Assembly (NCBI GenBank): GCA_963763505.1
Contig: CAVXOZ010000009.1
Span: 463,596 to 527,595, forward strand
DNA from: an uncultured delta proteobacterium
GTDB taxonomy: Bacteria; Myxococcota_A; Polyangia; Polyangiales; Polyangiaceae
Reading direction: 5' to 3'
DNA length: 64,000 nucleotides
Under the pieces are notes generated by a model, which was not told the origin of the DNA, did no database searches, and saw only the letters and a program-made list of their open reading frames with translations. Shown here in pieces: positions 1 through 64,000 of the stretch. The stretch's first letter is position 1, and every line of letters starts with the position of its first letter. Made by a program: the position numbers and the translations under genes.

Positions 1-551
1 GGCTCGAGGTCCTGGCGTACGACGGGAACGGTAAGCTTCTCGACCAAGTCAGTAGCGGCAACATCGCGGACGGCGAGATCGAGGACAAACCGCCGGGCGA
101 TCCGAGGCGCGACCCGCACCTGCTCATGCTGCGCGACCGCATCTACGACGCGCAGGGCAAACCGGTGCACATGTTCTGGCAAGCCGCGATGTCCAGCGCC
201 CACCCCGACGGCTACGAGTCGAACGTACTTCCGTCGGCAACGACGACGTACATCGAGGGCAAGCACGCCGTGATGAAGCAGTACCGGGTGCCCGGCCCGA
301 GTGGCCTTCCGGCCCGCGTGACCGCGCGCCTGAGAGTGCGGCCGATCGGATTGGACGTTCTCCAGGATCTGGTCGACTCCGGCGACCTCGACCCGGCGAT
401 TGTGGCAGAGATGTCGACGCTCACCTTTGGCGCGCAGATCGAGTGGACGCCAGAGAAGGGGTTGATGAAGACCGTCTCCTCCGCCAAATCGAAGACGGAT
501 TGCAACACGTATCGCTGCCTACTCGACCCGAGCTCGCAGGTTTGCCACTGA
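1..551 (+). CDS. 3' end of a protein-coding gene that begins upstream of the window; hypothetical protein
   Basis: The reading frame is open from the window edge (frame of the 126..551 ORF continues to base 3 with no stop). GC-rich third codon positions. No recognisable motif. Confidence 0.4.
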   Translation, partial: LEVLAYDGNGKLLDQVSSGNIADGEIEDKPPGDPRRDPHLLMLRDRIYDAQGKPVHMFWQAAMSSAHPDGYESNVLPSATTTYIEGKHAVMKQYRVPGPSGLPARVTARLRVRPIGLDVLQDLVDSGDLDPAIVAEMSTLTFGAQIEWTPEKGLMKTVSSAKSKTDCNTYRCLLDPSSQVCH

Positions 552-607
552 GCGACGCCGCGGCGGCTCCCATTTCTCTTCTGGTGCAACGAGGCCCAGC
601 TCCCTCC

Positions 608-2122
608 ATGATCCACAGGAATCTGTCGCGACCGCGAAGTCCCGTGCTCGCCGCCTTCGCGGCGCTCCTCGCCCTGTCGTGCCATCCGTCGAGATCGGAC
701 TTGATCAAGGGCGGCCCTCCAGCGGCCTCGCCGCGCGAGGTCATCGTCCGCGAAAGAGAAGCACCTGCTCGACCCGGGCGTGCTCCAGGTCCCGACCCGT
801 GCCGCGGCCTCGCGCTGCCGCCGGAGCAGCACTACGTCGCTGCGGGGCTCTGCGCGCGGGCCGTCGCCCTCAGACAGGGGCCACTCCGCGAACTGACGTT
901 CACCTCGAACGGCGACCTCATTGCGGTAACGCGGCACGGATTGGTCCGGCGCTACCGCGATCTGAACGGCAACGGCACCTTCGACCCGGACACCCCCGAG
1001 GTCGTCGACTGGGCCGAGACCGGGGGAGACAACGGCCAGAACTGTCACCTCGACGGCGAATGGCTGTACTGCGGCTCGCAGGACGGGGTGAAGCGCTGGA
1101 GATACAGCGCCGAGATCGAGCACGGTGGCGACGGTGAGACCGTGATGGTGGGGCAGCCGGGCGGCGGCAACCATCCGTTTCACCCGGTGCACGTCTACGA
1201 CGGCTGGATGTACGTCGACTCGGGCTCGGAGCGGAACACGCTGTCGCCGATGCCCGCCGACTACTCGACCGAGCGCGCGGTCATCAAACGCTTCGACCTG
1301 ATGCGGTTTGCGCCCGGCGCTCCCTTTCAGTGGAATGACGGCGACGTGTTCGTGCGCGGGGCGCGCAACGTCACAGGCTTCACGCGCGATTCGAAGGGCC
1401 GCATGTACGGCGTGGTCAACGGGGTCGACGACCTGCGCCACGATGGGCAAGACGTGCACGCCGACAACCCTGGCGAATACGTGGTCCGGCTCGAGGCGGG
1501 GCAAGCGTACGGATGGCCCTTCTGCTTTGCGGCCGAGCGCGTCGTCGTGGCGGGCGTCCTCGTCCCCCCGGGGACTCCGCTTCGCGCCGACGCTTATCGC
1601 AATGTCGCCCCGCAAGGCGTCGTGGCGAGCAACAAGGACGACGCCTGGTGCGCGGCACACATGACACGGCCGATGACCTTCATCGAGGCGCACAGCGCGC
1701 CCCTCGACATCGTCGTCTTCGAGGGCCCCTACGGCGCCCTTCCAGCGCGCTGGAAGGGGGGGGCGTTCATCTCGACGCACGGCTCCTGGGACCGGATGCC
1801 CTCGACCGGATCGAAGGTCGTCTGGCTTCCGCTCGATGAGAGCGGGAGAGCGCCGACGCCGACGTCGACGCCAACCGAGACGGACTTTCCGTACGAAGTC
1901 GTCTTCGGTGGAGGCGATGCGTCGGGCCCCCGCGACGGCCAGTGGGGGTGGCAGTCGAGCGGCGCCGGCGAGCCCGTGGTGCGACCCGTGGGCATCGCGA
2001 TATCCCCCGTCGATGGCGCCCTTTACGTCGCGAGCGACGACCAGGCTGTGGCCGACCAGCCGGGGAAGCTGGGCGCCGGCGTGGGCGAGGGCGCGATTCA
2101 TCGGATCGGCCTCGAGCGCTGA
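608..2122 (+). CDS. Secreted PQQ-dependent sugar dehydrogenase-like beta-propeller (soluble glucose/sorbosone dehydrogenase, GSDH family)
   Basis: The internal ATG at 608 gives MIHRNLSRPRSPVLAAFAALLALSC, a signal peptide; the 443 start would add a non-signal extension. Motifs DGWMYVDSGSERN, YGWPFC (YliI-type 'YGWP') and repeated DGxLYV blades match the GSDH family. The opposite-strand ORF 212..2221 is low-complexity Arg/Ala-rich and is rejected. Confidence 0.65.
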   Translation: MIHRNLSRPRSPVLAAFAALLALSCHPSRSDLIKGGPPAASPREVIVREREAPARPGRAPGPDPCRGLALPPEQHYVAAGLCARAVALRQGPLRELTFTSNGDLIAVTRHGLVRRYRDLNGNGTFDPDTPEVVDWAETGGDNGQNCHLDGEWLYCGSQDGVKRWRYSAEIEHGGDGETVMVGQPGGGNHPFHPVHVYDGWMYVDSGSERNTLSPMPADYSTERAVIKRFDLMRFAPGAPFQWNDGDVFVRGARNVTGFTRDSKGRMYGVVNGVDDLRHDGQDVHADNPGEYVVRLEAGQAYGWPFCFAAERVVVAGVLVPPGTPLRADAYRNVAPQGVVASNKDDAWCAAHMTRPMTFIEAHSAPLDIVVFEGPYGALPARWKGGAFISTHGSWDRMPSTGSKVVWLPLDESGRAPTPTSTPTETDFPYEVVFGGGDASGPRDGQWGWQSSGAGEPVVRPVGIAISPVDGALYVASDDQAVADQPGKLGAGVGEGAIHRIGLER

Positions 2123-2147
2123 GGTGCGCCGGCGGCAAGCACCTGGC

Positions 2148-3785
2148 TCACTCGAGGGGTGGCGCATCGCGAGAGAGCACGCGCTCTGCGTCGGCCGAGA
2201 TCTCGAAGCACCCGCTCGCACGAAGCAGCGGCGCGGCTTCGCCCGTGCTCACGATACGAGGCGGAAATCGCCAGCCGGCCACCTTCTTCGGATCGCCCAC
2301 CACCAGGTGCCCGGGCAGCTCCGACCAGAGCGTGCCCATGATGTCGAAGTTCCAGCTCCCTTCCAGCACCTCCTCGAGGGCGAATACGTGACGGCACCCC
2401 GAGGGGGCGCGCTCACGCAACCCTCGAAAGTAGCCGTACCAGGGCTGGCCCTCTCGGCCGAACCAGGCGGAAGCCGGGTGAGGCAGAACGAGCCAGGTTT
2501 GCAGGGTGGCGTAGCTCGCTCGACGCTTCCGATCCCAGCGCAAGCCGAGACCCAGTTGGACGGCGACCAGCGCGGTCAGACCCAGAGCGAGCGCGTGGAG
2601 ATAGCGGCGTTTCGGATGACGCCCTAGAGCGCCCGCCGCGCAGGCGACGAGGAGCGCCGCGAGGAGCGGTACGAAGTCGTAACGAATGAGGTAGCGATAC
2701 TCAGCGTCCACATAGAGCGGCGTCACCGCCGTGAACAGGAGCAGAGTGGCACCGAGCAGGTGGGCTCGTCGATCGCCGGCCCACTCCGAGCACCACAAGC
2801 GCCAGGTGAGCCAACCCAGGAGCGCGATCTGGCCGACCATCACCTGCCTGCCGATGAACTCGGGAGAAACGGCGGTATGCGGGAGATCGAAGGCGGTGTG
2901 CTCGGCAAAGTAGATGGTGGCCACTCCGAGGGCCCGCAACTGTCCTTGAACGTCGAAGACGCTGCGCATCCCGAAGCTACCCGTCGGGCGCGAGAAGAGC
3001 TGCGCGACGAGAGCCCGCACGTGCAGGGGCGAAGCGGAGGCGAGCACGAGGCAAAACGCGACGAGAGTTGCGACGAAAGCCGGCACCACGGCAAGGGCGC
3101 GTCCGAGGCGGCGGCGGAGGGACCCACCCCCGGGCGAGATGAGCGCGGCCCAGAACCCCGGCCCCAGATACAGGATCGCCTGCCACGACATGAGGAAGGC
3201 GAGGCCCCCCGCCACGCCAGCGGCCACGCTCTCCGCCAGCCGCCAGCGCTCGAGCCGCACGACGCAAAGCCACATGACCGCGGCGGCCGGCGCGAGAAAC
3301 AGGATGTTGTCCTCGAGGGTGAGCAGCAGAAAGACCATCACCCAGGAGGTCATCCAGAATCCGGTGATGAGAGCGGCGATGAGACGGCGACCGGCGAGAT
3401 GGAGCGCCGCCGAACCGACGAGCGCGCACGTGATCGCGAACGCCACCGCATCGGCCAGGCGAAAACCGTCCACGTCGCTGCCGCCCCAGAGTCGAGCCAC
3501 GCACGCCCCGAGCCAGTAGACGTGACCGATTCCGAAGTGAGCGTTCCACGGCATCGACTCCCAAGGACTCTTGCCGCTTGCCATCGAGGCCAGATAGGCC
3601 CCGTTGTCCCAGTTGATCTGCGCGAGCCACATAGGACCTGTCAGGATCCATGCGAGGAGGAAGCCCACCACGGCCAAAGCCACCGGCAGCGCGACCCGCC
3701 CCTTCGGGCGTGGGCTCGACTGCCCTGGCGAGAGCTCATCTCGCGGGTCCCCCGTCGAAGGGTGCTCGCTGGCCGGTGGGTCCAT
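2148..3785 (-). CDS. Polytopic integral membrane protein, putative GT-C-fold glycosyltransferase (ArnT/PMT/DUF2029-like)
   Basis: 545 aa with more than 10 predicted hydrophobic helices, a Pro-rich cytoplasmic N-terminus and a conserved-looking loop INWDNGAYL...HFGIGHVYWLG. The product assignment rests on architecture only. Confidence 0.4.
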   Translation of the reverse strand: MDPPASEHPSTGDPRDELSPGQSSPRPKGRVALPVALAVVGFLLAWILTGPMWLAQINWDNGAYLASMASGKSPWESMPWNAHFGIGHVYWLGACVARLWGGSDVDGFRLADAVAFAITCALVGSAALHLAGRRLIAALITGFWMTSWVMVFLLLTLEDNILFLAPAAAVMWLCVVRLERWRLAESVAAGVAGGLAFLMSWQAILYLGPGFWAALISPGGGSLRRRLGRALAVVPAFVATLVAFCLVLASASPLHVRALVAQLFSRPTGSFGMRSVFDVQGQLRALGVATIYFAEHTAFDLPHTAVSPEFIGRQVMVGQIALLGWLTWRLWCSEWAGDRRAHLLGATLLLFTAVTPLYVDAEYRYLIRYDFVPLLAALLVACAAGALGRHPKRRYLHALALGLTALVAVQLGLGLRWDRKRRASYATLQTWLVLPHPASAWFGREGQPWYGYFRGLRERAPSGCRHVFALEEVLEGSWNFDIMGTLWSELPGHLVVGDPKKVAGWRFPPRIVSTGEAAPLLRASGCFEISADAERVLSRDAPPLE

Positions 3786-3919
3786 GGGGGCTCGTCGGAC
3801 GATAGCCTCGTCACAGCGACTCGGCCCGTGAGAGCCCGCTTCCGAGCGTTACATGATCGAGCCTATGCAGCCCGAGCGCGCGGGCGCTTGCCCGGCGCTT
3901 GCACTATTCCTTCTGACCG

Positions 3920-5911
3920 ATGGGGGCCCCCTCGATTCGTCGGACCTTGCGCGGGCTTCGGCTGGCCTTCACGTTGCTTGCGCCAGCGGGCACGGCGCGA
4001 TGCTCCTCGTCGCCGAGCTCGCAAATACCGCCCGCGCCGCCGAGCGGCGCAGAGGCCGTCGGGGCTTTCCTCGTGGACCAGGATTTCAACGCCCTGCCGA
4101 CAGGGAGCCCGCCGGGTGGATGGACGATTCAGGGGTCCGCGGGAGCCGTCGGCGTTGCCGAGGTCCCTTTCGCGGCCAACAAGAGCCTGGCCATCTCGAG
4201 CACCACCGGGGCGGGCGGGGCGAGCGCCACCATCTCCTTCGCGCCATCGTCGGGCCGCGTCGTCGTCGAGGCGAAGGTGAAGACCATGACGACCACGACG
4301 CACGAGGACCTCCCGGTGGTCCTGGGCGCCGACGGCGCGACGCCGGTCGTCACCGTCGCGTTCGACGGCGGCAACATCACGAGCTCGTCGGGCAGCGTGC
4401 AGAAGACGATCCAGACCTTCGCAGCGGCCACCTGGTACATCGTCCGCGTCGTCATCGACACGACGGCGCAGGCTTACGACTTGTACGTTGACGGCATCCG
4501 AGTCCTCGCGGGCGCCGCGCTGCAGGCGAACTCCGCGAGCGTCGCGGGCGTGACGTTCGGCGTCTCCGGTGCGGCGACGGCAACGAGCTTCGTGGATGAC
4601 GTGCGCATCTACGAGCTGGGTGCCTTCATCGGTCCGCCCCCTCCTCCCGTGATCGACGTGAAAGCGCTGGGCGCGAAGGGCGACGGAACCACGAAGGACA
4701 CGGCGGCCCTTCAGGAAGCCGTCGACTCGGTCCCGGCCTCGGGCGGCACGGTGTATCTGCACGACGGAACGTTCATCACGGGGACGATCCGGCTGAAGAG
4801 CAACGTCACGCTCTTCATCGACCCCACGGCCGTTCTGGAAGGGAGCCCCGACGCCGCCGACTTTCCGGCGCAGAGCCCACCGACGCAAAACGTCAACCTC
4901 AAGGACTGCCGACGCGCGGTCGTTTACGCCGAGGGCGCGACGAACGTGACGATCGACGGCGGAGGCACGATCGACGGCAACGGGAGCCTTCCCCAGTACG
5001 GTCCCAGCGCGGAGAGCGCCCGGCCGATCATGTTCTGGCCGGTCCAGACGTCGAACCTCGTCGTTCGCAACGTGTACTTCCACGACGGAGCCGTCTGGGG
5101 CGTCGTGCCCACCGAGTGCTCGCACGTGACCGTCGACAACGTCTACATCGACACCAGCGGCGTCCCAAATCGGGACGGGATCGACGTCGTGGACAGCTCG
5201 GACGTGACGATCGAGCACACGGTGCTGCACACGGAGGACGACGCCATCTGTCCGAAGAGCGGTGTGGCGGCAGGCGTCAAGAATCTCGTCGTCCACGACA
5301 CGGCGATCACCGGCTCCAGTCACGCCAACGGCATAAAGTTCGGCACGGTCTCGTACGGGGCGTTCGAGGATTCGACGTTCACCGACATCCTCGTCAAGAA
5401 CGTCGAGATGGGCGGCATCTCGGTCGAGTCGGCGGACGGTGCCAACGTCGAGAACATCACCTTTCAGCGGATCGAGATCGATGGGTCGGGCGCGCCTCTC
5501 TTCGTCCTCATCGAGAACCGCGGCGAGACCCCGAGCGGCGGCTCGAGGAGGATTGGGACCATCGACGGTCTGCGCTACATCGATGTCCGGGCGAGCGGGA
5601 CGAGATCGGCCGATGGCTCGGCGGTCGTCGGGCTCTCGCTCAACGGCGTCCGCCATCCCTTGGAGAACCTGTCGTTCGAGAACGTCGACGTCGAATTCCC
5701 GGGCGGCTACAAGAAGGTGCCTGCCGCTCCCCGAGAACCGGGCGCCGCGTACCCCGAGTACAACATGTTCGGCCCCCTTCCATCGGCGGCGTACTACTTC
5801 CGGCATGTCGACGGTCTGAGCTTCACCAACTGCCATACGACGGTAGGGGCGGCAGACGCGCGTTCGGCGACCGCCTTCGTCGACGTGACGCAGGTGAGCG
5901 GCGCGCCGTAG
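3920..5911 (+). CDS. Secreted glycoside hydrolase family 28-like (polygalacturonase/pectin-lyase-fold beta-helix) with an N-terminal ConA/LamG-like domain
   Basis: Signal peptide MGAPSIRRTLRGLRLAFTLLAPAGTA. GH28-type motifs NRDGIDVVDSSDVTIEHTVLHTEDDAICPKSG and SHANGIKFGT are present. The antisense 793-aa ORF 3863..6244 is Arg-rich junk. Confidence 0.65.
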   Translation: MGAPSIRRTLRGLRLAFTLLAPAGTARCSSSPSSQIPPAPPSGAEAVGAFLVDQDFNALPTGSPPGGWTIQGSAGAVGVAEVPFAANKSLAISSTTGAGGASATISFAPSSGRVVVEAKVKTMTTTTHEDLPVVLGADGATPVVTVAFDGGNITSSSGSVQKTIQTFAAATWYIVRVVIDTTAQAYDLYVDGIRVLAGAALQANSASVAGVTFGVSGAATATSFVDDVRIYELGAFIGPPPPPVIDVKALGAKGDGTTKDTAALQEAVDSVPASGGTVYLHDGTFITGTIRLKSNVTLFIDPTAVLEGSPDAADFPAQSPPTQNVNLKDCRRAVVYAEGATNVTIDGGGTIDGNGSLPQYGPSAESARPIMFWPVQTSNLVVRNVYFHDGAVWGVVPTECSHVTVDNVYIDTSGVPNRDGIDVVDSSDVTIEHTVLHTEDDAICPKSGVAAGVKNLVVHDTAITGSSHANGIKFGTVSYGAFEDSTFTDILVKNVEMGGISVESADGANVENITFQRIEIDGSGAPLFVLIENRGETPSGGSRRIGTIDGLRYIDVRASGTRSADGSAVVGLSLNGVRHPLENLSFENVDVEFPGGYKKVPAAPREPGAAYPEYNMFGPLPSAAYYFRHVDGLSFTNCHTTVGAADARSATAFVDVTQVSGAP

Positions 5912-6116
5912 CTCGGTGTCGCCAACCCACGCGCGGCACTCGGCTGTCTGGCGAGGTACCAGGAGATGGTAACCGCGCCTACCAGGCGTGACTTCAATCG
6001 ACCAGGGCTGGGTGCAATGGGGGCATCGGAAGCACAACGATCGCACCCCCGCGACATCGTCGCGGGGCGCCGGAGCGAAAGTTGCAGCGGTCGTTCGATC
6101 CAGGGAGAGGACCTTC

Positions 6117-6959
6117 ATGAAGCGTTGGTTCGCAAGCGCGGTCGCGGTCGTCGCGGCTGTCGTCGTTGCTTGTGGAGGGAGCAGTGGCTCGCTGAGCGGA
6201 AGCACGGGTCTCTGCGGACCCAGTGCGTGCGGAGGGGGCCGCACCTGCGATCCGACTCTCGGTTGCGTTCAATGCACGGGAGACGAGCAGTGTGGAGGGG
6301 ATGACAGGTTCTGCGTCCTCGGAGACTGCGTCGCGTGCCGGACGAATGCCGATTGCGGCGCGTCGGCTCCCGCGTGCTGGACCGTCGATTACCAGTGCCA
6401 CCCGTCGTGCGCGGGGCCGAACGCGACGGCCTGCCCGCGGGATGCCCCGAAGTGCGACCCCACTACGGGGGCGTGCGCACAGTGTCTGCAAAACGGCGAT
6501 TGCGCCACGCCGACGCCGCTGTGCAACACGCAAGTCGGGATGTGTGTCGCCTGCCTTGCCAACGCCGACTGCGCGGCGAGCGCGCCCATTTGCCTCGCGA
6601 CCGGTGGGTGCGTCCAGTGCGTCACCAACGCGGACTGCGGAGGAGCGACGCCCATCTGCGATACCGGAAGCCGGCGCTGCCGCGGCGGCTGCGCGTCGAA
6701 CGTGGCCTGCTCGGGCGACAAGCCGATCTGCGACACGTCGAGTGCGGAGTGCGTCGCCTGTACGTCGAACCTCGACTGCTCGGCGCCGACCTCGTTCTGC
6801 ACCCAGGACGAGGAGTGCGCTAGCTGCCTGCAGAACAGCGACTGCGCGAGTACCCCGACCACCCCGTTCTGCAGCGACGATCAACTGCGATGCGCCCAGT
6901 GCCTCTCCAAGAACGACTGCCCCGGCGGCCAGCAGTGCAAGGACGGAGCCTGCCACTGA
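6117..6959 (+). CDS. Cysteine-rich repeat lipoprotein (myxobacterial Cys-rich repeat, C-x-x-C/N-x-D-C periodicity)
   Basis: Start MKRWFASAVAVVAAVVVACGG at 6117 (lipobox). Then about 9 repeats of Cx6-8C..N.DC...P.C spaced roughly 30 aa apart. Confidence 0.7.
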   Translation: MKRWFASAVAVVAAVVVACGGSSGSLSGSTGLCGPSACGGGRTCDPTLGCVQCTGDEQCGGDDRFCVLGDCVACRTNADCGASAPACWTVDYQCHPSCAGPNATACPRDAPKCDPTTGACAQCLQNGDCATPTPLCNTQVGMCVACLANADCAASAPICLATGGCVQCVTNADCGGATPICDTGSRRCRGGCASNVACSGDKPICDTSSAECVACTSNLDCSAPTSFCTQDEECASCLQNSDCASTPTTPFCSDDQLRCAQCLSKNDCPGGQQCKDGACH

Positions 6960-7019
6960 GCCAAGTCAGCCCACTCGTTGCTATCGCTATTCTGCCCTCC
7001 CTGGCTACCGAGCCTGGCG

Positions 7020-8099
7020 TCACATCGTCGTCGTCATGGAGTAGTTGGTAAAGGTCCACGTCGCGTTCTTCCCGTTCGTCGAGCAGACCTCGGTCCCGAA
7101 ATCGAACTGGTCCACCGTGGAGTCCGCAGGGAGCCACCCGTGCTGGGCCGCATACTGAAATAGCTGGAGGAGATCCAAGGTGCCGGTCTCGATATTGGTC
7201 GTCAATACGAAGTACACGGTGCCATCGGTACCGCCGTTGCTGGACCACCAGACGTCGTACGTCTTTCCTCCCAGCGATACGTTCGTCGCGACCTGTTTCC
7301 CGCCCGGCGTCTGCCCGTTGTTGTAGACCCAAACCATGAACTCGTTCGCGTTATTGGGGTTGAACCATAGGTCATAGGCGACTTCCCAGTCGTTCTTACT
7401 GCCCGTCGGGGGCTCCACCGTAAATGTGCTCGTGACGCTCTTGAGCGAGCTGAGCGTCGGAGGATGGTCGGAGGGAAAGTTAACCTGCATCGCCGGGTAT
7501 GTCAGAACCGCGGTGTTTCCGGTCGGCTGGTTCGAGTTGACGACAAAATCGACGGTACCGTCACTGTTGAGGCAACCGTACGCTGACTCCGGACCGCAGC
7601 TGTTTCCTCCACAGTTCCACTGGTTGTCGTACAGATCGTAAGTGCTGCCTACATTGCAGGCCTGATTGTCGGAGACGCATGTGGCGTTGGCCATGGTGCA
7701 GGAGGTCCCGGCTGCACCGCCGCTGCTGCCAGTTCCACCGTCACCGCCGGCGTCGCCGGAACCGCCTCCGCTGGCGGTTCCGCTACCGGACCCGCTTCCG
7801 CTGGCCGTTCCACCGCTGGAGCCGCTTCCGCTGCCCGTTCCACCACTGGAGCCGCTGCCGCTGGCCGTTCCACCGCTGGATCCACTTCCGCTGGCCGTTC
7901 CACCACTGGAGCCGCTTCCGCTGGCCGTTCCACCACTGGAGCCGCTGCCGCTGGCCGTTCCGCTGCCGGATCCACCTCCGCTGGCCGGTCCACTATCGGT
8001 TCCGCCCTCGTTTTCGGTGGAATTCGTGGCACTGGAGGAGCACCCGACGACCACGAGCAGGGTCGCGGGCAGAATGAGGGTCGCGGCTCGATGTCTCAT
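7020..8099 (-). CDS. Lipoprotein glycoside hydrolase family 12 (endoglucanase/xyloglucanase-like) with a long Gly/Ser-rich linker
   Basis: Start MRHRAATLILPATLLVVVGCSSS at 8099 (lipobox); the ORF-track start is 8129. GH12 catalytic motifs NEFMVWVY (nucleophile Glu) and FDFGTEV (acid/base Glu). The linker is (SGSGSSGGTA)n. Confidence 0.7.
   Translation of the reverse strand: MRHRAATLILPATLLVVVGCSSSATNSTENEGGTDSGPASGGGSGSGTASGSGSSGGTASGSGSSGGTASGSGSSGGTASGSGSSGGTGSGSGSSGGTASGSGSGSGTASGGGSGDAGGDGGTGSSGGAAGTSCTMANATCVSDNQACNVGSTYDLYDNQWNCGGNSCGPESAYGCLNSDGTVDFVVNSNQPTGNTAVLTYPAMQVNFPSDHPPTLSSLKSVTSTFTVEPPTGSKNDWEVAYDLWFNPNNANEFMVWVYNNGQTPGGKQVATNVSLGGKTYDVWWSSNGGTDGTVYFVLTTNIETGTLDLLQLFQYAAQHGWLPADSTVDQFDFGTEVCSTNGKNATWTFTNYSMTTTM
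7775..8010. repeat. 36-bp tandem repeat (about 6-7 copies) encoding the Gly/Ser linker of the GH12 lipoprotein
   Basis: Direct repeats of ccgctggccgttccaccactggagccgcttccgctg and variants. It gives mirror-image repetitive ORFs on the other strand (7666..8109, 7679..8077), which are artefacts. Confidence 0.8.
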
Positions 8100-8317
8100 C
8101 GTGGGGTAGGCGCCGGCTTGCCTGGTCATGGGTCAAAAATTTTCATGGGGGCAAGCGGGTGATCCAGGTGGCCAGCCGCGGTCCGGAGCTCACCCGGGTG
8201 TACGCGCCGGAGGAGCCCCCGTGAGAGCGGCTCCTACCTCGAGCGCCGCGCGTCTCGCGTGCCCGAAGGTCACGCGAAGTGATGAAGGACCGCCGTCGAG
8301 ATCTCGGGCCGCGAACC

Positions 8318-8686
8318 CTAGGAGCGTTCCATGTGCAGCCCCACGTGATTGCCCTCGGTATCGGCGACGATCGCGATGTGGCCCGGCTCGCCGATCCCGG
8401 TCTTTGGCACGACGACCTGTCCGCCCGCGCGCGTGGCCCTCTCGATGCAGCCGTCGATGCCGCCTTTCGCTCTCAGGTAGACGATCGCGCCGTCGGCCGT
8501 CGGCCGACGCCGCGGGTCCTGGATGAGCGCACCCTCGGGCCCACCCCCGTCGCCGAGCAGCAGGGCCTGCGGCACGCCGTCGCCAGGCGCCCGGCGTGTG
8601 CGCGTGCCGAGCATCGCTTCGTAGAACTTCACGGCGCGGTCGAGGTCGAGGGTGGGGATTTCGAACCAGTCGATGACGTTGGACAT
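8318..8686 (-). CDS. VOC family protein (glyoxalase/bleomycin-resistance/dioxygenase fold)
   Basis: MSNVIDWFEIPTLDLDRAVKFYEAMLG...GHIAIVADTEGNHVGLH. The RBS ggaggtga lies upstream of ATG 8686. Confidence 0.75.
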   Translation of the reverse strand: MSNVIDWFEIPTLDLDRAVKFYEAMLGTRTRRAPGDGVPQALLLGDGGGPEGALIQDPRRRPTADGAIVYLRAKGGIDGCIERATRAGGQVVVPKTGIGEPGHIAIVADTEGNHVGLHMERS

Positions 8687-8740
8687 TGAGCTATCACCTC
8701 CGTGAAGAGCACCATGACGCAAGGCGGTGACAGCCTTCTG

Positions 8741-9406
8741 TCAGGTTTCTTCGGGTCGCGGCCGATCGCCCACCCCGACGAGAACGACGGCGCGCTCGAT
8801 GTGATCGAGGCGGACGTGGCGGCGCTGACCGCCATCGAGGTCATCGCACTCGAGCAGGATCATGCTCCGCTCCATGATCACGCCGTGCACCATGACCTCG
8901 CGCGACCAGCGCTCGAAGTTCTTGCGGCGGTAATCGATGCGCAGCGGGAGGTGCTCGAACCACGCCTCTTCGACGGCCCGGCGGACCTTCGCGTCCGCCG
9001 GCGGGGCGGGCACGCCGACGAAGCGCAGCGCGGCCATGTGCTGCGTGAGCTCGCGCTGCGTCGACGCGGTCAGCGCGCCGCGGACCTTGTCGAGCGCCGC
9101 GCCCAGCGTCTCCGTGAAGGGGACGAGGCGCATCGAAGACGTCCAGCTACCGACGGCGAGGAGCAGAGCCGCCTCGCGCGCCGTGAAGTTCACGGGCGGG
9201 AGCGTGTAGTTGCGGTCGAGTGCGTACCCTCCGCCGCGGCCCCGATCCGCCTGGACGGGCAAGGACGCGTCGCGAAGCGTGTCGAGATCGCGGTAAATGG
9301 TGCGTACGGTGACGCCAAACCGATCGGCGAGGGTCTCGGCAGTGACCCCCGTGCGACGGCCGCGCAGGTACTCGGCAATGGCGAAGAGGCGCGCTTGGCG
9401 TCGCAT
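8741..9406 (-). CDS. YafY family transcriptional regulator (HTH + WYL domain)
   Basis: Internal start MRRQARLFAIAEYLRGRRTGVTAETLADRFGVTVRTIYRDLDTL (DeoR-type HTH), then a WYL-like C-terminus. The upstream 98 codons of the ORF overlap the AlkA-like gene and look non-coding. Confidence 0.7.
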   Translation of the reverse strand: MRRQARLFAIAEYLRGRRTGVTAETLADRFGVTVRTIYRDLDTLRDASLPVQADRGRGGGYALDRNYTLPPVNFTAREAALLLAVGSWTSSMRLVPFTETLGAALDKVRGALTASTQRELTQHMAALRFVGVPAPPADAKVRRAVEEAWFEHLPLRIDYRRKNFERWSREVMVHGVIMERSMILLECDDLDGGQRRHVRLDHIERAVVLVGVGDRPRPEET

Positions 9407-9455
9407 GAGGTCGAACTGACACGACGCGCGCGCCGGCGTCCAGCGCCGGTGTCCC

Positions 9456-10397
9456 TCAAACGAGCCGGGCCAGCCTCCGTCCCGCGGCAGCCCGCTCCTT
9501 CCCGAGGCTGGGTGCGTTCCACTCACCGGCTCGCGCGAGATGCCGCGACAAGAGGACGCATACCCACATTCGAAACGGCCTCCACGCCTCGGCCAACCGC
9601 TCGAATATCTCCGGAGACGGTGAATCGAGGCCGTAGGCGTGGGCCAGCCCGTGAAGCACTCGTGGCTCGGCCATCGGGAGGCCGTCGTGCGGCGCTGCAC
9701 CTCGATAGAAGATGTGGCTCGCGGTCCAGGGGCCCAGGCCCGGGAGCGACTGGAGCTCGGCGAGCGCGTCCATCTCGGTCATCGCTCGCAGGCGTTCCGC
9801 ATCGAGTTTGCCTTCGAGCGCCGCGCGCGCGACGCCCTTAAGTCGCGCGAGCTTTTGGTCCATGAGCCCCGCCACGCGGTCGATGCTGACGACCGCGCGC
9901 GGCGAGGGAAAGACGTGATGGATGACGCCGCGCAGCTCGACGGCGTCGCCGTAGTCCCGCGCGATCGCCATCTTGAGCTTCGCGGCCGCTCCGATGTGCA
10001 TGCGCGGCGCGATGACCCCCCAGACGGCCGCCTCGTACGGGGAGGGCTTCGCTGCCGTGAAGAAGCCGGGGAACTCGGCTTGCAAGCGGCCCACGACCGG
10101 GTCGCGTCGGCCCAGGGAAGTCCACGCCGCGGCGTCCGCGTCGAGCCCCAGGATTCGCGCGACCTGGCGCGTCATCGCCAGCGTGTCGGTCGTCCCGGAG
10201 CATTCGCCGACGAGAGTGTCGCCCTCTTCTCGAAGGGCGACGGCTACCGGGTCGAAGGCGCCGTCAAGGCCGAATGCGAGCGTGAGGCCGTCCAAGGCGG
10301 CGGCGGCCATGCCGGTCCCCGGCACGAAGTCCGCGTAGAAGACGGACGCGGCGTTCAGCGAGAAGGCGCTGGGCCTGGGGATGCGAATGGTGGTCAT
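9456..10397 (-). CDS. DNA-3-methyladenine glycosylase II / AlkA-like HhH-GPD base-excision repair protein
   Basis: HhH-GPD motif ELQSLPGLGPWTASHIFYRG with a conserved Asp in the downstream loop (AlkA-like). Tightly linked to the YafY gene. Confidence 0.7.
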   Translation of the reverse strand: MTTIRIPRPSAFSLNAASVFYADFVPGTGMAAAALDGLTLAFGLDGAFDPVAVALREEGDTLVGECSGTTDTLAMTRQVARILGLDADAAAWTSLGRRDPVVGRLQAEFPGFFTAAKPSPYEAAVWGVIAPRMHIGAAAKLKMAIARDYGDAVELRGVIHHVFPSPRAVVSIDRVAGLMDQKLARLKGVARAALEGKLDAERLRAMTEMDALAELQSLPGLGPWTASHIFYRGAAPHDGLPMAEPRVLHGLAHAYGLDSPSPEIFERLAEAWRPFRMWVCVLLSRHLARAGEWNAPSLGKERAAAGRRLARLV

Positions 10398-10527
10398 CGG
10401 GTTCCTCTGAGGCAAAGGAGTACGGCCCGGCTCTGTCAGCCGTGTGTCAGGTTTCTTCGCCGGCCGTCGTCCTGGCGAAGCCGGAGCTCCCTTGCGCCGA
10501 TGGGCATGACATGGCCATTATTCAGCC

Positions 10528-10827
10528 ATGGGCATCGAGCGCAACAACAGCTTCCACCTGCTCCTCTCCGACGACGAACTGAAGCTCCTCAAGCTCCTCG
10601 CCGAACGCGATGGGCTGAACGCCTCGGACTACTTGCGGATGCTGATCCGAATGATGCCGAGCACCAACGCGCCCAACATCGGGCAGGCGATGCGGCTCGG
10701 AGCGACGCTCGGCCACCTCGGTCGTACCGGCCAGGTCGATCTGGCCAAGGTCTTCGAGGCCCACACGGATTCCGTCAAGCTGGCCAAGGCGGACCTTCAG
10801 GAGACCAGGAAGAAGAAGGCGAAGTGA
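10528..10827 (+). CDS. Small ribbon-helix-helix (CopG/antitoxin-like) protein, hypothetical
   Basis: 99 aa. The ASDYLRMLI motif is typical of RHH DNA-binding proteins. No partner toxin lies adjacent. Confidence 0.5.
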   Translation: MGIERNNSFHLLLSDDELKLLKLLAERDGLNASDYLRMLIRMMPSTNAPNIGQAMRLGATLGHLGRTGQVDLAKVFEAHTDSVKLAKADLQETRKKKAK

Positions 10828-10911
10828 CTTCCCGCCGCGTGCTGAGACCGATTCGGGCACGCTTGGTTCGTGATGGAGAAGCGACTCGGCCCCGCTCCCC
10901 GTACCGCGTGA

Positions 10912-12009
10912 CTACTGCAGCGCCGCCCGCACCGTCGCGCACGTCGCGCCGGCCGGGAGACGCACGGACGTGAAGGTCGTCGTCCCGGACGGGGCGAAGA
11001 CGGGCTGCGTGTTGTCGACGAAGCTCGCCTGCGCGTCGTCGCAATCCCCGCCGTCCACGAGCTCGCATCCGATGACGTGGGAGTTGATCGCGTACTGTCC
11101 CGCAATCTGCGGTATCGATATCGTACCCGTGACGTCGTCGCAGTCCGTGACCGTCCCCGTGACCTCCGTGACCTGCCGGATCGCGACGTAGAGTTTGTCG
11201 GCCAAGACCACTGGTTGAAACGGCACCGGGATGCCGACCGGGATGTACGAGTACGAGCCCGCGTCGCTCGGCGGCGGAACAGCGCCCTGCGCCGCGTTGA
11301 CGGTGACCCCCGGCTTGCCATCGTGGTCGGGGTCCGTCGCGGTCGTGACGGTCGCCGGCCAGGGGTCGGTTGCGGGGTTGGCCATCGTGAGTCCGAGCAA
11401 CGCGGCGCTCGCGGCTGCCCGGTAGGTCGCGCCTGGGGCGGAGCTCGTCACGGTCGCGTCGACCTGGAAGGTCGGGAGGAGGTTGCCGGCGAAGAGCGCG
11501 TCCGGAAAGAGCACCCCGTACGCCTGACCGGCGACCACCGCCGTCCCCTGGAAGCCTGGCAGATCGATGCCGCACACCACCGTCGTGTCTTCCAGGCTGG
11601 TTGCATGCTGCACCCGAACGCCCTTGATCCATTGCCTGATCGTTCCGGAGCCCGGCGCTAGAAGGAACGTCTGCAGGTTCAATCCCGCCGGGGCCCAGCT
11701 GACGTCGATGGTGACCAGGCTCCCCCACGTACCCGTGAAGTCGCACGCGACCGCCGCAGCTTCGGAGGGGGTCGAGCCACCGTCACGTCCGCGATCGCCG
11801 CCGCTGCCGGGTCTGAACATACCATCGGGTAGGTCGACGGGAGCTGCATCGGTGACGGCGGCGCCTCCGTCGTCGCTGCCGCTCCCCTTGAAGCCGTCGC
11901 CCGCATCGTCGACGAATTCCTCACCTGCGAGGTCCAGGCCGCAGGCCGTCGCGAGACCCGCGGACCCTATGGCCACCGAAACGAAGCCCGCACCAACCCA
12001 CCGTGTCAT
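10912..12009 (-). CDS. Hypothetical lipoprotein
   Basis: Start MTRWVGAGFVSVAIGSAGLATACG (lipobox) at 12009. Gly/Asp-rich linker and then a Thr/Val-rich beta-type domain. No motif recognised. Confidence 0.55.
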   Translation of the reverse strand: MTRWVGAGFVSVAIGSAGLATACGLDLAGEEFVDDAGDGFKGSGSDDGGAAVTDAAPVDLPDGMFRPGSGGDRGRDGGSTPSEAAAVACDFTGTWGSLVTIDVSWAPAGLNLQTFLLAPGSGTIRQWIKGVRVQHATSLEDTTVVCGIDLPGFQGTAVVAGQAYGVLFPDALFAGNLLPTFQVDATVTSSAPGATYRAAASAALLGLTMANPATDPWPATVTTATDPDHDGKPGVTVNAAQGAVPPPSDAGSYSYIPVGIPVPFQPVVLADKLYVAIRQVTEVTGTVTDCDDVTGTISIPQIAGQYAINSHVIGCELVDGGDCDDAQASFVDNTQPVFAPSGTTTFTSVRLPAGATCATVRAALQ

Positions 12010-12419
12010 GCCCTTCGAGATGGCGATCCCCCGATCCGGAGAAGGTGCAGCGCATGCGTCTCCGGGCAAGGGTGCGCCTTTCGCCCGCAGAATTGAACGG
12101 AGTCCCTTCACCTCCCTTACTGTGTCGACCCGTCATGAAAGCGATCAAACGGGGCGAACGTGCGTTCCGCGGCGCTCTCATGGGTCTTCATCGAACAACT
12201 CTACGGGCCCCTACTCCGCAGATCATCGTCCGAATCGGGCATTCGCTGTCCTTTTCGGCCAACCCGGCGATCCACGCGAAGCGCGCCGTCGGCGCACGAC
12301 GAGTTCGCTCCGACATCCGCGGCGCCCCCGTCTGTCTCATTCCCGTCCCTGGGGCTTGCCTGGGACACGCGGACCTCAACGCCGGCGTCTGGTGGGGCAC
12401 TTAGCTTGAGCGAGTTCGG

Positions 12420-13475
12420 ATGAGCGTTTCTATCTTCCTGGTGCGCGCAGTGTGCGAAGCAGCGGAGCGATCCGCCGCCGCGCGCGCGGACTTGCGCGCT
12501 CGGATCCCTTTCGACTGGCGCCGCCTCGAAGACCCGGAGACCCGGCTCGAGTTCGAGCAGTTCGAGCAGGTGCTGTCGGCCGCCGTGGCCGTGACGGGCG
12601 ACGACGCGCTCGGCCTTCACGTCGCGGAGCAGATGCCAGAAGGCGCCGTCGATCTGCTCGGCCATCTGGCGGCGCACGCGCCCACCATGAGGGAAGCGAT
12701 CGTGATCGCATCGCAATTCGTGAGTCTCGCGATGGACGGCGTGCTGCTCGCCGTCCGTGACGAGGAGGACACGTTCGTCGTCCGTTACGCATTCCCGCGC
12801 TCGACGCCGTTGTCCGATCGCGTGCTCGCCGAGCTTCTGATGGGAGGGGTGGTCCGATTGGCCCGGTCCTTCACCGGCCCGCGCGCCATCCCGCGGCTCG
12901 CATGCTTCGAGCACGAGCGACCGGACCATCACCGCGAGTACACACGCATCTTTGGCGGCAACCAGCGATTCGGCCAAGGTGTGACGTCGATCACCTTCGA
13001 TCGCGAGATCGCGGATCGGCCGCAAATGCACCAGCATCCCGAGCTCTACGATCTGTTGCGAGCGGAGGCCCAGCGCAGGCTCGACCGGAGGACCACGGGC
13101 GTGCGCCCGGCCACTCGCCTGCGTCAATACTTGCTGGCCATGGCGCCTTCGCGCATTCCTGAGATATCGGCGGCGGCGCGCGATCTCGGAATGAGCGAAC
13201 GATCGCTGCGGCGGCGTCTCACCGCGGACGGTACGTCGTACCGCGACGTCGTCCAGTCGGCGCTCGAAGCCTCGGCGGGTCGCATGCTCCGGGATTCGGC
13301 CCACTCGATCAAAGAGACCGCCGTTGCCCTTGGCTTTGCGGACGCAGCGGCGTTTCACCGCGCCTTCAAGCGCTGGACCGGTATGACGCCCGGCGAGTAC
13401 CGACGGATTCGCGGAGGCCCAGTTCAACCTGTGATCGCTGCCCGGTCAGGTCCAGGCGGTAGACGCGGCGCGTAG
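12420..13475 (+). CDS. AraC family transcriptional regulator (AraC-binding-like N-domain + HTH_18)
   Basis: C-terminal IKETAVALGFADAAAFHRAFKRWTGMTPGEYRR is the canonical AraC HTH signature. The antisense ORF 12201..13427 is Arg-rich junk. Confidence 0.8.
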   Translation: MSVSIFLVRAVCEAAERSAAARADLRARIPFDWRRLEDPETRLEFEQFEQVLSAAVAVTGDDALGLHVAEQMPEGAVDLLGHLAAHAPTMREAIVIASQFVSLAMDGVLLAVRDEEDTFVVRYAFPRSTPLSDRVLAELLMGGVVRLARSFTGPRAIPRLACFEHERPDHHREYTRIFGGNQRFGQGVTSITFDREIADRPQMHQHPELYDLLRAEAQRRLDRRTTGVRPATRLRQYLLAMAPSRIPEISAAARDLGMSERSLRRRLTADGTSYRDVVQSALEASAGRMLRDSAHSIKETAVALGFADAAAFHRAFKRWTGMTPGEYRRIRGGPVQPVIAARSGPGGRRGA

Positions 13476-13563
13476 CTACGGGACCTGCGTCGGATACGCG
13501 AGGACCGTCGTGACCGTCCCTGCGCGGACGGCGGCGTCGACCTGGAGGATAGCGGGCGCGAAA

Positions 13564-13575
13564 CGAACGCGTTCG
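13564..13575. promoter_or_regulatory. Perfect 12-bp palindrome cgaacgcgttcg about 90 bp upstream of the 13666 start
   Basis: Seen directly in the intergenic region between the AraC-family gene and the large secreted protein. A candidate operator; function unknown. Confidence 0.25.
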
Positions 13576-13665
13576 CGGGCCAGGCCGCTGGACTTCGCAC
13601 TAGCCATTTCGAACAAATGACTATAGCTGCCGCGAGACCTCCGTGAAAGGGAGAGGGCGGGCGAC

Positions 13666-16600
13666 ATGTCACCGAGCCAACCGCGTCATCTCTACGGGCT
13701 TGCCGTACTTTCGGCGGCGATCCTCCTCGATTGCACGAAGGCCGACGTTCCCCCGTCGAACGGGGGCCTGGAAATCGTCCTCGAGAGCGACATGTCGATC
13801 CCGAAGGACATCGACCACGTGCGCCTGACGGTCCGCCAGCAAGGGCAGTCGCTCTTGCAAGTGGACCGGGACGTGGGTCCGAAGGCCCTCCTGATGCCGG
13901 CCTCGTTCGACGTGAAGTCGAACGGCGATGGCGCTCCGGTCGCGGTCCAGGCCGTCGCCTACAAGAACGGTCAGGCCCGCGTAGAGCGCGACGCAGTCAC
14001 GCCGATTCCGCCGGACCACGTCGGCGAACTGCGCCTTCCGCTGAACTATCTCTGCGTCGGCACCGCGCAGTCGGATGCCGACGGCGGCGTGAGCTCGACG
14101 TGCCCGGACGGGCAGACGTGCTCGCAAGGGGCGTGCGTGACGGCGGTCGTTCCGCCGTCGGCCGTGCCCGCGGTCAGCGCGGGAACCGGAGATACCGGCG
14201 CGGGTGCAGACAGCGGACCTCCGGCGACGGCGGGCGCCGACGCGGGAGCGGGTGCCGATTGCTTCGACGTGTCGACGTGCTTGATGGCGGCCGCGCCAGC
14301 CACGGTCGACGCGGCACACTGCACCGTGACGCTGCCGCCTGGCGCGCACTCGGCCAGCGTGAACGTCGCGCTGCAGTTCCCCATCGGGGGCCCCGGGGTG
14401 TGCGGGGTCGATGCGTGCTGGGTGGTGCTCACGGACTGGACGCTGAAGGGCACGCAGATCCAGCTGCCGCAGGCCGCATGCACAATGGCGGCCGCGCAAG
14501 GGGCGAGCCTGGTGATCAGCACGACTTGCGCGACGCAGACCGACTCGGTGCCTGTCTGCGGGCCGTGGTCCTCCGCGACGACGCCAATCACGGAGCCCGC
14601 GACGGGGGGGCCGATCGGGCAGGCTTGCACGACGGCCTTGAGCCAGTCGTGCGGTCTGTGTGGCACTCAGACGCGTACGTGCGTCGAAGGAAACCCGTCG
14701 GCCTGGTCGGCGTGCATGGGCGAGGGCGTGTGCGCGGCGGGCGCGACGCAGGCCTGCGGCACGGGCGGCACCCAGACCTGCGATGCCACCTGCCAATGGG
14801 GAGACTGCGGCTGTCCGAACGGCCTCATCGCGTGTGGGGCGCCCGGCACGTGCGTATCGCCGGACGACGTTCACACGTGCGGCTCGTGCAGCAACGACTG
14901 CTCGGCGCTGCCTCACGTGACCGGCTCCACGACGTGCGCGGCCGGGGCATGCGCCTTCGCGTCGTCGTGCGCCGCCGGCTACGCGGACTGCGACGGCGAC
15001 CCGACGAACGGCTGCGAGACCGACATCACGCAAGCGAGCCACTGCGGCGGCTGCAACACCAGCGCCAAACCCACGGCCTGCTCCGGAGCGACCCCGCTCT
15101 GCTCGCCCTCGGCCGCGACGTACGAGTGCGTCTCCGGTTGCTCTTCGAGCATGCCGACGCTGTGCAGCGGCACGTGCGTCAACACGACCAGCGACCCGAA
15201 AAACTGCGGGACCTGCGGCAACACCTGCAACCTGGCGCACGCGACCGCGTCGTGCGGTAACGGCAGCTGCGTCGTCGCCGCGTGCGCCGCCGGCTACGCC
15301 GATTGCGACGGCGATCCGACGAACGGTTGCGAGACCGACATCACCCAGGCGGCCCACTGCGGCGGGTGCAGCACGACGGCGAAGCCCACCCTGTGCTCCG
15401 GAGGGACCCCCGTCTGTTCGCTCTCGGGGACCACGTACCAGTGCATTTCCGGTTGCCCTTCGAGCACGCCGGCGCTGTGCAGCGGCGCGTGCGTCGACAC
15501 GACGAGCGACGCAAACAACTGCGGGGGCTGCGGAAGCGCCTGCAACCTGGCGCACGCCACCGCCGCGTGCCGTTCCAGCAGCTGCGCGGTCGCGTCGTGC
15601 AGCGCCGGCTACGCCGATTGCGACGGCAGCCCGACGAACGGCTGCGAGACGGACATCACCCAGGCGGCCAATTGCGGCGGCTGCAACACCACCGCGAAGC
15701 CGACGGCCTGCTCCGGTGGGACCCCCCTCTGCTCGCTCTCGGGAACGACGTACGAGTGCGTCTCCGGCTGCTCCTCGAGCATGCCGACGCTGTGCAGCGG
15801 CACCTGCGTCAACACGACGACCGACGCGAACAACTGCGGGGCCTGCGCCAGCGCGTGCAGCCTGGCGCACGCCACCGCCGCGTGCCGTTCCAGTAGCTGC
15901 GCCGTCGCGTCGTGCACCACCGGCTTCGCCGATTGCGACGGTAGCCCGACGAACGGCTGCGAGACGGACATCACCCAGGCAGCCAATTGCGGCGGCTGCA
16001 ACACGACCGCGAAGCCCACCGCGTGCTCCGGCGGCATGACCTGTCAGAGCGGCGCATGCGCGTGCCCCAGCACCTTCCACTCGTGCAGCGGGACGTGCAT
16101 GAGCAACACGTCGGTCGCCAGCTGCGGCTCGTCGTGCGTCGCGTGCACGGCGCCGACCGGAGGGAGCGCGACGTGCAACGGCACTTCGTGCGGGACCAGC
16201 TGTCCGAGCGGCGAGACCGTGTGCAGCGGGGCGTGCGTCAACCTGAACACCAGCACGAGCAACTGCGGATCCTGCGGCAAGGCCTGCGCGGGGACGTGCT
16301 CGGGAGGGACTTGCACACTCCCGACCGCCACGGCCATTGCCGCCGGTAGCCAGGATTCGTGCGCGCTCATGTCCGACGGGACGGTCCGATGTTGGGGCGC
16401 CAACAGCCAGGGCCAGCTCGGCAACGACACGACGACCGATTCGTCGAAGCCCGTCACGGTCTCCGGCCTGAGCGGCGCGACGGCAATCGCGGCGGGCTAC
16501 CAGATGGCGTGCGCGCTGCTCTCGGGCGGAACCGTCGAGTGCTGGGGCGGTAACGACCAAGGCCAGCTCGGCAATGGCACGATGACGGCTTCCTCGACGC

Positions 16601-17376
16601 CCGTCGCCGTCTCCGGCCTGACGGGCGTCACGGCGATCGCGACCACCGCGGAGGCCGAGCACGTCTGCGCGCTGCTCTCGGGCGGTACGGTCAAATGCTG
16701 GGGGTTGAACGCCCACGGCGAACTTGGCAACAACAGCACGAGCAGCTCCCCGACCCCGGTCACGGCCTCCGGGGTGACGGGCGCCACGGCGATCGCCGTG
16801 GGCGCGGACCATACATGCGCGCTGATCTCCGGCGGAACGGCGAAGTGCTGGGGGTTCAACACGTTCGGTCAGCTCGAAAACGGGTCGACGGCAACGACGT
16901 CGACGCCCGGGGCGGCCTCGGAGCTGAATGGTGCCACGGCCATTGTCGCCGGCGGCAACCACACGTGCGCTTTGATGTCCAACGCCACGGAAGTGTGTCG
17001 CGGAGACGATACCGACGGGGAGCTCGGCGACGGACAGATGACCAACTCGTCGGGAGGGATTGCGGTGAGCGGCCTGAGCGGCATCACGGCCTTTTCCGCA
17101 GGGAACATCCACGGCTGCGCCGTGATCGCGGGCGGCGCCGTCGACTGCTGGGGGGAAGACAACTTCGGGGAACTCGGCAACGGAAACACGGCGCCTTCCG
17201 CGACCCCCGTGGCCGTGTCGAACTTGAGCGGCGCCACCGCCGTCGCGGCGGGGGACGATCACACGTGCGCCCTGCTCCCCGCCGGTGTCATCGACTGCTG
17301 GGGGGACAATGGCAACGGGGAACTCGGCAACGGGACGACGACCCAATCGTCCGTCCCCGTGACCGTGAGCTTCTGA
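13666..17376 (+). CDS. Large secreted modular protein: N-terminal domain, 3.4 tandem Cys-rich modules and about 8 RCC1 (regulator of chromosome condensation)-type blades
   Basis: RBS gggaga precedes ATG 13666; signal peptide MSPSQPRHLYGLAVLSAAILLDC. Cys-rich modules CAAGYADCDGDPTNGCETDITQA.HCGGC... repeat every 106 aa. The C-terminal repeats CWG.N..GQLGNG....S..PV.VSGL.G.TAIA.G..H.CAL are RCC1-like. The antisense 1225-aa ORF is an artefact. Confidence 0.85.
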   Translation: MSPSQPRHLYGLAVLSAAILLDCTKADVPPSNGGLEIVLESDMSIPKDIDHVRLTVRQQGQSLLQVDRDVGPKALLMPASFDVKSNGDGAPVAVQAVAYKNGQARVERDAVTPIPPDHVGELRLPLNYLCVGTAQSDADGGVSSTCPDGQTCSQGACVTAVVPPSAVPAVSAGTGDTGAGADSGPPATAGADAGAGADCFDVSTCLMAAAPATVDAAHCTVTLPPGAHSASVNVALQFPIGGPGVCGVDACWVVLTDWTLKGTQIQLPQAACTMAAAQGASLVISTTCATQTDSVPVCGPWSSATTPITEPATGGPIGQACTTALSQSCGLCGTQTRTCVEGNPSAWSACMGEGVCAAGATQACGTGGTQTCDATCQWGDCGCPNGLIACGAPGTCVSPDDVHTCGSCSNDCSALPHVTGSTTCAAGACAFASSCAAGYADCDGDPTNGCETDITQASHCGGCNTSAKPTACSGATPLCSPSAATYECVSGCSSSMPTLCSGTCVNTTSDPKNCGTCGNTCNLAHATASCGNGSCVVAACAAGYADCDGDPTNGCETDITQAAHCGGCSTTAKPTLCSGGTPVCSLSGTTYQCISGCPSSTPALCSGACVDTTSDANNCGGCGSACNLAHATAACRSSSCAVASCSAGYADCDGSPTNGCETDITQAANCGGCNTTAKPTACSGGTPLCSLSGTTYECVSGCSSSMPTLCSGTCVNTTTDANNCGACASACSLAHATAACRSSSCAVASCTTGFADCDGSPTNGCETDITQAANCGGCNTTAKPTACSGGMTCQSGACACPSTFHSCSGTCMSNTSVASCGSSCVACTAPTGGSATCNGTSCGTSCPSGETVCSGACVNLNTSTSNCGSCGKACAGTCSGGTCTLPTATAIAAGSQDSCALMSDGTVRCWGANSQGQLGNDTTTDSSKPVTVSGLSGATAIAAGYQMACALLSGGTVECWGGNDQGQLGNGTMTASSTPVAVSGLTGVTAIATTAEAEHVCALLSGGTVKCWGLNAHGELGNNSTSSSPTPVTASGVTGATAIAVGADHTCALISGGTAKCWGFNTFGQLENGSTATTSTPGAASELNGATAIVAGGNHTCALMSNATEVCRGDDTDGELGDGQMTNSSGGIAVSGLSGITAFSAGNIHGCAVIAGGAVDCWGEDNFGELGNGNTAPSATPVAVSNLSGATAVAAGDDHTCALLPAGVIDCWGDNGNGELGNGTTTQSSVPVTVSF
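14950..16020. repeat. 318-bp tandem repeat, about 3.4 near-identical copies, inside the 13666..17376 CDS
   Basis: Repeat starts at about 14977, 15295, 15607 and 15919, each with gccggctacgc[gc]ga[ct]tgcgacgg.... The encoded 106-aa modules are more than 85% identical. RCC1 units of 156 bp follow from about 16320 to 17370. Confidence 0.85.
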
Positions 17377-17476
17377 CCCCCCGCTCGCTACGCTTCGCGC
17401 CGGCCCGGTGACTCGCAGTCACTGCAAGCGGATGCGCCTGCGCTCGCGCGGCGCCAGAGTCCGTTCCAATTCCTAG

Positions 17477-18871
17477 TTAGGCGGCCGCCACGGAACGGAG
17501 CTCGCCCGCCAGCTCCGTCATCGACTGGTACCGCTCCTCTCGCGGCCGACGCAGGCACTTGAGGATGACGGCTTCGACTCCCGGCGGGACTTCCTCCTTG
17601 AGGCGCGCCCGGAGCGGCAGCGGAGGCTTGGTCATGACGTTGGCGAAGAGAGCCAGGTGACCATTGCCCCCAAACGGGGTGTCGCCCGCGAGGATTTCGT
17701 AGAGCAGAACCCCCATCGACCAGATGTCGGCGCGCAGGTCCACGTCGGTCGCGGCCATCATCTGCTCAGGGGACATGTACGCCGGCGAGCCGACGACCTT
17801 TCCCATGCTCGTGATCCTCGATCCGCCCGCCTCGTCGCCCACGGCGATCCCGAAATCGATCACCTTCACGAGGGGGCCCGCGCCCTGGCCAGCGTCGGCG
17901 AGAAACACGTTGGATGGCTTGACGTCGCGGTGGACCACGCCGAGGGCGTGGGCCTCGGCGATGCCCTCGCACGCGTCGGCGCACCAGGCGAGCGCCTGCC
18001 GGTAGGGTACGCGACCCTGTGTCTCGACGAGGCGGCCTAGGTCGGTGCCTTCGAGGTACTCGAGAGCGAGGTACGGCAGGGCGCCCTGCGTGGCGTCGAG
18101 ATTGCCGACATCGAGGAGCCGGCCGACGTGGGGACTGTGCAGCCGCATGAGGACGCGCGCCTCGCGCACGAACCGCTCGAGAACCTCCTCGTGATTCCGC
18201 CACTCGGGCAAGAGCACCTTGAGGGCGGCGCGGATCCCCCCGCGGTCCCGCGCCTCGAACACGGCACCCGACGCGCCGCGGCCCAGCTCACGGATCACCT
18301 GCCACCGGCCGGCGATCGTCGCTCCCGGCCCGACCGGGAAAGGCGAGGCGGCAGGACCGGAACCACCACCATCGAGTTCGCGACGCAGGCGCAGCTCGCG
18401 CGCGACCTGCCGGGCGAGGCGCTCGAGCGCCGCGAGCTGCCGCGTGGTGAGCGTGCGCGGACGCGTGTCGGCGACAGAGAGCGCCCCGATTGCCGAGCCC
18501 TCCTCGACGAGCAAGGGGACGCCCGCGTAGAAGCGGATGTGCGGATTCCCCATGACGAGCGGGTTGTCCGAGAACCGCGCATCGAGGTGCGTGTCTTCGA
18601 TGACGAGCGGGTGCCGATGGTTGATGCAGTGACCGCAGAACGACAGGTCGCGCGCCGTTCCCTCCTGCTCGACGCCCACGCGTGCCTTGAACCATTGGTA
18701 GTCGGAGTCGACGAGCGTGATGAGGGCAATCTCGGTTCCGCAGAGGTCCGCCGCGAGACGCGCTACTTCGTCGAAGGCTTCCTCGGCCGGCGTGTAGATG
18801 ATGTTGCACGCCCTGAGGAGCGCAAGGCGTCTCTCCTCGTCGTCCGGAATCGGCGGCTCGATCATGGCCAT
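17477..18871 (-). CDS. GAF domain-containing Ser/Thr protein kinase
   Basis: N-terminal GAF (ALITLVDSDYQWFKARVG...FCGHCI). The kinase carries GRGASGAVFEA (Gly loop), ALK (VAIK-like), HRDVKPSNVFL, DFG and SPAYMSPE. Start is probably MAMIEPP at 18871 rather than 18910. Confidence 0.85.
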   Translation of the reverse strand: MAMIEPPIPDDEERRLALLRACNIIYTPAEEAFDEVARLAADLCGTEIALITLVDSDYQWFKARVGVEQEGTARDLSFCGHCINHRHPLVIEDTHLDARFSDNPLVMGNPHIRFYAGVPLLVEEGSAIGALSVADTRPRTLTTRQLAALERLARQVARELRLRRELDGGGSGPAASPFPVGPGATIAGRWQVIRELGRGASGAVFEARDRGGIRAALKVLLPEWRNHEEVLERFVREARVLMRLHSPHVGRLLDVGNLDATQGALPYLALEYLEGTDLGRLVETQGRVPYRQALAWCADACEGIAEAHALGVVHRDVKPSNVFLADAGQGAGPLVKVIDFGIAVGDEAGGSRITSMGKVVGSPAYMSPEQMMAATDVDLRADIWSMGVLLYEILAGDTPFGGNGHLALFANVMTKPPLPLRARLKEEVPPGVEAVILKCLRRPREERYQSMTELAGELRSVAAA

Positions 18872-18968
18872 CCTCGGGTACCACTTCCCGCGATGGCGCG
18901 CGAGAGCCATCCCGACACACTAAAGCCACCACTTGACAGTTTGGAAGGGGCGCCCAATACTCAAGCCG

Positions 18969-19331
18969 ATGCTGAACAATGCCGCGGTCGATCGCGTTTT
19001 CCACGCCCTGGCAGAGCCCACTCGTCGAGCCTTGGTAGAGCGTCTGAGCGCCGGACCCATGTCGGTCAGCGCCTTGGCGCAGCCGTTCGACCTCACCTTG
19101 GCGGCGATTGTGCAGCACCTTCAGGTCCTCGAAGAGAGCGGCGTCGTGCGAACCGAGAAAGTCGGTCGCGTGAGAACGTGCCGCATCGATTCGCGCGGCC
19201 TGAGCCTCGCCGAGCGCTGGCTCTCCGAACGCCGCGCCCTTTGGGAGCGCCGGCTCGATCGCCTGGGCGAACTGCTCGCCGAAGACGACGGGCAGCAGAA
19301 ACCACCGAGCAAGACAAAGAGGAGACCCTGA
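18969..19331 (+). CDS. ArsR/SmtB family transcriptional regulator
   Basis: VFHALAEPTRRALVERLSAGPMSVSALAQPFDLTLAAIVQHLQVLEESGVV is a winged HTH of ArsR type. Divergent from the kinase gene. Confidence 0.75.
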   Translation: MLNNAAVDRVFHALAEPTRRALVERLSAGPMSVSALAQPFDLTLAAIVQHLQVLEESGVVRTEKVGRVRTCRIDSRGLSLAERWLSERRALWERRLDRLGELLAEDDGQQKPPSKTKRRP

Positions 19332-19404
19332 CCGAAACCGCGGTCCCGAGGGCGCGCCGCCGAGGGGGACCGAGATTCGGAACGACACGACCTACCAGGA
19401 CATC

Positions 19405-19629
19405 GTGCCCGAGCGACGCATCGTGTTCGCATACACGATGACCCTCGGTGACAAGCGCATCTCTGCCTCGCTGGCGACGATAGAATTGCGCACTTCAGAC
19501 AAGGGCACGCACTTGGTCTTCACCGAGCAGGGCGCCTTCTTCGAGGGCGCGGATCGCCCCCAGACGCGCGAAGGTGGCTGGCGCGACCTGCTGTCGAAAC
19601 TGGATCAGGAACTACGCCGATCGGCGTGA
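19405..19629 (+). pseudogene. C-terminal fragment of an SRPBCC/AHSA1 (activator of Hsp90 ATPase homologue)-family gene; the N-terminus is missing
   Basis: IVFAYTMTLGDKRISASLATIELRTSDKGTHLVFTEQGAFFEG...GGWRDLLSKLDQEL resembles the C-half of AHSA1-like proteins that usually follow ArsR genes. The frame is open back to 19204 with no ATG. The expected roughly 70 N-terminal residues are absent. Confidence 0.4.
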
Positions 19630-19977
19630 TCACTGCCATTTGTTGCGTCACGGCGTGATGACGAGTCGGCCGTCCGGGCCGGTGCAGAGGCGGAAACGGG
19701 CAGGTGCAACATGAAGTACCTGTACATGGGGCGAGATCCGAGCTCCGGGGGCAACTACAACACGCTTCCCTGGCGCCTGGGACTCCTGACGAAGACCAAC
19801 TGAGTCGGCAGCGGCTCGTTTCGTGACGTCTGGGTGATGTCTTCGGGTACGGGCGGCGACAAGTTGAAGAGGACTTCACTTGCGACTGGTAGATGCGGTC
19901 GCGGGCGGTACCCTGCGGCGCGCGTGCCCGTCGCCACACATCGGCTCCCCGGGCGCCGGTTCGCGGAGCGATGAGAA

Positions 19978-21147
19978 ATGCCCAAATTGCGACCCGTCAA
20001 CCGTTACTCGTCGTGGTTCGTGCCGGCGTTTGCGATCTTCGCGGTGGCCTGCTCGGCGCACGACCAAGGCGGCGTCGGTTGCGACGTCGGGGGGCTCAAT
20101 GAATGTGGCGTCTGCTGGCCGGCACTGGGCGACCTGGGCGCATCGTGCGTCGCATCGGACGGCTGTTCTGGCACGAAGGTTTGCTCGGCGGATGGCAAGA
20201 CCTCGACCTGCGCGACGTCGAAAGTCGCGAACGCATGCGGCGTGTGCGGGGGAGCGCCGGTCTCAAGCGTCAACACCACGTGCACCACGACGGCGGGCGT
20301 GGCCGGCTTCTCCGTTTGCGACGACATGGGCGACGGAACGGTATGCGCCAGGACCGTCATCACGATGACGTTCGACGACACGTTCTCCGACACACTACAG
20401 GCGCCACCCCTGCTCGAAGCGCATGGATTTCGTGGCACGTTCTTCGTCAACAGCCCGCGCTTCGATCGCGGCACGCACTACATGACCCTTGGTCAGGTGC
20501 TCGACTTGCAGAGTCGGGGGCACGAGATCGGCGGCCATACGCTCGACCACCCTCACCTTCCGACGCTCCTTCCGAATGCGCAGCGGATCGAGATCTGCAA
20601 CGACCGGGCGAGCCTCCTCGCGCAAGGCCTCGACGTGCGGCACTTCGCGTACCCCTTCGGCGAGGCCAATGACGACACCGAGGCCGCGGCGCAGTTCTGC
20701 AATTACGATTCGGCGCGCGGAGTCGGCGACCTGACCGACGCAGACGGAGGGCGCATCGGCGCCGAGAACTACATCCCTCCCGATCCGTTCAAGATCCGCG
20801 CCGACTCGTCGATCATCGACACGAACACCCTCGCGGACCTGCAGGCGCGGGTGCTCACGGGAGAGCAGACCGGAGGCTGGGTCATCATCAACATGCACCA
20901 CATCTGCGCCACGTGCGGTCAGAATGAGGTGACCGTCGAGATCTTCACGGCGTTTCTCGACTGGCTCGAGGAGCACATCCGAGGAACGACCACGTACGTC
21001 CGGAAGGTCCGGCAAATGCTCCCCGGAAGTACGAAGCCGCCCGTGCTCGTGAGCGGCGCCGTGATCCCCGGCGACGCCAGCGATACGACCACGGAGAGCT
21101 TCTCGCTGCACGGCCCGTTCGAAGTCGATACGGATTCGGAGGAGTGA
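19978..21147 (+). CDS. Lipoprotein polysaccharide deacetylase (carbohydrate esterase family 4, NodB homology) with a Cys-rich N-terminal module
   Basis: Signal/lipobox FAIFAVACSA. NodB motifs TFDDTFSDT and HEIGGHTLDHPHL are present. The stop overlaps the start of the next gene (GTGA). Confidence 0.75.
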   Translation: MPKLRPVNRYSSWFVPAFAIFAVACSAHDQGGVGCDVGGLNECGVCWPALGDLGASCVASDGCSGTKVCSADGKTSTCATSKVANACGVCGGAPVSSVNTTCTTTAGVAGFSVCDDMGDGTVCARTVITMTFDDTFSDTLQAPPLLEAHGFRGTFFVNSPRFDRGTHYMTLGQVLDLQSRGHEIGGHTLDHPHLPTLLPNAQRIEICNDRASLLAQGLDVRHFAYPFGEANDDTEAAAQFCNYDSARGVGDLTDADGGRIGAENYIPPDPFKIRADSSIIDTNTLADLQARVLTGEQTGGWVIINMHHICATCGQNEVTVEIFTAFLDWLEEHIRGTTTYVRKVRQMLPGSTKPPVLVSGAVIPGDASDTTTESFSLHGPFEVDTDSEE

Positions 21148-23120
21148 GCGCCGTGTTCCCCACGAACCCTCACGCGCCGCCCGCCCATGGATCGCTGCTG
21201 CACGCGATCGTGCGCGCCGGGTGTCTTTGTGCGGTCGTCTTGGTCGTTTCGCTGTCGGCGTGTGGCCACTTCCCGGTACGCGAGACACCGCAGGTCCCGT
21301 CGGGCAAGGAATCCCTCTACGCATCGCTCAGCAGCGGCACCATCAAGATTGCCGACGAGCTGCTCGCGAACGACTGGGACATCGGCCCGCGCTCGCCCGT
21401 GGCGCACCTGCCCACCCCTCTCTCGTGGACCGAGGATCCGTTCCAGGACCACTACTGGCGGTTCATCTTCTACAGCCTTCGGCCGCTCAGCAATTTGATC
21501 TTTGCGTATTACACGACCCAGAGGACCGAATATCGCGACAAATTGATCCAAATTCTCGAGAGCTATACGGACATCGATTCGGTTCGCGCGCCCGATGCCG
21601 ACACGTTCGACTATAGGCACGCGGCCGCGTTTCGCGCGCTCATGCTCGTCAACTGCTACGGCAAGCTCGTTCGATCGGGCGACATGCCCGCCGACCTCGA
21701 GCCGAAGCTTCGCGTTTCGATCGCGAAGATAGCTGACTTTCTGCTGGCACCCTACAACTTCGAAGCATCCGACAACCACGCTTTCAACGAGGCGGCCGGA
21801 CTGCTCGCCGTCGGGGCCAACTTCCCCGACCTTCCGAACGCACCGGTGTACCTGCAGTCCGCGATAGACCGGCTCGCGTCCGAGATGCAGACGACGGTTG
21901 GTCCTGACGGGGTGGAGATCGAGAATTCGCCGTTTTATCATTTCTACGTACTGTCGGCCGTCATGCAAGACTACGAATGGGCCAGTACGTACCACGAGGC
22001 GCTGCCCGCCGAGTTCGGCGCTCGAGTGAAGGCGATGCTCGAGTACGCGACGCTCATTCCTTTGCCGGACGGGACCTTGCCGCTCCTCGGCTCGACCGTG
22101 ACGTTCGATCTTCGGCAGCTCGACCCGAGAGTCTACACGGAAGACGACATCGACAGCCTCCCGGATGGTCTCACGAGCGATCAGCACTTCGAGTACATTC
22201 GCACCGCGGGCAAGAGCGGCACGGAGCCTACCGAGCGCAACGTCTCGTTCGCGAGCTCCGGACAAGGCATTCTGCGTTCGGCATTCGGGACGCCGGACGT
22301 GTTCGACGCCCAGACACACGTGACGTTCTCCACGAGCCCGTGGCGCAACAACCATACGCACTACGACACTCTCGGAATCAACCTCTACTCCTCGGGTAAC
22401 GTTCTTCTGTCCGATTCCGGCCTCGGTACGTACGTCGCCGGCGCCGAGCACGATTACTTCTGGTCGACGCGCGCGCACAACACCGTCGTCGTGGACGGAC
22501 AGGATCAGGGATCCGATCCTGCCGCGATCGTGACGACCGGGCTCGTTGCGACCGGCGCCGCACCGTACACCTGGGCTTATCAGTCGGGCGCGCACGGCCT
22601 TTACCCTGGGGTCACCCACAAGCGATCGGTCGTTCTTCTCCAGAAGGACCTGGTCCTCGTGGTCGACGCTCTCACGAGCGTTGCGACCCACGACTACGTG
22701 CAGACGTGGCATCTCGGTGCCGGCTTGCGAGCGGATGTCGAGGGCCTGGACGTCGTCGGTCGAACGGCGAGCGGCGAACCGCTCATCCTGGTACATCAGG
22801 CCCTCACGAACGGCCTCGCACTGATGACCAGCTACGGGCAGGACAGCCCGATGCAGGGGTACCTCTCGCTCACGTACGAGAACAAAGTGCCCAACTGGGT
22901 CCTGGAATACAAGGCGACGGCCCAGACCTCCCGTGCCTTCGTGACGCTCCTCGCCTCCGGGCCCTATGCCGCCTCGACCCCGACCGTCACCGGCCTGGCC
23001 GACGGGACCAGCGCAGATGTCACGGTCTGCGCGGGGGACGCCAAGTACGATGTGTCGATCTCGCAGCAGGCGGCCGCCGGTGAAGCGGTCAGCGTCGTGC
23101 CCTCGGCAAGCTGTCCATGA
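21144..23120 (+). CDS. Heparinase II/III-like polysaccharide lyase (alginate-lyase-like N-domain + Hepar_II_III C-domain), lipoprotein
   Basis: GTG start overlaps the CE4 stop. Signal CAVVLVVSLSACG. DHAFNEAAGLLAVGANFPD...IENSPFYHFYVLSAVMQDY and NNHTHYDTLGINLYSSG are typical of the heparinase II/III family. The antisense 625-aa ORF is an artefact. Confidence 0.6.
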   Translation: MSAVFPTNPHAPPAHGSLLHAIVRAGCLCAVVLVVSLSACGHFPVRETPQVPSGKESLYASLSSGTIKIADELLANDWDIGPRSPVAHLPTPLSWTEDPFQDHYWRFIFYSLRPLSNLIFAYYTTQRTEYRDKLIQILESYTDIDSVRAPDADTFDYRHAAAFRALMLVNCYGKLVRSGDMPADLEPKLRVSIAKIADFLLAPYNFEASDNHAFNEAAGLLAVGANFPDLPNAPVYLQSAIDRLASEMQTTVGPDGVEIENSPFYHFYVLSAVMQDYEWASTYHEALPAEFGARVKAMLEYATLIPLPDGTLPLLGSTVTFDLRQLDPRVYTEDDIDSLPDGLTSDQHFEYIRTAGKSGTEPTERNVSFASSGQGILRSAFGTPDVFDAQTHVTFSTSPWRNNHTHYDTLGINLYSSGNVLLSDSGLGTYVAGAEHDYFWSTRAHNTVVVDGQDQGSDPAAIVTTGLVATGAAPYTWAYQSGAHGLYPGVTHKRSVVLLQKDLVLVVDALTSVATHDYVQTWHLGAGLRADVEGLDVVGRTASGEPLILVHQALTNGLALMTSYGQDSPMQGYLSLTYENKVPNWVLEYKATAQTSRAFVTLLASGPYAASTPTVTGLADGTSADVTVCAGDAKYDVSISQQAAAGEAVSVVPSASCP

Positions 23121-23132
23121 CGCGAACCCCGG

Positions 23133-24428
23133 TCAATCCATCGGGCAGACGTCGGCGCTTCCGATGCGCGTGGGGGGTCTCGGGCCGCATTGCACGACAA
23201 CGAGCGGGTGCGGGTGGGGGTGCGCCCGGTACCCAGGCGGCGGCCCGAGCGAGAACTCCGGCGCAACGCCCCTCAGCCCGCGACGCGCATCGACCATTTG
23301 TCCGGGTGGTTCGAGCTGGTTTCCCCAGATCGAGACGGGGCCGCACCGCTGCGTCGTCTCCTCGGTGAGCTCGACCCCGAGGCGATAACCCCGAAGCGTG
23401 TTGTTCCACACCACGCCCGCGCCGCCCCGAATGCGGATGGCCCAGCCGTCGTAAAACGGCAGGCCGTGGTCTGGCTGCTCGATGAGATTGTCGTGCACGT
23501 CGATCCACTCGCCTCCGACCGCCGATCCGAACTCCGCTCCGTGCGCGTCGATGGCGTGTGCCACGACTCCGCTGGTGACGTAGTTGTTGCGGAAAACGTA
23601 GCGACCGCCCTTGTTCGACGCGATGGCATGACGGCAGAGGGAGAACCGTGAGTCCTCGACGACGGTCGCTTCCGGGATCCCACCGGGCGACTGCTGCCCC
23701 AGGGCGACGCCCGTGAGGGCGTTCGTGCCGTAGACGGCCACGCCGTAGCCGTCGGTCCCAATGGCCGGCTTGTACTCCGCGTAGAAGGAGCAATGATCGA
23801 CGACGCCCCGGCTCGTCCCGTTGGTGCGCACCCCGGCGAATCCCATATGAGCGAAGTAGGAATGGTCGACGCGAAAGTCCTGCGCGTCGTCGAGCAGAAC
23901 GCCGACGTCCTTTCCCCTGGAACCTTCGTCGGCGACGCCCTCGAAGCGCAATCCGGAGATCTCGAAACGGCGCGCTCCAATGACACGCACCAGCGGGCGA
24001 TCGCTTGCGCTGGCCGGAGCCGACACGAGGGTGGCGGCCGAGCCGTCTGCCGTCGATCCCAAGTCCATCGAGCCCGCGCCCGCGCCAAGAAGAAGGACAT
24101 CGTCGCTGCGGACGATGATGGGAGCGTCGACCTCGTAGCGGCCGGCCGGCATGACCACGATCGATGCGGGCCCGGCTCGATCGACGGCCTCCTGGATGGC
24201 GCGCGCGGTAGGCTCACGCACCGTCACGACCGCGCGCCAGCGCCGCGGCCCGACGAGGTAGACGGAGCTCGTGGAGGCAGCCGGCCCCGGGATGCCTTCC
24301 GCCGGTGACATCGGCGGGGGAGCCGCGAACGCACTGCGTTCGGTGCCGGTCGCCGGGCGAGTGCAACTCGACATCAGCACGGCTGCGCCCAGCATGCGCG
24401 GCGCGGGGAACGAGCAGGGCACCTTCAC
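23133..24428 (-). CDS. Secreted right-handed parallel beta-helix repeat protein (pectate-lyase fold; candidate polysaccharide lyase or C5-epimerase)
   Basis: Signal MLGAAVLMSSC. Repetitive xGxxVxxNxF/VxxS beta-helix rungs (VDHCSFYAEY, FRNNYVTSGVVAHAIDAHG, DVHDNLIEQ). Its start overlaps the stop of the upstream OMF-like gene (same operon). Confidence 0.55.
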   Translation of the reverse strand: MKVPCSFPAPRMLGAAVLMSSCTRPATGTERSAFAAPPPMSPAEGIPGPAASTSSVYLVGPRRWRAVVTVREPTARAIQEAVDRAGPASIVVMPAGRYEVDAPIIVRSDDVLLLGAGAGSMDLGSTADGSAATLVSAPASASDRPLVRVIGARRFEISGLRFEGVADEGSRGKDVGVLLDDAQDFRVDHSYFAHMGFAGVRTNGTSRGVVDHCSFYAEYKPAIGTDGYGVAVYGTNALTGVALGQQSPGGIPEATVVEDSRFSLCRHAIASNKGGRYVFRNNYVTSGVVAHAIDAHGAEFGSAVGGEWIDVHDNLIEQPDHGLPFYDGWAIRIRGGAGVVWNNTLRGYRLGVELTEETTQRCGPVSIWGNQLEPPGQMVDARRGLRGVAPEFSLGPPPGYRAHPHPHPLVVVQCGPRPPTRIGSADVCPMD

Positions 24429-25675
24429 GGGGACCCTATCGCCGCCGTCAACGCGCGCACATGCGCGGTCAGATAGGCCTCTTCCGAGCGCATCCGGACG
24501 ACATCGAACCAGACGTAGTCGGCATAGTCCGCGGCCCGGGGAGCGTTCAGGTCCAGCATCGTCTTGGTGCGCTGTTCCAGGTCCGAGCGCAGAGCCACGA
24601 CTTGCCGCAAGCGCTCCGCATCGGCGTCGAGCAGAGATCTGAGCTTTTCGATCGCAACGCGCGCCTGGTCGGCCTCACGCTCGGTCTGGGCCGCCGACCA
24701 TTGCGCGCGCGCGGCCGCGGCACGAGCCTCTGGCGGGCCTTGCGCGAGCCAACCGGTGCTCATGGTGATCCCCACCACGCCGAAGAACGGAAACGGCTGG
24801 TCCGTCCCCAGAAAGCGATCGTACCCGCCCTGGATCGTCAACTCGAAAGCGGACAGGCGGCGCAGCTGCGATTCGACCCGTTCGATCTGCGCCTCGGCTC
24901 CGGCTCGAGTGGCTACGAGGCGATCGACATCGGTCAGGGGCAGGGTCGGCAGATGAAGGCCGGCGAGGTGCTCGCGAGCGTCGGCTTGGAGCTCCCGCAG
25001 AGCGTCCATGCGTATCGTCGCCGCGTCGAGATCCTGCATCGTGGCCTGTCCGATCGCCACGTGTTGCTGGATCTTGTCGACGATCGCTTGCGCTTGGGGC
25101 ATTGCTTGCTGGAGTACGTTCAGTTTCGCGGACCACCCCGACGCCGCGAACGAGTCGGCGTCGAGAGTCGCCAGGGCGCGAATCTGCAGGGCCACCCGGT
25201 ACCGCTGGCACTCTGCGCTGGCGTAGCTCGAGGCGAGCGCACCGCGGTAGAAATTGGTGGGACTGAAGCCAGCGCCCGCGAGCACGCGAGGGTAGGCGGT
25301 CGGCGTTGCGATGTCGGCCGCCGATACACCACCCAGCGTATGGACCGGAATGACGCCTGCCTCGGCGAAGAGCCATGGCGACTTGTCGATCGCGCTCTCC
25401 GACGCCGCGGCCGCGCCGATGAACTCACAATACGCTCGCGACTCGGCTTCCAGCTGCTTCGGCGTCGAGGCTCCCGCCTCCGGTGTGTCGATCGGTCCGA
25501 TCGCCGCGGACGTCCCGAACGAAGACGATCCGGCCCGTGGCGTGGGCTGCGCTGCAGCCGTCGTCGCGACCGCAACCAGGGTCGCGCCGCTGGCCGCAGC
25601 CACCGCGCGCGCGACGACGGCGCGCACGACCCGAAGGCGGCTCCCTCGCAAGCATCCCGGCAGTGACGTCTGCAT
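24425..25675 (-). CDS. Outer-membrane factor-like protein (TolC/OEP family candidate) of a tripartite exporter
   Basis: 416 aa with a signal peptide. Ala/Leu/Gln-rich heptad segments in two halves. The position directly downstream of the HlyD-like gene fits an OMF. No strict motif verified. Confidence 0.4.
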   Translation of the reverse strand: MQTSLPGCLRGSRLRVVRAVVARAVAAASGATLVAVATTAAAQPTPRAGSSSFGTSAAIGPIDTPEAGASTPKQLEAESRAYCEFIGAAAASESAIDKSPWLFAEAGVIPVHTLGGVSAADIATPTAYPRVLAGAGFSPTNFYRGALASSYASAECQRYRVALQIRALATLDADSFAASGWSAKLNVLQQAMPQAQAIVDKIQQHVAIGQATMQDLDAATIRMDALRELQADAREHLAGLHLPTLPLTDVDRLVATRAGAEAQIERVESQLRRLSAFELTIQGGYDRFLGTDQPFPFFGVVGITMSTGWLAQGPPEARAAAARAQWSAAQTEREADQARVAIEKLRSLLDADAERLRQVVALRSDLEQRTKTMLDLNAPRAADYADYVWFDVVRMRSEEAYLTAHVRALTAAIGSP

Positions 25676-25685
25676 TCGGCTCGTC

Positions 25686-26816
25686 CTACAAGAGCAGGGG
25701 TTTTCGTTTCACATGCAGAACGGGTTGCTGCGCCCAGCTCACTTCGCCGAGCTGGAGTTGAACGAGCTCTCCACGCAGCTCGCGCTCGAAGACCGGGTGC
25801 TTTTGCAGAATTTCGCCGTCGAGGAGGGCGACCACCACACCGATTCGAGAGCATCCAAGAACGCCGAGCAGGCGGCACCCATACACCGGGGTTCCAGGGT
25901 GGACTCCGTCGAGGTTCTCGTACGGCGCAAACGCGACCGTCAGGTTCTCCGTGGCTGCCTTGAGAAGCGGCTGGTTTTCGATGGCCGTCAGCATCCGGTC
26001 GTACTGCGCGACCACGGCTTGGTTCGATCGAATGCTCTCCGCGAGCGCGCCTTTCAAGTCGGTGGCGCGCGCCTCGGACACGACGGATTGCAGGTAGTCC
26101 TCCTGCAAGCGAACCAGTTCGGGGCTACCGGCCGTCGCCCCGCCCTTGCCCCCGAGCATCGCCTCGACTCCGGACAGGCTCACGAGCTGGTGCCGTAGCG
26201 CGGCCACGTGCGTCTGAAGCTCGACGCCCTTTTCCTCGAAGCCGTAGTTGTTGCTGGCCATCTCGGCGAACAGATGCTTCGTCGTGAGCATGGTGTCGTT
26301 GTCGATCATGTGCGCGTCGAACAGCTGCTGCACACGTTCGAGCGACAGCTGGGCGAAGGCTTCGTTGGCGGGGCGAATCTGGTCGCTCGCTCGGTCGCGC
26401 TCGCCGTTCAGCGAGTCGAGCGCGTGCAGCTGGTCGCGTACGGCGCCCATCTCGGAGCCAAGGGCCTTCTTCAGCGCAATCTGAAAGGCCCTCTCGCCGT
26501 CGATGGTGCGCTCGGCATCTGCGAGGCGGGCCTTGAGCTCCGCGGCCTGTCCAGCCACGACTTCGCGCCGCGACGATTCCTCCGCGTGACGAGAGCTCAG
26601 GTCCTGCACACGCGGGTCCGCCGCCGTGATGATCATCGGCGCGACCCAGGCTCGGTGTACGAAGTAAAATGCGCACTGCCCGAGGTAGAGCCCCAGGCCG
26701 AGGAGAATCGCGAACAGAATCGCCAAGCCCAGGAATTTGTACGCCGACACGATGACCCGGTTCAGCGGGATCGCGGAGAACGGCGACGGACGGAAGGGCG
26801 TGGTGCGAGCCGTCAT
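25686..26816 (-). CDS. HlyD-family membrane-fusion (periplasmic adaptor) protein
   Basis: Start MTARTTPFRP at 26816 overlaps the GT2 stop (ATGA). One N-terminal TM helix (VIVSAYKFLGLAILFAILLGLGLYL), a long coiled coil and a C-terminal beta domain. The upstream 138 codons of the ORF-track entry are non-coding overlap. Confidence 0.55.
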   Translation of the reverse strand: MTARTTPFRPSPFSAIPLNRVIVSAYKFLGLAILFAILLGLGLYLGQCAFYFVHRAWVAPMIITAADPRVQDLSSRHAEESSRREVVAGQAAELKARLADAERTIDGERAFQIALKKALGSEMGAVRDQLHALDSLNGERDRASDQIRPANEAFAQLSLERVQQLFDAHMIDNDTMLTTKHLFAEMASNNYGFEEKGVELQTHVAALRHQLVSLSGVEAMLGGKGGATAGSPELVRLQEDYLQSVVSEARATDLKGALAESIRSNQAVVAQYDRMLTAIENQPLLKAATENLTVAFAPYENLDGVHPGTPVYGCRLLGVLGCSRIGVVVALLDGEILQKHPVFERELRGELVQLQLGEVSWAQQPVLHVKRKPLLL

Positions 26817-28045
26817 GGGGAGGTTGATCCTGCGAGAACACCGGCGGACGCGGCGTCGGGCCCCGACGGGGGCGTGTGCCCCCGAGTTTCCCAGCTCGAC
26901 GAGTCGAGCGTGAAGAGCGCGAGCGGCGTGTAGAGCACGTAGGTCACCGGCATGATGATGCCGAGCGAGAGAAACCATAGAGGGTGGACGCGCTGCGATT
27001 CGGGCTGATCCCGGACATCGAAGTGATACAGGGTGCCGAGCAGCGCCAGCGTGGCGAAGTGAAAAATGGCGAGTTCGAAGAACGTCCCGCGGACGAGATT
27101 GCTGAACACGACGACTGGATACGACAGGAGCATCGCGAACATCGAGACGTAGTGCAACGTGATGAGTGGATGCCGCTTCCAGATGTGGGTGGCACCGACC
27201 AGGAAGTCGACGATGTTCGACCGACGCCACCGGAGCTGCTGGGAAAAGTACTTGGCGATCGTGTCGGGGGCCTTCGTCCAGCAGATCGCGGCGAGCGTGC
27301 TGCCGGTCCTGTAGCCGGCCTTCACGATCTGATTGGTCAAAAAGCGGTCCTCGCCGTACTTGATGGGCACCCCGAACATCTCGCGTTTCTCGAGAATCGG
27401 CTCGAGCTCGACGAGCACGGAGCGCCTATACGCGGTGAGGCAGCCCGATAGACACATGACCGTGCCGAACGCGCGCTCGATGTTCTTGAGATACTCGTAC
27501 CCGAAGTGGTACTTGATCGCCTGCATCCGGGTGAGCCAGTTCTGGTTGGCGTTCGACACGTTGACGCGACCGCCCACGGCGGCGATCGCGGGCTCCACGA
27601 AGCGTGCGACGAGCTGGCGAATGGCGTCGGAGTTCACGACGGTGTCCGAGTCGACCGAAACGATCAGCTCGGACGTCGCGAGCCTCACCGCGTGGTTGAT
27701 CCCGCGGCGCTTCCCCATGTTGTACGGGTTGCGAAGAACGGTCACCTGCTCCGGCCACCGTTTGGCCGCTCCGAGCGCCCACGTGTAGCTGTCGTCCTTC
27801 GAGCAGTCGTCGACGACGGTGACCTTCAGCTTGTCGAGGGGATATTCTTGCGTGAGCAAGCTCTCGATGGTGTCGACGATCGAGCGGCCCTCGTTGTACA
27901 TCGGGATGACGACCGTCACGGTGGGCTCGTAGCCGGCCACCGTCCTGTCCCAGCGCGATCCGCTGGCTCGCCGGAGGAACATCCCGAGGAAGTACCGATT
28001 GATGAAGACCAGAAGAACGATCAGCGCAATCGGAAAGAGCAGCAT
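26813..28045 (-). CDS. Processive family-2 glycosyltransferase, NodC/hyaluronan-synthase/chitin-synthase-like (QxxRW)
   Basis: Start MLLFPIALIVLLVFINRYF at 28045. Motifs VVIPMYNE, DDCSKDDS, VDSDT, GCLTAYRR and QQLRWRRS with flanking TM helices. This is the hallmark of processive beta-glycosyl polymerases. Confidence 0.8.
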   Translation of the reverse strand: MLLFPIALIVLLVFINRYFLGMFLRRASGSRWDRTVAGYEPTVTVVIPMYNEGRSIVDTIESLLTQEYPLDKLKVTVVDDCSKDDSYTWALGAAKRWPEQVTVLRNPYNMGKRRGINHAVRLATSELIVSVDSDTVVNSDAIRQLVARFVEPAIAAVGGRVNVSNANQNWLTRMQAIKYHFGYEYLKNIERAFGTVMCLSGCLTAYRRSVLVELEPILEKREMFGVPIKYGEDRFLTNQIVKAGYRTGSTLAAICWTKAPDTIAKYFSQQLRWRRSNIVDFLVGATHIWKRHPLITLHYVSMFAMLLSYPVVVFSNLVRGTFFELAIFHFATLALLGTLYHFDVRDQPESQRVHPLWFLSLGIIMPVTYVLYTPLALFTLDSSSWETRGHTPPSGPDAASAGVLAGSTSP

Positions 28046-28367
28046 ATCAAAAACGCCTCGGCAAACTGCGTAACATCCCTCGGGGAACCCCGTACGTGTG
28101 AAGACTGAGGAGGCTCCTCCCAAATGGGTGCGCGAAGGCCGCGCAGCGCCGCGAGGTGCATAAGCGAACTTGACGGGCGGCAAGCTAGCGGGGAGAGCGG
28201 TCCGAACAAGCAAAGTTACTGTGTCGTCTGTGCTACTGGGGGAAGTCGGCGCGGCAGGGCCGTGCGGATCCGGTGCCGCGCGCCGACCCAAATGACCCGC
28301 ACAAGTTGCACGGTCGACAAGACGAGCGGCGCGCAGGTGGTAAGGAGCGGGGCTGGAGCGCATCCCC
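28046..28367. promoter_or_regulatory. Divergent promoter region between the GT2 synthase operon (-) and the UDP-sugar dehydrogenase (+)
   Basis: 322-bp non-coding gap between two divergently oriented starts. Inference only; no consensus promoter identified. Confidence 0.4.
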
Positions 28368-29651
28368 ATGAGCAGCGAACGAATCGGCGTGTTGGGTCTG
28401 GGCTACGTAGGGCTTCCCGTCGCGCTTGCGTTCGCGCGCAAGTTCGAGGGGACGATCGGCTACGACGTGAATCCCGATCGCATCGAGGAGCTGCGCCGCG
28501 GTCAGGACAGAAATCAGGAAGAACCGAGCGCAAAGCTGCTCTCCAGCCGCCTGGGCCTCACCAGCGACCTGGCGGAGCTCCGGGGCTGCACCTTCTTCAT
28601 CGTCGCCGTTCCGACGCCCGTGGATGGGAACAACGTGCCCGATCTGACGCCCGTCGAGCGCGCCAGCGAAGCCGTGGGTCGGGTGCTCTCCCGCGGCGGC
28701 GTCGTGGTGTACGAATCCACCGTCTATCCCGGCGTCACGGAGGACGTCTGCGGTCCGATCCTGGAGCGCGTCAGTGGCCTCAAGCGAGGCGTGGAATTCA
28801 CGGTGGGGTACTCGCCGGAGCGGATCAATCCGGGGGACCCCGATCACAGCTTCGAGAAGATCACGAAAATCGTGAGCGCGGAGGACCCCGAGACGCTCGA
28901 GCGCGTCGCGGCGACGTATGGAGCCGTCGTGGACGCGGGGCTACACCGCGCACCGAGCATCCGGGTCGCCGAGGCGGCCAAGGTCATCGAAAACACGCAG
29001 CGCGATCTGAACATCGCGCTGATGAACGAGCTCGCGCTCGTCTTCGATCGAATGAACATCCGAACCGCGGACGTCCTCGCGGCGGCAGAAACGAAGTGGA
29101 ACTTCCTCCGATTCCGCCCCGGTCTGGTCGGAGGCCATTGCATCGGCGTCGATCCCTACTACCTGACCACCAAGGCGCAGCAGCTCGGGTACCAGCCGGA
29201 AGTCATCCTGGCCGGGCGACGGATCAACAACAACACGGGGCCGTTCATCGCCCAGCGGCTCATCAAGCTCTTCGTTCACGCGAACCTGCCGATCAAGGGC
29301 GCCCGCGTGGGGGTGCTCGGCTTGACGTTCAAAGAGAACTGCAGCGACATCCGCAACAGTCGGGTGCCGGACATCGTTCGGGAGCTCCGGCAGTTCGGGA
29401 TCGAGGCCATGGTGCACGACCCCCTGGTCAAGCCGGCAGACGCGATCCGCGAGCACGGTGTGAAGCCCGTCGCCTTCGAGGAGCTGGAAGGGCTCGACGG
29501 GCTCGTACTGGCGGTCAGTCACAAGTGGTATCTCGGACTTGGGCAGCCGCGCCTTCTGTCGATGCTTCGCGACGGCGGCACGCTCGTCGACGTGAAGAGC
29601 GCGCTGGACCCGGCGAAGCTCGAACGGGGCATCCAGTACTGGAGTCTTTGA
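28368..29651 (+). CDS. Nucleotide-sugar 6-dehydrogenase (UDP-glucose/GDP-mannose dehydrogenase family; TviB/WbpA/WecC-like UDP-N-acetylhexosamine dehydrogenase)
   Basis: N-terminal GVLGLGYVGLPVALAFA Rossmann motif and catalytic GGHCIGVDP (GGxCxxxD). The C-terminal UDP-binding domain is present. Confidence 0.85.
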   Translation: MSSERIGVLGLGYVGLPVALAFARKFEGTIGYDVNPDRIEELRRGQDRNQEEPSAKLLSSRLGLTSDLAELRGCTFFIVAVPTPVDGNNVPDLTPVERASEAVGRVLSRGGVVVYESTVYPGVTEDVCGPILERVSGLKRGVEFTVGYSPERINPGDPDHSFEKITKIVSAEDPETLERVAATYGAVVDAGLHRAPSIRVAEAAKVIENTQRDLNIALMNELALVFDRMNIRTADVLAAAETKWNFLRFRPGLVGGHCIGVDPYYLTTKAQQLGYQPEVILAGRRINNNTGPFIAQRLIKLFVHANLPIKGARVGVLGLTFKENCSDIRNSRVPDIVRELRQFGIEAMVHDPLVKPADAIREHGVKPVAFEELEGLDGLVLAVSHKWYLGLGQPRLLSMLRDGGTLVDVKSALDPAKLERGIQYWSL

Positions 29652-29751
29652 TTTGCACGCGCCGTCCGTTCGGCCGGCGCAGACGAGTCCATAGGTCCAC
29701 AGACCGCCAGCGCAGTCCGAGCCGCCGTCCGCACGACACGACGGCCCGGTC

Positions 29752-30460
29752 TTGGCTCACTTTGGCTCGCCTTCGCTCCATGGTTCCGCAGCGATGAGGC
29801 AGGCATGGTTCCTGCTGGCGTTGACGTCCATGTCTCCGTCGTCTCTCACCCTCCTCGGCACCTACGGCGTGACGCCCTTGGCGGCGCTCGCTCTGATGTT
29901 GGCCGGGTGCAGTGGCGCCAAGATGAGCGACAGCGGTCCTGACGCGACCCCTTCGGACATGTCAGCCAGCGACTCCTCGGACGTCGCCTCGCGGACGTGA
30001 GCTCGTCGGTCGCCGATTCATCGGTCGATGCGTCGGAGGCGAGTCCGCCCGTCTGCACTCAGACCATCGCGGAGGGATGCACCCCGAATCCGCCCTTCTT
30101 GTGGGCCAATGGGAGCAGCGTGGACTTCAACGATTGTCCGCCGACGTGGAACGACGCCATCGCCGTGTGCATCACGTATGCTGGCGACTTCGGCTACCAG
30201 CAGACCGAATGCGGAACCTACCGCAGATGGCACGTGGAGAACGGCGACGTCGGGTGCTCGTACTACTACGACGCCACCACCGGCGATTCTCGTTTCCGTG
30301 TTCTGCGCGGGCTTCATGGGCAACGCGGCCTGTCTCGGAGGTCCCCCGGGCTCCACCGAGCCCCCATGTGCGCCGCTCCAGCTCCAAGACTACCGACCCT
30401 GCGCCGCCGGCGACGAAATGGGAGACGGCGGCGATGAGGGCGACGCGGCGAACACGGACT
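29752..30460 (+). pseudogene. Small Cys/Asp-rich lipoprotein gene interrupted by two apparent frameshifts (near 30000 and near 30290)
   Basis: Lipobox LALMLAGCSGA in frame 1. The protein continues plausibly in frame 3 (SSVADSSVDASEA...CSYYYDATTGD) and then frame 1 again (VFCAGFMGNAACLGGPPG...). Confidence 0.35.
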
Positions 30461-30621
30461 GATCGCCCACGGCCTCGGGCTGCGGCGGCGCGGGTCGGGG
30501 CTCATCCGAGCCCGCTGATGAATCAGCTCTCGCCGCAAAGGCGACCTCCCGGCGGAGCAGGCCGAGCGATGACACGGCGGGGTGCTAGAGTCCGTGCTCG
30601 GAACCTGCGCGTTTCGCCAGG

Positions 30622-31320
30622 ATGGTGGATGAGTTGTTCCTGACTCTGATGGTCGTGGGCTTGGTGGGCCTCTTCATGATGGCATTGCCCGCCTTCAAGC
30701 ATCACGGTCATGTGCACCCCGGCCACGCTGGTCGCGCCGCTCTCATCCGCGGGTCGCCGAGATCGGCCGGACACGCGGGCGGGGACCGGACGGCCGTCAT
30801 GGCCGACGCCGGTGGCGCGGTGAGCGCCGCCAGCGCGGGCCGTGAGATCGCCCCCTCGGACACGAGGCTGGCGTGGCTCCTTCGCTTCGTCCCCTCCCCG
30901 CGCGCTCTCTGCAGCGTGCTGGCCCTTTACGGGGCCTTCGGCAACGCGCTCGTTCATGCCTTCCACATGCCCGTCGGCCCCGCCGTGCTCGTGGCCGCGC
31001 TCCTCGCGCTGCTGGTCGAGCGCCTGATCGTGCGGCCCGTCTGGAATCTGCTGTTCCACTTCCAGGGGCAGCCGAGCTCTCCGCTCGGGGTCCTCGTCCT
31101 GTCCGAAGCCCAGGCGGTGGTGCCTTTCCGTAACGGGCGCGGCATGGTCTCCGTGGTGCGCGACGGTCGCGTCGTGCAGCTCGCGGCGACCCTGCGCGAG
31201 GACCACGCAGGACTCTCCGTGCGTGTCGGCGATCGCCTACGCATCGACGACGTCGACGCGCGGCGCGAGCGCGTCGTCGTCTCGGTCATCGATCACGTCA
31301 TGTTTGCGCAGAAGCCTTGA
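30622..31320 (+). CDS. NfeD-like membrane protein (OB-fold C-terminus), partner of flotillin
   Basis: N-terminal TM helices. C-terminal GMVSVVRDGRVVQLAATLREDHAGLSVRVGDRLRIDDVD is the NfeD OB-domain signature. Confidence 0.65.
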   Translation: MVDELFLTLMVVGLVGLFMMALPAFKHHGHVHPGHAGRAALIRGSPRSAGHAGGDRTAVMADAGGAVSAASAGREIAPSDTRLAWLLRFVPSPRALCSVLALYGAFGNALVHAFHMPVGPAVLVAALLALLVERLIVRPVWNLLFHFQGQPSSPLGVLVLSEAQAVVPFRNGRGMVSVVRDGRVVQLAATLREDHAGLSVRVGDRLRIDDVDARRERVVVSVIDHVMFAQKP

Positions 31321-31333
31321 GTCAGGAGCCCCC

Positions 31334-32668
31334 ATGCCCGAGCCGTCGCTGATCGTTGCCGGTGTCGTCGTCGTCCTCGTCGTGCTCCTGACGATGGGCA
31401 TGATCGCCACGTTCTTGCGCAGCGTGGACGCGGGCGAGATTCTGCTCGCCAGCCGGGGCAGGAACCTGCGCATCTACCGCGGCCCGTGCAAGGCGCTCAT
31501 CGTGCCGGTGATCACGCAGATTCGCATCATTCCCGCGCAGGCCATCAACGTCGACATCGAGATCACCGACCAGACGGCCGACGTGGACCCTTCCGGGCGT
31601 TCGGCGCCCGTGAAGGTCACGGTGAGGGCCTCGGCCATCGTGAGCGTCGGCGAGGACGAGTCGATGGTGAGCACCGCGGCCAACAAGTTCTTCTCGAAGT
31701 CCGGCGGCGAGCAGCTCTCGACGCTCACCGACGTGCTCTCGTCGGCGGGTCGGCGGGCGATCAACCTGCTCAAGCACGATCAGCTCTTCAGTATCCGGTC
31801 GTACACGACGGCGCCGGCGCCCAGCACCGCGCTGACGGTGCCGGGCTCGAGCGACCTGGCGGTGGTGCAGGCGCGCGGCGAGGACGACGAGCTGGCGGTC
31901 ATCATCAAGGACGCATGCTCGCGCGAGCTCATGGATCTGGGCCTCTCGTTCAACAGCTTGAACATCAAGGCGGTGCTCAGCGAGGTGGCCGAGGCGCGGC
32001 GGCGCGAGTCGGCGGCTCGAGCGAAGGCCGACGCCGACGTCGTGCAGGCCCAGGAGGAGCAGCGTGCGCGCATCGCGCAGCTCGAGGCAGCGCAGAAGGT
32101 CAACGATCAGGAGCGCGCGCTCAACATGCAGATCGCCGCCAACGGCGCCGCGGTCGCGAAGGCCGAGGCCGAGAAGCAGGCCGCCGTGCGCGGACAGCGC
32201 GAGGCCACGCTGGGCGCCCAGCAGATCACTCAGGCTCGCGCCGACGCCGAGCAGAACGTCATCCAGCAGGAGGCCGAAGGCCGCGCGCAGGCGGCCCGCA
32301 TCCGGTCCGTCGCCGAAGCCGAGGCCGAGGCGATTCGCATGAAGGCCGTGGCCCTGATGGAGGCGGGCGGGGTCTATCTCGATCTGCGACGGCTCGAGCT
32401 GGCCCCCGAGCTCACCCGGCAGGTGGCCGCGGCCCTGGCCAGCAGCCAGTTCGTCAACTTCGGCACCAGCGGTGGAGCGGGCGGCGATCACGGCGCCGTG
32501 ACCACGGGCTCCGACGACATCCTGCGCGTGGTCCAGACGCTCATGGCGGCGCAGGTCATCACCGGCGGCGGCCTTCGCGCCAATGGCGAGGTGAGCGCGG
32601 TCGCCGCGCCTCCTCCGGTGCCCTCTTCCCCGCCCCTTGCGCCACCCGCGCGGCCGCGCGGGACGTGA
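31334..32668 (+). CDS. Flotillin / SPFH-domain protein (FloT/YqiK-like)
   Basis: ATG at 31334 gives MPEPSLIVAGVVVVLVVLL (TM). SPFH domain followed by an Ala/Glu-rich flotillin repeat region (AEAEKQAAVRGQREATLGAQQITQARADAEQ...EAEAIRMKAVAL). The antisense 539-aa ORF is an artefact. Confidence 0.85.
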   Translation: MPEPSLIVAGVVVVLVVLLTMGMIATFLRSVDAGEILLASRGRNLRIYRGPCKALIVPVITQIRIIPAQAINVDIEITDQTADVDPSGRSAPVKVTVRASAIVSVGEDESMVSTAANKFFSKSGGEQLSTLTDVLSSAGRRAINLLKHDQLFSIRSYTTAPAPSTALTVPGSSDLAVVQARGEDDELAVIIKDACSRELMDLGLSFNSLNIKAVLSEVAEARRRESAARAKADADVVQAQEEQRARIAQLEAAQKVNDQERALNMQIAANGAAVAKAEAEKQAAVRGQREATLGAQQITQARADAEQNVIQQEAEGRAQAARIRSVAEAEAEAIRMKAVALMEAGGVYLDLRRLELAPELTRQVAAALASSQFVNFGTSGGAGGDHGAVTTGSDDILRVVQTLMAAQVITGGGLRANGEVSAVAAPPPVPSSPPLAPPARPRGT

Positions 32669-32673
32669 GTCGC

Positions 32674-33014
32674 ATGTTCCGAATGCTCGTTCTGGGCGGC
32701 ATCGCTCTCGTCGGGGGCACAGCGTGTGGCAGCACCCCGGTCCAGGTCGAGGCGGGCGCTCAGGACGGATCTCCGAGCCGTCCGTGCAGCCGGATGCCAG
32801 CGTCTTGACGACGCGGCGCGAGGGAGGACAGGCCGCAAGCGACGGGGCCTCGGAGGCAGGGTCGGACGCGGCCGCCCATGCGCCGTCACCGCCGAATGCC
32901 CGCCTGCAAGAACCTCGAAAAATCGGTGACTGTTTGGCCAAGGGAGAGTGCCTACCACTCGGCCCATGTGCAACATCGCCGTCGGCTGTTACCGGCGTTC
33001 TGACGGCATGCTGA
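32674..33014 (+). CDS. Possible small lipoprotein (apparent frameshift near 32780)
   Basis: MFRMLVLGGIALVGGTACGS lipobox immediately after the flotillin stop. The downstream frame continues as ...GECLPLGPCATSPSAVTGVLTAC only after a +1 shift. Confidence 0.25.
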
Positions 33015-33120
33015 GGCAGGACCAGCGGCCGGCCGTAGTACGCCGACGGTCCCGCGCTGACTTGCGGCCAATGACGTCGAGGCCGAGCGAGTCAGGCAGG
33101 ACTCGCTATAGTGCCGGCCC

Positions 33121-34149
33121 GTGCTCCGGTTGCTTCCGTTCGCCGCGATCGCCGGCGTGCTCCTCCTCTCCGCCGGCCATGCGGCCGCCGCGCCCACGGG
33201 CCGCCTCGTGTATTCACGGGCACCCGGCGCCGAGTCGTGCGCTGACGAGGCCACGCTGCGTCGGTCCGTCGCGGCCCGTGTGGGCTACGACCCGTTCTTT
33301 CCCTGGGCGAAACGAACCGTCGTCGCGAACCTGGCCCGCCAGAGTCGGGACTTCGTCGCGGTGGTTAGCCTCGTCGACGAGGAAGGTGTCGCGCACGGCG
33401 GCCGCGAGCTGCGCACGAGCGGCGATTGTGCGGAGCTCCTCGACGCGACGGCCCTCGCGATCGCGATCGCGATCGATCCCGAGATCCTCACCCACCCCGC
33501 GCCGCCCTCCACTCTCGCGGGCGGGAGCGGACCGGGCGGGGTCGCGCCCGGCGTGGTGGGCGAACCCGCCGCTCCGCCTGCCGCGACGCCACCGGTCTTC
33601 ACCGCGCCGGCCCCGCCGGATGTACCCACCTCGCTGCAACCACCTCCGGCGACGCGTCCCGCGGACTTCGAGGCGACCCTCGGTGCGGTCGCATCGAGCG
33701 GCAGCGCGCCCGACCTCGCAGTCGGCCTGAGCGCGGGAGCGCAGGTCCGGTGGCGCCACGTGTCGGTCGGTGTCGAAGGGCAGGTCGATGCGCCCGCCTC
33801 GCGGTCCGTGCAGGGCGGCGACGTGTCCGCCTGGGCGGTGCTCGGCGCCGTCGTGCCTTGCGCGTATTTCGGGCCGTTCCTCGCGTGCGCGGTCGCGCAA
33901 GGGGGCGCCCTGAGAGTGTCGAGCGGCGGCGTCCCGGAGACGCACGCGACCTGGACGGGCTCCTGGCAAGCGGGCGCGCGCGCGGGCGTCCTCATTCCGG
34001 TCGGGGAGAGTCTCTTTCTGCGCGTCCACTCGGATCTGCTCGTCAACCTCGACCGCGCACGCCTTGAACTCCGAGTTGGTCAAGTGGTGTGGACCGCCCC
34101 GCTGTTCGACAGTTCGCTCGGAATCGACGCGGTCGTGCGTTTTCGATGA
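33121..34149 (+). CDS. Hypothetical secreted protein (first gene of the ECF sigma operon)
   Basis: GTG start with signal MLRLLPFAAIAGVLLLSAGHAAA. Pro-rich central linker. The stop overlaps the ECF sigma start (ATGA). Confidence 0.55.
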   Translation: MLRLLPFAAIAGVLLLSAGHAAAAPTGRLVYSRAPGAESCADEATLRRSVAARVGYDPFFPWAKRTVVANLARQSRDFVAVVSLVDEEGVAHGGRELRTSGDCAELLDATALAIAIAIDPEILTHPAPPSTLAGGSGPGGVAPGVVGEPAAPPAATPPVFTAPAPPDVPTSLQPPPATRPADFEATLGAVASSGSAPDLAVGLSAGAQVRWRHVSVGVEGQVDAPASRSVQGGDVSAWAVLGAVVPCAYFGPFLACAVAQGGALRVSSGGVPETHATWTGSWQAGARAGVLIPVGESLFLRVHSDLLVNLDRARLELRVGQVVWTAPLFDSSLGIDAVVRFR

Positions 34150-34727
34150 CGAACCGGAGCGCCCCCGGCCAAATCCCTGGAGTGGTGGTTCGCGTCGCCT
34201 CCTCCGCGGTCGCCCTCGAGGCCGGGGTCGCGATGCGCGACGTGTACAGCGCGTACGCGGCTTACGTCTGGAATACCCTCCGCCGGCTCGGTGCACCGGC
34301 GTCGGAGCTCGAGGACCTGACGCACGACGTCTTCGTGCAGGTGCAGCGCCACCTGGACGACTACGACCCGACGAGGCCGATGAAGCCCTGGCTCTTCGGC
34401 TTCGCGCTCCGCGTCGTCTCACAGCACCGGCGGCGCGGGAGGCGTCACAAGGAAGGGCCGGGCGAAACGGGCGACGCCGTCGATCCGGCCCCGCTGGCCG
34501 ATGAGCGACTGGCGCTCGAGGACGACCAGCGTCTCGTCCTCGCCGCGCTCGGGGCGATCGAGTCCGAGCGGCGCGCGGTCTTCGTTCTCTACGAGCTCGA
34601 TGGCGTGACCATCGACGAGATTGCGCGCACGATGAGCATCCCCGTCAACACGACGTACTCGCGGCTGCGCGTCGCGCGAGCAGAGTTCAGGGCCGCGGTC
34701 ACGCGGCTCCGACGAGGTGGGCGATGA
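34146..34727 (+). CDS. RNA polymerase sigma-70 factor, ECF subfamily
   Basis: Region 2 is YAAYVWNTLRRLGAPASELEDLTHDVFVQVQRHL. Region 4 is VFVLYELDGVTIDEIARTMSIPVNTTYSRLRVAR. Confidence 0.8.
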   Translation: MTNRSAPGQIPGVVVRVASSAVALEAGVAMRDVYSAYAAYVWNTLRRLGAPASELEDLTHDVFVQVQRHLDDYDPTRPMKPWLFGFALRVVSQHRRRGRRHKEGPGETGDAVDPAPLADERLALEDDQRLVLAALGAIESERRAVFVLYELDGVTIDEIARTMSIPVNTTYSRLRVARAEFRAAVTRLRRGGR

Positions 34728-35434
34728 GCGAGGACATGCTGGAGCCGATCGATGAAGATCTCGACGCGCTCCTCGAGAGAGAGCGCGCCGCGCAGCCTCC
34801 GCCGGGTGCGCTCGAGCGCATCTGGGAGCGCGCCGCGGCGGCCCCCTTTGTGCGGGAGGCGCGTCCGTCGCGCACCGGCAGCTGGATCGCGTCCCACGCG
34901 GTGCCCGTGACCGTCGCGGCGTTCGTGCTCGGCACCGCCACGGGCGCGGGAGTGAACGCGAGCCTTCGAGCGCCGCGCCCGGAGCGCATCGTGCCCGTCT
35001 CCCTGACCGCGCCGTCGGCGCCGGTGGCCACGGCGCCGCCCACGGCGGCCCTTGCCGCACCCGGAGCGGTGGCTTCCTCGGCCACTCCCAGCGTACCCGT
35101 GGCTCCCGACATGACCAGCACCGAAGCGCCGCATCCGGGAACTCCGCCTCCGGTCGCGTCGTCGTCCCTTTCCGTCGAGCAACTTCTGCTCGACCAGGCG
35201 CGCGCGGCCCTCACGGCCCACGAGCCCGAGCGCACCCTCGCCCTTCTCTCCGAGCACGCGCGTCGCTTCTCCCGGCCGCAGCTCGGCGAGGAGCGCGAGG
35301 CGCTTGCGATCCAGGCGCTCGCCGTCGAGGGCCGCTTCGACGAAGCGCGCGCACGCGGCGCCCGCTTCCGCGCGTCGGCGCCGAACAGCCTCTTCCTCCC
35401 CGCAGTCGACGCGACCCTCGCGTCGATTCCATGA
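34724..35434 (+). CDS. Anti-sigma factor (single-pass membrane protein)
   Basis: Start overlaps the sigma stop (ATGA). Short cytoplasmic N-domain, TM helix HAVPVTVAAFVLGTATGAG and a Pro/Ala-rich periplasmic tail. Confidence 0.6.
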   Translation: MSEDMLEPIDEDLDALLERERAAQPPPGALERIWERAAAAPFVREARPSRTGSWIASHAVPVTVAAFVLGTATGAGVNASLRAPRPERIVPVSLTAPSAPVATAPPTAALAAPGAVASSATPSVPVAPDMTSTEAPHPGTPPPVASSSLSVEQLLLDQARAALTAHEPERTLALLSEHARRFSRPQLGEEREALAIQALAVEGRFDEARARGARFRASAPNSLFLPAVDATLASIP

Positions 35435-35475
35435 TGAAACGCGGCGGAGCGGCCAAACAAAGAGTGGAGGCCGTC

Positions 35476-36576
35476 ATGCGAACCGTCCTGGGGGTCTTTC
35501 TCGCCGTCACGTCCACCGCGTGCGTCGCCCCCGCAATCGACCTCGGGGACGGGGACGCGTCCCCTCCAGAAGGCGTCGAAGCGGGAACGCAGGTCAGTGC
35601 GCTGACGACCCTCGCGACCTGCACGAGCGCGGCCGAGAGGTCCGCCACTCTAGGGAATGGTTTCAGCGACGAGATGCCCGCCGCCTGCGACGCGGCGCAG
35701 GGTCCGACGCAAGCCGTCACTTCGGCCGCGGACGTGGCGTCCCGGATCGTCGGCCTCTGGTCCGACTGCGCGCACCAGTCGTTCGGTATCAATGTGGGAA
35801 TTTCGGACGAATTGGCGGTCCAGCTCACCAGCGACGGGCACTACGTCCTCTACGGCGGCGATTTTGACATCGGGACGCTCGTGCCGCTGTTCGCACCCGG
35901 CAATCCGGAGCCCGACGATGGAGGGCCCCCCGTGACGGCTTCGGCGACGGGCACCTTCACCGTCGTCGACGGCTCGGCGACCTACGGAGCCGGGACGTAC
36001 GAGCTGCAGCTCCATCCGGCGAACGGCGGCCTGTTCAAGGGCCAGGTGCTGATCACGACCGCGCCCGTGCAGCTGCTCTTCTTCCCGACGAACGGGGCCG
36101 AGCAGGTCTACACGCCACCGCTGCCGTTGAGCCCTCGGGCGGGCGTGTGCTCGTGCGTGAATACGACAGCGACCCCCGAGTTCGAGGACGACGCCGTCGG
36201 CCTCGCGAATGCCATCGTCGGGCGATGGATGTGGTGCGCAAGCGACGCGCCCCCGTTCGGCAATATCGGGATCGAGTTCGCCGCGGGCAACACATGGTAC
36301 GAGCTCAACGAAGACCAAAGCGGCCAGGTCACACGCGGGACGGGAATCCTGGAGCACGGGACGTTCTCGATCAAGCCCACCAAATCGACGGGGTTCCAGG
36401 AAGGCCCGGAACCGCTCACCGTCAACCTGGAGCAGGGCTCGCAGCAATCGATCGACACCCAGCTCCTCTACTTCGCGAACCCCCGCATCCTGCTCGTCGC
36501 CACAGGAACCACCGGAAGCGCTGGTCAGTCGTCCGTGCTTACGAACGAGTACACGACCTGCTTCCCGATGCCATGA
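35476..36576 (+). CDS. Hypothetical lipoprotein co-transcribed with the ECF sigma/anti-sigma pair
   Basis: MRTVLGVFLAVTSTACVAP lipobox. Two tandem homologous halves, each with the motif IVG.W..C. Confidence 0.55.
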   Translation: MRTVLGVFLAVTSTACVAPAIDLGDGDASPPEGVEAGTQVSALTTLATCTSAAERSATLGNGFSDEMPAACDAAQGPTQAVTSAADVASRIVGLWSDCAHQSFGINVGISDELAVQLTSDGHYVLYGGDFDIGTLVPLFAPGNPEPDDGGPPVTASATGTFTVVDGSATYGAGTYELQLHPANGGLFKGQVLITTAPVQLLFFPTNGAEQVYTPPLPLSPRAGVCSCVNTTATPEFEDDAVGLANAIVGRWMWCASDAPPFGNIGIEFAAGNTWYELNEDQSGQVTRGTGILEHGTFSIKPTKSTGFQEGPEPLTVNLEQGSQQSIDTQLLYFANPRILLVATGTTGSAGQSSVLTNEYTTCFPMP

Positions 36577-36625
36577 GGCGCCCGTCGCCGGCTTCGTCTC
36601 GGACGGGAACGTCGTGGGCCTGACG

Positions 36626-39450
36626 TCAATCGCCGGCGATGCCTGGCGCGGCCGACGGATTGGCGCGCGCCGATCGCACCGAATCGACGTAATCGATGAC
36701 GCCGAGAAGCTTCTTTGCCGTGCCCGCATAGCGAGACCTCGAGAGCGCGTTCAGCGCATCGGCGGCAGCCGAGAAATCGCGCTCCGCGAGCAGTCCAATC
36801 GCCCGGTGACGCAGAACGTCGGGGTCGGATCCCCCGGGGCCCGCAAAGCTCGCGAGACCGGCGTCGGCGCCCTGTCCGAGCGTGACCGACGCCGCGAGCG
36901 CGCGCTGCAGGTCTGGATCACTGCCGAGCAGCAGCAGCACCGGCAGCCGAAGGTCTGTCTCGGCGAGCACGCCCCCTAGCGTCCCGAGGTCCTTCGAGAA
37001 GCCGGGGCCCGGCCGCTCGAACAGCAAGTCGTTGTCGAGTTGTTGCCAGTGGAAATAGGAAAGTGTGCGTTTGCGAAGCTCGCTCGGCCAGAGCTTGGCG
37101 ACCCATGAGCTCTCTTGAAATCGGAGGCGGGCCGCGTCCTCGTCACGCCAAGCCTCTACGAGCGCATCGGCCGGCGGGTCGTCGGCCGAGAGCCGCAGGC
37201 GCGCCGGCTGGTCGTCGACGACGGGCGGCGCGGCGCGCGTCAGATCATCGAGATAGCGCGCATCGCCCACGAACAGCGCGCCGAGCTGCTCCGGCTCCTC
37301 GATGCCGAGCGCCCGCAGCTCCTGGGCGGCCTTCGGGTCGCGCCACTGGCGAGCGAAGACCTCCTCGCCGACCGGGCCGGCCGCGCCGTTGGTTCCGACC
37401 ATCATGAAGTCGCCGCCGCTGCCGTGCCAGAGCGAGCAGTCGTCGAACGCGTCGCAAAACGCTCTGAGGATCGACTTGGCGTTTGGCTCGCTCATGAGCG
37501 GCGTATGCAGCCAATAGGTCACCACGCCCCCTTCGGTGAGCCGGCTGCGCAGGAGCTGGAAGTATTCGCGGCTATATAGGTTCACCACACCGGCGAGGTG
37601 ATGCGGAGGGGGCTCGCCCGTGATGAGGTCGAAGCGCCGATCGGTGGCTTGAAGGAAGTAGCGGCCGTCCTCGACGTGCACGCGGACCCTGGGGTCGGCG
37701 AGCGGCTGCTCGCGCGGGTCCGGGAAGACGACGGGCGCCATGGCGAGGATGTCCGGCGACACGTCGACGACGTCAATCGTCTCGGGATCGCTGGAATCGG
37801 TGAGCGCCTTGGCGGTGTTTCCCAGCCCATAGCCGATGACGAGCGCGCTGCGCACCCGCGGGAGCACGGCCAGGGGCCAGTACGCGAAGAGCTTCATATA
37901 GCGGCGCCCAGTGAAGGCGCTATTCGACATCGAGTAGGCGTTCGTGCAGAGCTGGTAGTGATGAGTCATGCCGAGCGTGCGGTGTTCGATGTAGATCAGC
38001 GTGGCATCGAGCCCTTCGCGCACCGCGGCGATCCGGTCGTCAGGCGACGAGCGCCATTTGCCGGCCGAAACCGCGACGAACTGCGTTTGGACGGACCCGA
38101 ACGGAAACGCGGCAAGGGCGGCGAGGTAGATCGCCGCGCCCGCAGCGAGAATCCGCGCCGGAGGGCGGGCTTCCGCGAAGCAGACCGCGGCGGCCACGCC
38201 ATAGCAAAGTAGCATCCCGAAGAGCGCCTTTTCCATGCCGACCGTCGGCAGCAAGACGAACCCGGCCAAAAAAGCGCCGAGCGCCGCGCCGACCGTGTTC
38301 AGCGAAAGGAGCAAGCCGGCCGCCCCCGCATCCGAGGGGAGCCGCTCGCGCAACGCGGCGCCAAGGAACGTGAACAGGGCGCCGGACGCGAACGAAGTAC
38401 CGAGGACGAGCGGCGCGGCGAGCGCGACGACCATCGCGGCCCCCTGGACCCCACCCCCGAGGAAGGCCGCCGCGAAGTGCGGGAAGAGCCGCAAGCCGAG
38501 CACGCCGAGCACTGCTGCGGCGAACGAAACGAGCCCCGCGTACGCCGGCGCCGAGGCGATGAGGACCCGGGCCCGCGCGGCGACGAGACTCCCGAGCGCG
38601 ATACCGGACAGCACGATCGCCAGGACCATGGAGAACACGAGACTCGTGCCGTTCAGGAAGAGCAGAAGTACGCGCAGCCAGACGACCTCGAGCGCGAGCA
38701 GCGCGAACCCGGCGACGAATGCGGCCAAGAGCCATGGCCACGCTCGCCCCGATGGGCCAACCCGCTCGGGTCGGTCCGCCGTCGGCGCGACGGCCGTCGC
38801 GGCGCGCGAGGACTTGCCGCTCGAGTCTCGACGCAAGCGCGAGGGCGGCTAGCGCTGCCGTGCCGCTCGCGAGCGCGGCGACGAGGGCGCTCGAGCGGAT
38901 GCCGAGCGTGGGGACGAGCACGACCTCGGCCGTGACGACGCCAAGCACGGCGCCGAGCGTGTTGGCCGCGTACAGGCGACCGAGCACACGGCCGAACGAC
39001 CAATCGCTGGCCGAAAGCGCGCTCGTGAGCAGTGGCAGGGTCGCCCCCATGGCAGTCGACGGCAAGAGCAACAGGAGCAGCGAGAGCGCGAGCCGGAGCG
39101 CGCCTGCCACGAAGGGGTACGCGGCGAGAGCGGTGAGCCGGGGCGCAAGCACGGAGCCGAGCGCGGGCAGCACGTGGACGAGGGCCAGGCCGGCGATGGC
39201 CACGATCGCTTCGAGCGCGGCGTACAGTCCGCATCGGGGACGCGGGGCGCTCAATCCTCTTCGCGAGGAGACCTCCGAGCGATAGCCCCGCCATGAAGCC
39301 CGAGAGCACGAGGCTCGACGTCGTGACGCCGTTGCCGAGCGCGAGCCCCGCCTGGTGAAACCATAGCGCCTCGAAAACGAGCGACGCGGCGCCCGAGCCG
39401 AACGCGATCGCGCACACCGGCAGGACGACCGAACCCCGCGCGACGGACAT
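36626..39450 (-). CDS. Fused polytopic membrane domain + spermidine/spermine synthase-like (polyamine aminopropyltransferase fold) protein; the N-terminal membrane part is split over three frames by two apparent frameshifts
   Basis: The C-domain carries the PABS signatures LVIGYGLGNTAKAL, DVVDVSPDILAMA, VHVEDGRYFL and DLITGEPPP. The membrane helices continue upstream in frame 2 (38804..39254) and frame 3 (39250..39450, starting MSVARGSVVLPVCAIAFGSGAASLVFEALWF). Frameshifts lie near 38810 and near 39250. Confidence 0.6.
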
Positions 39451-39745
39451 GGTCCACTTTATCTCGCCTTGCCTTCAGGGCCGGGAGAAATGGTCCCGAC
39501 GACCGGGCCCAGAAGCTGCTGCTCGACGCCCGCGGCTCGTAGCGGAATTGTGACGTCGAGCGGCCGGCTCAGTTGCACCACGTCGGCGAGGGTGGTACGC
39601 GCGTTCTGGTCGTGGGATCGGCGACGGGCAGAATGCGCAGGGGATCAGCCAGGATCGTCGAGAGTCGAGAGTCGACGGTCGGCCACCGCTTGGCTTCATA
39701 GGACGAGGTTTCGCGCTGGTCTACGTCGCGCTCGCCGCGTCGTTC

Positions 39746-41233
39746 GTGCTCGAGGTTGGGCGATTCCATGACGCCCAGACCGGTTTCACGCCGCTGGTGC
39801 TGTTCGGCGATCGCTTTGCCCCCCAACGTCTCACGCAGCTCCGCGATCTGCCGCTCTACACCTATCGAAACTCGGACGGCTACGACGGCCAGTTCTACGC
39901 GCAGATCGCCGTGGCGGGAAATCCCTTCGATCCCGAGCTGCGTACGGCGCTCGACTCGCCGGCTTACCGCACCCGCCGCATCCTCTTGCCGGCCCTGGCG
40001 CATCTCGTCGGCCTGGGCCGCCCCGCCTGGATCCTCTCGGCCTATGCCCTTTCGAACGTCCTCTGCTGGCTGATCCTCGCGTGGACGACGGCGCGGTGGT
40101 GGTTTCGCCCCACGAGCTTCGACAATCTCGTTCGCTGGATCGGCACCATGTTTGGTGCGGGCATGCTCGTGAGCGTCACGCGCAGCCTGACGGACGGCCC
40201 CTCGCTGCTCTTGATCGCCGCGGGCGTGCGCTGCGTGGAGCTCAATCGTCGCTGGCTCGCCGCCGGCCTCCTCGGGGCCGCCGGCCTCGTGCGCGAGACG
40301 AGCATTCTGGCCGGGACGGCGTTTGTCTCGACGATCAAATCCGCGAGGACAGTGTGGCGCCAAGAGCTGCTGGCCGCCTCGGCGTGCGTTCTCCCGGCGG
40401 TCCTCTGGGGCGGTGTCCTCTTCATTCACTACGGCACGGTGTCGACGGGCGCTCTCGGGGCGCCCCTCCTGGGGCTGCTCGGCGAATGCAAGACGATCGC
40501 CTCGATGCTCCGGACGAGGGGCTTGCTCGTTGCGAAAGACGACATCTACGTGGTCGTCGCGCTGCTGGTCCAGGTCGGCTTCCTGCTCGGGCGCCCGCGA
40601 CCGGCGCTCGCGTGGTGGCGGGTCGGTGCCGCGTTCGCCGTCCTCGCGCTCTTCCTCGGTCCGGGGTTCTGGGACGATGCGCCCACGGGCGTGCCCCGAA
40701 CCTTGCTGCCGCTCACGCTCGCCTTCAACGCGCTCGCGCCGCGCACGCGCGGAGGGCTCGCCCTCCTCGTGGCTGGAAACCTCACGGTGCTCTCGGCCGA
40801 GAGAGCGTTCAACGTCTTGCCCACGGAGCAGACCACCTTCGCCTTTGGCGTCACTTGCGACTACGCGTCAGGCTGGCACGAGGCGGAGCACCTGGGGATG
40901 CGGACCTGGCGGTGGGCGTCCGGCTCGGCGGTCCTCCAGCTCCGCAATCCGACGGCGAAGAGCCTCCGTGTCGACCTCGACTTCGAGATGCTCTCGCAGA
41001 CCGCTCGGACCGTGACGCTCGATGCGCCTGACGCGCACCAAGCGTTTCCCCTGCTGCCGCGGCATCGGCTTCGGGGCCACTTCGGCCCGTTCGAGCTCTT
41101 GCCCGGTGACACGTCGCTCGCATTCGACACCGTCGAGACGCCCTGGACCGAGCCCGGTCCCCACGGCCGACCGCTGAGCTTTTCGCTCCAAAACATGAGG
41201 CTCACGGTCTCGCCGACGATCGAGCCTCCGTAG
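39746..41233 (+). CDS. Polytopic membrane protein, hypothetical (possible GT-C-like glycosyltransferase)
   Basis: GTG start. 10 or more TM helices. Conserved-looking loop YRNSDGYDGQFYAQIAVAGNPFDPE. The C-terminal 100 aa are soluble. Confidence 0.5.
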   Translation: MLEVGRFHDAQTGFTPLVLFGDRFAPQRLTQLRDLPLYTYRNSDGYDGQFYAQIAVAGNPFDPELRTALDSPAYRTRRILLPALAHLVGLGRPAWILSAYALSNVLCWLILAWTTARWWFRPTSFDNLVRWIGTMFGAGMLVSVTRSLTDGPSLLLIAAGVRCVELNRRWLAAGLLGAAGLVRETSILAGTAFVSTIKSARTVWRQELLAASACVLPAVLWGGVLFIHYGTVSTGALGAPLLGLLGECKTIASMLRTRGLLVAKDDIYVVVALLVQVGFLLGRPRPALAWWRVGAAFAVLALFLGPGFWDDAPTGVPRTLLPLTLAFNALAPRTRGGLALLVAGNLTVLSAERAFNVLPTEQTTFAFGVTCDYASGWHEAEHLGMRTWRWASGSAVLQLRNPTAKSLRVDLDFEMLSQTARTVTLDAPDAHQAFPLLPRHRLRGHFGPFELLPGDTSLAFDTVETPWTEPGPHGRPLSFSLQNMRLTVSPTIEPP

Positions 41234-41491
41234 GACCGGCTGATCTGCGCCTCTTGGCCCCGGCCAGCCTCCGGGGTATGGGGCGCAGCCTTGGAGGCTC
41301 TCGCAACCGCGCGAGGAACGACATGAAACTCCCGGACGCGCCGAGCACATCGAGGTCCTTTCCCAGCGATACACCGGTGGCCCGTACGCCTGGTATTGCG
41401 GCCGCAATCAGGTGCGCGTGATCCCGACCATCGTGGCGGACAAGGTCCACGACATGGGCCGGTGATCTCGAAATGGCGCGCCACCCGAGCG

Positions 41492-41875
41492 TCAGCGCTT
41501 CGGGGAGCGCGTCGCCGCCAGACGCCGCTCGACTTCGTGCGCGACCACGACGGCGTTGTTGCGTTCCGTGTCCTTCGCCGCGTAGACGACCGTCACTTCG
41601 TTCGATTGGGCCAGCATGACGAGCGCGTCGACCGCCGCACGGGCCACGGAGCCGCGAGCTCGGAGGGACGCGACATAGTCCTTCTTGAAGGCTGGCCAGC
41701 GCTCGGGATCGTGGGCGAACGACTTTCTCAGCTCGTCGGTCGGTGCGATGTCCTTGAGCCATTCGTCGACGCGAGCCTTCCCTCGCGTGAGCCCGCGCGG
41801 CCACAAGCGGTCGACCAGGACGCGTACGCCATCGGCGCTCGCCGGCGGTTCGTAGACTCGTTTGATGCGGAGCAT
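41492..41875 (-). CDS. DUF488 (YeaO-like) family protein
   Basis: MLRIKRVYEPPASADGVRVLVDRLWPRGL is the canonical DUF488 N-terminus. Confidence 0.8.
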   Translation of the reverse strand: MLRIKRVYEPPASADGVRVLVDRLWPRGLTRGKARVDEWLKDIAPTDELRKSFAHDPERWPAFKKDYVASLRARGSVARAAVDALVMLAQSNEVTVVYAAKDTERNNAVVVAHEVERRLAATRSPKR

Positions 41876-41911
41876 CGAGACCCCAGTATGGCATCGTCGC
41901 GAAGGGTTCGC

Positions 41912-42316
41912 CTATGTCTGAAAATTCTGAATCACGCCGAGCACGCGCCCGTCCATCGCGTCGACGACGATCGTCCACGAGAGGCTCATGCCGACCGTGA
42001 TCCGATACACCAGGCGGTATTCGCGAAACCGGTCATTGTCCTGCCACTGGACGCCCAGCTTCACGTCACGGATGTCCTTCGGTTGAACGGCACCCGCGTC
42101 GACGGGGCCATGATTACCGAAGAAGCCGAGCTTGCGGCCGACGACGCCGGGCAGCCCTCGCGCTTGGTCGGGGGTTAGCCGCGGCTTGACGCAGATGGAC
42201 TCGCGCGGCGACACCCGGGTTTGAAGCCAGCCGATGGCACCGTCGACACCGAACATGACGCTGATCGAAACGCTCGGCTCGAGCTCCGGGAAGGAGGCGC
42301 CGGTCCCCGCGGACAA
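41912..42316 (-). CDS. Hypothetical protein (PepSY-like C-terminus?)
   Basis: 134 aa, good codon bias. C-terminal YRLVYRITVGMSLSWTIVVDAMDGRVLGV resembles PepSY-type beta hairpins. Confidence 0.35.
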   Translation of the reverse strand: MSAGTGASFPELEPSVSISVMFGVDGAIGWLQTRVSPRESICVKPRLTPDQARGLPGVVGRKLGFFGNHGPVDAGAVQPKDIRDVKLGVQWQDNDRFREYRLVYRITVGMSLSWTIVVDAMDGRVLGVIQNFQT

Positions 42317-42406
42317 GTCGTCGAGGTCGGCGCTGACGATGGAGACCGGTGAGCCGGGCAGAGCCTGACGTGCGTTCTCCTCCCGCGTCGTACGCCTCGC
42401 GATCCG

Positions 42407-42871
42407 CTACGGGCCAAAGGCGTCCGGCGGCGTCGAAGCGGGGGAGGCCCGGCGCCTTTGGAGGAGCCGCAAGACCTCGCCGACAACCGTAGCGCCGATG
42501 ATCGGTTTGCGAAGGACGACGTCGCACCCGGCGTCGAGGGCCTGGAATCGGAACGTGTCGGACGTCAACGCGGTTACCGCCACGATCACCGCATCGCGGG
42601 TCCGCACGTCGGCCCGCAAGACGCGCGAGACGTTGAAGCCGCTGACCACCGGCAGCATCAGGTCCAGGACGATCGCCTGAGGACTCGACGCGAGGGCCCT
42701 GTCAATCGCGGCCTCGCCGTTCGGGGCTTCGAGCACCGCGAAGCCAGCGCAACGCAATTCGGCCACGAATAGGTCACGCTGATCGGGGATGTCCTCGACG
42801 ACGAGGACCAGGGGGCCCCCTCCCCGATGTCCCGAGGCATCTGATTCGGAAAGAGGCGCGGCGGGAGCCAC
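42407..42871 (-). CDS. Single-domain response regulator (CheY-like receiver)
   Basis: LVLVVEDIPDQRDLFVAELRCAGFAVLEAPNGEAAIDRA...IVLDLMLP...VTAL with conserved Asp and Lys positions. Confidence 0.8.
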   Translation of the reverse strand: MAPAAPLSESDASGHRGGGPLVLVVEDIPDQRDLFVAELRCAGFAVLEAPNGEAAIDRALASSPQAIVLDLMLPVVSGFNVSRVLRADVRTRDAVIVAVTALTSDTFRFQALDAGCDVVLRKPIIGATVVGEVLRLLQRRRASPASTPPDAFGP

Positions 42872-42958
42872 GGTGGGTATTTATCAGGCGCGCTCCGCCA
42901 CGCCACCGAATAGGTAGCGACCGCAGCCGTAGCCGGCCGAGGTTTCGCGCGGAGCCAT

Positions 42959-44897
42959 TCAGCTCGACGCGCGCCTGCCGGCCAGCACCGCCACCGAGGA
43001 CAGCAGGACCGCGGCGTTCACGGGCTTCGCCGCGTGAAGCTGATACCCGGCGGCGATCGCTCGCACCGCGTCCTCCTCCCGGGAGTACGCGGTCAGAGCG
43101 ATCGCCGGGGTATGGCCGCCCTCGTCGTGAGGCAAACGACGGATCTGCTGCATGAGCGCGAAGCCGTCGATCTCGGGCATGCCGATGTCGGAGATCATGA
43201 CGTCCGAACGGCCACGTCGGACCTCGGCCAGCGCCTCCCGGGCGCTCGAGACGCAGGTGACGACGGCCCCGCAATCCGCGAACATGTCGCTCAGGAGATG
43301 CCTCGTGTCTTCATCGTCGTCGACGACGAGAAGATGCAGGTCATCGAGACGGACATCGGTCGCGCTGTCGCCGGCGGTGAGCACTGGCCGACGCGGAGCG
43401 CGCCGACTTGCTGCCCCATCCGCGTGGATCGGTAGCTCGATGGCGATCGACGTTCCGCACCCCTTGCCTTCGCTGGAGGCGCGGATGGTCCCGCCGTGCG
43501 CGTGAACGATCTGGCTCGCGATGGCCAGACCGAGCCCCAGGCCGCCGTGGCGCCGCGTGGTCGTGGCGTCCCCCTGCCAGAAGGGCTCGAACAGATGCGG
43601 AAGAAACGACGGATCGAGGCCCTCTCCGCTGTCGGTGACCTCAACGACGACTCGATCGTAGGACCGCGTACCCGAGATCTCGACCCGACCCCCCGCGCTC
43701 GTGAACTTGATGGCGTTGGACAGCACGTTCCAGATCACCTGCTGGATGCGCTCCGGATCGACGTCGATGGCGCCAAGGTCGCCGATTCTCGATGCGAGCG
43801 TGATCCCCTTTTCTTCGGTGGCAGGTCGAAGCGAGTCGACGGCCACTCCGATGGTCGCCGCGAGCTCCGTCGACGCGATCTCCAGCCGCAGCTGGCCGAC
43901 GACGATGCGCGAGACGTCGAGAATGTCGTCGATGAGACGCGCCTGCGCGCGCGCGCTGCGCTCGATGATGACGAGCGCGCGATCCAGCTCGGACGAGGAG
44001 TTCCTCCGACGCGCGTTGGCCGCCCAGCCCAGAGATCGAGCTGAGGGGCGTACGGAGCTCGTGCGACACGACCGCGAGAAACTCGTCTTTCACCCGACTG
44101 GCCTGTTCGGCCCGCGCTTGCGCCTGTTCAAGGGTGCGCCGGGCGCGGACCGATTCCGTCACGTCGATGGCAAAGGAGACGACCGCGTCCACCTGGCCCT
44201 GGTCGTCGCGAAGGGGCTGGAGCGTCATGTCGAATACGCCATCGACCGCCCCGACCGTCAAGACATGCTCCATGAGCGAGAGGGGCTCGCCCGTCGCCGC
44301 TACGCGATCGAACAAGGCCATCATTTCGGGCGTCGCTCCGAGCTCCTCGGCGCTCGACCCGACGACCTCGCGCGGACCCAGCAACCCACGAGCCGCGACG
44401 TTGGCAAACTCGCACGCGTGGTCGGAGACGCGAAAGATGCACACGAGCGCGGGGGCGAAGTTCAGCGCGGTCTCGAGCCGAGCACGCCGCTGGCGTTCGC
44501 GTTGCCGGAACAGCTCGACGAACGCCTTCACACGGGCTCGTACGACGGCCACGTCGAAGGGCTTCGTGATGTAGTCGGCTGCTCCCACGCCATAGCCGCG
44601 GTTGGCGTAGGTCTCGTCGCGATGGATCGCCGTGAGGAAGAGGATGGGAACCTCGCGGCCCCTCTCGGTGGCGCGGATGCGAGCTGCGGTCTCGAAGCCA
44701 TCCATCGCGGGCATCTGCACGTCAATCAGGATGGCCGCAAACCAGTTCTGCGCGATGAGATCCAGGGCCTCCTGACCGGAGCCGGCTTCCACGAGCTCGG
44801 CGCCGATCGGCTGCAGCACCGCGACGAGTGCCACCAGGTTCGATGGGGTGTCGTCGACCAGGAGGACGCGCGGCGCCTTGGACTCGAGAGCGTCCAT
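42959..44897 (-). CDS. Hybrid sensor histidine kinase (REC-PAS-HisKA-HATPase_c-REC) with one apparent frameshift near 43965
   Basis: The upstream part (43641..44897) has REC, PAS and the H-box EFLAVVSHELRTPLSSISG. The downstream part (42959..43846 plus open frame up to about 43990) has WAANARRR...ERSARAQARLIDDILDVSRI, the N/G1/G2 boxes and a C-terminal receiver. The two parts join by a 1-nt shift in the G-run ctgggctgggcgg. Confidence 0.75.
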
Positions 44898-45009
44898 GGT
44901 AGTAAGGAGCGTGTCTCATCCGGTGAGCGGGCGCAACCGCGCGACCGGGGCGCAACGCCGACATGTCGTGCAGCGCGCGTCCACGACTCACCGCTTCAGC
45001 GTCACGGGA

Positions 45010-46356
45010 TCACAAGCACGCCCGTTTCCAGCGCTTGATGCCTTCGCGATCGTACTCGTAAGGAACCGCACAGTTGGGCCGGGCGCGCAGGACCGCCGAA
45101 CCCTCGGGCGCGACGACCTCGTGCCGAGGACCCCTTGCGGCAGCGCTCACTGCGTTCGAGTCTTCGCGTTCGCCCTCGTCGATGGGAGCGGCGGCGAGCG
45201 GGACATAGGGCATCTCGATACGGGGAGGTTGAATGGGGCTCGCAGGGACCGCGATGGGCGACGGGGGACCTAGGCGTCGCGGCAGGACAGCGGCGATGGA
45301 GATGACCGTGCCGATCGCGCATGTTCCCGCCAGGACGACCGCACACCTTGGCATCGTTCGCTGCGAAGGCCCGCCTGGCGACGCGCTCCACGTGGATGGA
45401 CGTGCCGCCGCCACGGTGCTCGCGGAGTGGGTGCCCTCGCCGACCGCACGCTCGAACTCGCGGACGAGCTCGGAGGCTCCCTGGTAGCGGTCTTCCGGCC
45501 GGGCCGCGAAGGCGCGCTCGAAGAACGCGGTAAGAGAAACCGGGAGGTTCGGCACCCGCTCGTTGATGTCTACGAAGCGGCGCGCGTGCAGGTTCGCGAG
45601 GAGCTCGGCGGGCTGGACCCCGGGCACTGGCAGCTCGTTGGTCAGCGCTTCGTAGGTCACCGTCGCCAGGGCCCACAGATCGCAATGACGATCGGGAACC
45701 GCGGCACCCCTGGCGTGCTCGGGGCTCATGTAACCGGGGGTTCCCAGGATCACGTTGGCGGCCGTGGAGAACGCCGACGCCTCGGGAACGACGCGGACCG
45801 AGCGCGCGATCCCAAAGTCGAGGATCTTGACCAGTGGAGCCCCGTCTTCGTCGCATGCAAGGAAGATGTTGGCGGGCTTGAGATCGCGGTGCACAACGCC
45901 TTCCGCGTGCGCGTGCTCCAGCGCACGCGCAACTTGGCAGAGGATCTCCGCAAGTCGTGCCGTGGGCAGGGGACCCCGCCGCAGCAGCGTCGTCTCGAGC
46001 GTTTGTCCCGCGAGCAGTTCCATGACGAGGTAGGCAAGAGCGCCTTCTTCGCCGTGATCCGTGACGCGAACGATGTGCTTGCTACCCCGAGAGAGACGGG
46101 CAGCTACCTGGGCCTCGAACCGGAACCGGGCGGCCGCCGTCGCGGCATCCTCGAGGCTGTTGAACTCCGAGCCTCGTGAGAGCACCTTGACGGCCACGCG
46201 TTCGCGCAATGTCCGGTGGTGGGCAACCCACACTTCGCCCATCGAACCGACCCCAAGCTGGTGCACGAGCTCGTACCTGCCGCCGACGATCCGCCCAGGC
46301 GCCATCGGGACGACGGCCGTAGGCCCCTCGGCCAACGCGACGACGGCAGATCGCAT
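45010..46356 (-). CDS. Ser/Thr protein kinase with a C-terminal TM segment
   Basis: GVGSMGEVWVA, VAVK, HRDLKPANIFL, DFG and TPGYMSPE. A TM helix CAIGTVISIAAVL follows the kinase domain. Start is likely MRSAVV at 46356. Confidence 0.8.
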   Translation of the reverse strand: MRSAVVALAEGPTAVVPMAPGRIVGGRYELVHQLGVGSMGEVWVAHHRTLRERVAVKVLSRGSEFNSLEDAATAAARFRFEAQVAARLSRGSKHIVRVTDHGEEGALAYLVMELLAGQTLETTLLRRGPLPTARLAEILCQVARALEHAHAEGVVHRDLKPANIFLACDEDGAPLVKILDFGIARSVRVVPEASAFSTAANVILGTPGYMSPEHARGAAVPDRHCDLWALATVTYEALTNELPVPGVQPAELLANLHARRFVDINERVPNLPVSLTAFFERAFAARPEDRYQGASELVREFERAVGEGTHSASTVAAARPSTWSASPGGPSQRTMPRCAVVLAGTCAIGTVISIAAVLPRRLGPPSPIAVPASPIQPPRIEMPYVPLAAAPIDEGEREDSNAVSAAARGPRHEVVAPEGSAVLRARPNCAVPYEYDREGIKRWKRACL

Positions 46357-47406
46357 TTCCAAAGCCTCCGCCACGGCACGCGCTGACGCAAGACCCATGC
46401 CCCTAAGCCCGGGTCCGCACCCCAAATCGACGACCCGCGGAGCTCCCGGAGCGCTGGAGTGAGGTGGGGGCCCGTCTCTCGCTGACGCCGGGCGGCGACG
46501 CTCCCCCGACTCCCCCGCTTGCGTGAGGGAGCCGGGGACGCGTGTTCTGCTGCATGACGGTACTCGCTACTCGGTTGCGTGGCGATGGGTGCGGGCCCCG
46601 GAGGCGCAGGCCCGTCGACCCGCCAGTCACCGACGGCACGTCACCAGGCCGTGCTCCATGCGGCGGCGCGATCGCGTCGAACGTCAGACTCGGGTGCCCG
46701 AAGTGCCGGGATCGCTGCGAGGCTCGCTACCGACCTGGCTGGCCTCGGCCGTGGTCGGATGGGGATTCGCACCCGCAGGACGACCTCTCAGAATTTCACG
46801 AGGTCATCGGTCCTTCCTGACCAGCAGGGCCTGCTCGCAACCCTCAACTTCTACGAACGAAAGCCGCCTAGGACCGGCGGCTCAACCATGGGGCAGTGCA
46901 GTACGGGGTCCCCTCGGAACCGTGGGGCACCGCCGCCGAAGGAGCTCCGGCGAGTGCAGCCAAGCGCTCCAAATGGCATGGTGCGTGCTCCGTTGACCTC
47001 CGAGTAGAAGGTGCGATCTCGCTTCGCAGAGGACGTATGACCTGGTCTTGGATCGCGGCGGCTTTGCTCTCGGGTATGGTTGCGTGTAGCGGCGGGCGTG
47101 ACGGCGCTGCGCTTGGCAGCCCCGGCATCGGTGGCGGGAGCGTCGACCCAGGCTCAGACAGTGGACGATTCGGCAGCGCCGATGGCGGAGGCGGTGTGTC
47201 GGAGGACGGCGGGGTCGACATCCGAGAGCAGTAGCGACGTCTGCCACCCGCACGGCAGGCGCGTTCGCGGGACTTGTCGAGTCCGCGAATGCTTTCATGC
47301 AAGCTGATCGAGAAATACCATTCGGTCCCCATGTCGCTCGCCGATGCGTGCCTCGTCCGGATGACCGAGACCGAGCCTGTAGACGGGCGTCCACGGCGCT
47401 TTCGCT

Positions 47407-47817
47407 TCACTCGCAGAAGCCCGCGGACGTGTACGTGCACGTGACCGTCACCGAGGCTGCGTCCGGGCACGCGCTGCCGCCCTCGGCTCCCGCACCGAGG
47501 GCGGCGCCCGCGTCCGTCTCGGCCTTGGCATACGCCTCCACGTAGGCGGTCGGCAGAAAGCACTCGTTGTAGTTGAAGCTGCAGGCCGCGGTGCATTCCG
47601 TGTTCGCCGAGTACCCGTTCTGGGAGACCGCGCCCGAGGCGGTCCTGGTCAACCCTCCCGCGAGCTCTTTCTGCACGGCAATGGCGCACGCGAGGGCCGG
47701 CGCAACATCCACCGGCGTCGACATGTCGGGCGGGGGCACGGCGCCGTCGCACGGACCCCGGCCGCATCCGGCCACGCAAGCCGCGAACACGACGATTCGA
47801 GCCGAGGCCGCTCTCAT
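47407..47817 (-). CDS. Small Cys-containing lipoprotein, hypothetical
   Basis: MRAASARIVVFAACVAGCG lipobox. 136 aa. GC3-rich. Confidence 0.45.
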   Translation of the reverse strand: MRAASARIVVFAACVAGCGRGPCDGAVPPPDMSTPVDVAPALACAIAVQKELAGGLTRTASGAVSQNGYSANTECTAACSFNYNECFLPTAYVEAYAKAETDAGAALGAGAEGGSACPDAASVTVTCTYTSAGFCE

Positions 47818-48019
47818 AGAGACTTCGGAAGTGGACGCACCGATCGACCACTTCGAAGCCGAGCGCCTGGTATGCCCGTTGCGAGGGCTCCTCGTCGATC
47901 CAGGGCTCTACGCTGATATTCGGGTTGCGCGTACCACCCTTTGATGAACCCCACCGGGTAGCGAGTGTCGCATCCGTCGGCGTGGGGTGCGCGGAGCCGC
48001 AGGCAGGTCCGGCGACGCG

Positions 48020-49204
48020 TCACTTCGCGGCCACGGTGATCTTCCCGTCGGTCGCATTGACGCCATAGGTCGCCCAATACACGTGCATCGCGTCGACCGC
48101 GATTCCGGTCGGGCCATCCTGATTGGACGCGATCACCGTCGGGTTGTCGTTGCAGCCGCCGATAGCGCACTTCGCCACCCTCCCGCCGCCAGTGGCCGTC
48201 TGTCCGGCAACGACGCCGTCACCGGCCTCGGTCCAGTACACGTTGTCGGCATCCACCGCGATTCCAACGGCTCCGCTCAGACCCGATGCCAGCGTGGTCG
48301 GGCTGTTGTTGCACCCGTTCTTCGCGCACTTCAGGATTCGCCCGAGTCCAGATCCGTACGTATCGACAATGTAAACGCTCGTGCTGTCGAGCGCGATCTG
48401 CCCGAGCTCCGAGACGGCGCTGGACGGGCCTCCGCCCGGAGGTGTGACGCCCGGCGTGGGGTCTCTTAGCCCCGTCACGAGCGACGTCAGGCTGCTATTG
48501 CAACCGTTGATGGCGCACTTCATGACGCCCCCCAGCTGGACGGCCCAGTAGATGCTCGTGGCGTCCACTGCGATGCCGGTGGGCGGGAGCGCCGGTGAGG
48601 TCAACACTCTGGGGCTTGCGCAACCGCCGATGGGGCATGTCGCGATTTGCGAACTGTAGTACGTCGTCCAATAGGCGCTGGACCGGTCCACGGAGAGCGC
48701 GTAGGCGAACCCGGGTGCGAGCACCGCCGGGGCGTTGTTGCAGCCGCCGATGGAGCATTTGAGGAAGTGCGCGCCGCCCGTGGGATCGCCGGACAGCGGC
48801 GTCATGTCGTCCCAGTAGACGCTGGTCGCGTCCAACGCCAAGGGCAGCGGTACTCCCTGCGTCACGCCCTGCTGTCGCCCGGACGCGAGGACCGTCGGAC
48901 TGTTGCCGCAGCCCGCAATGGCGCATTTCATCACTTGCCCATCGGTGTAAGGGCCGCTCGACTTTCCGCCCGTGGCCGGGGGAGTCCCCGCGTTGATCCA
49001 ATAGACGTTGGCGCAGTCCACTGCGATCCCAGACGGAATGTGCTGCCCCGTCGCAAGGACGCCCGCCGGCACAGGGTCGCCAGCGGCGCACGCGGTGGAG
49101 GGATCCGGGGGAGGGCCGCTTCCGACACCGCTTCCGCCACAACCCGGTCCCCCGGTCAAGCTGGCTGCCATGGCGAGCGTGAAGAGGCGAGAGTTCATGC
49201 TCAT
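48020..49204 (-). CDS. Lipoprotein with a YWTD/LDL-receptor-class-B-like beta-propeller (7-8 blades) punctuated by KCAIxGCN motifs
   Basis: Lipobox LTGGPGCGG. Repeats of IAVD..(S/N)VYW......G.(I/V)(M/L)KCAI.GCN..PTVLAS occur eight times at about 45-aa spacing. Confidence 0.7.
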   Translation of the reverse strand: MSMNSRLFTLAMAASLTGGPGCGGSGVGSGPPPDPSTACAAGDPVPAGVLATGQHIPSGIAVDCANVYWINAGTPPATGGKSSGPYTDGQVMKCAIAGCGNSPTVLASGRQQGVTQGVPLPLALDATSVYWDDMTPLSGDPTGGAHFLKCSIGGCNNAPAVLAPGFAYALSVDRSSAYWTTYYSSQIATCPIGGCASPRVLTSPALPPTGIAVDATSIYWAVQLGGVMKCAINGCNSSLTSLVTGLRDPTPGVTPPGGGPSSAVSELGQIALDSTSVYIVDTYGSGLGRILKCAKNGCNNSPTTLASGLSGAVGIAVDADNVYWTEAGDGVVAGQTATGGGRVAKCAIGGCNDNPTVIASNQDGPTGIAVDAMHVYWATYGVNATDGKITVAAK

Positions 49205-49443
49205 CGGCCAGGCTCCCCCGCGAGGGAGCGCGAGCACGTCGATGACCTCATGGCGCGTGCACCCTGAGGCGTGCTGGCAGGGGCCGCAAGGGGAGGAGGC
49301 TCGCTTCGCGTGTTTGCCGCGGCGTTCGGGCTCAATCGACGGCGAATCGCTTGACCTCCGGCGGGATACCTGCGATGCCGCACCGAGAAGGCGCCGCTGC
49401 GCTCGTTCTTCCCTCCGGCTCGCCGGCGCCGAGCTTTTCTCCC

Positions 49444-50476
49444 ATGCGTTTCAAGCGTATTTGCGTTGCAGCCATATGCCTCGCCGCGGGGTTGATGATG
49501 ACCGCACCCGCTCGGATCGCGTTCGCGCAGGAGGCGTCGGCTGTCGACATCGCGCAGGCGCGCGAGCTCCTGAATCGCGGTCTGGCCCTGCGAAGCAAGG
49601 GAGACTCGCGCGCCGCCCTCAGCGACCTCAAAGCAGCCTACGGGCTGGCCCGTACGCCCATCCCGGGCCTCGAGCTTGGTCGTACGTACATGGACCTCGG
49701 GCAGCTGGTCGAGGCACGTGAGACGCTTCTATCAATCGCGCGCCTCGCCACGAGACCCGAAGAGACGGCCCGCTCGAAGGCGGCTCGCACCGAGAGCGCG
49801 TCGCTTGCGGACCAGCTGCGGACTCGCATCCCGAGCCTCATCGTGAAGGTCACCGGCGTCGCCATCGACTCGGTGGCCGTGACCATCGACGGGGCCGCCG
49901 TGCCGGGCGAAGCGCTCGCCGCGCCGCGACTCGTCGATCCGGGCGTTCACACGGTCGCGGCTCGAATCGACGACCGGCGGCGCCGCCGATACCACGGTGG
50001 ACTTGAAAGAGGGCGAGTCCCGCGAAGTGGAGCTCAAGATCGTATTCACGGGCGGGACGCCGCCGTCCCCCGAGGCCGCGCGGCCCGATCGCGCGGAGCC
50101 ACTCGCCACGCAGCCGCCGCTCGCCACGCAGCCGCTCGACAGCGCGACTCCAACCCCGACTCCGAGGTCGAATGTTGGCGGCTGGCTGCTGGTCGGAGGC
50201 GGGGCGGTCGTCGGTGTCGCTGGCCTCACGCTGATGGCGGTCGAGATCGGAAGCGCCAAGGACGCGGTCACGGCAAACGACAGGAGCCGCTACGATTCGG
50301 CCAAGACCGGCTGGACCGTCGGGCTCATTGGCACGATCGCGGGCGCGGTCGGCCTTGCAGCGGGCGGGGTCGTCGTCATTGCGGGCCGGCGAGCGCCCGA
50401 GTCCGCACAATCCGGACAAGCGCACGTCTGGCTGAGCGCCGGCCTCGACGACGTTCGCGTAGAAGGGACGTGGTAG
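49444..50476 (+). CDS. PEGA domain-containing protein with an N-terminal TPR-like region and a C-terminal TM anchor; one apparent frameshift near 49965
   Basis: ATG 49444 gives MRFKRICVAAICLAAGLMMTAPARIAFA (signal). The PEGA strand SLIVKVTGVAIDSVAVTIDGAAVP...VHTVAARIDD continues after a +1 shift as ...TTVDLKEGESREVELKIVF (frame of 49997..50476). C-terminal TM GGWLLVGGGAVVGVAGLTLMAV. Confidence 0.6.
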
Positions 50477-53206
50477 ATGAAGTGGTTCCGGGGGGAACGC
50501 CGTTCCTTCGTCGCGCACATCGGCCAGCTCGCGCTTCTGGCAGGCGTGCTCCTCGCGGGCGTGGCCGGCTGCCTCCCGTCGTTCCCGTCCGAGACGTCCA
50601 CCGACGGCGGCGTCGCGCGCGACGCAACGACGCCTGCGACGATGGGCCACCCGGATGCTGCGCCGAACGAGGAGGCGAGCGGAATCACGCCGGGAGCCGA
50701 TGCGGCGACGCCGCCGATAAGCCTCGGGATCGGCGCAAGCTGCACGAGCGGCGCGTCGTGCGCGTCGACCTTCTGCGCGGACGGCGTCTGCTGCGATGAG
50801 GCGTGCACGGATAGCTGCATGCAGTGCAACTTGCCGGGGCTCGTCGGCGCGTGCTCGCCGGTGACGCGCGGGCAGGACCCCTCCCCGACCCATACGGCTT
50901 GCCAGGTCGCCGCCGCGTCGACCTGCCAGCAAGACGGCCACTGCGATGGGAGTGGCCACTGCGAGTTGTGGCCCAACGCCACGAGCTGCGGCGGTGGGTC
51001 GTGCAACTCCTCGGGCAACGCCGCCGTCAGCGGGTCGTCTTGCGACGGAGCCGGCACCTGCAAGCCGGCGCCGACAGTGACGTGCGCGCCATTCAAGTGC
51101 AACGCCGGGGGCACGGCCTGCTCGACGACCTGCGCGAGCGACGGCGACTGCGTGGGACAGCCCTGCGTCAACGGCTCTTGCGGCGTCGTCGCCAACGGGT
51201 CCCCGTGCACCTCCGGGTCACGATGCGCTTCCGGCAACTGCATCGACGGCTACTGCTGCGGAGCGTGCGGCGACTCTTGCCAGGCGTGCGACATCTCCGG
51301 GCAGCAGGGCACCTGCCAGACCGTGGCGGCGGGCCAGCCGCATGGCTCGCGGGCCGCGTGCTCCGGGACGGGGGCGTGCCAGGGAAGCTGTGACGGGGTG
51401 GATCCGATGTGCACGTATTCGGGCACGCTCACGTGCGCGTCGCAGACCTGCTCGAACGGGGTCGTCTCGCTCGCCTCCACGTGCAACGGAACCGGCGCGT
51501 GCAGCTCCCAGTCGATGTCGCCGTGCAATGGCTTCGCATGCAACGGGGCGATGTGCTTCACGAGCTGCTCGGGTGACGGGCAGTGCGCGGCGGCGACACC
51601 CTATTGCAACGCGAGCTCGAGCAGTTGCCAGGCGACGGCTCCGCTGGGGCATGCGTGCACGGCGGGGACGACGACGTGCGCCGCCGGCGCGTACTGCGTG
51701 AACGGCGTGTGCTGCGGAACGTCGTCGTGCACGGCGCTCGACTCGTGCCACATGCCGGGCACGTGCGCCGCTGGAACCGGCGTGTGCTCGAACCCGACGG
51801 TCCCGGACGCCACGGTGTGCGGCACGAACATGACCTGCGCGGCCGGAAACTGCGGTTGCGCCAGCGGGTATACGTCGTGCACGGGCGTTTGCGTCGCCAC
51901 GGGCACAGACGTCAACAACTGCGGGTCCTGCGGCAACGTGTGCACGAGCGTGCAGCAATGCAGCAGCGGCATGTGCAAGGCCATTCCGGAAGTCCTGACG
52001 GTCAACTTCCGCGGTCTGGGCGGGCAGACGGCATCCATCGCCTCGAGCCCCTCTGGCATCTCGTGCTCGGGGACGACGTGCTCGACGACGGCCTCGTACC
52101 CCCTGGGGTCGAGCGTGACGTTGACCGTCACGCAAGCGGCGGGCGCCCTCATCGCCTGGTCGAACGGCTGCACGGGGACGACCTGCAATGTGCCCATCAA
52201 CGGGGCAGTGACGGTCAACGTCACGACGACGACCAAGAACATCGTCTTTATCTCGAGCGCCTCACACAGCGGAAACTTCGGCGGCATCTCGGGCGGGCCG
52301 CCGTTCTGCAACTCGCTGGCCGCAGCGGCGGGAATCCCGGGCCACTTCGTCGCCTTTCTCGCCACATCCACGGCGACGACGTTTTCGACTCTGGGGTCTG
52401 CGCGCGGGTGGATTCGTCCCGACGGCTTGCCCGTCACCGACACCGTCTCGGGGTTCCAGAATAACCAGACGATGTTCTACCCGCCCGCTCTGAACGAGCT
52501 CGGGCAGATAGAGGACCAGACGTTCTTCACGGGCACCGGCGGTCAATCGACGTGCGGGGACTGGACGGTGACGACGGGGATCGCGGAAGGCGGCGAGAGC
52601 CCCCTGGACGAGGCCGGCCGATTCTTCGGGATCGACGGCGTCTCCTGCGGTGGAGCCCCGGTGATCTGCTTCGGAACCGACCTCACTTCGCAGGTCTCGG
52701 TGACCCCGGTGGCCGGCCGGCACGTCTTCGCCTCGAGCTCCGTGTTCACCACCACGTCGGGCGTCGCGGGGGGGGACTCGACTTGCCAGAGCGCGGCGAG
52801 CGCCGCGGGGCTCGCGAATCCGACGCACTTTCTCGCGCTCCTCTCGACGACCACGGCGAGCGCCGCCTCCCGGTTCAACCTCAACGGCACGCCGTGGGTC
52901 CGGCCCGACGGGGTGCAGGTCGCTTCGACGCCCGCCAATTTCATGGCCGGAACGTTGATGGCTCCGGTCTCGCTCAACGAGAGCGGGGCCGTAGCCGGCA
53001 ACTACGTGTGGATCGGGACCTCGGCAAGTCCGAACCAGACCGCGGCAAGCTCGAACGAGAGCTGCAACGACTGGTCGACCGCGTCGAGCGCGGTAAACGG
53101 TGCGATCAACGACCCACACCGCGGAGACGCCAACGCCCTCGGCGGTCTCAATGTCGCCGCCTGCAACAACAACTACGGCACAGCGCTGATTTGCGTCGAA
53201 AATTGA
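50477..53206 (+). CDS. Large cysteine-rich repeat lipoprotein with two tandem about 150-aa C-terminal domains
   Basis: Signal/lipobox LLAGVLLAGVAGC. Residues 90-480 are CxxC/Cys-rich repeats (GxCxxGxCC, C.NG.C). The C-terminus has duplicated domains containing FCNSLAAAAG...STCGDWT and CQSAASAAGL...SCNDWST. Confidence 0.8.
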   Translation: MKWFRGERRSFVAHIGQLALLAGVLLAGVAGCLPSFPSETSTDGGVARDATTPATMGHPDAAPNEEASGITPGADAATPPISLGIGASCTSGASCASTFCADGVCCDEACTDSCMQCNLPGLVGACSPVTRGQDPSPTHTACQVAAASTCQQDGHCDGSGHCELWPNATSCGGGSCNSSGNAAVSGSSCDGAGTCKPAPTVTCAPFKCNAGGTACSTTCASDGDCVGQPCVNGSCGVVANGSPCTSGSRCASGNCIDGYCCGACGDSCQACDISGQQGTCQTVAAGQPHGSRAACSGTGACQGSCDGVDPMCTYSGTLTCASQTCSNGVVSLASTCNGTGACSSQSMSPCNGFACNGAMCFTSCSGDGQCAAATPYCNASSSSCQATAPLGHACTAGTTTCAAGAYCVNGVCCGTSSCTALDSCHMPGTCAAGTGVCSNPTVPDATVCGTNMTCAAGNCGCASGYTSCTGVCVATGTDVNNCGSCGNVCTSVQQCSSGMCKAIPEVLTVNFRGLGGQTASIASSPSGISCSGTTCSTTASYPLGSSVTLTVTQAAGALIAWSNGCTGTTCNVPINGAVTVNVTTTTKNIVFISSASHSGNFGGISGGPPFCNSLAAAAGIPGHFVAFLATSTATTFSTLGSARGWIRPDGLPVTDTVSGFQNNQTMFYPPALNELGQIEDQTFFTGTGGQSTCGDWTVTTGIAEGGESPLDEAGRFFGIDGVSCGGAPVICFGTDLTSQVSVTPVAGRHVFASSSVFTTTSGVAGGDSTCQSAASAAGLANPTHFLALLSTTTASAASRFNLNGTPWVRPDGVQVASTPANFMAGTLMAPVSLNESGAVAGNYVWIGTSASPNQTAASSNESCNDWSTASSAVNGAINDPHRGDANALGGLNVAACNNNYGTALICVEN

Positions 53207-53261
53207 GGCGCTCGCCACGTTCGCGGCCCCTGGTAACGTAGGGCTTCGAGGCGCAGCGCTC

Positions 53262-54830
53262 ATGTCGAACCGGGGTGACGGCCAGGACTCGCCACGACGA
53301 GCCGGAATCGGCTCGTCCCCCGGCTCGGGCCACCCGGACTCGGGGCGCGTGCCGGCGCAGGGCGAGGTGATCGACGGCAAGTACCGCGTCGACGGCATGC
53401 TCGGGATGGGCGGCATGGGGGTCGTCGTATCGGCGCGCCATATTCAGCTCGGCCAGCGCGTCGCCATCAAGTTCATGCGCTCCGCGGCGGGCGACGCATC
53501 CTCCGTGGAGCGATTCTTCCGGGAGGCGCGCGCGGTCGTGTCCCTGTCGAGCGAGCACGTCGCCAAGGTCCTCGACATGGGCACCCTCGAAGACGGATCG
53601 CCCTACATCGTGATGGAGTTTCTCGCTGGAATCGACCTCGGCGAGTCACTCAAGCGCCGCGGTCCCATGCCGATCGCGACGGCGGTCGAGAGCGTCCTGC
53701 AAGCGTGCGAGGCCATCGCCGAAGCGCATTCGGTCGGGATCGTCCACCGCGATCTGAAGCCGTCGAACCTGTTCGTGACCACACAGCTCGACGGCGCGTC
53801 GTTCGTGAAGGTGCTCGACTTCGGCATTTCGAAGATGGCCCCGGCAGCTGGGCTCGCCAACGATCTGACGGCGAGCGGCGCGATCATGGGGTCGCCTGCG
53901 TACATGTCGCCCGAGCAAGTGCGCAATTCGAAGAACATCGACGCGCGCAGCGACATCTGGGCGATCGGCGTCATTCTCTACGAGCTTCTCTCGGGAGTGA
54001 GCCCCTTCCGCGGCGACACGCTCGGCGAAGTCTTCTCGCGGATCGTGTCGGATTCGCCGGTTCCCATCGACCACCTGCGGCCGGAAGTGCCGGCGGGCCT
54101 CGCCGGAGCGATAAGCAAGTGCCTCGAGCGCGACCCGGCGCTGCGCTTCTCGAACCTCGGCGAGCTCGCGTCCGTGCTGCTCCCGCTCGCGCCGGCCGAA
54201 GCGGTCATCTCGGTGAGGCGGATCCTGCGGGTCTGTGCCGGAGTCGCAGGGCCAGTTCCCGCGAGCAGCGGGACGCTCGCGGCGCCCGGGCCGTCTTGGG
54301 CGGAGCACGCCTCGCTCGATCGCGTCGAGACGGGGCCCGCGTGGCTCCGATCGAACGCGATCCCGGAGCGGGCCGTTCGTCGGTCGCGCGGTCTCGTGGC
54401 GATCGTGGCCGTCGGAGTGGTCGCGTCGATCGGCGCGGGGCTCTACGTGGCGCAGCGGAGCCAGGGCGGAGCCGCGGCGAGCGACGTCGGGAGTCAGGCG
54501 ACCACGCGGGCGATTGCGGCGTCTGCGGCGCCCCTCCCACCGTCGGCCCCGGCTGCCTCTTCGTCCTCGGGGTCGCTCACCCCGGGGCCGGCACCGGTTG
54601 CAGCGGCTGCTCGCGACACCGAGCCTCGCGAGGTCGCGACCGAGCAGGCGCCGCCGCCCATACCGGTCCCGAGCGGCGCATCGAGCGGGCTCCTCACCCG
54701 GCATCCGCGCCCCGTCCACGTCGCGCCGATCGTGCCGCCGGCGCCTCGCCCGCCGACCCCCGCGGCCCCCCCCCGCGCGCAGACCCCCGCAGCCGCATCC
54801 ACCGCTCCACCGGAGACCGACGTCTTCTAG
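53262..54830 (+). CDS. Ser/Thr protein kinase with a TM segment and a Pro-rich C-terminal tail
   Basis: GMGGMGVVVSA, VAIK, HRDLKPSNLFV, DFG and SPAYMSPE. TM LVAIVAVGVVASIGAGLYV. The tail is Pro/Ala-rich. Confidence 0.85.
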   Translation: MSNRGDGQDSPRRAGIGSSPGSGHPDSGRVPAQGEVIDGKYRVDGMLGMGGMGVVVSARHIQLGQRVAIKFMRSAAGDASSVERFFREARAVVSLSSEHVAKVLDMGTLEDGSPYIVMEFLAGIDLGESLKRRGPMPIATAVESVLQACEAIAEAHSVGIVHRDLKPSNLFVTTQLDGASFVKVLDFGISKMAPAAGLANDLTASGAIMGSPAYMSPEQVRNSKNIDARSDIWAIGVILYELLSGVSPFRGDTLGEVFSRIVSDSPVPIDHLRPEVPAGLAGAISKCLERDPALRFSNLGELASVLLPLAPAEAVISVRRILRVCAGVAGPVPASSGTLAAPGPSWAEHASLDRVETGPAWLRSNAIPERAVRRSRGLVAIVAVGVVASIGAGLYVAQRSQGGAAASDVGSQATTRAIAASAAPLPPSAPAASSSSGSLTPGPAPVAAAARDTEPREVATEQAPPPIPVPSGASSGLLTRHPRPVHVAPIVPPAPRPPTPAAPPRAQTPAAASTAPPETDVF

Positions 54831-55094
54831 CGATTCTGCCTTGGCTAGGCGGGAGTCCCCGAGCACGGCCGCCGTGCAATCGAGGGCGTACGCGCGAGCT
54901 CGTCGGGACGCCTCTTCCTTGGCGCGACCTGCGTGAAGTCGATCGCGCCACCCTTGTTACTCCCAGCCTGCGGCGGGGCGGCGCTAGATCATGATCGGTC
55001 GGCTCAACGAGGAAGGAAGAAGACGATGACCACACAGAGAATCGAAGGATCGGTCGCGCTGGTGCAAGTGTGATGAAGGAAAAGGAGAAGAGCG

Positions 55095-55859
55095 ATGACC
55101 AAGCACATGACAGGGACACGTGAAGAGTGGCTGGCCGCGCGGCTCGAGCTGCTCAAGGAAGAGAAGGAGCTGACGCGACGCAGCGACGAGACGGCGCGGC
55201 GGCGGCGGGAGTTGCCGTGGGTTCAGATCGACAAGCAGTATCGATTCGACACCGACGAAGGGAGCGCCTCGCTGAAGGACCTCTTCCGGGGCCGCTCGCA
55301 GCTACTCGTCTACCACTTCATGTTCGGGCCCGATTACAAAGCGGGGTGTCCGTCCTGCTCGGCGATCGCGGACGGGTTCGACGGCTCCGTCGTCCACCTG
55401 GCCAACCACGACGTCACGCTGTCGGCGGTGTCGCGGGCGCCTCTCGCCAAGCTGCAGGCGTACAAGCAGCGGCTAGGGTGGACGTTTCCCTGGGCGTCCT
55501 CGTTCGGCGGCGATTTCAACGCCGACTTCAGCGTCGGGTTCACCGAGGAGCAACAGAGCAAGGGGGCCATCGAATACAACTACCGGCGCGAGGCGCCGCG
55601 GCGGGTCCCGGCCGGAAAAGGCGGGCCGGCGGCGGAGCACGCGGCCATGGCTGGAACCGACCCGGCCACGTTCCTGCGCGAGAGGCCGGGCATCAGTGCG
55701 TTCGCGCTCGACGACGGCGTCGTCTATCACGCCTATTCCGCCTATGCGCGCGGACTCGACGGCCTCTGGGGCATGTACCAATGGCTCGACCGCGCACCCA
55801 GGGGGCGCAACGAGACGGGCGCCTGGTGGCGCCGCCACGACGAGTACAAGAAGGGCTGA
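55095..55859 (+). CDS. DUF899 thioredoxin-like family protein
   Basis: RBS aaggagaag precedes ATG 55095. Motifs LLVYHFMFGPDYKAGCPSCS and HDVTLSAVSRAPL are characteristic of DUF899. Confidence 0.8.
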   Translation: MTKHMTGTREEWLAARLELLKEEKELTRRSDETARRRRELPWVQIDKQYRFDTDEGSASLKDLFRGRSQLLVYHFMFGPDYKAGCPSCSAIADGFDGSVVHLANHDVTLSAVSRAPLAKLQAYKQRLGWTFPWASSFGGDFNADFSVGFTEEQQSKGAIEYNYRREAPRRVPAGKGGPAAEHAAMAGTDPATFLRERPGISAFALDDGVVYHAYSAYARGLDGLWGMYQWLDRAPRGRNETGAWWRRHDEYKKG

Positions 55860-55959
55860 GCAGTGAGCTGGCCGCCGTCACCACCTGAGGAGCTCGGCTC
55901 GCCCGTGTGGGCGGAGTCTTGCGGGAATAGCGGTGACGCTCCACCGATCGCGGCTGACT

Positions 55960-56030
55960 TTCGCAGGGCGCCGCAATAATCCGATTAGCTGATAGTTATC
56001 ATTACGAATCTTCTGTGCATTCCGTCGAGC
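55960..56030. promoter_or_regulatory. AT-rich island (caataatccgattagctgatagttatcattacgaatcttctgtgcattc) in an otherwise ~70% GC background; candidate promoter/UP element for the 56123 lipoprotein
   Basis: A local GC drop is seen directly. It lies about 100 bp upstream of the RBS gggagg and ATG 56123. Confidence 0.35.
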
Positions 56031-56122
56031 GCTCGGTGCGTTCGGTGCTATGGGCTCTGTGGGTCGAGAGCGGTCGCGTCGGTGCGGCGACACGACACGC
56101 ATCCCGTCCAGGGAGGCTCGCG

Positions 56123-57619
56123 ATGAAGCGCACGAGAAACCCCCTCGTTGCGGGGGTCGCGCTGACTGTGGCCGTGCTGCTGGCAACGTCCGGCGGCTGC
56201 GGAAGCCAGAAGAACGGTGAGGACTTCGCCGGGGCGGACGACGCGTCCTCCGACGCCCAGGACGACGGGGCCAGCGTCGGCTTCGGCCAGGGCAGCGCGA
56301 CGACCGGCGGTTTCTCTGCGGGCACGTGCTCGCCCGCAGACGGGCTGGGCTGCAAGGTGGACAACAACTGCCCGGGTGGAAAGCAGACGACGATCACGGG
56401 CAAGGTCTACGACCCGGCGGGAAAGAATCCGCTCTACAATATCTCCGTCTACGTCCCGAACGATCCGAGCAAGCTGGCGGCGATCACCCCGGGGACGAAC
56501 ACCTGCGTCCCGTGCATGCCGATCAGCGACTACGTTGCGCTCACGCAGACGGCCCCCGATGGCTCCTTCACGCTGGCGGGCGTGCCCTCGGGCAAGAACA
56601 TTCCGCTCGTGGTCCAGGTCGGCAAGTGGCGGCGCGTGATCCCGGTCGCCAATGTCGCCGACTGCGCAACGACCGCCGTCCCCGATAGCGGCAGCGGCCA
56701 GGCACGCCTCCCGCGAGACCAGAAGGAGGGGGACATGCCGGAGATGGCCCTGCTCACGGGAGGGCTCGACGACCTCGGATGTTTCATGAACCGGATGGGC
56801 ATCGACGCCAGCGAGTACTCCGCGCCCCAGCACGGAGGCCGGCTCGACATCTACCAGGGGCTTGGAAACGCGGCGGGCGGTGGGCAGGCGAACGGGCCGG
56901 CCCTCTCGACCGGCAAGGCCGGCGACTGTACGAACACGAGCTGCCCGCTGTGGGCGAGCAAGAAGAGCTTCGAGTCGTACGACATCGTGCTCCTCGCCTG
57001 CGAGGGCGACACCTACGACGCGGACGCGCGCGTCGACGGAGGCATCAACTTCGGCGGAACGGCCACCAACGTCACGCCGGTGGGCAAGCAGGCGATGCAC
57101 GACTGGCTGAACGAGGGCGGCAAGGTCTTCGCGACGCACTTTCACTACACGTGGTTCGCGAACGGACCCACCGACTTCCGGACCGTCGCCACGTGGCTGG
57201 GCCCCTCGGTCGGCAACCAGCAGATCCAGGGTGCGATCGACACGAGCTTCGCCAAGGGGCAAGCGTTCCACACCTGGCTCGAGGACGTCGGCGCGCTTGG
57301 CACCGGCGGGCTGCTCTCGATGACGGGGGTGGCCACGAGCGTCCTCGGGGTCAACGCCCAGACGACCCTCCGCTGGATCTACGACAACGCCACCAATCTT
57401 CCGAAGTACCTGTCGTTCGAAACGCCGATCGGCGGGACGGGCGGCGCGGACTCCTATTACTGCGGCAAGGCGGTCTTCACGGACCTGCACGCGGGCGGCG
57501 CTCCGATGGGCGACGTGCCCGGGAGCTGCAAGGCGAGCGCCCTCTCGGAGCAAGAGAAGGCGCTCGAGTTTCTCTTCTTCGACCTCGCCTCCTGCGTGAA
57601 TGACACCGTTACGAAGTAG
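56123..57619 (+). CDS. Hypothetical lipoprotein
   Basis: MKRTRNPLVAGVALTVAVLLATSGGCGS lipobox. About 500 aa with no motif I can assign. The antisense 501-aa ORF is an artefact. Confidence 0.6.
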   Translation: MKRTRNPLVAGVALTVAVLLATSGGCGSQKNGEDFAGADDASSDAQDDGASVGFGQGSATTGGFSAGTCSPADGLGCKVDNNCPGGKQTTITGKVYDPAGKNPLYNISVYVPNDPSKLAAITPGTNTCVPCMPISDYVALTQTAPDGSFTLAGVPSGKNIPLVVQVGKWRRVIPVANVADCATTAVPDSGSGQARLPRDQKEGDMPEMALLTGGLDDLGCFMNRMGIDASEYSAPQHGGRLDIYQGLGNAAGGGQANGPALSTGKAGDCTNTSCPLWASKKSFESYDIVLLACEGDTYDADARVDGGINFGGTATNVTPVGKQAMHDWLNEGGKVFATHFHYTWFANGPTDFRTVATWLGPSVGNQQIQGAIDTSFAKGQAFHTWLEDVGALGTGGLLSMTGVATSVLGVNAQTTLRWIYDNATNLPKYLSFETPIGGTGGADSYYCGKAVFTDLHAGGAPMGDVPGSCKASALSEQEKALEFLFFDLASCVNDTVTK

Positions 57620-57806
57620 CTATCGTTCACGGACCGGGCGGTGACGCCACGCTTCCCATCGGGCGCGTGGTCGGCCCCACTGACGTCGCCGCGCTCGCTG
57701 TCCACATATGACCAACACGGCGCTCACGGGTGCGACCTATGACGTCGACGGCGGGCAGCAGTTCGTCGCCGGCTTAGCGTCGTCTTCGTGCTCGAATAAG
57801 GGCCGA

Positions 57807-58289
57807 TCACTGGCACGTGCCCGTCATGTTGCCGAAGTTCGCGACCGTCGACAGGCTGACGTTGCAGACGGACACCGAGAACGGCCCGCTCACCTCGCCG
57901 CTCGAAAAGACGGCATCCACCGTCCCTTCGATAAGGGTCGAGCTTACGGTGGTGTACGTGACGGTGCCGCTCGTGGCCATGAGTTGTGCGGTCGTCTGGC
58001 AAGCGGGACCGTCGGTCATGTATTGCACCTGAGTCGCTCCCGCGCCGACGTCGAACGTCCCCGGTTGCACCGGTTCCGGCGCGGCGACGCCGATGAGGAT
58101 CACGGCGCCATTTGGCTGCAGCGAGTCGGACATGACCGACGAACACGCGCCCTTCCACGAAGTGAGCGCCACGTCCGCCTCGTAACCCGACGCACCATTG
58201 ACCGTGACTTGACCCGCAAGGCCCGCGATCGAGGTCGCCACCTGCAGCGCCAGCACCGGGCCGACGGAGACGTGCCCCAGCGGCGACAC
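57807..58289 (-). CDS. Possible small secreted Thr/Ser/Val-rich protein; start uncertain
   Basis: Frame 57807..58634 has coding-like GC3 over its last about 160 codons (...VTVNGASGYEADVALTSWKGACSS...NFGNMTGTCQ*) but no convincing start or signal peptide. Divergent from the htrA-like gene. Confidence 0.3.
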   Translation of the reverse strand: MSPLGHVSVGPVLALQVATSIAGLAGQVTVNGASGYEADVALTSWKGACSSVMSDSLQPNGAVILIGVAAPEPVQPGTFDVGAGATQVQYMTDGPACQTTAQLMATSGTVTYTTVSSTLIEGTVDAVFSSGEVSGPFSVSVCNVSLSTVANFGNMTGTCQ

Positions 58290-58334
58290 GTGCGTGAGCG
58301 GCTGCTGCCAGGCACCGGCAGGTCCTCCCCCGAA

Positions 58335-59342
58335 GTGAGGCCGCGGCGAGACGCCGTCGCAAGAACGAGCATAGGCTCCGTGGGGTTGCTGGCGCTGGGG
58401 TTGGCGGCGTGTCATGCGCCGTCCGACGGCCCCGGCGCCGGCGGCCCGCCGGGCGCCGCCGAGGCTCTGCGCGCGGGAACCGCGGCCGCAGTGCGGGTCC
58501 TGCCCTCCGGGGGGATGGCGCAGGCCTCGGGCTCGGGCTTCGTGCTCCGCGCCGATACGGGCGAACAAGTCATCGTGACGAATGCCCATGTCGTGTGGGG
58601 AGCGAGCGAGATCGCGATTGAGACGAACGACCATGCCACCGAGCGAGCCACGGTCGCGGGGGTCGACCCCGCGGTCGACCTCGCGGTCCTGCTGCCGCGT
58701 ACCAAGCTGTCGGTGGTTCCGCTCCGCTTCGAGTCGGACGAAGCGCTGCGGCTGGGGGACTGGCTCGGATCGGTGGGGAGTCCGGCCGGGGTTCTGAACG
58801 CGGTGAGCGTGGGTATCCTGTCAGCCCGGTCCACGGTCCCGGACGCAACGGTTCAGGCACAATCGTCGATCGATCATCTGTTCACGGACGCGGTTCTGAG
58901 TCCCGGGAGCAGCGGCGGGCCGCTGCTCGACGCGCGGGGCCGCGTCGTCGGGGTCAACGTCGCGATGCTCGGCACGTCGCGTGGGCTCGGAATCGCCATC
59001 CCGAGTCACCTCGCGGCGCCGGTGGTGGCCCGGCTCCTTCGCGACGGCGCCTATCCGCACGGGCGCTCGGGCATCCGCGTCGCGGACGCGAGCCCCGGAG
59101 GGCACGTGCGCGTCGTCTCCGTGGCGCCCGCCGACGCAGGCGACGAACTGGCCATCCGGAGCGGCGACCTCATCCTCGCCGTCGGCGGCCAAAGCGTGCA
59201 GAACGCCAGCGATTTCCGTATGCGCGAATTCATGGACGTACCTGGGACGAGGTGGCAGATTGAGATCGAACGTGATAAGCAAAGGATCACAACATCATGG
59301 GTATTGCGCGAATGGCCCACAGCGGCGCTCTCGCCGCGTTGA
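58335..59342 (+). CDS. HtrA/DegP-like trypsin-fold serine protease (S1C) with a C-terminal PDZ domain, lipoprotein
   Basis: GTG 58335 gives MRPRRDAVARTSIGSVGLLALGLAACHAP (lipobox). Catalytic triad context TNAHVV, DLAVL and GSSGGPLLD. PDZ region GIRVADASPGGHVRVVSVAPADAGDELAIRSGDLILAVGG. Confidence 0.8.
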   Translation: MRPRRDAVARTSIGSVGLLALGLAACHAPSDGPGAGGPPGAAEALRAGTAAAVRVLPSGGMAQASGSGFVLRADTGEQVIVTNAHVVWGASEIAIETNDHATERATVAGVDPAVDLAVLLPRTKLSVVPLRFESDEALRLGDWLGSVGSPAGVLNAVSVGILSARSTVPDATVQAQSSIDHLFTDAVLSPGSSGGPLLDARGRVVGVNVAMLGTSRGLGIAIPSHLAAPVVARLLRDGAYPHGRSGIRVADASPGGHVRVVSVAPADAGDELAIRSGDLILAVGGQSVQNASDFRMREFMDVPGTRWQIEIERDKQRITTSWVLREWPTAALSPR

Positions 59343-59740
59343 TGTGGGTGGCTTCCGGCTGTGCCGGCGAACGGCAAGACGTCCTCGACGCGCACGACGC
59401 GCGCGCAGGAGTGGTGCGCGTCTTCGACGTCCCCGCGGACGTCGCCTGGGCGGCAGCGCGGGCCGCGATGCGCTGGAATCACGCCGACGCCATCGAAGAA
59501 CATCGGAGCCAGGGATACATGCTCGCCACAGCTGGCGCGCAAGGCTGGAGCTGGGGTGCGACGATGGGAGTCTGGCTCGAGGGCTCGGGTCCGGGGGGCA
59601 CCCAGGTGCGTGCCATCGTGAGCCGCAAGTTGGCCGCGAATGTCACGGCCCAGAGCGAGGGGGCGCTGCTCGACGACATGCAAAAGGCCGTCGAACTCGA
59701 AAAGCGAGGAGAGGCCCTTCCCGACGCCGCGCCGGAGTGA
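59297..59740 (+). CDS. Small hypothetical lipoprotein
   Basis: RBS aaagga precedes ATG 59297. MGIARMAHSGALAALMWVASGCAG lipobox. It overlaps the htrA-like 3' end by 46 nt. Confidence 0.5.
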   Translation: MGIARMAHSGALAALMWVASGCAGERQDVLDAHDARAGVVRVFDVPADVAWAAARAAMRWNHADAIEEHRSQGYMLATAGAQGWSWGATMGVWLEGSGPGGTQVRAIVSRKLAANVTAQSEGALLDDMQKAVELEKRGEALPDAAPE

Positions 59741-59842
59741 GCGACCTAGCGCCTCGCCGTTTCCGTCCTGCGGGTGACGAGAGGGCAACGCCGCCGTGCG
59801 CGATGTCGGACCGAAATATTTGAAAAAAGTGACCCTCACGTA

Positions 59843-60172
59843 CGAGGGACGCGTCCCTCGCAGCGAGTAGCGGGCCCGCGGGGACGAGCAACGCGTCCCT
59901 CCTACATGAGGAGCGCGTCCCTCCTACATGAGGAGCGCGTCCCTCGTACTCGAGCAACGCGCTGCTCGAAGGCGCGGGCCCGCCCGCGGGGACGAGCAAC
60001 GCGTCCCTCCTACATGAGGAGCGCGTCCCTCGTACTCGAGCAACGCGCTGCTCGAAGGCGCGGGCCCGCCCGCGGGGACGAGCAACGCGTCCCTCCTACA
60101 TGAGGAGCGCGTCCCTCGTACTCGAGCAACGCGCTGCTCGAAGGCGCGGGCCCGCCCGCAGGGGCAAGCAGC
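59843..60172. repeat. Intergenic tandem repeat array of period about 86 bp (3.5 copies; the first copy carries an extra 22-bp internal duplication), with nested palindromes
   Basis: The unit cgcggggacgagcaacgcgtccctcctacatgaggagcgcgtccctcgtactcgagcaacgcgctgctcgaaggcgcgggcccgcc recurs at about 59877, 59985 and 60071. It contains gagggacgcgtccctc (a perfect 16-bp palindrome at 59843), stems gggacg/cgtccc and a hairpin tcgagca-acgcgc-tgctcga. Confidence 0.85.
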
Positions 60173-60251
60173 GCGCTGCAGCGGGCCTGGGCGCGGCGCG
60201 GGCCGAGCTGCGACTTCTTGGTGCCAGCAAGCCGATGCTACGGTTGCGTCC

Positions 60252-60575
60252 ATGAACCGGACGACGATCGCAATCGCGTGGACCGCGGCGGCCGTGCTCA
60301 CGACGGCGGCCGGATGCAGCAGCTCTAGTTCGGGCCCGGGCCCCGCGGACGCCGCGGCGATGAAAGAGTCGGGCCAGAGCGACGCGGTCGCTGCCTCGGA
60401 CGCCTCCCCCTGCTGCGACGACGACGGCAGCTGCAGCCCGTGCGTCGCCCCGGAGGCCGGCACGTGCGCGGCGGCGGGCGGGCAGTGCTTCTCCGGTCAA
60501 ATCACCTGTCCGGATCTGGGCGCTCTGGATTGCGCGTCCGGAACCACCTGTTGCCGCACGTCGGCGAGTCCCTGA
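60252..60575 (+). CDS. Small Cys-rich lipoprotein, hypothetical
   Basis: MNRTTIAIAWTAAAVLTTAAGCSS lipobox. 107 aa with 12 Cys. Directly downstream of the repeat array. Confidence 0.5.
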   Translation: MNRTTIAIAWTAAAVLTTAAGCSSSSSGPGPADAAAMKESGQSDAVAASDASPCCDDDGSCSPCVAPEAGTCAAAGGQCFSGQITCPDLGALDCASGTTCCRTSASP

Positions 60576-60678
60576 CACGGCGGCTCCCTGACCACCTGGT
60601 TCGGACGCTGGCCAGCCAGCGGATCGAAGCGCGGTCGCGTGCGGGTCTCACGCAAGCCGAGGTCGCCCGGCGCGAGGT

Positions 60679-61662
60679 CTACTGCCGCCGATCGATCGAT
60701 CGTGCCTCGTTCTTGCGCGAGAACCACGTGCTGGAGAGGTGCCTCGGCAGCGCCGACGCGTACAGGCAATCGCGCAGCGCGTTGGTCTCCCACGTCACGT
60801 TGGAATGATAGAGGCTCGTGCGCACGAAGACGGCCTCGGCGTGCGACAGCTCTTTGCGCGACAGCTCGCCCTCCTGGAGCTCGGACGCCGTGAGGACGCC
60901 CGCGCGGTCGAGCTGCGCGCGCAGGGCACTGTTGTTCGTGTCGGTCGAGGTCCCGTCGACGAAGAAGCTCACGAGCTTGTGTCGGCGGTGCAAAGACGCC
61001 CCCTTGCGCGAGGTGACCCAGTCGCGGAACGTCTCGACCTCCGAATAGAGCGCGTCGAAGAGGTACGTCTCGCGCACGTCCAGCCCACCACCCCGCAGGC
61101 AACACGCGGCTGCGTGGAAGCCGCCCGAGTGCGCGCTCACGCACACGGTGCCGCGACGTGCATGAATCGGGAAGCGGGCATCGCCCAGCGTCGAACGCCC
61201 CTCGTGCGCCGTCGTGACGATCGCCTCGGCGACGAGCCGCGCGAGCCCGCCGGAGGTCTCGAGCTTCCCGCACGACGAGTCCGTGGCCATGACCGCGAGC
61301 TGAGGGACGACGAGGATCGCGTTTTGCCGGCTGTCCGCCAGCTGCTCGCGCAGCTCATGCGCGGTCATGGCGCGCTCCGCGGTCGTGCTGTGACCGTGAA
61401 GGTGCACGAGCACGCCGACGCCTTCGTCATCGTCGTCGTAGTCGTAGCGGTAATGAGAGGGCACGAAGACGATGACCGTGTCGTCGCGGTACCCGGCGCC
61501 AGGGGCAGGGAACGGCGCGTTCTCGAGCGACAGCCAAAACGTGGTGCCGCGCGAGTCGTGAGTGGTCGACTTGAGCTTCGTCGGCACCTGGGCGCCGGCC
61601 CGACGGGTCAGGGAAACGAGGGGCGCCGCTGCGAGAGCGGCCAGGAAAGTGCGCCGGTGCAT
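60679..61662 (-). CDS. Tat-signal secreted hypothetical protein
   Basis: Internal start MHRRTFLAALAAAPLVSLTRRAGAQ has a twin-arginine motif RRTFLAA. A VHLHGHS motif is present. The upstream 54 codons of the ORF are probably non-coding. Confidence 0.55.
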   Translation of the reverse strand: MHRRTFLAALAAAPLVSLTRRAGAQVPTKLKSTTHDSRGTTFWLSLENAPFPAPGAGYRDDTVIVFVPSHYRYDYDDDDEGVGVLVHLHGHSTTAERAMTAHELREQLADSRQNAILVVPQLAVMATDSSCGKLETSGGLARLVAEAIVTTAHEGRSTLGDARFPIHARRGTVCVSAHSGGFHAAACCLRGGGLDVRETYLFDALYSEVETFRDWVTSRKGASLHRRHKLVSFFVDGTSTDTNNSALRAQLDRAGVLTASELQEGELSRKELSHAEAVFVRTSLYHSNVTWETNALRDCLYASALPRHLSSTWFSRKNEARSIDRRQ

Positions 61663-61711
61663 GGCCAACTCTACAGATCGCCGCGCCGGGGACAAGACGT
61701 CAAGTCCTCTG

Positions 61712-64000
61712 TCATCGCCCGCCAGCGCAGAGGCGCTCGATGCACTCGATGACGCGATCAAGCCGGAGCGGTTTGGCAAAGTGTTCGGTGAACCCGCTCG
61801 CGAGCGCGCGCTGGCGATCTGCATCCTGCGCGTAGCCGGTGACGGCCACGATAGGCGTATCCGCGAAGCCCGGCACGCCCCGCAACTGCTGCGCCAGCTC
61901 GTAGCCGTCCATCACGGGCAGCCCGATATCGAGGAAGGCAATCTCGGGCGTAAACGTCCGGACCACCTGCAGCGCGCTCGGCCCGTCGTCCGCTGTCCGC
62001 ACCTCGTGCCCGGCCCGGGTGAGCCCCTCCTGCAGGAGCTCGGCGGCGTCCGGGTTGTCGTCCACGACGAGCACGCGGCGCGGCGCACCGGGCGACTCGC
62101 AGGACGCCGAGATCGTCCGCGTGGCCCGATGCCGGCAAGGGCGCGTCCGCGCGCGGCAGGCGCACGACCATCGTCGTGCCCCGGCCCGGACCCGCGCTCC
62201 GTGCCTCGATCGTGCCGCCGTGAGCGACGACGAGCTGGCGCGCGATGGACAGCCCTAGACCGAGCCCGCCCTGCCTGCGATCGAGCCCTTGCCGCCCCTG
62301 GGTGAAGGGGTCGAAGACTCGTTGCAGGAGCTCCGGCTCGATGCCCGCTCCGTCGTCGGCTACCTCGAGCGCGACCTGCCCCGCGTCAGCGCGGGCGAGC
62401 ACCGTGATGTGCCCGCCAGGCAGCGTGTACTTTGCCGCATTCGTGAGCAGGTTCGTGATCACCTGCGCGAGGCGCTCGCTGTCCGCCTCGACGAAGAGCC
62501 GCGCGTGCGGCACCGACACCGTGAGCTGGTGCCTTCGCTCTTTGACGAGGGGTCCGGCCATCTCGATCGCCCCGGCGACGATCGCAGCCACGTCGACGGG
62601 CGCGCGCTCGAGGCTCAGTTCGCCGCGCACCCCGCGCGACACGTCGAGCAGGTCGTCGACCAAGCGCGTGAGGTGCCTGACCTGCCGCTCGATGACGGCC
62701 CGCTCGCGCTCGAGCACTCCGCCACCCCGCAAGCGCATCAGGTGCAGCGCGGTGACGATCGGCGCCAGCGGGTTCCGCAGCTCGTGCCCGAGCATCGCCA
62801 GGAATTCGTCCTTGGCCCGACTCGCCTCGTCGGCAGAGGCATGCGCCGCCTTCTCGGCGGTCACGTCGATGGCGGTGGCCACCGCGGCCTCGATGGTCCC
62901 GTCGTCGCCGCGGATCGGCGCGGCCCGGACGTGGATCCAGCCCTCCGCCCCGTTCAGGCGCGTGATGCGCAGCTCCTGGCCTTCCACGACCTCGCCGCGC
63001 AGAGCGCGCACGATGGGCCAGTCCTCCTTGGCGAGAGGGCGCCCGTCGGGGAAGCTGGCGCGCAGAATCTGGCCCCGATCCTCGCCACGCGGCGGAAAGC
63101 CCTTTGCTCTCCAGAGGTGCGCCATCGCATCGTTCGTGAAGACGAGCTCGCCGTCCGGCGCTCCCGCCACGATCGCCCCCACCGGCAACCGTTCGAGCAC
63201 GCATTGAAGACGCCGCTCCGCGCGACGCGCGTCGCCGTACAGGCGCGCCCGCGCGAGGGCATCCGCGCAGTGCTCCGCGATGGTCGCCGCGAAGCTGCGT
63301 TCCTCGGGCGAGAAGCGCCGCGGTCGTCCGGCACTCAACGCGAGCACACCGAGTACGCTATCGTCACGCACCAGCGGGAAGGCCCCGTACGCGCGGAACG
63401 CCTGCCCTCGTCCAAGCGCCTCCGCGACGGCGGGGTGCTCGTCGCCGAGGTCCGCCTCGCTCTCGTACCAGACGGCACGCCGCTCGCGCGCGACGCGCGC
63501 CCCCGGCAGGCTCGAATCGCCCCGCATGTGCCGGAACGGCCCCAGGATGGCCTCCGTCGTTTGGTGCGCGCCAAGCAACCGGAGGTCGCCCCGCTCGTCG
63601 ATCGCCCACATGGCCGACGCCGAGAGCCCGAGCGCCTCGGTGCTGATCCGCGTGGCCAGCTGTGCAATCTCCTCGACCGTTGCGGCCGATGAGAGCGCCG
63701 CTGTGAGCTGCTGCAGGCGCTGCAGCCGCTCCCGAGTCGCCTTCTCGCGCTCGACGAAGTTCGCGCGCTCCAAGGCCTGCGCCGCATGGTGCGCGAGCAC
63801 AGCGAGGAAAACGCGCTCGTCCTCGCCGAAGGCGCGGACGCCCGGGAAGACGAGCGACACGCCGCCGATGGCGCGCCCGTGGACGACGAACGGCAGGCAC
63901 GCATACGAGAGCTCGCGGAATGCCTCGAGCTCGGGGCCGCCCTTCTCGGCAACCGGGTAGCGTTCGCGGAAGTCGGCCCGCGACTCGAAGAAGAGCACTT
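61712..64000 (-). CDS. Hybrid sensor histidine kinase (GAF-GAF-PAS-HisKA-HATPase_c-REC), 5' end beyond the window; apparent frameshift near 62100 between the kinase and the receiver
   Basis: H-box FLAMLGHELRNPLAPI and the N/G boxes (NLLTNAAKYT, DDGAGI, GGLGLGLSI) sit in frame 61758..63998. The receiver MLVVDDNPDAAELL...FLDIGLP continues in frame 61712..62074 after a 1-nt shift inside gcccggtgcgccgcgccgcg. The antisense 467-aa ORF is an artefact. Confidence 0.75.

What the first reader, a model, noticed from the sequence alone, without database searches (positions are those of the whole stretch)
59843..60172. 86-bp-period tandem repeat array rich in nested palindromes in an intergenic region
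About 3.5 almost perfect copies of an 86-bp unit are present, with a 22-bp intra-unit duplication in copy 1. Each unit contains MluI-type palindromes (gagggacgcgtccctc), stem-loops gggacg-N7-cgtccc and tcgagca-acgcgc-tgctcga. It sits between an HtrA-like protease plus small lipoprotein gene and a small Cys-rich lipoprotein gene. There are no unique spacers, so it is not CRISPR. It could be (a) an array of operator sites for a dimeric regulator, (b) a REP/MITE-like structured repeat, (c) a stable multi-hairpin RNA element or attenuator upstream of 60252, or (d) a hypervariable VNTR.
Basis: seen in the sequence. Interest (0 to 1): 0.6.

Follow-up and report, generated by a model that had tools for sequence, protein, structure and literature searches.

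The report
Lineage-specific 86-bp intergenic tandem repeat
A stretch of spacer DNA between two small genes of an uncultured soil myxobacterium (Polyangiaceae) has recently been copied head-to-tail about three and a half times, whereas related lineages show a single copy; it is an ordinary bacterial minisatellite with no sign of a dedicated function.

Summary
An 86-bp unit is repeated about 3.5 times (59870-60149, plus a degenerate tail to 60212). Copies 2 and 3 are identical, and copy 1 carries an extra 22-bp sub-unit. The unit is itself built of about 22-bp sub-repeats, each holding a 16-bp quasi-palindrome GAG-N3-CGCG-N3-CTC.

Two syntenic contigs from a sister lineage (about 93% DNA identity) show only one, diverged copy of the unit at the same place. 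They lack the 22-bp duplication and the tail. A 99.9%-identical contig has the same array with one SNP. So this is a recent, lineage-specific amplification, and a short GCCCG microhomology lies at the copy junction.

The single-copy orthologues are not unusually structured (fold z about 0, against -3 to -4 for the window unit), so the palindromes are not conserved. The unit occurs nowhere else in the 64-kb window or in about 200 kb of related loci. An exact-pattern scan of the genome, metagenome and viral collections gave only isolated single matches, 15 in all, and none in viral contigs. There is no Rfam match and no plasmid match, and no DNA-binding regulator gene lies nearby.

The downstream gene appears to carry its own promoter in the 39 nt before its ATG, downstream of the array.

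Best reading: a minisatellite/VNTR made by slippage or unequal recombination. Any regulatory effect is unproven. Interest is low.

The parts
59844..59859 (.). The only perfect 16-bp palindrome, GAGGGACGCGTCCCTC. It lies on the 5' edge, outside the 86-bp units.
   Evidence: The orthologous position in L017/L018 reads GAGGGACGCCTCCCTC.
59870..59977 (.). Copy 1 of the unit: 86 nt plus an extra 22-mer (59914-59935 duplicates 59892-59913).
   Evidence: It matches copy 2 at 84 of 86 positions once the extra 22-mer is removed.
59978..60063 (.). Copy 2 of the 86-bp unit, built of sub-repeats of 22+22+22+20 nt.
   Evidence: It is identical to copy 3.
60064..60149 (.). Copy 3 of the 86-bp unit.
60150..60212 (.). 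Degenerate tail: a diverged copy that lacks the two middle 22-mers. It is absent from L017/L018.
   Evidence: TRF extends the array to 60175.
60213..60251 (+). Conserved 39-nt segment proximal to the 107-aa gene (ACTTCTTGG ... TGCTACnnT, then 7 nt, then ATG). It is the probable promoter of a leaderless or near-leaderless mRNA (inference).
   Evidence: Homology with L027, which has a different context, starts at 60213. The motif columns are invariant in four sequences.
60252..60575 (+). Gene for a 107-aa Cys-rich lipoprotein-like protein, downstream of the array.
   Evidence: One homologue cluster was found. No Pfam or NCBIfam family.
59297..59740 (+). Upstream 147-aa gene. It overlaps the end of the HtrA-like gene, and its stop codon lies about 130 nt before copy 1.
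58380..59342 (+). HtrA-like serine protease gene (Trypsin_2 + PDZ).
59810..59848 (-). AT-rich patch (26% GC over 59810-59832) and a minus-strand terminator-like hairpin with a T-run, at the 5' edge. Both are specific to the window lineage.

Best explanation
The array is a young, lineage-specific minisatellite (VNTR) in non-coding spacer DNA of a Polyangiaceae-like bacterium.

Proposed history (the order of events and the molecular pathway are inferred):
- An 86-bp piece of the spacer between the 147-aa gene and the 107-aa gene was already made of about 22-bp sub-repeats.
- It was duplicated in tandem across a short GCCCG microhomology.
- It was then amplified to three copies by replication slippage or unequal recombination.
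- A 22-bp slippage event occurred in copy 1.
- An older, internally deleted copy remains as the tail.

Shown directly: the repeat structure, the identity of the copies, the apparent single diverged copy at the orthologous site in a sister lineage, the lack of other copies, and the lack of conserved structure.

The array most likely has no dedicated function. Its probable consequence is only to lengthen and restructure the DNA upstream of the 107-aa gene's own promoter and downstream of the HtrA/147-aa genes.
For: - Repeat structure and near-perfect copies.
- L017 and L018 have the same gene order and about 93% DNA identity in the flanks. They show one unit, 87% identical to the window unit, in a 239-nt spacer against 511 nt in the window. 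They have no 22-bp duplication and no tail.
- L001, 99.9% identical over this region, has the same copy number and one SNP.
- Junction reading. The 5' flank reads GCGGGCCCG|CGGGGAC. The 3' end of the unit in L017 reads GCCCCGCCCG|AGCTG. The copy junction in the window reads GCCCGCCCG|CGGGGAC.
- The window unit folds unusually well (RNA z -3.0 on the + strand and -3.6 on the - strand; DNA z -4.0). The orthologous single units do not (z -0.67, +0.18, -0.84, +0.10; DNA -0.65).
- A profile of the unit finds nothing outside the orthologous sites in the window plus 30 loci.
- The exact pattern gives only single isolated matches in unrelated taxa: 10 in GTDB representative genomes, 5 in JGI metagenomes, 0 in viral contigs.
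- No Rfam family and no plasmid match.
- Other short intergenic tandem repeats occur in related contigs: L028 3541-3646 and L030 767-823.
Against: - L017 and L018 may be short-read assemblies, in which identical tandem copies can be collapsed. Their copy number is therefore a minimum. However, the missing 22-bp duplication, the missing diverged tail and the less uniform sub-repeats are real sequence differences.
- Only 64 kb of this genome is available, so a dispersed family elsewhere in the genome cannot be excluded.
- The 11 quasi-palindromes phased at about 22 bp (two helical turns), lying directly upstream of a probable promoter, are what a protein-binding array would look like.
- Lack of function cannot be shown from sequence alone.
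Confidence: 0.7

Rival explanations
1. Copy-number-variable upstream repeat with a regulatory effect. The phased 16-bp quasi-palindromes would bind a dimeric regulator, or simply change promoter geometry. Expansion or contraction would then tune transcription of the 107-aa lipoprotein gene, as described for promoter tandem repeats in Mycobacterium tuberculosis.
For: - 11 matches to GAGNNNCGCGNNNCTC at 20-22 bp phasing.
- The array ends directly upstream of the conserved promoter-like 39-nt segment.
- Copy number differs between lineages.
- There is precedent for promoter tandem-repeat copy-number variation with phenotypic effects in M. tuberculosis (PMC12817950).
Against: - The quasi-palindromes are degraded in the orthologous single copy (CGCGGTACTC and CGCATCCCGC instead of CGCGTCCCTC).
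- No DNA-binding regulator gene among the neighbours examined, which are a Ser/Thr kinase, DUF899, a GAF-PAS histidine kinase and a receiver-only response regulator.
- The unit contains no sigma-70-like promoter.
- The motif is barely enriched elsewhere in the window: 3 matches against 0.78 expected.
Confidence: 0.13
2. RNA-level element. The ancestral unit would be the U-tract-less terminator or 3' stabiliser of the HtrA/147-aa transcript, and the amplification would stack several such hairpins as an insulator in front of the next gene.
For: - The array starts about 130 nt after the stop codon of the 147-aa gene, on the same strand.
- The array folds very stably (z -6.3 on the + strand, -8.5 on the - strand).
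- The hairpin TCGAGCA-N6-TGCTCGA is kept in L017/L018, with changes that remain G-U pairs on the + strand.
Against: - No U-tract follows the hairpins. The only + strand terminator-like site is a weak one at 60197-60212.
- The orthologous single units are not more stable than shuffles.
- No Rfam family.
- Strong folding on both strands is expected of any palindrome-rich tandem repeat.
Confidence: 0.12
3. Member of a dispersed REP/BIME/MITE-like or MIRU-like family that happens to be tandemly arrayed at this site.
For: The unit is palindrome-rich, GC-rich and intergenic, and lies between genes of the same orientation.
Against: - No other copy in the 64-kb window or in about 200 kb of related loci.
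- Only isolated single matches to the exact pattern in the genome and metagenome collections, and none in the viral collection.
- No terminal inverted repeats or target-site duplication. Sister lineages have the unit at the same site as ordinary spacer sequence.
Confidence: 0.03
4. Assembly or polishing artefact that inflates the copy number.
For: Contig L001 ends about 100 nt after the array, as contigs often do near repeats.
Against: Two contigs that differ elsewhere carry the same array with one SNP. They differ by a 3.47-kb indel and are 96% identical upstream.
Confidence: 0.02

Closest known systems
Bacterial minisatellites / VNTR loci, for example the exact tandem repeats used for MLVA typing of high-GC bacteria
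   Same: Head-to-tail copies of a unit tens of bp long, in an intergenic position. The copies are nearly identical, the copy number differs between close lineages, and the edge copy is degenerate.
   Different: The unit has a clear higher-order structure (22+22+22+20 nt) with quasi-palindromes. Variation has been seen only between two lineages of an uncultured organism, not within a population.
MIRU (mycobacterial interspersed repetitive units) of Mycobacterium tuberculosis
   Same: Minisatellites in a high-GC genome, mostly intergenic between co-oriented genes, with copy-number variation (PMC3635867).
   Different: MIRUs are one family dispersed over many loci. By my own knowledge (Supply et al. 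1997, not read here), they often carry short ORFs coupled to the flanking genes. Here no second locus was found, and the 86-nt period cannot keep a reading frame.
Promoter tandem repeats with phase-variable copy number in M. tuberculosis
   Same: A tandem duplication of upstream DNA whose copy number varies between lineages (PMC12817950).
   Different: There the repeated unit includes promoter sequence and the effects on phenotype were documented. Here the unit contains no recognisable promoter and lies upstream of the inferred one, and no expression data exist.
REP/BIME palindromic units of enterobacteria
   Same: GC-rich imperfect palindromes clustered in intergenic regions after the 3' end of genes (my own knowledge).
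   Different: REP elements are a genome-wide family of hundreds of copies arranged in alternating orientation. This unit is unique to one locus in all the sequence examined, and its copies are in direct orientation.

Membership tests
Minisatellite / VNTR | Head-to-tail copies of a unit of about 10-100 bp, far beyond chance | tested here: met
   TRF period 86, 3.0 copies, 97% matches, score 496. Copies 2 and 3 are identical.
Minisatellite / VNTR | Copy number differs between related strains or lineages at the same locus | tested here: met
   One unit in the syntenic contigs L017/L018, against about 3.5 in the window and L001. Caveat: collapse of identical copies in short-read contigs cannot be excluded.
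Minisatellite / VNTR | Hypervariability within a population | not testable with these tools
   Only one near-identical second contig (L001) is available, and it has the same copy number. No read data.
MIRU-like interspersed minisatellite family | The same unit family present at many loci of the genome | tested here: inconclusive
   No other copy in the 64-kb window or the fetched loci. Only isolated single matches in the public collections. The rest of this genome is not available.
MIRU-like interspersed minisatellite family | The unit keeps a reading frame or short ORFs coupled to the flanking genes | tested here: not met
   86 is not a multiple of 3. ORFs across the array change frame from copy to copy.
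REP/BIME or MITE | Dispersed multi-copy family, and for MITEs terminal inverted repeats with a target-site duplication | tested here: not met
   No dispersed copies in the sequence examined. The unit borders show GCCCG microhomology, not TIR/TSD. The unit is ordinary orthologous spacer in L017/L018.
CRISPR array | Repeats separated by unique spacers of similar length | tested here: not met
   The copies abut directly and nothing unique lies between them.
Operator or iteron array | Cognate DNA-binding protein gene adjacent | tested here: not met
   The neighbours within about 6 kb are a protease, hypothetical proteins, a Ser/Thr kinase, DUF899, a histidine kinase and a receiver-only response regulator. 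No plasmid similarity.
Operator or iteron array | Binding-site motif conserved at the orthologous locus | tested here: not met
   In L017/L018 two of the three intra-unit cores differ at 2-3 positions and self-complementarity is lost. The fold z-scores are about 0.
Known structured RNA family (Rfam) | Match to a covariance model at the gathering score | tested here: not met
   No family at the gathering score in the whole window. In the permissive scan the only match was a chance-level Plasmodium RUF6-5 hit, 21.8 bits against a threshold of 70.
Type III toxin-antitoxin (ToxI-like repeat RNA) | Tandem RNA repeats directly upstream of an endoribonuclease toxin gene | tested here: not met
   The downstream gene encodes a 107-aa signal-peptide, Cys-rich protein with no family match. 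The sister lineage has a single unit.
Promoter tandem repeat (M. tuberculosis type) | Copy number changes promoter output | not testable with these tools
   Only position is known: the array ends at the conserved promoter-like segment.

The most novel reading that the evidence does not exclude
The array is a contingency-type upstream repeat. Eleven quasi-palindromic 16-mers phased at two helical turns would be bound by an unidentified dimeric regulator, or would alter DNA geometry. Gain and loss of 86-bp or 22-bp units would then switch expression of a leaderless Cys-rich lipoprotein gene in a social soil myxobacterium.
Probability: 0.1. Interest if true: 0.45.

Novelty: new member of a known kind. 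Interest (0 to 1): 0.15.

Why it matters
It matters little beyond this locus. The array is a clean example of how a palindrome-rich "structured" repeat can arise by recent amplification and homogenisation of ordinary spacer DNA. Striking hairpins and phased palindromes in a single genome are therefore not evidence of function by themselves.

It could serve as a strain marker for this uncultured Polyangiaceae lineage. If copy number turned out to affect the neighbouring lipoprotein gene, it would extend promoter-repeat phase variation, so far documented in mycobacteria, to myxobacteria.

Tried and rejected
- Rfam. The permissive scan of 58000-62000 and the gathering-level scan of the whole window found nothing credible.
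- Exact-pattern scans with CGCGTCCCTCNNACNNGAGNANCGCG, which matches 7 times inside the array:
  - 10 single matches in unrelated taxa in the genome collection.
  - 5 single matches in metagenomes.
  - None in viral contigs.
  - These patterns are strict. They missed even the true orthologues L017/L018, so diverged relatives would not be seen.
- blastn-short and an nhmmer profile of the unit against the window and all loci found only the orthologous sites.
- A plasmid similarity search, to test the iteron idea, found nothing.
- Synteny through more distant homologues of the 147-aa protein (L019-L026) failed. The genes are in unrelated contexts and have no array.
- Synteny through homologues of the 327-aa gene (L028-L030) failed in the same way.
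- A sigma-54 promoter in CTTGGTGCCAGCAAGC was rejected by eye, because the GG-to-GC spacing is one base short of the consensus.
- The sigma-70 consensus scan found no promoter in 59300-60700.
- The ToxI-like, CRISPR, retron and integron attC ideas were rejected on architecture: there are no spacers, no toxin, reverse transcriptase or integrase gene, and the flanking genes are convergent.
- The first run of the nhmmer profile search produced no output for a technical reason. It was repeated successfully.

Full report
**1. The observation**

- Tandem Repeats Finder reports an 86-bp period over 59914-60175 (3.0 copies, 97% matches, score 496).
- It also reports a weaker nested 22-bp period over 59884-60133 (11.5 copies, 64% matches).

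Writing the sequence in register gives:
- a 5' edge with the only perfect 16-bp palindrome, GAGGGACGCGTCCCTC (59844-59859);
- copy 1 at 59870-59977, which holds an extra 22-mer (59914-59935 repeats 59892-59913);
- copies 2 and 3 at 59978-60063 and 60064-60149, which are identical;
- a degenerate tail at 60150-60212.

Each unit is 22+22+22+20 nt. Three of its four sub-units carry a 16-mer of the form GAG-N3-CGCG-N3-CTC that is 12-14/16 self-complementary.
- That pattern has 14 matches in the window, 11 of them here, against 0.78 expected.
The rest is right.

The array is non-coding: 86 is not a multiple of three, and the ORFs that cross it are artefacts.

G+C is 72% in the array against 68% in the window. 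A 26%-GC patch lies at 59810-59832.

**2. Context**

- Upstream, on the same strand, are a Trypsin_2+PDZ (HtrA-like) protease gene (58380-59342) and an overlapping 147-aa gene (59297-59740).
- Downstream is a 107-aa Cys-rich gene with a signal peptide and lipobox (60252-60575).
- Next comes a convergent gene of about 327 aa (60679-61708 on the minus strand; the longest ORF runs to 61824).
- After that come a receiver-only response regulator and a GAF-PAS histidine kinase.
- No DNA-binding regulator is among the neighbours examined.

Source names of homologues ("Polyangiaceae bacterium" MAGs) and hits to the MXAN_6577-like Cys-rich family place the organism in the Polyangiaceae (Myxococcota). 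This placement is an inference.

**3. Is it dispersed?**

- The unit and its core motif occur nowhere else in the 64-kb window.
- A profile built from the window and orthologous units finds only the orthologous sites in the window plus 30 fetched loci.
- A 20-specified-base pattern that matches seven times inside the array gave only isolated single matches, the pattern expected of chance matches:
  - 10 in unrelated taxa among GTDB representative genomes;
  - 5 in JGI metagenomes;
  - none in viral contigs.
- There is no Rfam match and no similarity to plasmids.

**4. The decisive comparison**

*Contig L001.* The exact 147-aa protein is also encoded on an ENA contig, L001.
- L001 is 99.9% identical over 58226-60266.
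- It differs upstream by a 3.47-kb indel and 96% identity.
- It carries the same array with one SNP.

*Contigs L017 and L018.* A 99%-identical protein is encoded on two JGI contigs, L017 and L018.
- They have the same gene order and about 93% DNA identity.
- Their spacer is 239 nt instead of 511 nt.
- It contains one unit (L017 3605-3690, L018 2213-2298), 87% identical to the window unit.
- It has neither the 22-bp duplication nor the tail.

The amplification therefore happened after the 93% lineages split and before the window and L001 split.

*The junction.* The junction fits a microhomology-mediated duplication. These sequences are shown directly; the pathway is inferred.
- The 5' border reads GCGGGCCCG|CGGGGAC.
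- The 3' border in L017 reads GCCCCGCCCG|AGCTG.
- The copy junction in the window reads GCCCGCCCG|CGGGGAC.

*Caveat.* If L017 and L018 are short-read assemblies, identical tandem copies could have been collapsed, so "one copy" is a minimum. The missing 22-mer, the missing diverged tail and the less uniform sub-repeats are real differences in any case.

**5. Is the structure conserved?**

- The whole array folds far better than shuffles on both strands (z -6.3 and -8.5).
- So does a single window unit (RNA z -3.0 and -3.6; DNA z -4.0).
- The orthologous single units in L017 and L018 do not (z -0.67, +0.18, -0.84, +0.10; DNA -0.65).

In L017/L018 the cores read CGCCTCCCTC, CGCGGTACTC and CGCATCCCGC, where the window has CGCGTCCCTC three times.
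- 5 of the 11 differences in the unit fall in the 20 core positions.
- This suggests that the window lineage homogenised its sub-repeats. With no outgroup, this is suggestion only.

Only the hairpin TCGAGCA-N6-TGCTCGA is kept, with G-U-compatible changes on the + strand.

So the "nested palindromes" are largely a derived property of the amplified copies, not a conserved element.

**6. Relation to the downstream gene**

- A fourth contig, L027, carries the 107-aa gene at 93.5% DNA identity in an unrelated context. Homology runs from window 60213 to 60584, that is from 39 nt before the ATG to 9 nt after the stop.
- In all four sequences, ACTTCTTGG and TGCTACnnT are invariant. The latter ends 7 nt before the ATG, and there is no Shine-Dalgarno sequence.
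- I infer an extended -10 promoter and a leaderless or near-leaderless mRNA.
- If that is right, the array lies upstream of the transcription start of this gene and cannot be its leader or attenuator.

**7. Explanations**

*Best (0.7).* A young minisatellite/VNTR formed by duplication across microhomology and then by slippage or unequal exchange at both the 86-bp and the 22-bp register, with no dedicated function. Other short intergenic tandem repeats in related contigs (L028 3541-3646, L030 767-823) suggest that this is a common mutational outcome in these genomes.

*Rivals.*
- A copy-number-variable upstream regulatory repeat, as in M. tuberculosis promoter tandem repeats (PMC12817950): 0.13.
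- A stacked terminator or insulator for the HtrA/147-aa transcript: 0.12.
- A dispersed REP/MITE/MIRU-type family: 0.03.
- An assembly artefact: 0.02.

**8. Comparison with known kinds**

- It works like, and meets the structural definition of, a bacterial minisatellite.
- It resembles MIRUs (intergenic, high-GC, copy-number variable; PMC3635867). It fails the frame-keeping feature, and dispersal could not be shown.
- It is not a CRISPR array, a REP/BIME element, a MITE, an iteron array, a ToxI-like repeat or any Rfam family, by the tests listed in the membership table.

**9. Verdict**

The feature is real and is correctly described apart from one detail. It is a new member of a known kind, of low interest (0.15). 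The least ordinary reading still open is a contingency-type upstream repeat that controls the lipoprotein gene (probability about 0.1).

Noticed in passing
window 58225|58226 (L001 1647-5119): The window lacks 3.47 kb that is present in L001, L017 and L018 immediately upstream of the HtrA-like gene. The missing piece includes most of an 810-aa gene. The junction is clean (GGCCCG|CGATCG). This is either a deletion in this strain or a mis-join in assembly.
   Followed up: partly
window 60679-61708 (-); L028 3955-4990, L029 3954-4987, L030 3955-4999: The gene of about 327 aa next to the locus recurs at 90-94.5% DNA identity in three unrelated genomic contexts. Homology stops exactly at the stop codon and about 46 nt upstream of the start. 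More than 1000 homologues exist, many named Polyangiaceae. It behaves like a multi-copy or cassette-like gene family.
   Followed up: partly
window 60213-60584; L027 696-1067: The 107-aa Cys-rich gene, with only 39 nt of upstream sequence, is found at 93.5% identity in a different context. There it follows an unrelated ORF and precedes an acetyltransferase gene.
   Followed up: partly
window 59810-59848: An AT-rich patch (26% GC; AAATATTTGAAAAAAG) sits next to a minus-strand hairpin plus T-run (CCCTCGTACGTGAGGG TCACTTTTTT) that resembles an intrinsic terminator for a leftward transcript through the array. The 16-nt AT-rich insertion is absent from L017/L018.
   Followed up: partly
L028 3541-3646; L030 767-823: Other short intergenic tandem repeats in related Polyangiaceae-like contigs: 30 bp x 3.5 copies and 28 bp x 2 copies.
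   Followed up: no
window 7758-7993, 14963-16031, 16510-16796: Large in-frame tandem repeats with periods of 30/90, 315 and 156 bp. The 315-bp and 156-bp arrays lie inside the 1236-aa ORF 13666-17376, which hits the MXAN_6577-like Cys-rich family. The 30/90-bp array lies within the span of ORF 7020-8129; its coding status was not checked.
   Followed up: no
L018 2111-2677: The source's gene caller extended the 107-aa gene upstream across the whole spacer, giving a 188-aa product. In L017 the gene is called from the ATG that corresponds to the window's start. The extension is probably an annotation artefact of high-GC DNA.
   Followed up: partly
window 8241, 11395, 52798: Three further matches to GAGNNNCGCGNNNCTC outside the array, against 0.78 expected for the whole window. 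They were not examined.
   Followed up: no
window 18216-18293 (-): tRNA-Ser (anticodon CGA). It is the only tRNA in the window, which has no Rfam family at the gathering score.
   Followed up: no
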